Origin: Pocillopora damicornis
Taxonomy: Eukaryota
Length of the DNA: 64,000 bases
Assembly: GCF_003704095.1 (NCBI RefSeq)
Contig: NW_020846737.1
Span: 124,001 to 188,000 of the forward strand
Direction of reading: 5' to 3'
Every line of letters begins with the position of its first letter. Within the stretch, counting starts at the first letter, position 1. A program made the translations under genes and the position numbers. A model generated the notes under the pieces. The model was not told where the DNA came from, made no database searches, and saw nothing but the letters and a program-made list of their open reading frames with translations. Of the stretch, positions 1-64,000 are shown piece after piece.

Positions 1-28900: not shown

Positions 28901-31900
28901 CTTTTGGGGGGGGGGGCGTTGACGGATCCACATGGTTTTCAACGGGGATTAGTCGTTGGCAACAGAGTTTAAAGGGAAAGATAACATTGACATAAGTCCA
29001 CGATTAGGGATGCAGCCTCAGTTTGAGATATTCCAGACAGAGTCGTCATACATTGTTACAAATCCAATTTCAGGGAAGGAAGAGATATTCAGGGTTAAAA
29101 AGTAGTCTCACACTTAAGAGTGTTCGCTTTTTACTCAGTCTTTTTACCTTAATTTTGAACGATGTTCTGATCAGTTCTGTGTTGTGAAATACGAGTTACA
29201 AGGAAAAATGATTGAAATCTGGGCAACCCGAGACGCCATCGGGAACTCTGTGTACTTATCCATAAAGAAGGTCGTGAGACCATGACCGTGGCTTTATCAA
29301 GCTTGGGAAATTGCATTTTGGTTCCTCAATACAACTCATGCGGTGTTTCATGTTTTCTCTTTTTTGTGATAGGTGGGGCCGAAAACAAACCTCACTCACG
29401 TCGAATGCCTTGCCTCGCACTTGACTACATTTGGAAGCGATTTCTTTGTGCCACCGAACAGATTGGACTTTAACGAGTTTAGTCTGCTTGAACTGTTTCA
29501 GAGCCCTCACGCACTGATTGCAGTGTGTACAATTCTTGGTCTTTACTTTCTGTGTCTAACCGTTGTCATACGTGCCGATAAGAACGACGCATTAAAGGTA
29601 ATCATTGTGTCCTAAGTTATGACAGAGCAATGTAACCATGAGCAAGAATAAGACTTTCTGCCTTGTTTTCTTGATTTCTTGAATCGTTGTTGATTTGGAA
29701 TTGCTACCATAATAACTTTATTTTTTTACAAGAACATAGGATCTTTATATGATTTCAACGCTTACTTTTTGTTTCTCTCTGTCTTCTTATCGAGGGTTGT
29801 GTTAGTTACGAAAAAATCAGACTAAGGAAATTTCTCTACCTTGCACTCTCTTCTAACATGCAGAAAAACAGTTTGAGTGACTTAAGTCCTTAATTTTCAA
29901 TACTAAGTTTAAATGGAAGTCGGATTTAATTTCCTTACCTATCAAAATATCTTATAATGTTATTTTTGCAGGCAGGAGTAACTCCACTCCTTGATAACGA
30001 TTCTCGGGATACGTATTGTTACCAGATTCAAGTTCATACTGGTTTTATTCGCGGGGCTGGCACGAGTGCTGAAGTATCTATAGCTCTCACTGGCGCTTTG
30101 GGCGACAGCGAACCTCGACTTCTGAAAGATCCGAAAAGAAAAACTTTCAAGACAGGTTTGTTATCTCGCTTTGTTTGCCTTTTACAAATTATGGGAAACC
30201 CCTTCCCAGTTGGATTATGAACGAAGCCAGAAAAAAGAAGTTAAAATCAATAAGGAATGCGCGCGCATGATTTTTTACCATCACCACTAGCTATGCTTAT
30301 ACTAAGGGCATATACATATAAGGGTATGGTTTAGAGTGTGTCACAGAAGGGTAAGCTGGTTATACTGGCATATCATGTTACTTTGTCAAGTTACAGCAAA
30401 AAGGTATATTTTAAAAGAAGGGTTTTAAAAAGATAAAAATGGTTCATATACGTCAGTAGCGAGTCAAGTTTGAATTCTTCTCCTCGCTAGGAGCTGTCGA
30501 TGCCTTTCTTTTAATCGTTCCCCAGTCGCTTGGAAACTTGAAACAGATTCGCGTGTGGCACAACAACGGTGGGACCTTTCCATCGTGGAATCTTCTGCGC
30601 ATCATGATCCAAGACATACAAACTGATCAGAGGTGGTGGTTTGTTTGTGACAACTGGCTGGCGGTCGAGGAAGGTGACGGCAAAATTGAAAGGACTCTCA
30701 TCCCTGCGTCTAAGAAGGAGCTGACTAAATTCAACGTCCTTTTCGCGTCTGAAGTAAGGAAGAATCTCACCGATGGCCATATTTGGTTCTCGGTCGTGGC
30801 TCGACCACCACTAAGCACTTTTACTCGAGTTCAACGCCTGACTTGTTGTTTGTCCATCTTACTGTGCACAATGCTCGCAAATGCCATGTTTTACGAAGTA
30901 GGCAAAAACGAGACGACAAAAAATGCCATCAAGATTATGGGCTTTAGTTTCTCGATCCAGTCAGTTTCGATAGGAATCATTAGCAGTTTGGTAGTGTTCC
31001 CAGTGAATCTCGTCATTGCCACAATATTTCGGAAAGCTAGGCCGAAGGAAAGTCGATACGAAGTGAAAACCGGCGCTGACGATACAGATGACTTTGATGT
31101 CGAAAAGGATGGAGAAAAGAAGAACGCTCCTGCAAGCAAAGGACTCCCGCATTGGTTTGTGTACGTAGCATACGGCCTTGCATTTCTATCCGTGACTACT
31201 TCGGGGACGTTTGTGATAATGTATGGAATGCAGTTTGGAGCTGAAAAATCTGTAGAGTGGCTCTCCTCGATGGCTGTTAGCTTCTTGCAAGATGTCTTGT
31301 TAACACAGCCAATCAAAGTCTTCATACTAGCGACACTTTTTGCTCTCCTAATCAAAGACCCGAAGAAGGCCGAAGATGATTCATACGCGGATATCAATGC
31401 TCTTGCAAAGGACGAGGAGTGGTTGCACACGGACATCACAGACCTTGCTCCTGAAATACAGAAGACAATGAAGAAGATAATTAGCGACAAGCCGCCAGAA
31501 GAGGCAAAGCTGGAGATTGCTCGTCAGCTCCGCTTGAAAGAGAAGCAGATGAGCTCCACTATCCAAGAAATTTCCTGGTATATCATCTTCTTGTTGGTTC
31601 TTCTCACCATAAGCTACACCAACAGGGACTTAGATACATCTCGGGTGACCCAATACATGAGGAATACCTTTGAAAGAGCAAGTTACAGTGGAAACCTAAC
31701 TTACGACAAGGTAAGCCCGTGAACTGAGTTACATTCAATGTGACGGTAACCCTCACACGTATTATCTCTTCACTTCAAGGCATACGAGTACGCTCGTGTA
31801 ACAGAGTCTCGAGTTAATTATCAAAGGGGGAGAAAATTAATTTAATCACTATTTCCTTTACAAGGTACACGAGATAAAGCATTACTGGAGATGGTTGAGT

Positions 31901-34881
31901 GAGACATTCATTCCTTCTATAAAGCCTAAAGTTCACTACGATAGTTCGACGCACTATCAAAAGGGCTATCTTGCAGACATTCCAACCGCCTTTCTTTTGG
32001 GTGTGGCGCGTCTAAGGCAGCTGAGAATTAAAAAAGGCAAGTCTTTTTTTTTGTTACTATTCATGGACCAGAGGAACTTCGTGAGAGGGCCACATAAAAT
32101 GATTGTGAATAACATTCAAATAACAAGGAACGTCTTACGTTTTCAACGTGCATCCCATTGTATTACGAGAAGTAGGTGTAAACCAAAGACAACTTTTATC
32201 CCAGTCATTCCAAATGTTGTGCTTGAAATTCGAGTATTTCACCAGTCCCTTAATTGGCTTTGGTATTAATAAAGATTACAATGACTGTCTTTCTTAGATA
32301 CCTGCGTATACAAACGCGTTTCACGCGACATAACCGAGTGCAACGACTTCTACAGCATAAAAGAAGAGGACGATGGCTGGTATTTACCAGGTTGGAAGGC
32401 CACACAAACCGCAGGAGCTCAATCTCAGTCCCTCTCTTCTCACAGGCAAGCTTCTCAGTTAAAAGATCCTTGGATCTATAGAAGTGGAGAGGAGCTGAAG
32501 ACATTCCCATATTGGGGTTACAAGGGGACGTATAGCGGTGGAGGTATGACATGCGCATGTACTCGACAGATCCTTCTTTCTTTATTAACGAGTAGTGGAG
32601 GAACTGTTTGACAAGATAAGTTGAATAAAATCGTGAGATTTTCAGCGAGCGAGAACTACATACTTTAATTCAGAACCATCGAGCGAGGAGTGTGTAAACA
32701 ATGAAATGCATAGACAAATCCACGCAAGACCTTACCATCTGTCACTGAAAGTTACGATCGAAAGAAATGGCATACCTGTGAATTCTTAAGTGCATTGCTT
32801 TTCTTTTAACTCTATCATGATAAGTTCAGTGCCAATTTCTACCACATGAAATTGTTTAATTATTTTTATGATAAGTTCAGTGCCAATTTTTTATCGTAGT
32901 TATCTTGTATTTATTATGAGTTTAGATTATTTTTTAACACTAATTTTTTTAACCAGCGAAATAATCAAGGCGGCTTATTTTAAGGAATCTTGTATTGTGT
33001 TTAAAGCTGTCCTCAAATTGATTGAATTGACTTGTTCAATGTAATTCATTTGGAATTTGTATTTAAGTTAAAGTTTGTCTTATTGTTGCAGGATATGTAC
33101 AGAAATTTCCACAGAATCAGGATGTCAACAAATTGCGGAAGATAATAAGAGATCTTAGCTCACAAAATTGGTTGGACCGCTACACAAGAGCTGTCTTCTC
33201 TGAATTTGCCATTTACAACGCAAACACCAACTTGTTCTGTGTTGTCACTCTTCTGTTTGAACAGCTCCCAACGGGAAGTCTGTCTCCGTATCCCAACATT
33301 GTTACCCTTCGTCTCTTCAGGTACGTCGGAGGCGAAAAGGTCTTCGTGATAACATGCGAGGTTGTGTACTTTTTGTTCACTTTGTTTTTTGTGGTTAGAG
33401 AGGTCAAACTGGTGTTGAAAAAGGGAAGGGTACATCTGAAGAATCCGTGGAGCATTCTGGAAATCCTTGTTACTCTTCTTTCACTCTCTGCAGTGGGACT
33501 GTATTTCGCAAGGTTAAAACTCACCAAAGATGCGTTGAGGGATATGAAAAATGACCGAGCTGACTTCATCAGTTTCCATTACACAGCTTTCTTGGACGAG
33601 TGGCTCAAGTGTGTCATGGGCGTTATCGTATTCCTGTCATTCTTGAAAGTGTTCCGTCTCTTGCGGTTCAACCGGCGCATGTCGATGCTACAGCAAGTCC
33701 TCAAAAGGTCCTTCACCAAATTGATGTCATTCATGGTCATGTTTGCACTCGCGTTTATAGCCTATGCTTTTCTTGCATGCTTGGTGTTTGGGCAAGAAAT
33801 GAAAGCGTTTGGAACATTTTTGAGAAGTTGTACTTCTTTGATGGATACATTACTCGGCAAGTTCACATTAAAGGAATTGTCAACAGCCAATCGTATTCTT
33901 GGACCGATTTTCTTTTATACCTATACACTGACCATGTTGTTTGCTCTTCTGAACATTTTTATTTCCATCATCAACGATGCATTTGCTGAAGTTTGCAGCG
34001 ATGTAGAGAAGCAGTCTAACGATTACGAAATACTCGACTTTATGGTTCATCGGCTGAAGGAGGTATTTGGCAGGACAGATGGCCACGCCGTTCCACCAGT
34101 CTACAGGGAGCGTAAGAGTAAACTGGAGACTAATTTAGATAAGATCGCCGATGATGCAGATAATGCAACTCACTTCATGAGGAACATAGCATTTGAGGAT
34201 ATGAGGGTGACGCGGTGGTTTCAATTGGAAAACTGCACAAAAAAGAAGAAAAATTTGATGCGGCTGCTAATGGAAGTGGATTGGGATTATCACGAGGACG
34301 AACTCTGTGATTCTATACCAGTGTTCGAGAGGTTCCTTGAGAAGTACAGCGAGGAGGAACTGGAGAGAATTCTGCAGCATTACCACCAAAAACGGATGGT
34401 GGAGGACATTGTCTTCGATAAACTCAATGCTACTGGTGAATTCGACGACTCATCCGATGACAGTAACAGTGCTAGCGATGACAGCAACGATAACAATAGC
34501 GGAATCGTCAGCAACGACGAAAAGATGTTTGATGACGAGATGCCTTTGGAGGACGAAGACGGTTGCAGAGGGGAATCGAGGATTACGAAGCCAAAACTCA
34601 ATGCTAGCCTTTACAGCACGGAAAGCCGTCAGCAATCAGGTCTTGGTACCAAATTTGAAACGATTGGAACTCGAAGTCCCTCCCCGTCAATTGTGGATTC
34701 AGAGACAGCAACTCTGCTTGCTGGTCTTGCCACAGTGATGAGTGGCAAAGAGCTTATAAAGGCATTGAAGGATGCGCAGAGGGAAGTAGAAGATCGCTGG
34801 GTTGGTGACCCTGAGTTAGCAACCAGTTTCGAGAAGCCTTTATCCTGTGATGATATCAGTTCACTGACGTTTGACTGCTAA
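4914..34881 (+). CDS. Polycystin-1 family (PKD1-like) 11-TM receptor/channel subunit, about 3951 aa, 31 exons: 4914-4970, 5114-5171, 8096-8221, 8634-8966, 10115-10410, 10578-10731, 11785-12095, 12357-12456, 13016-13171, 13644-13976, 14390-14673, 15025-15178, 15700-16013, 16693-16792, 17284-17937, 18576-19304, 19891-20048, 20647-22349, 23153-23382, 24132-24499, 25357-25533, 26181-26318, 27038-27199, 27823-28083, 28175-28837, 29373-29597, 29972-30155, 30491-31710, 31865-32036, 32298-32543, 33092-34881
   Basis: Intron phases are mutually consistent and the total of 11856 nt is divisible by 3. Motifs: WSC (YLGCYED...CMHLC...YAGL...CLC...C.GAGNLKCGG), PKD (YYWEFSDG, IDYGDG), REJ (NTPPSKGNCTVTPTEG), GPS (C...HLTTF), PLAT (YQIQVHTG...GAGTSAEV; IRVWHNNGG; FVCDNWLAVEEGDG), PC1 signature (DGHIWFSV...FTRVQRLTCC), TOP/channel (RLRQLR, YSGGGY, WLDRYTRAVF, LLRFN, ILGPIFF). 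Exons 1-2 are the least certain. Confidence 0.9.
9107..9723. mobile_element. Non-autonomous DNA transposon with TTAA target-site duplication (Kolobok-like termini)
   Basis: TTAA-GGTGATTCCTC ... GAGGAATCTCC-TTAA (10/11 TIR match); contains a (TA)n tract near 9549-9572. Confidence 0.65.
11247..11438. mobile_element. piggyBac-like MITE, second subfamily, right end truncated
   Basis: TTAACCCTTTAACTCCC start; internal sequence shared with 26345-26546 and, inverted, with 1-66. Confidence 0.7.
14176..14265. other. Assembly gap in polycystin intron 10
   Basis: Run of N. Confidence 1.
16030..16312. repeat. Interspersed repeat with an internal hairpin; uninterrupted counterpart of the split copy at 52345-52543 + 53416-53505 (opposite strand)
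   Basis: Reverse complements of both flanks of the 52544-53415 element align colinearly to this copy. Confidence 0.75.
19400..19493. other. Assembly gap within a (CAGT)n tract in polycystin intron 16
   Basis: Run of N flanked by tcagtcag on both sides. Confidence 1.
19535..19685 (-). repeat. Same hammerhead-like repeat family, copy 2
   Basis: Reverse complement reads gctCTGACGAatggctaacaatctaaacgttag...ttatcaactcagttga...cactgacgcagtaccacagtttcct. Confidence 0.7.
22962..23100. repeat. Short palindromic (hairpin) element
   Basis: gtcagtatctgagcaactgcacacctacccctcccta ... tagggtagggataggtgcgcgactgctcagatcaatgac. Confidence 0.65.
23551..23761. mobile_element. piggyBac-like MITE (TTAA-CCCTTT...AAAGGG-TTAA)
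   Basis: Intact termini and TTAA duplication; internal sequence shared with 42954-43163. Confidence 0.75.
24545..24741. mobile_element. MITE with AGGGACCAGTCA-type termini; relatives at about 14065-14300 (spanning a gap) and a fragment at about 28870-28980
   Basis: aaggaaacagtca ... tgactggtcccta; shared internal ctttatactc and poly-C tracts. Confidence 0.55.
26345..26546. mobile_element. piggyBac-like MITE, second subfamily
   Basis: cattagcaattctc...tgtctgcc...ggagaattt...ggagaaattctgtcttggtcac...gggagttaaaggattaa. Confidence 0.7.
32037..32297 (+). other. Non-canonical GC-AG intron (intron 29 of the polycystin gene)
   Basis: Donor AAG|GCAAGT. Splicing here gives the family motif RLRQLRIKK-DTC...ECNDFYS..EED..Y.PGW in the correct phase. 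Confidence 0.85.
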
Positions 34882-35525
34882 AAAGGAAGCTCAGGTGAAG
34901 AGGACGACGGATGAGAGAGAATCGCAACAAACTGAATCAACGAGTGGAAACTAATTGAATAGCCTTTAAAAGCAAAACAGTGAGGTATTTTAGTGGTTTT
35001 GGTCCGAAATCAAACCACCATTTGTATAGTTGAAAGTGTTTTAAGTCAGACTTTAGAGATGCCTATGTCGCGATGATATGTCGGCAGATTCTAATGAATT
35101 GTTAGATAAGCTTGTTAACACTTATGGAATTGTATTTCTTTAAGGTTTACAAATCCATAGAAAGTTTTTCATTTTATACATCAAATTTTAAGCGTTAATG
35201 TGAACGTAATTTTTTGATCCTCGGCGCTATTTGTTACTACTAGCTATACGATTAGGTGTGTACCATTTCAGTGTTAGTCGAGTAATGATCGATATCCAAA
35301 GAAAGAATTCTAATTTAACTCCGAAGCCGATACGCAAGAATGCTTTACAACTTTAATTATTCGAATGGTTTCTAAATACAGATGTGAGCCTCCACATCTG
35401 TTTTTGTGGCTCAGTTGACACAAGCATGCAACTGGTGTCAGGGATGCCCAGAAATGTTTTTGCTGCAATACCTAAAATTGCATTTTAATTGTACAGATCA
35501 ATTCGTCTTTTAACTTTTGTTGTGG

Positions 35526-35531
35526 AATAAA
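35526..35531 (+). terminator. Candidate polyadenylation signal of the polycystin gene
   Basis: AATAAA about 645 nt after the stop codon. Confidence 0.35.
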
Positions 35532-37582
35532 ACACTTCCTTGATCAAGCCTAGTTTCGAGCGAGGCAGAGAGAGAACCAGTTTTTTCTCTTAAAAAGTAA
35601 AAATTTATTGCTGCAATAATTCCGCATAAGGTAGCAAGTTTATCGTGGTGGAGATGAGCAAGATATTTATAATGATGATATGAAGCTGAAAATATTAATT
35701 CTTAGTAACCGAGTGTGATACATATATCTTATCAGACGTTTTGGTGTGTAGTATCGCTAAGTATTTTACAAGTTGTGCCGTATTTTGACGACACGGCACA
35801 ACTCGTAAAATTTCTCAGCGATACTACATATAAAAATGTCCAATAAGTTATTTATTATCCAACTGCTTTTTTTCGTGCTACGTCTTTCTTCTCCGTCATT
35901 TCTTATAGAGCGGGAAAAGCAAAGCGGATAGAAACGCGTAGCGCGCGCACCCGACTGGCTAAACAGGTTTTTTACAGTACAAAATAATGAACCGTCCAAA
36001 TAACTGTCCAGTATCTCAGGATATTTGTACTATTCACGCGTTATTTGTACTCTACTTTGTGCAGTTGGATAATGAAAGGGAATATTGGCCTGAGGATTAA
36101 TATCCTTCACTACGGCTCGAGCAAGGGAGGTAAATACGAAGTTTATTGTATGGTACTCCAATCAAACTTGTTTATTCTGAATTTTCTGGCTTCTGTGGAA
36201 ACGGTCCATATGGCAAAACACGGATCAAGTAAGAGCCAATCAGAACACTCGGATTTACCTAAGGACTATCCGGCCATATGATAAACAATTTCATTGACAA
36301 TTGAACACACATCAAAAACATTTGTTTAACAACAAAAAAAAGGAAATTACGAAACACTGAAGAGCGACAGTATCTTGAACACTAGGTTTTTTTTTGTTAA
36401 GGTGGGTTAGAGGTCGAAAGGATGAGAAGAAGTGATGAAATCTGGACTGAATTCCAGCACATGTCATCTTGCAGATCTACCTCTGGAAATTTGTTTCGAG
36501 AGGCTTCCCTCAAAAAAAAGTGTAACTTTCCTTTAAAATTGTTAGATGTAATTACTTGTCCGTTTACCTCACCTAAATTGCTGATTCTCTTCGCCGAAAT
36601 AACAACGATACACCACGTGATACAAACGTCATAATCATTTAGCTGTCAAGCTGTTAAGGAGCTCGGCTCATCTTTTATGGAAGAGCAGTAAGAGCATGAT
36701 ACTAATAAACGACAAACAAGGTACATGGTTCAGGTGTTAGTGGTTCCTTTCCCTTACATGGGTTGAAAAATTACTTTACTCGGCATTACTCATTAACCAA
36801 GAGCCGAGCGAAAGGAATTCTTGTACAGTCCTACATTCCTGATTCCTTCAAATTGAAAATCCGTGCAGAAAAAAAGGCAGCAAATAAATTAACTTGCCGA
36901 GACAGTAAACGGAAAATGTGTTTAATGATTTGTGAAGTCAAGGGTAAATGTTGGTTACGTGTGAGTAATTTCTGATCTTCCGGTGGGGGTTGTCGTGACA
37001 AAGACTCTTGTCGGCGGTAGTAAGTTTTGACATCTATTGTTCCAAAAATGGTTGCGTTAATTAAGAGTGTTTAAGACGTCAATAAAGAGAAAAAAGAGAA
37101 AACGCGTTAAAACAAATCATTCTGAAGGTGGTCAAAATCCAAAAGCAATTAGGAGAAGACAAATCTGAGGTAAATACAGCAACTACGTGCTGCTAGCCAT
37201 TTCTGAGTCGTCAAGTGTCTTTTCCGGGTCACCGGCTGGGAAACAATAACAGAACAATATGGATTTTATTTAACGCCCCGTGACCATGTTAATGGTTGCG
37301 TAATGAATATTTATGCACACGCAGTTAGGAAATTGCTTTATTCAGGGGTTATTGGAGTACTTCTTAACAAAAGATGTCAAAAGCTGTCTTGAATAGCAAT
37401 CGGGACATTGAGATTCTCTGATCTTTGAGAGGATTTTTAGACGCAGCTAGAGGCGTAAACTCTACATGCAATTCTGGTGTATTTAAAAACCTCTTTAGTT
37501 CATCGGACGCATCTCTGGATCATACAAAATCGCCCTCTGGGCGCTCAAAGGTTCGAAAAGTTATCACTACAAGACGAGTGAC

Positions 37583-40500
37583 ATGTTCAAGACTCGTCGG
37601 AAAAATGCCCTTTTGGTTGCAGTGTTGCTTCTACTGACTCCCAGTTTTGTTGAAGCAACGTTATCTTCGTGTACAAGCAACTCTAACGCAGACATCTCAT
37701 CACCATGTAAGTTTGCACCGGGAGTTCATTCTTATACCTCGTTAACTGTCCGTACTGAAGTCTTCCTGGAGACAACCTCTGGCTCCTCGCAGCATTTCTT
37801 TAATGTCTCTCAGACGTTTGACATTAAAGCAAATGGCAGATTAGTTCTTGATTATAACAAGGAAAGTGGCAGTAATCCTGGTGCGGGTGTGTTGACGAGT
37901 GGAAGCACCGGTAGATCTGGCGGGAGTTACGGAGGCAGAGCTGGCGCTGCCGCTAAAACGCCGCTATCTACATCTCAGGCTGAATCATATGGTAGCGCTT
38001 TTGTCGTCACACAGCCTGGGAGTAATGGTGGCGGCGATCCAAATACACGCGGGAGAGGAGGAGGTTTCCTTAAGATATACGCTCGTAAGCTTGTCGTCGC
38101 TGGAACAGTGCAGGCTAATGGTCAGCGCGCTCAGCAGAATGACGGTGGAGGAAGTGGCGGTGGCATCTCTGTAGACTGCTTCGAAATCGACGGCAACGGA
38201 AGAATGGAAGCTTCTGGAGGGATGGGTAGCGGCGAAGGGGGTGGTGGAGGCGGTGGAAGGATTTCGGTGCAGTTTCAACACGGTTCCTTTTTAGGCCAAG
38301 CAAAGGCGTACGGAGGCAGGACGGGTAAGACAGAGAGTTTCATCTGCTTTATTTTCCGTGATCGAGCTTACGACTTCCGCTTTGACTGCGTTCCCTTTTG
38401 CTCCTTGAGACAAACCTGTGACATTTACATGACAGAAGACAGCAACAGCGACTTCTATTAAAAATCCCCTAAATTTGTTTACTTTCCCACAGATTATTTC
38501 CAAAAGTTTTCGCACATATCAAACCTCAATTTTTATCTGGCCCAACAAAAGTGTGATCGTAATAAACCACACTTGAATGATTCTGAAAGCCAAGCGTCTA
38601 GGCGAGGGAACATTAACCATTAGAGACAACAAACGATGGCTATCGGAGAGCACCCATTTGTCTGATAATTCGTGAAAAAATAGATGTTTTCGTGTTGGCG
38701 ATTACATTTCCGTTGCATTCTCGGATAAAGCCTAGCAATTAGTGGAGAAATCAATATTTGATAAACGGAATATCATTCTTTTTTTCTGCCAATTTAAAGG
38801 AGTCGGATCACTTTCGCATTATAAACAAGGATATCATTAGTATTATAAGCGAGGATATTATTGACCATTTAATATCACTGGTATCATTTAATGATCTTAT
38901 CAATATAAGAGTGAGGTATTTTCTTGTGCAAGGCCTTGTAACAAGTCGATATGTATCTCAGTCTCATTGGCTTAATACGCCGAGCAAAACAATCCTCCTC
39001 TCTTTGATTGCCATATGCCCGACAGCCGGGCACGGTTTTTGAAAGTATCATATGTCTGTTAGGAAATGCCAATCGATCCAAAAACCGTTGGATTTTTTTT
39101 TGTCAATCAGTTGAAGAAATATCTAAACTTTGGCCTCATAAAGCAAAATCGCTTTGATCTCGATTCTTGGAAAATTCACTATAACTAATTAGCTGGCAAC
39201 CGGGCACAGTCTTGATTGGACTAACTGCTCGCGGTGCAAAAATTTTTTCATTCGTCTCTTTTATGCAGGAGTTCCTCTTAAACTAGAACTCAATGCGATG
39301 TGTACATATTTTTAGAATTTCTTTTGGTATAACAACCTCGAGACCACCGAGTGCATTTCATCAACACAAATATGTAGAAGTAATTTCCTCATAATTACAA
39401 TATTCTTATCAACACACAGAATAAGAGCTTGTCATTACAAAAATGTAGCAAAACACTTGAACTTTTTTCTCCCCTTGGGCAAAAATCACAAAAACGATTG
39501 TTGTGTGCAGTCGTGCTCGTAGCATTTAAGTGTTTGTCAAACTATACGTGCGTCCAACATCGCGTCTGATAGCGTCACAGAAACCATTTCCGCTCCCACA
39601 ATAAGGAACTTTGCTTTGTGGCACGTCTTAATTAAACATTAAGTTACGAAAACAGTTTCCCTTTTAATTCTTTTTCACTCACTCTAATTAAATTGATTAT
39701 GACAAGGAATTTTGGATAGATTTCGAAACAATAGCTTAGGAATTTTTTTCCGTTTTAGATCTCGGAAACAGAACAAATTACTCACGACAGGACTGCGAGA
39801 TGAAATGAGGTCTGATACGTGAAAACTCTATCAGCTTGATGGAGTGGTCGGGAAATGCAGTGTCGTATCTATGAATTTTGGCTTAAGATTACACACGATC
39901 GCATGTTATCGAAAGTTTGCGCTGAGTGAAAGCTTGTGATTACAGACTTGAAATGTAACACTTAAATTTTTTACCCTCGGGCAAGATTTTTAAAATTTAC
40001 GGTCGTTGTCGTTGTCGTTGTCGTTGCGTTTTTTCAACCACGGGCTTAACCTATCTAAATTTAATAGGCGTTTTTTCGAATTTCTGTTTCTTTTTTATGA
40101 TACGTGCGTCCGAAATCGCATTATTTCGTGTTTCACTGCGTCAGGGGTTTGATTCTTTTATAACTCATTGACGTAATCGCTGAAATCAACAACAAAGAGG
40201 CCAACAACAACAATAAGAAAACGTCTTAGATTTTCCTTAAGCAACAATAAGAGCAGCAACGAGATGCTTGTTACACGCGCAGCAGATGAAATATCATGTA
40301 AAATTGGGTTTTTTGCTTGCACAGAGCGATAATTAAAGGAAAATCAAGAATGATGTGCTTCAAGGTTGAGACATATTTGCACGTTTAGGTCTTAAATTCA
40401 TGAATGTGCACCAGGTTGTTCTTAGGCTTTTCCTAAATAACCGTGGTTGTCAGCAGAATCTATATTTCGGTCCCGATATTTTGTACACGAATCAGGGTAT

Positions 40501-52500: not shown

Positions 52501-55500
52501 GACATACAGCAACGTGCAATAAATTTATTTTATATAATTAAGCACAAGTCTCTGTAAGAATCAAACATCTTGGGAAATGAAAATTTTCAATCCCCCTTCA
52601 AATTTTGCATGCAGTTAGGCGCTCAGGGGGGAATGCACAAAAATACCCTTTTTAAAGGTTGTAGCACTCTTGTTGCCATGGTAACAACGGCTGCTTGTTC
52701 GAGGCCTGGGGCCTCATTATCATACAAAAACGTCGCAAAAAAAGAGTTAAATGTTTATTTCTCTATCTCAAGCTAAATACAACATTACAAATTGGCACTT
52801 CTACCATACATAGTGAAATCATTCGTCTTCACTTTAATACATTTAATTTTCCCTGGGAGTGAATGTGAACTCACCAATAGATTATTCATCTCGGTACAAT
52901 TTCGGTCATTTTCGTTGTCGGGTAAAACAGCGAAAACGTTTATCTGAATTTCTCCAAAAGTACACCGATTCTGGAACTGAAACTACCCACCAAGCTGGTT
53001 ATAATATTCTTGTTTTTAAATATGTAAAAATCTCTGCGGGCCTGCCTCTACTTTTTATAGGGGCAATTCGCGAAAAAAGCTCAAAATCAGATATTGCATA
53101 ATTTGGCGATGTTTACATCTAAAGTTCTCAATGACAAACGTTTCAGACAAATAAACGTGCGAGGCTTTGAAAGAAATGTTATCTTATGAGCAATATCCCG
53201 AAGAGAAATCTCGCCTCTGGTTGTCATCTTTTCCATGCATGAAAATGAGACCTTAGCCCACGAACAAGCAGCCGTTGTTACCATGGCAACAAGAGTGCTG
53301 CGACCTTAAAAAAGGGGAATTTTTGTGCATCCCCCTTGAGCGCCTAACTGCATGCAAAATTTGAAGGGGGTGGAAAATTTTCATTTCCCAAGATGTTTGA
53401 TTCTTACAGACTTGTTCGTAAGAAGCAAATGTTGTCAATGATGACGTCATTTGTACGTCTATCCTCAAATAGATCAAAAGTAAGGACCAATCAAAATGCG
53501 TGCGTAAGTTAGCTTAATAATGCATGCAGTCTTTACTTCAATTGAAAGACCGTAGAGATATCGCTGTTACTTTAATCTTTATTAAGATAAAAATACAAAG
53601 CTTAACAACCGCACATGCTTTGGAAAGCACTGCTTTTTCTTCGAACGTCTTAATGGTCATGTAGACTTTGTCTTCTCTTTCTTGCAGAGGTTACTTGGGC
53701 ATTGAAGACATGACTATCGCCAAAAGCTGTCGACTCTTCCTGGCTCTAACAGGTTCTACAGAGCTGGCAAACAGTGAGGGAACTTACAGATACAATTCCC
53801 TGACGGTTGCTGATGGGGGAGAGGTGACATCAACATCAGATGTCGGAAACAACTCACTGACACTCGACGTGGATGATATCACAATTCGAGGAGGTGGAGT
53901 GCTCCACATGGTGCGCATGCGTATATTTGTCGGAAACTTCACTGTGGATGATCTGGGTCACTTAAGGGGTGACACGTTTGATAACAGGTTTGTTGAATGG
54001 GGCACTTCCATAGCTTCTGTGTCTTAACATAAGGAGTTTTCGTAGTTCACCTGGATTTTGAGGACGTCGATAATTTATAAGAGGTTATTTGTTGTTTAAA
54101 CTCGATCGTTCCCATAATATCCCTCTACTGTTTCTCACTATAACTTGTTCGGTGAGGTTTTCATGCAGCTTGTGTCAGAATGTATTGTTGAACGACATAC
54201 GTGAGACCGAGAGATTCGTCACAACGAGTTCTCAATGTGTTAAAGATCAGTTAGCTCAACGGCCCTTTTCATTTGAGATTTGGTTACAGAGGCATTAATT
54301 TCACTCAGTAGTGTTGATGATAAATTTATGGTTTTAGTTACTCTGCGGAAACTTCAGTGAACGCTGTTTTCTTTCCGTTTTAGCTGCACTAGCGGTACAG
54401 GTGTCACAAATTCTAATGGTGGGTCTTCAGGTGCAGGGCATGGTGGAACTGGAGGCCTTGGAAGGTATGGAACACGTGTTGGAGTGGCATACGGTCACGT
54501 GTACGAACCTGAACACTTTGGATGTCGAGGCGGAGGCTCGGGGGGACTGGGTGGAGGGATAATTCGTATGTCTGTGAGAGGGACTTTGCAAATTGACGGA
54601 ACAATTAGCTGCAACGGTGATAATGGTCAGCAGTCTCGATCTGGTGGAGGAAGTGGAGGAAGTATATGGATTGACACCAGTCTGATGAAGGGATACGGTA
54701 CAGTACAGGCTAATGGAGGTAGCGGCCATGTGGAAACAAGGTAAGAACCCTTCAGTGTTGCTTAACTGTGGGATGATTTTCTTTGAAGGGGACATAAAAC
54801 ATTGCCCTTTAAACCATCGTTACTTTTTTTAATCCAGTCACTTTGGTTCATAGACCAACCTGCAGTCTAGATTCCTTGGTTTCCTCAAATTATTTTGAAC
54901 TGTGTTACCCAAGATAAGTTCAAATTGATTTGATGAGTGTTCTGTTTTACGACAGTGTTGATACATCTTCTCAAAAAGGAAACAGACATACAAGCAAACA
55001 AATCAATTCCAATTATCATTTTGACCTCAAATTCATTTTCAAAGTGAAAAATTAGCTTAAAACGCTTAGGGCGCATTCTTAAATAACTCACACAGGCTCT
55101 TTTAATTTCTATACGCTGTCAACCTTTATGCTGAAGTTTTAAGGTGAATTTCCAGGGTTATTGACAACTGTTAAAAATGCACTTTGTATCAATATTCAGT
55201 ATAATTATTCTGTTTTTCAGCCATTCACTTCATGGCGGTGGGGGAGCAGGCGGACGGATAGCAGTATACTTCAGAAGTAACAGAACTTACAGTGGGGTTT
55301 TTGAATCCCTGGGAGGAGATTCTACCGGAGACGCTCTCCCTGGAGGAGCTGGCACTGTGTTCCTATATCACCTTATTCATAAACATCGCACTCTTCTGAT
55401 AAGTAATGCCGGGAGAAAGGCGTTACCTACTGAACATTTGGTCATTAAAGACTATTCTGAGCCAGCCTTGATATCGGGAAAAACTTGGCTTCTACCTAGC

Positions 55501-58500
55501 TCTGGAGAACATAATTTTTCGCGCAATCAAAATTATTACTTTGAGGAATTGCAGATTTATGGTGCAGCTCACTTAGCTGTGTTAACCGAGCCTCATAACC
55601 GATCGGCGACGATATATTTCCGAAATATGATCGGTGATCGCACTGGGACCATCCACGTTGGCTATAATCAGACCATGGATTTGATCCGACCGACTATTGA
55701 TTTACCGTTTAATGTTCGTGTATACCGAGGCGGATTTCTAGGTCTTGCTCCAGCGACAGAAGTTCACGGAGTCGAGATTCACGTGGACGGTGTAATTTCG
55801 TACGTAAAGAACCTAACTTTGCATCATGGTGGCCTGTTAGCGTTGAATGAAAACTCACGCACTGGAAACGAGGCGACGGAAAATGATTTCAAGTTCGACT
55901 TTCTGCGTGTACAGTTTGAAGGAGTCATTCAGATGATGTCGTCACCTGTGACACACAACGGGATGAATTTGACCGTACGAGTGCTTCACATTGAGGGTGG
56001 TGGCAAAGTGGAAGGCAGTGATCTACGAATCCTAGCCGAGAACATAAGCATCAATACAGAAGGTCAGCTAACTGTCAGTGGTCGCGGATATAAGCACGAG
56101 GATGGAACCGGCGAGGGTGTTCATGGTAAAATTAACCGGGGACTTGGATCTGGAAGCAGCTCGGGAGCCTCTGGTGGAGGACACGGGGGAACTGGAGGAA
56201 GGGGAAAGCACACGTCTAAAGTAGGATTACCTTACGGAAACATGTACGAACCAATAGAATTTGGAAGTAGCGGGGGAGGAGTAAACAAAAAGCAAGGTGA
56301 GCACAATTTGGTTTCAACTATGAGTACAAAGTCTACGTCATCTTTATGTCTATGGTGATCCGCAGTATTATGCTCACTTCCTGGCACTTAATTTAAACAT
56401 CCCTTAATATCGAGTAAGGGATAGTAAAGAGGGATGTAGGAATGGTCACCTGAATTCTTCAAAATGTGAGAAGCATGAAAGAATGAACTACTCTTGAAGG
56501 TCAGGTGACACCTTTGAGAACCCCGAGAAGGTGTATTGAGAATATCCCATTTTCTAGTGCCAATCCTATTAAGAGTATAGCAACAATAAACTACATTGAT
56601 GAGAAAACGCTCGCTATTGCAAACAAAATACAACTTTTAAATGTGCTGGTTTTTTTAATGGCGACGAGCCATTAATGTTTGAAAATGGAACACCTGTAAT
56701 CCTCATATGATGCTAGACGAAAGAAATAAAACTCAGCTCTCTTTTCTTTTTTCCAAGGTGTTGGAGGTGGAACAGTATTTTTAAACGTCACTAATCTCCT
56801 GGAAATCGACGGGGCCCTTTCTGCCGATGGTGGCGATGCTCTCCCCCAGGGAGGAGGGGGCAGCGGTGGTAGCGTATGGATCTACTGTTATATCATAAAA
56901 GGTTTCGGAAAGATCACTGCTAATGGAGGTTCATCTCCCTCCGATGGTTACGGGAATCACGGGGGCGGTGGAGCAGGTGGACGAGTCGCAGTTTACTTCA
57001 TAAAGAATGACACCTTCTCCTACTTCAGGTAATATGAACTAAATATTGATCCACATGGAATCCAAGGGTGATAAGAGAAGTTACTTTACTATCAACTAAA
57101 CGTTCAAACAAGCTTTTATTGATAAACTGCAAGACTACCGATTGGTAATCAACTAACTGTTTTATCTTCCGTCGACTTATCCTGTTTTTTTTCGTCGGAT
57201 GCGGATACTTTTGCTTAGAAGTCTTAGAAGGCTACAATGTTACTTTAAAATCGCTAAAGCTTCATTCATTAACAGAAACACAGACCACTTGACCATGCGC
57301 TAAAAAGATTGCCAGCGATTTTGTGTCTTATCTGCAGATCTAGGATAGCCTTTCAGTTATGGTTGCAGCTTTTTCGATTTAAAACTACACGTTTTTGAAA
57401 GCAATTTCTTCTTGAAAGATTTGCTATATCCGATAGGACGAGCACTCTTTCTGTGAGCTTATTTTTGTTGATCAAACAGTAGGCCACCTTAGAGTTCTCG
57501 CGATTCAGTGATCTGGTGCCGAAATTACGGCGTGAGAACGAGGCTAAGTGCGAAGTCGCACAAAGAGTAAATGGCTGTGGTGGTGAAAATGAGCGAAAAT
57601 TTCTCGAAATTCATCGTGTGAGAGTGAAAAACTAATTGTGGGAGAGAGGCATTGAGTGAATTGATGGCGGTAGAGGGAAGAAAAAATCACAACTGTTCGA
57701 TTTGTGAAAGAAAGGAGCAGCAATGAAGCTGATCAAGGTAGCCGCTTCTTCAAAGACCCAAAAGCTGTTGGAGGAGAAATAACAAACAAGTGAAGGCAAA
57801 TTTCTAATACCTAACATTTTGAATGCTTGTAACTTATGTGTTCTGCGTTCGCATGCAGCCTTGCCAAGCCTGGCCTCAGTTTCTTTTAAGTCATCATTCA
57901 ACCGTTGCTTTTTTCCCTCACTGATTTGTAGCGAGGGCTTATTGTAATTTGCCAAACGATCCGAACTGAATGAATTGGAAATCGGTTATTTTCGAAATGA
58001 GCTCAAAATTTATAATTAGCAAAATGGGAAGCTGTAATTTGCGAAATGAAAATCTGTTATTTACGAAAGGAGAGTTCGTGCGGAAAACTCCACCGACCAG
58101 AACAATGAATCGGTCAGCCCGTCACTAGCGTGGGTTACAAACTCAACTCAGCATAAAATGTTATTTGTTATTAACAACTTATCACCGAACTAAACTTTTT
58201 TGCCGATTTAATTTTATCTTCGAAGATATTTGTTGTAAAAAAGGGCGACGGCATAATATTACTGCCATGTTTTCCTGCTGAGGAGGATTGCGTGACGCTT
58301 CCAATTCAAGTAAAGTGTCTTGTTACATATTCAATTTATTCATCGTAAACGCTCAAGTGCATATTTCGTAAAGTACGCCCCGAAGATTTCACTTTCGCCT
58401 TTCCCCTAAAAGCTATCATTTGTTAGGTTACTTATTTAATCCAAACTGGATGTGAACTGATCGATTGGTGGCCATAAGTTTTATGCACCTCTTGTTTTGC

Positions 58501-61500
58501 AAATTATAGATTTCCATTTCGCAAACTATAGAATTACAGATTTACAGATTTTGAGTTCATTTCACAAATGACTCATTTCAATTTCGTTTCCTTTCGTTTC
58601 GCAAACTAAAGTAAGCCCTCGTTACGAATCAGCAAGAAATAAAACAACAGTTCAACAGTGGTTCAACAACTGAGGCAAGGCTGCATGTGATCGCTGAGAG
58701 AGAACGAGAGCTCTGGAATGATAGAGGAGTTGTTCGTCCAAGCATTCAAATTTTTTGGTACCGAAATTATCTCACACTTGTTTGTAATTTCTCTTCCAAC
58801 AATTATTTGTGGTCTTTTGCAAAAGAGGCCAACTTGGTCCGCTTCATTGCTACAGCTTTCTCACTTAAATCGAACAATTCTGCCTTTTTCTTTGCTATGC
58901 CTCCATCACTTCACTGAATGCTTCTCTCTCACAAAATAATTTTTCACTCTCCACCTTTGAATTTCGAGAAATTTTTGCGCCACCACAGCCCTTTACTCTT
59001 TGTTCGGATGAAAATGGCGTCGCACTTAGTCACGTTCTTGCGCCGTCATTTTGGTACCAGATCACTGAACCACGAGAACGCGGAAGTGGCGTATTCTGGT
59101 AACAGTAATGGAGATATGTAACCAAACAGCTCACAACTTGAGCTGGAAAAGCCAATCGTAAATTATTTAATAGGAAATTATGGTTCGAGGGTCACTGATT
59201 TCATAACTTTGAAGTCATTAAGAAAGATGGTATTTTTTCTGTCTTTATTCTAGCTACCAGGCACATGGCGGACAGGCTAAGGAAGGCCAGGATAAAGTGG
59301 AGAATGGCGGACCAGGTACTGTCTTCTTGTACCATTTGGTTCACACTCATCGAACACTTCTTATCGACAACAATGGCGGTAAGCCATTGAATAAACATAT
59401 TAATTATGGCCGTCTGGATGAGGAAGGTGGCAAAGCGTGGATTATGCCAGAATCGGGATTCCATCATTTTGCTGCTGAAGAGGACAAATTTCACTTTGAA
59501 GAGTTGCAGATCTACAGCAAGGGCCATTTGGCAATATGGCCACGCGCGGGAAATGATTCAAGAAATGTTTCCATGTTCTTTAAATATATGATCGGTGACA
59601 GGAGCGGCATGATACACATCGGAGATAAGCAAGTTATGGACCTGAAGCGGCCAGAGATCGATCTTCCCTTTAGTGCTCAAGTCTACCTTGGTGGCTTCCT
59701 TGGTCTCGCTCCTTACACACAAGTTCATGGCATTGAGATCATTGTTCGTGGTATTCTCGCATACATTAGGAATATGACCATTCACAATGGTGGTGATCTG
59801 TGGTTGAACCATGGAGGACGAACAGACCACGAAATCATAAACCACTACGACTTTGATTTCATAAGAGTCCAGGATACGGGAACCATTCACTGCGTCACCT
59901 CACCAGTCAACGACCCGGGCGTTCTCTTCACAACTCGTGCAGTCTTCATTGAAGGAGGAGGCCTGATGCGAGGTTCTCGCCTGACATTTGTGACAGAAAA
60001 TATTACTATAGACGATGGTGGGAGGTTAATAGCAGATGGCCTCGGCTACAATACCTCACATGGTTATCAAGGAAACGATATATCTGGTGCACCAATTAAT
60101 CCTGGTCACGGTATTGATGATAATGAAGGAGCCTCTGGCGCTGGTCATGGTGGCAGTGGCGGCCGAGGAAGCCTCACCTATGGCACTCCCAAAACAGGTT
60201 TTGCCTACGGGGATCTGTACGAGCCTTATATGTACGGTAGCGCTGGTGGTAAAGGTAGAGGTGGTACTCGAGGAGGTAACGGTGGTGGAATGCTGTGGAT
60301 GAACGTAACTGGACTGATTGATGTTGATGGGTTGGTCTCCGCAAATGGTGAAGACGCTTCGTCCCTGACTGGAAGTGGAGGTGGTAGCGGTGGAAGCATT
60401 TGGATGTATTGCAAGACGATCAGAGGCTATGGTAGGATAGCTGCTAATGGGGGTGCTGGTTCCAAAGACAGTTCATACCCTGGAGGTGGCGGTGCGGGAG
60501 GAAGGGTTGCCATTTACTTTCAAATAAATGAGACGTCAACTTATTTTGTTTACGAGGCCCGAGGTGGATCAGCTCTTGGATGTGAGGTAGGTAAAGAACA
60601 TCTTTGTAAAGCAGAGGCTGGTGGTCCGGGCACCGTGTTTCTTTATCACATGATTCACACCCATCGCACATTACTCATCCACAATGGTGGACAAAAACCG
60701 TTGGTATCAGCAATAGCAGACTACAACGATTTATCCGAGGATGGTTGTCGGGCTTGGATCTTACCGCAGTCAGCCAATCACGATTTCGCTGGAAGGGGGC
60801 GTGATTTCCACTTTGAAGAGCTTCAGGTGTATGGAGGTGGTCATCTGGCAGTGCTTACTGAACCGGTCGGCGAGAAGGCATCTTTATTCTTCCTTCATAT
60901 GATTGGAGATCGCACTGGTACATTACACGTATCGAAAAATCAAACCATGGACTTACATCGACCCGAAATAGACACTCCATTCAGTGCGCACGTTTATGCT
61001 GGCGGTTATCTTGGGCTTGCCCCATACACCGAAGTTCATGGCGTGACATTATTTATTTCCGGCACCGTAGATCACATACAGAATATGACAATACATCATG
61101 GCGGCGCATTTTGGATGTATCACGGGGGAAACACAGCGAATCAAACGAACAGTTCTTTTGAGTTTGATGCAGTCCGAGTGCAGGATAATGGTGTTATACA
61201 AGCTATAACATCTCCAATCATTCACCCAGGAATCACAATCATAGCCAGGGCGTTTTTTGTTGAGGGAGGCGGGCTTTTCCATGGGACAAGGATGACTGTC
61301 TTAGGGGAAAATATCACTGTCGATGATGGAGGGCTGATCTCCGCAGATGGCGAGGGTTACAACAGGTACGAATATTTCGTGAAGGGAAACGAAAGTAGAA
61401 TACTAATCGCTGATGTGTGGTATGCAGAATTCTTACTTAATTGTTTTACATTACCACAATAACGCGGTTATTTATCGTGGTTGGTTTGCTCAGCTAAATA

Positions 61501-64000
61501 GCATTCAGTAAATCTATGTGGAAAATGGGTTATTAACTCACAATTGTTCGTTCTGGTGTCAAAAGCAGTAGATCACAATTGATTCTGTCAAGTGAAGAGA
61601 AAAGCTTGTTATGTTGCAGTCGATTTGCTTTTAAATTTAGAAAAATTAACGTATTTTACAAAACCACCATCAAGTAAAGGATGACGGAAAATTGTTGTGT
61701 ACATTTATTTCCTAAATGTAACGAGGATAATATCGAGATGTTTACAAATAGGCAAACTAGTTTAAATTATGACTTTTTTCTGCCTTTTGTTCTTAGGACG
61801 CATCCCCAAGGATCAGGCCTCCATGGTGTCATAAACCCAGGTATTGGTTCCTCTCACATCTATGGTTCCTCAGGGGCAGGCTGTGGTGGAAGAGGAGGGA
61901 GAGGCGACCACAGTGCTGTTGTCGGAGCTGCTTATGGGGACCTCTACGAACCTGTCCGATTCGGAAGCTCAGGTGGAGGAGATAAATCGGGAAGAGGTGG
62001 TGGGGTTATTTGGTTTAATGTCACCAATGTCATTCAAATAGATGGAGAGGTTTCTGCAGATGGACGTAAAGGCGACAACTCAGGTAGCGGAGGAGGAAGT
62101 GGAGGAAGTATCTGGATGCATTGTTACCGGATGAAAGGTGTTAAAATTTATTTTTACACTCCTGACATTTGTTTTTTGACTATTTTTGTTAATTACCCTC
62201 TTGAAATAACATACTTTTCATGGTTTCGTTGGATTCTTAATGCACTATTATGTAAACTGTATTGATTGTCATGTTACTTTCATATAAAAAAAGTCCTTTG
62301 ACGAGCCTTCTTCTTCGAATAGGTGCTACCCCTTGTATTGTAGATTTGAAGAAGGCGACTGCGTAGTTTATTCCAGGAATTACCGTAAGACACCTTACGA
62401 AAACATGTCATAAATGAAAAGTTATTTTCTTAAGCAAAAACGAACTCATCTCACTTCTGTCCTAAAGGTACTGGTGCTATTAAGGTCAACGGTGGTGCCG
62501 GTGGTGGGAATTCTGGAGGTGGGGCTGGTGGAAGGATTGCTGTGTACTTCACTGAGAACACCACATACACGGGCTCCTTTCAGTCACGAGGAGGTGCCAA
62601 AGGTGGAGGGTCCAATACCGAGGCTGGCGGACCTGGAACGGCGTTCCTATATCATCTAGTGCATACTCATAGAACACTGCTAGTAGACAACGGAGGTCAA
62701 CATCCCCTCACCAGAAGAATATCGGACTATTCAGATCTCTCGCGAGATGGAGGTCGCGCTTGGATCTTACCTGAGTCAGGTGGCCATGATTTTGCCAATG
62801 GCTCTCACGACTTTCACTTTGAAGAACTGCAGATTTATGGTGGTGCTCATTTGGCGATATTGACTGAACCGGTGAATCGTGCAGCTTCATTGTTCTTTCG
62901 CTACATGATCGGTGACCGAACAGGAATGATTCACATCAGCCAAAACCAAGTCATGAACCTACATCGCCTGTTCTTGGATATTCCTTTCAGCGCATATATT
63001 TATGACGGAGGGTACCTTGGTCTTGCACCCATCTCTGAAATGAATAAGATTATTGTGTACGTGGAAGGAACGCTTGATCACATTCGAAATCTCACCATTT
63101 TAAACGGCGGTGAGCTTCACTGTTACTTGACAGGCTCTACTGGAGAAAGAATTCAGCATCATTACAACTTCAACGAGACCGTCAGAATCATGGCGAGATC
63201 TCAAATCCAAAGCCACAGCCCCAACGCCCATAAAGAAACATTCAGCCTCACAGCTAGGATCCTATTCGTGGAAGGCGGGGCTGCAATTAGCACTTTCAAC
63301 ATGAACATAACAGCTGTCAATCTTACAGTGGACGATGGCGGCTCTATTGATGCAAGCGATGGTGGTTACACAGCAACTAAGGGACCAGGAAGTTTGTTGA
63401 CAAACAACTGGAGACGAAGTGGCGCAGGACATGGTGGAACAGGTGGAAGGGGAAGTTGCGGGGGCTATCACACATGCCGGCTCAAGAAGGGACTACCATA
63501 CGGAAACTTGTATTATCCGAGGGATTTTGGAAGTGGTGGTGATGGTAATGGAGGCAAAGGTGGCGGCATTTTAAGTATTTCTGTGGCGCATACCCTACAG
63601 GTATTTAACTCAATACTTATGTGTTTTATTACATGCTGTGATACTTAAAAACCCATTTTGTATTGAATTTATATTTGTTGTTGATGAATGCAAATGGTGC
63701 GAATTGAATCCACCGAGTATGACTGCTCTGCTTTCACATTTCTCTTCCCCTTTTTCATCTACATTTCCTTAGCTACACATTACTATTCCTTTGTTCTGTT
63801 TGACTATGATACAGCTTGGATTCTTCCTGATATCTTTGCCTTATAAAGGCTTTTCTTGGGAGGCAATGAGCACGATCTGTTTTTTTTTTTGTCGTCAGAA
63901 CTGTATAACAAATGCCACAGTAAGAGGATACCAAAGCTGTGAATAATCTGTCACGACATACAGAGGTTTACATGAACATGCTTTTGGTGTTTTTCAGACG
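37583..64000 (+). CDS. Giant secreted or cell-surface protein of tandem glycine-rich/beta-rich modules with one F5/8 type C domain; over 3588 aa, 3'-incomplete. Exons: 37583-38324, 40770-40960, 41265-41402, 41924-42083, 42830-42871, 43380-43486, 44372-44411, 45411-47290, 47636-47938, 48382-48421, 48641-49300, 50067-50276, 50553-50821, 50912-51114, 51499-51687, 53688-53987, 54384-54740, 55221-56296, 56758-57028, 59254-61365, 61797-62137, 62468-63600, 63998->
   Basis: Signal peptide MFKTRRKNALLVAVLLLLTPSFVEA. The 22 complete exons have canonical splice sites and consistent phases (10764 nt). Recurring module: SGAGHGG.GG.G...YG..Y.P..FGS.GG...GGG.I...V...L.IDG.ISA.G...GGGSGGSIW...G.G.I.ANGG...GGGGAGGRIAVYF...GGPGTVFL...FEELQIYG..HLA...IGDRTG.IH. 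Confidence 0.85.
40770..42083 (+). other. F5/8 type C (discoidin) domain of gene 3, exons 2-4
   Basis: LTASS...KGRLN...GGWMP...EWLEVRL...ITDVATQGR...YTLKY...W...KTFTGNSNTNTVKQN...RAIRFYP...IALRVELYG. Confidence 0.9.
42954..43163. mobile_element. piggyBac-like MITE, same subfamily as 23551-23761, decayed ends
   Basis: Shares ccagaagtgattgacatg...gagaatactcgaacttatc...gaggggagaattaa...agatc.tg. Confidence 0.7.
43615..43917. other. Assembly gap in intron 6 of gene 3
   Basis: Run of N. Confidence 1.
49570..49820. repeat. Same family, two copies fused head-to-head into an imperfect palindrome
   Basis: accgtaaagagtttaaaagctcacgtttcgagc..tagccctt mirrors aagggctaacgctctaaacgtgagctttgaaactctttacggt. 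Confidence 0.75.
52133..52344. mobile_element. piggyBac-like MITE, third variant
   Basis: TTAA-CCCTTTAAC ... AAGGGG-TTAA, about 210 bp. Confidence 0.7.
52544..53415. mobile_element. Non-autonomous element with TIRs of about 190 bp, nested inside another repeat
   Basis: 52544-52736 is the near reverse complement of 53231-53415 (acaagtc..tgtaagaatcaaacatcttgggaaatgaaaattttc...gttgccatggtaacaacggctgcttgttcg). Confidence 0.9.
57478..59095. mobile_element. 1.6-kb foldback element with diverged inverted arms of about 480 bp in intron 19 of gene 3
   Basis: 57478-57960 is the reverse complement of about 58595-59095 (e.g. ttcagtgatctggt, ctaagtgcga, aaatttctcgaaattca, acaaacaagtg, gagggctta). Confidence 0.85.

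Follow-up and report, generated by a model that had tools for sequence, protein, structure and literature searches.

Gene organization

The window analyzed here is a 64,000-nucleotide stretch of the Pocillopora damicornis genome (assembly GCF_003704095.1, contig NW_020846737.1, positions 124,001 to 188,000). From an ATG at position 37583 to the window end, the + strand carries one intron-interrupted gene, modeled as 21 exons (10,695 nt, 3,565 codons, without a stop) with GT-AG at all junctions and the frame kept across every exon junction in the window. The first-pass annotation had given an open length of 3588 aa; the gene is indeed open at the window end, and the count is replaced by that of the model. 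The last donor lies at 63601, and the next exon begins at window-equivalent position about 64,049 on a scaffold of the same species (L001). The features are:

37583..38324, + strand: exon 1, which carries the start codon, a signal peptide (37583-37657) and glycine block 1 as far as the third long strand (open reading frame, translation; donor 38325)
40797..42083, + strand: three discoidin exons, 40797-40960 (5' boundary uncertain by about 12 nt), 41265-41402 and 41924-42083 (Pfam, collinear tblastn, junctions)
43380..43486, + strand: exon 5, closing strand of block 1 with the GGPGTVY... motif (four orthologues aligned; best-scoring phase-0 donor 43487)
43487..44371, + strand: intron containing assembly gap 43615-43917 (phase of flanking exons; orthologue residues accounted for)
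44372..44411, + strand: 40-nt mini-exon, phase 0 to 1 (best splice-signal candidate; fits the 15-residue linker of the orthologues in length and position)
45411..47290, + strand: exon 7, long beta-rich N-terminal region of ~530 aa, then first half of glycine block 2 (open reading frame; collinear with P0149, P0156 and P0160; junctions)
47636..47938, + strand: exon 8, second half of glycine block 2 (orthologue alignment, junctions)
48382..48421, + strand: 40-nt mini-exon, in position and phase as 44372-44411 (top candidate; peptide matches the orthologue linker)
48641..49300, + strand: exon 10, beta-rich segment of module 3 (orthologue alignment, splice junctions)
50067..50821, + strand: exons 11-12 (50067-50276, 50553-50821), glycine block 3 (splice junctions); exon 11 acceptor ambiguous (50066, 50093 or 50102)
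50912..53987, + strand: exons 13-15 (50912-51114, 51499-51687, 53688-53987), beta-rich segment of module 4
54384..56296, + strand: exons 16-17 (54384-54740, 55221-56296), glycine block 4, beta-rich segment of module 5 and start of block 5
56758..57028, + strand: exon 18, middle of glycine block 5
59254..61365, + strand: exon 19, end of block 5, beta-rich segment 6, the whole of glycine block 6 (about 60100-60640) and beta-rich segment 7 (the folded exon)
61797..63600, + strand: exons 20-21 (61797-62137, 62468-63600), glycine block 7, beta-rich segment 8 and start of block 8

Both mini-exons, which the first-pass annotation had not included, are required for continuity. The run of Ns lies wholly inside its intron, whose flanking exons are phase-compatible, and comparison with four orthologues indicated no missing residues in this region (13 residues here, about 15 there). 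The 21-exon model is collinear with proteins of Lytechinus, Ptychodera, Saccoglossus and Patiria, and the exon 1 region is aligned by residues 22-253 of the Ptychodera orthologue P0160. Exons were searched singly and joined only by script, to count codons, stops and motifs; the same-species loci used for comparison begin at window-equivalent 53,010 or later. Introns cut through the glycine blocks, so neighbouring exons must be spliced together, and among the in-window exons only exon 1 has a start with a signal peptide. We conclude from the sequence that this is a single giant gene, of which the window holds roughly the first quarter.

The gene lies 2.7 kb downstream of a polycystin-1-like gene. 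Bacterial contamination or transfer as the source of the window copy was ruled out by this neighbour and by the 20 spliceosomal introns. A 99%-identical copy of exon 19 is present in Tara metagenome samples, which are probably from corals.

Module anatomy and predicted fold

Seven complete glycine blocks and the beginning of an eighth (near 63370) are present in the window. A pair of motifs occurs once per block (38144/38240, 47648/47744, 50597/50693, 54643/55237, 56853/56964, 60377/60485 and 62089/62515), and these positions match the eight places at which blocks had been annotated. The motif GGxGGR[IVM] was observed seven times, against 0.015 expected (1,000 shuffles). Each module, about 415-435 residues long and recurring with a period of 392-433 residues, comprises ~270 residues of narrow beta-solenoid rungs and a ~170-residue glycine block, and modules are 46-53% identical to one another (E 1e-66 to 1e-88). 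Each block contains four long strands about 35 residues apart, which alternate in a set order with conserved Gly/Ala/Ser runs, and the Gly positions are nearly invariant across 45 homologues. The architecture proposed in the first-pass annotation, a giant secreted protein of repeated glycine blocks and beta-rich segments, is supported by these data. Its description of the blocks as polyglycine was overstated, since pure Gly runs are 2-4 residues long, plus one run of 7, within Gly/Ala/Ser stretches of 6-12; the ordered, repeated Gly-rich blocks themselves stand. Nonapeptide repeats of the RTX or PE_PGRS type (GGxGxDxUx) number zero in the 3,565-codon model.

Block 1 is a glycine block as annotated, though not an uninterrupted one: a discoidin (F5/8 type C) domain, split over three exons, is inserted in its last loop. 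When the three exons were searched separately, only the last third of the domain scored in the window, below the Pfam cut-off (exon 41924-42082 against PF00754 positions 84-127, E 3e-5, 24.6 bits, cut-off 28.2). In orthologue P0160, PF00754 passes the cut-off with 38 bits at residues 260-391, directly after block 1.

AlphaFold2 modeled exon 19 (721 residues, 1.65 modules) with a pLDDT of 91.4 and a pTM of 0.89, and the glycine block alone with a pLDDT of 89.8. In the Gly region, pLDDT exceeds 90 where DSSP assigns neither helix nor strand, as would be compatible with the polyglycine-II helices suggested in the first-pass annotation. The glycine block is predicted to be ordered, and the disorder that the first-pass annotation had set against its own proposal was not seen. 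DSSP assigned triplets of 3-5-residue strands about every 19 residues (residues 105-226 and 542-607), so the segment annotated as a beta-solenoid is predicted to be a solenoid of ~19-residue rungs. A rod shape is likewise suggested for the protein by the predicted model.

Foldseek searches of the PDB with exon 19 gave weak best matches to the right-handed beta-helix adhesins Ag43, TibA, Hap and HxuA (Ag43b, E 3.2e-3, probability 0.92, TM 0.16/0.27; TibA, E 5.7e-3), none reaching E 1e-3, and the same search with the block alone gave nothing better than E 0.58. Matches to viral predicted structures were marginal (E 4e-3 or worse, TM up to 0.45) and came from phages and giant viruses, whose matched proteins are uncharacterised or labelled "glycine-rich domain", with no function named. 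These suggest that the glycine block may also be present in phages and giant viruses.

Secretion and the sequence beyond the window

The N-terminus, examined by eye, has basic residues, a hydrophobic run of about 10 residues and V-E-A, as is typical of a signal peptide. The same kind of start was found in the Saccoglossus, Ptychodera and Potamilus orthologues, in agreement with the signal peptide of the first-pass annotation. The 3,565-codon model contains 53 N-x-S/T sequons, two of which (N336-V-T and N411-x-T) are nearly invariant in the family. We infer that the protein is extracellular.

On scaffolds of the same species, the modules continue for at least 22 kb downstream and include a 2,563-residue open reading frame. 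Counting a related coral, there are about 31 blocks in total, i.e. about 23 more modules past the window. In the related coral the modules are followed on the same strand by EGF_TEN/EGF_Teneurin arrays and then by VWD and Laminin_G_3; this EGF/VWD part was seen in that species only, ~75-85 kb downstream of the window end in a composite of the two species, and no EGF_TEN/EGF_Teneurin or VWD domain lies within the window. Models from Pecten, Mya and Amphiura hold modules and EGF arrays in one protein, and in Pecten the EGF arrays and VWD domains are in the same protein model as the modules. The presence of EGF and VWD arrays downstream in the related coral counts in favour of a matrix role. Extending the gene downstream, as had been proposed in search of a transmembrane or GPI anchor, reached these arrays, with no stop codon or membrane anchor in the sequence followed (same species, then related coral). 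Cysteine-bearing inserts after blocks 8, 10 and 12 gave no Pfam match; our impression is that they may be galactose-binding-like domains.

Relatives and conservation

Relatives, all uncharacterised, were found in echinoderms, hemichordates, molluscs, annelids, tunicates, amphioxus, a sea anemone and choanoflagellates, and no member was seen among named vertebrate, arthropod or nematode matches. Similar blocks, attributed to bacteria and protists in the first-pass annotation, were found in both. Pfam searches with seven exon translations gave no match at E 1 or better, PDB sequence (phmmer) and profile searches gave none, literature searches found no paper on this protein family, and no solved structure covering the module was found. 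The earlier label "uncharacterised" thus holds across family, structure, sequence and literature searches, and no full-length match to a functionally characterised protein was found. Of the three outcomes that the first-pass annotation had named as refuting its proposal, none arose.

Between exon 19 and its counterpart in the related coral, pN is 0.116 and pS 0.753, while the introns are unalignable. Saturation at synonymous sites precluded a dN/dS estimate, and the comparison is given as pN and pS. Exon 19 is under strong purifying selection (pN/pS at most 0.16). In a tree, modules cluster by array position and not by species; coral module 8, for example, falls together with a specific Saccoglossus, Patiria and Lytechinus module (support 100). 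As judged from this tree, the module array is old and its modules have been kept individually across phyla.

Public orthologue models are split (Lytechinus LOC129265182 / LOC129265193, Saccoglossus LOC144342564 / LOC100369350, Potamilus CHS0354_004945 / _004948). All 23 named animal models whose ends were read stop inside a module or a repeat array, and in Lytechinus one model ends in the very sequence with which the next begins. As the models are truncated and several look split, tabulated gene numbers and expression values at these loci are probably wrong.

Proposed function

The reading that we favour, and regard as reasonably likely, is that the gene encodes one secreted giant rod protein that acts structurally, as a fibre or scaffold in the extracellular matrix, the surface coat or mucus. 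The N-terminal signal peptide would bring the product into the secretory pathway, and the tandem modules would stack end to end as one rigid extracellular rod, in which the strands of the glycine blocks may form wider rungs of the same solenoid. The discoidin (lectin-type) domain would be looped out of block 1, sugars or other ligands could be bound through lectin-type inserts, and the cysteine-rich C-terminal part possibly cross-links. Given its size, conservation and broad occurrence, the protein is probably an important constituent of extracellular matrix, mucus or surface coat, and it is a matrix or surface-coat function that we infer.

The teneurin-type EGF arrays that follow the modules in related coral, mollusc and echinoderm models would also fit a membrane-anchored adhesion or recognition receptor, with a very long stalk tethered by a C-terminal transmembrane segment, as in teneurins. 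The bacterial relatives are surface proteins, and the C-terminus was not reached in the sequence followed. However, a hydrophobicity scan of orthologue models revealed no plausible transmembrane segment except signal peptides and a few marginal stretches, and arrays of VWD and laminin-G domains typify proteins secreted into matrix and mucus. The signal peptide also looks cleavable, unlike the N-terminal anchor of teneurins, which are type II proteins, and we consider a receptor unlikely. An enzymatic role is much less probable still. The solenoid modules would be arrayed glycan-cleaving or glycan-modifying enzymes, beta-helix lyase/hydrolase-like, as in the G8/PbH1 proteins CEMIP and TMEM2, a reading backed by weak G8 (PF10162) scores in orthologues (25.6-31.6 bits, no single stretch passing) and by PL6 alginate lyases and a beta-1,3-glucanase in the Foldseek lists (E 0.1-1.5). 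The lyase matches have a TM of 0.13 or less and a probability of 0.06 or less, the window exons gave no match to G8 or to an enzyme family, and, to our knowledge, about 31 tandem catalytic modules would be unprecedented.

Most public orthologue annotations are split, as would be expected of several tandem paralogous genes in place of one giant gene; yet the split models stop mid-module, the ends of the Lytechinus models overlap identically, and in the coral the introns cut glycine blocks, the frame is kept at the junctions and only exon 1 has a signal-peptide start, which leaves little probability for separate genes. Least probable of all, in our judgment, is that the solenoid faces, being flat, repetitive and rich in glycine, attach to crystals or minerals (ice, calcium carbonate) in biomineralisation or surface templating. 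Ice-binding proteins do use regular solenoids and polyproline-II bundles, and a springtail antifreeze protein is among the Foldseek matches, but that match is not significant (E 5.4, i.e. noise), the protein has no acidic-rich stretches, and family members are present in choanoflagellates and in many animals that do not calcify.

Beyond the favoured reading of a secreted structural rod, we tentatively raise the possibility that the glycine block is an undescribed unit, a wide rung with a Gly/Ala/Ser-packed side, common to thousands of surface proteins in bacteria and to an extracellular animal protein of ~13,000-15,000 residues whose ~31 modules have been kept since before the cnidarian-bilaterian split. 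If true, this protein would be among the largest animal proteins and a major unrecognised component of the matrix or surface coat of marine invertebrates, in a family that has neither a name nor a Pfam domain and has relatives from choanoflagellates to deuterostomes. With the glycine block defined as a domain, thousands of proteins from bacteria and eukaryotes would gain an annotation, and an ordered glycine-rich solenoid without a solved relative is a good target for structural biology. In corals, a giant lectin-bearing rod would be a candidate for structuring mucus, attaching tissue to the skeleton or binding microbes.

Comparison with known systems

The right-handed beta-helix adhesins Ag43, TibA, Hap and HxuA resemble the coral protein in having ~19-22-residue rungs of three short strands and in being long rigid extracellular rods. 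The structural likeness is low (E 3e-3 or worse, TM 0.28 or less, about 10% identity). These adhesins have no glycine block, while the coral protein has no autotransporter barrel or TPS domain and, unlike autotransporter and two-partner-secretion adhesins, is eukaryotic, intron-bearing and ER-secreted.

The ALK/LTK glycine-rich domain (PF12810), to which the first-pass annotation had compared the blocks, is also extracellular and ordered, with Gly runs beside beta strands. This comparison was not borne out: the seven exon translations gave no PF12810 match at E 1 or better, and no ALK or LTK chain appeared in the PDB sequence and profile searches or among the Foldseek matches for exon 19 or the block. 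ALK Gly runs are longer than the 2-4-residue pure runs of the coral protein, and the coral block sits in a tandem module whereas the ALK/LTK domain is single and paired with a TNF-like domain.

Likeness to VWDE, tenascins and teneurins lies in very large size, in secretion and in the EGF_TEN/EGF_Teneurin, VWD and Laminin_G_3 domains that follow the array in related coral, mollusc and echinoderm models. None of these domains is located in the window, and nothing in VWDE, tenascins or teneurins corresponds to the roughly 31 solenoid modules that make up most of the protein. The database names "TENX-like" and "Tenascin-X" arise because EGF arrays follow the module array. The giant matrix fibres Drosophila Dumpy and SCO-spondin offer an analogy, without a counterpart of the coral solenoid modules.

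Bacterial surface proteins share the glycine block. A total of 5,242 protein clusters gave matches with E 1e-3 or better, mostly to the block alone and 4-10 times in each, and those that bear names are large surface proteins of bacteria. The N-terminal domain of AgmC, a Myxococcus gliding-motility protein (NCBIfam NF047640), shares the set of Gly runs and strands; the match is weak (27.9 bits against a cut-off of 275), aligns only profile positions 244-403, to the glycine block, and was the only one in NCBIfam. In Dalk_2239 of Desulfatibacillum aliphaticivorans (WP_015947007.1, "beta strand repeat-containing / dockerin protein"), the glycine block is 40% identical (E 3e-13) and shares with the coral block the order ...YG.L..P..GSGGG / GG.GGG and strand / GGGSGGSIW and strand / GGGAGGRIA and strand / GG.GTVF. 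Neither Dalk_2239 nor AgmC has a solved structure or a defined mechanism. By BLAST, only the glycine block of Dalk_2239 aligns significantly with the coral protein, and its period is 359 residues, compared with about 430 in the coral. The block is partnered in bacterial proteins by dockerin, CarboxypepD_reg, Big, RHS and caspase-like domains, whereas the animal proteins carry discoidin inserts and conserved N-glycosylation sequons.

Gene model and exon structure

The long + strand open frames running from the ATG at 37583 to the end of the window (G+C ~40%, eukaryotic) are pieces of one interrupted gene. Each adjacent pair of coding pieces was checked for GT-AG junctions that preserve the frame and rebuild the repeated module, and a top-scoring solution was found for every pair. 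Two continuity gaps are each bridged by a 40-nt mini-exon (44372-44411 and 48382-48421, whose positions correspond), and the encoded peptides agree with the linkers of orthologues. The resulting model has 21 exons and 10,695 nt (3,565 codons) with no stops; the estimate in the first-pass annotation was 3,588. Gly makes up 17.3% of the residues, and there are 53 N-x-S/T sequons but just 26 Cys. Exons were joined in scripts for codon, stop and motif counts, and searches and folding were run exon by exon.

Exon 43380-43486, with the best-scoring donor (phase 0), and mini-exon 44372-44411 flank an N gap (43615-43917). The gap is intronic, because no residues are missing: ~15 residues separate the conserved anchors on its two sides in four orthologues, versus 13 in the model. 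The same-species loci compared all begin at window-equivalent 53,010 or later.

Neighboring genes

A polycystin-1-like gene (17268-34881, +) ends 2.7 kb upstream of the giant gene and includes an N gap (19400-19493). Its domains are:

18590-19384, +, WSC domain
20932-22350, +, PKD repeats
30538-31719, +, PLAT, weak match
33133-34878, +, Polycystin_dom and PKD_channel

Further upstream, the same pair of coding pieces occurs in two tandem copies ~5 kb apart (8549-10500 and 13745-14715, +), the second containing an N gap (14176-14265). One piece of the pair has a weak DUF7402 match (E 0.006). The pair may consist of exons from the 5′ part of the polycystin-like gene, or belong to a duplicated gene of its own.

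Signal peptide, glycine blocks and probable discoidin insert

Residues 1-25 look like a signal peptide, and the Saccoglossus, Ptychodera and Potamilus orthologues begin in the same way. The glycine blocks, seven of them complete and an eighth only begun, lie where the first-pass annotation had placed them; the marker motif occurs seven times versus 0.015 expected. Modules are 46-53% identical among themselves, with a period of 392-433 residues. The earlier term "polyglycine" is an overstatement: pure Gly runs span 2-4 residues, within Gly/Ala/Ser stretches of 6-12. Upstream of block 2, exon 45411-47290 encodes a beta-rich region of ~530 residues. Block 1 carries an insert, and the Ptychodera protein is arranged likewise (PF00754 at 260-391):

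40797-42083, +, probable discoidin domain in three exons, inside block 1 between the third strand and the closing GGPGTVY strand (43380-43486)

Exon 19 (59254-61365) has N-x-T sequons at residues 336-338 and 411-413 (window ~60302-60310 and ~60527-60535; exon 19 homologue alignment), on long strands of the glycine block. Both are nearly invariant across the animal family; neither is present in the blocks aligned from Dalk_2239, a bacterial relative.

Predicted fold and structural searches

Exon 19 (721 residues, 1.65 modules) was folded with AlphaFold2 using 44 homologues, giving pLDDT 91.4 and pTM 0.89. The beta-rich part is predicted to form short strands in triplets every ~19 residues, a modeled pattern that is that of a parallel beta-helix. 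In the glycine block, the first ~80 residues are predicted with neither helix nor strand, followed by four long strands of 6-12 residues spaced ~35 residues apart, with a Gly run before all four and a short strand after each of the first three. Folded by itself, the block reached pLDDT 89.8. Its Gly residues vary little or not at all across 45 homologues, which, together with pLDDT >90 in the part lacking helix and strand, argues that the block is ordered and sterically constrained. Disorder, one of the outcomes named beforehand as counting against the proposal in the first-pass annotation, was not predicted. The Gly runs may be polyglycine-II helices, as proposed there.

Neither the Pfam search of seven giant-gene exons nor PDB sequence and profile searches gave a match. 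Foldseek with the whole of exon 19 returned only weak matches to beta-helix adhesins, among them Ag43, TibA, Hap and HxuA, with E no better than 3e-3 and TM at most 0.28. The block alone returned nothing from the PDB (best E 0.58) and marginal matches to uncharacterized glycine-rich proteins of phages and giant viruses among viral predicted structures. ALK and LTK were absent from all PDB sequence, profile and Foldseek results, leaving the ALK analogy drawn earlier unsupported. In NCBIfam, the block weakly matches the AgmC N-terminal model (27.9 bits versus a cut-off of 275). No RTX nonapeptides occur in the 21-exon model.

Distribution of relatives

An exhaustive search yielded 5,242 clusters at E 1e-3 or better (2,666 at 1e-10; 557 at 1e-30). 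Most match only query residues ~215-470, the glycine block, 4-10 times per protein. The named block-only matches are large bacterial proteins, located at the surface or secreted, that also contain dockerin, CarboxypepD_reg, Big, Ig, RHS or caspase-like domains. Dalk_2239 of Desulfatibacillum has its Gly runs and strands in the order seen in the coral block (40% identity), with a block repeat period of 359 residues. Ochromonas and one EukProt transcript provide protist matches, and on Tara metagenome scaffolds, presumably from coral samples, exon 19 recurs at 99% identity.

Full-module relatives with names are all "uncharacterized" or "hypothetical". They belong to echinoderms (Lytechinus, Patiria, Asterias, Diadema, Amphiura), Saccoglossus, Ptychodera, Branchiostoma, Ciona and Owenia, Mya, Mactra, Potamilus, Mytilus, Pecten, Solemya and Nucella, as well as Actinostola and Salpingoeca. 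None of the named matches is from a vertebrate, arthropod or nematode, these being match lists and no proof of loss. Every named animal model whose ends were read (23/23) ends inside a module or repeat array. By eye, the last ~60 residues of Lytechinus pictus LOC129265182 match the first 50 shown of LOC129265193; the two "genes" must thus be adjoining parts of a single gene. Neighboring model pairs of similar kind occur in Saccoglossus, Potamilus and Mya. We conclude that public annotations of the named animal relatives are fragments of larger genes.

Constraint and age of the array

Exon 19 shares 80% protein identity with the orthologous exon of a related coral. In this comparison pN is 0.116, pS is saturated at 0.753 and the flanking intron is wholly unalignable, all of which points to strong purifying selection. 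A tree built on 42 beta-rich segments from seven species sorts them by array position rather than by species. Coral module 8 is placed with a single module from each of Saccoglossus, Patiria and Lytechinus (support 100), and bilaterian modules form several position-specific clades (support 96 or more); placement of the remaining three coral segments is not firm. The array is old, and its modules have escaped homogenization.

Continuation downstream

Same-species scaffolds carry blocks 8-15 and, after them, one uninterrupted frame 2,563 residues long. In the related coral, ~70% identical in this exon, the frame ends within a block at an intron whose position is common to six species; ~ten further blocks and then ~9 kb of teneurin-type EGF arrays follow. 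Modules and EGF arrays occur within one protein in Pecten, Mya and Amphiura models, and the Pecten model terminates, by eye, in the apparent start of a VWD-like stretch. On the same strand 3′ of the coral EGF arrays (L012:12555-20363, a related-coral locus), open frames of 1,015, 812 and 3,626 residues carry VWD, Laminin_G_3 and teneurin-type EGF domains; this stretch belongs either to the tail of the giant gene or to a neighboring VWDE-like gene. The marker count gives ~31 blocks, from which ~13,000 residues would precede the EGF part, both figures being rough composites of two species. As far as the gene was followed, it ran on with no stop, transmembrane segment or GPI signal.

Inserts of ~150 residues, some with several cysteines, come after the closing strands of blocks 8, 10 and 12 on the downstream same-species scaffolds (L001:11040-12254, L004:10600-11107, L004:18006-19200), at the same kind of site as the block 1 discoidin. 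By eye they resemble galactose-binding-type jelly rolls; Pfam gave no match. At another related-coral locus (L009:13011-13493), an in-frame run of ~ten S-I-N-Q tetrapeptides within or next to a module exon is probably an intronic microsatellite.

Interpretation

The observation of a giant gene of glycine blocks and beta-rich segments in the first-pass annotation was right, and the function proposed there, a fibre or adhesin-like rod, is a reasonable guess. In the best reading, the product would leave the cell as a glycosylated, rigid rod or fibre and become part of the extracellular matrix, surface coat or mucus, with inserts of lectin type and perhaps a cysteine-rich tail for cross-linking. 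A beta-helix rises 0.48 nm per rung; at ~15 rungs a module would measure ~7 nm, and thirty modules ~0.2 micrometre.

A membrane-anchored adhesion receptor is less well supported. Less well supported too are an array of several tandem genes in place of one interrupted gene, glycan-acting enzymes within the array, and a mineral- or ice-binding surface. This is a real, large and old family that has gone undescribed, although known kinds account for its fold class and its domain partners.
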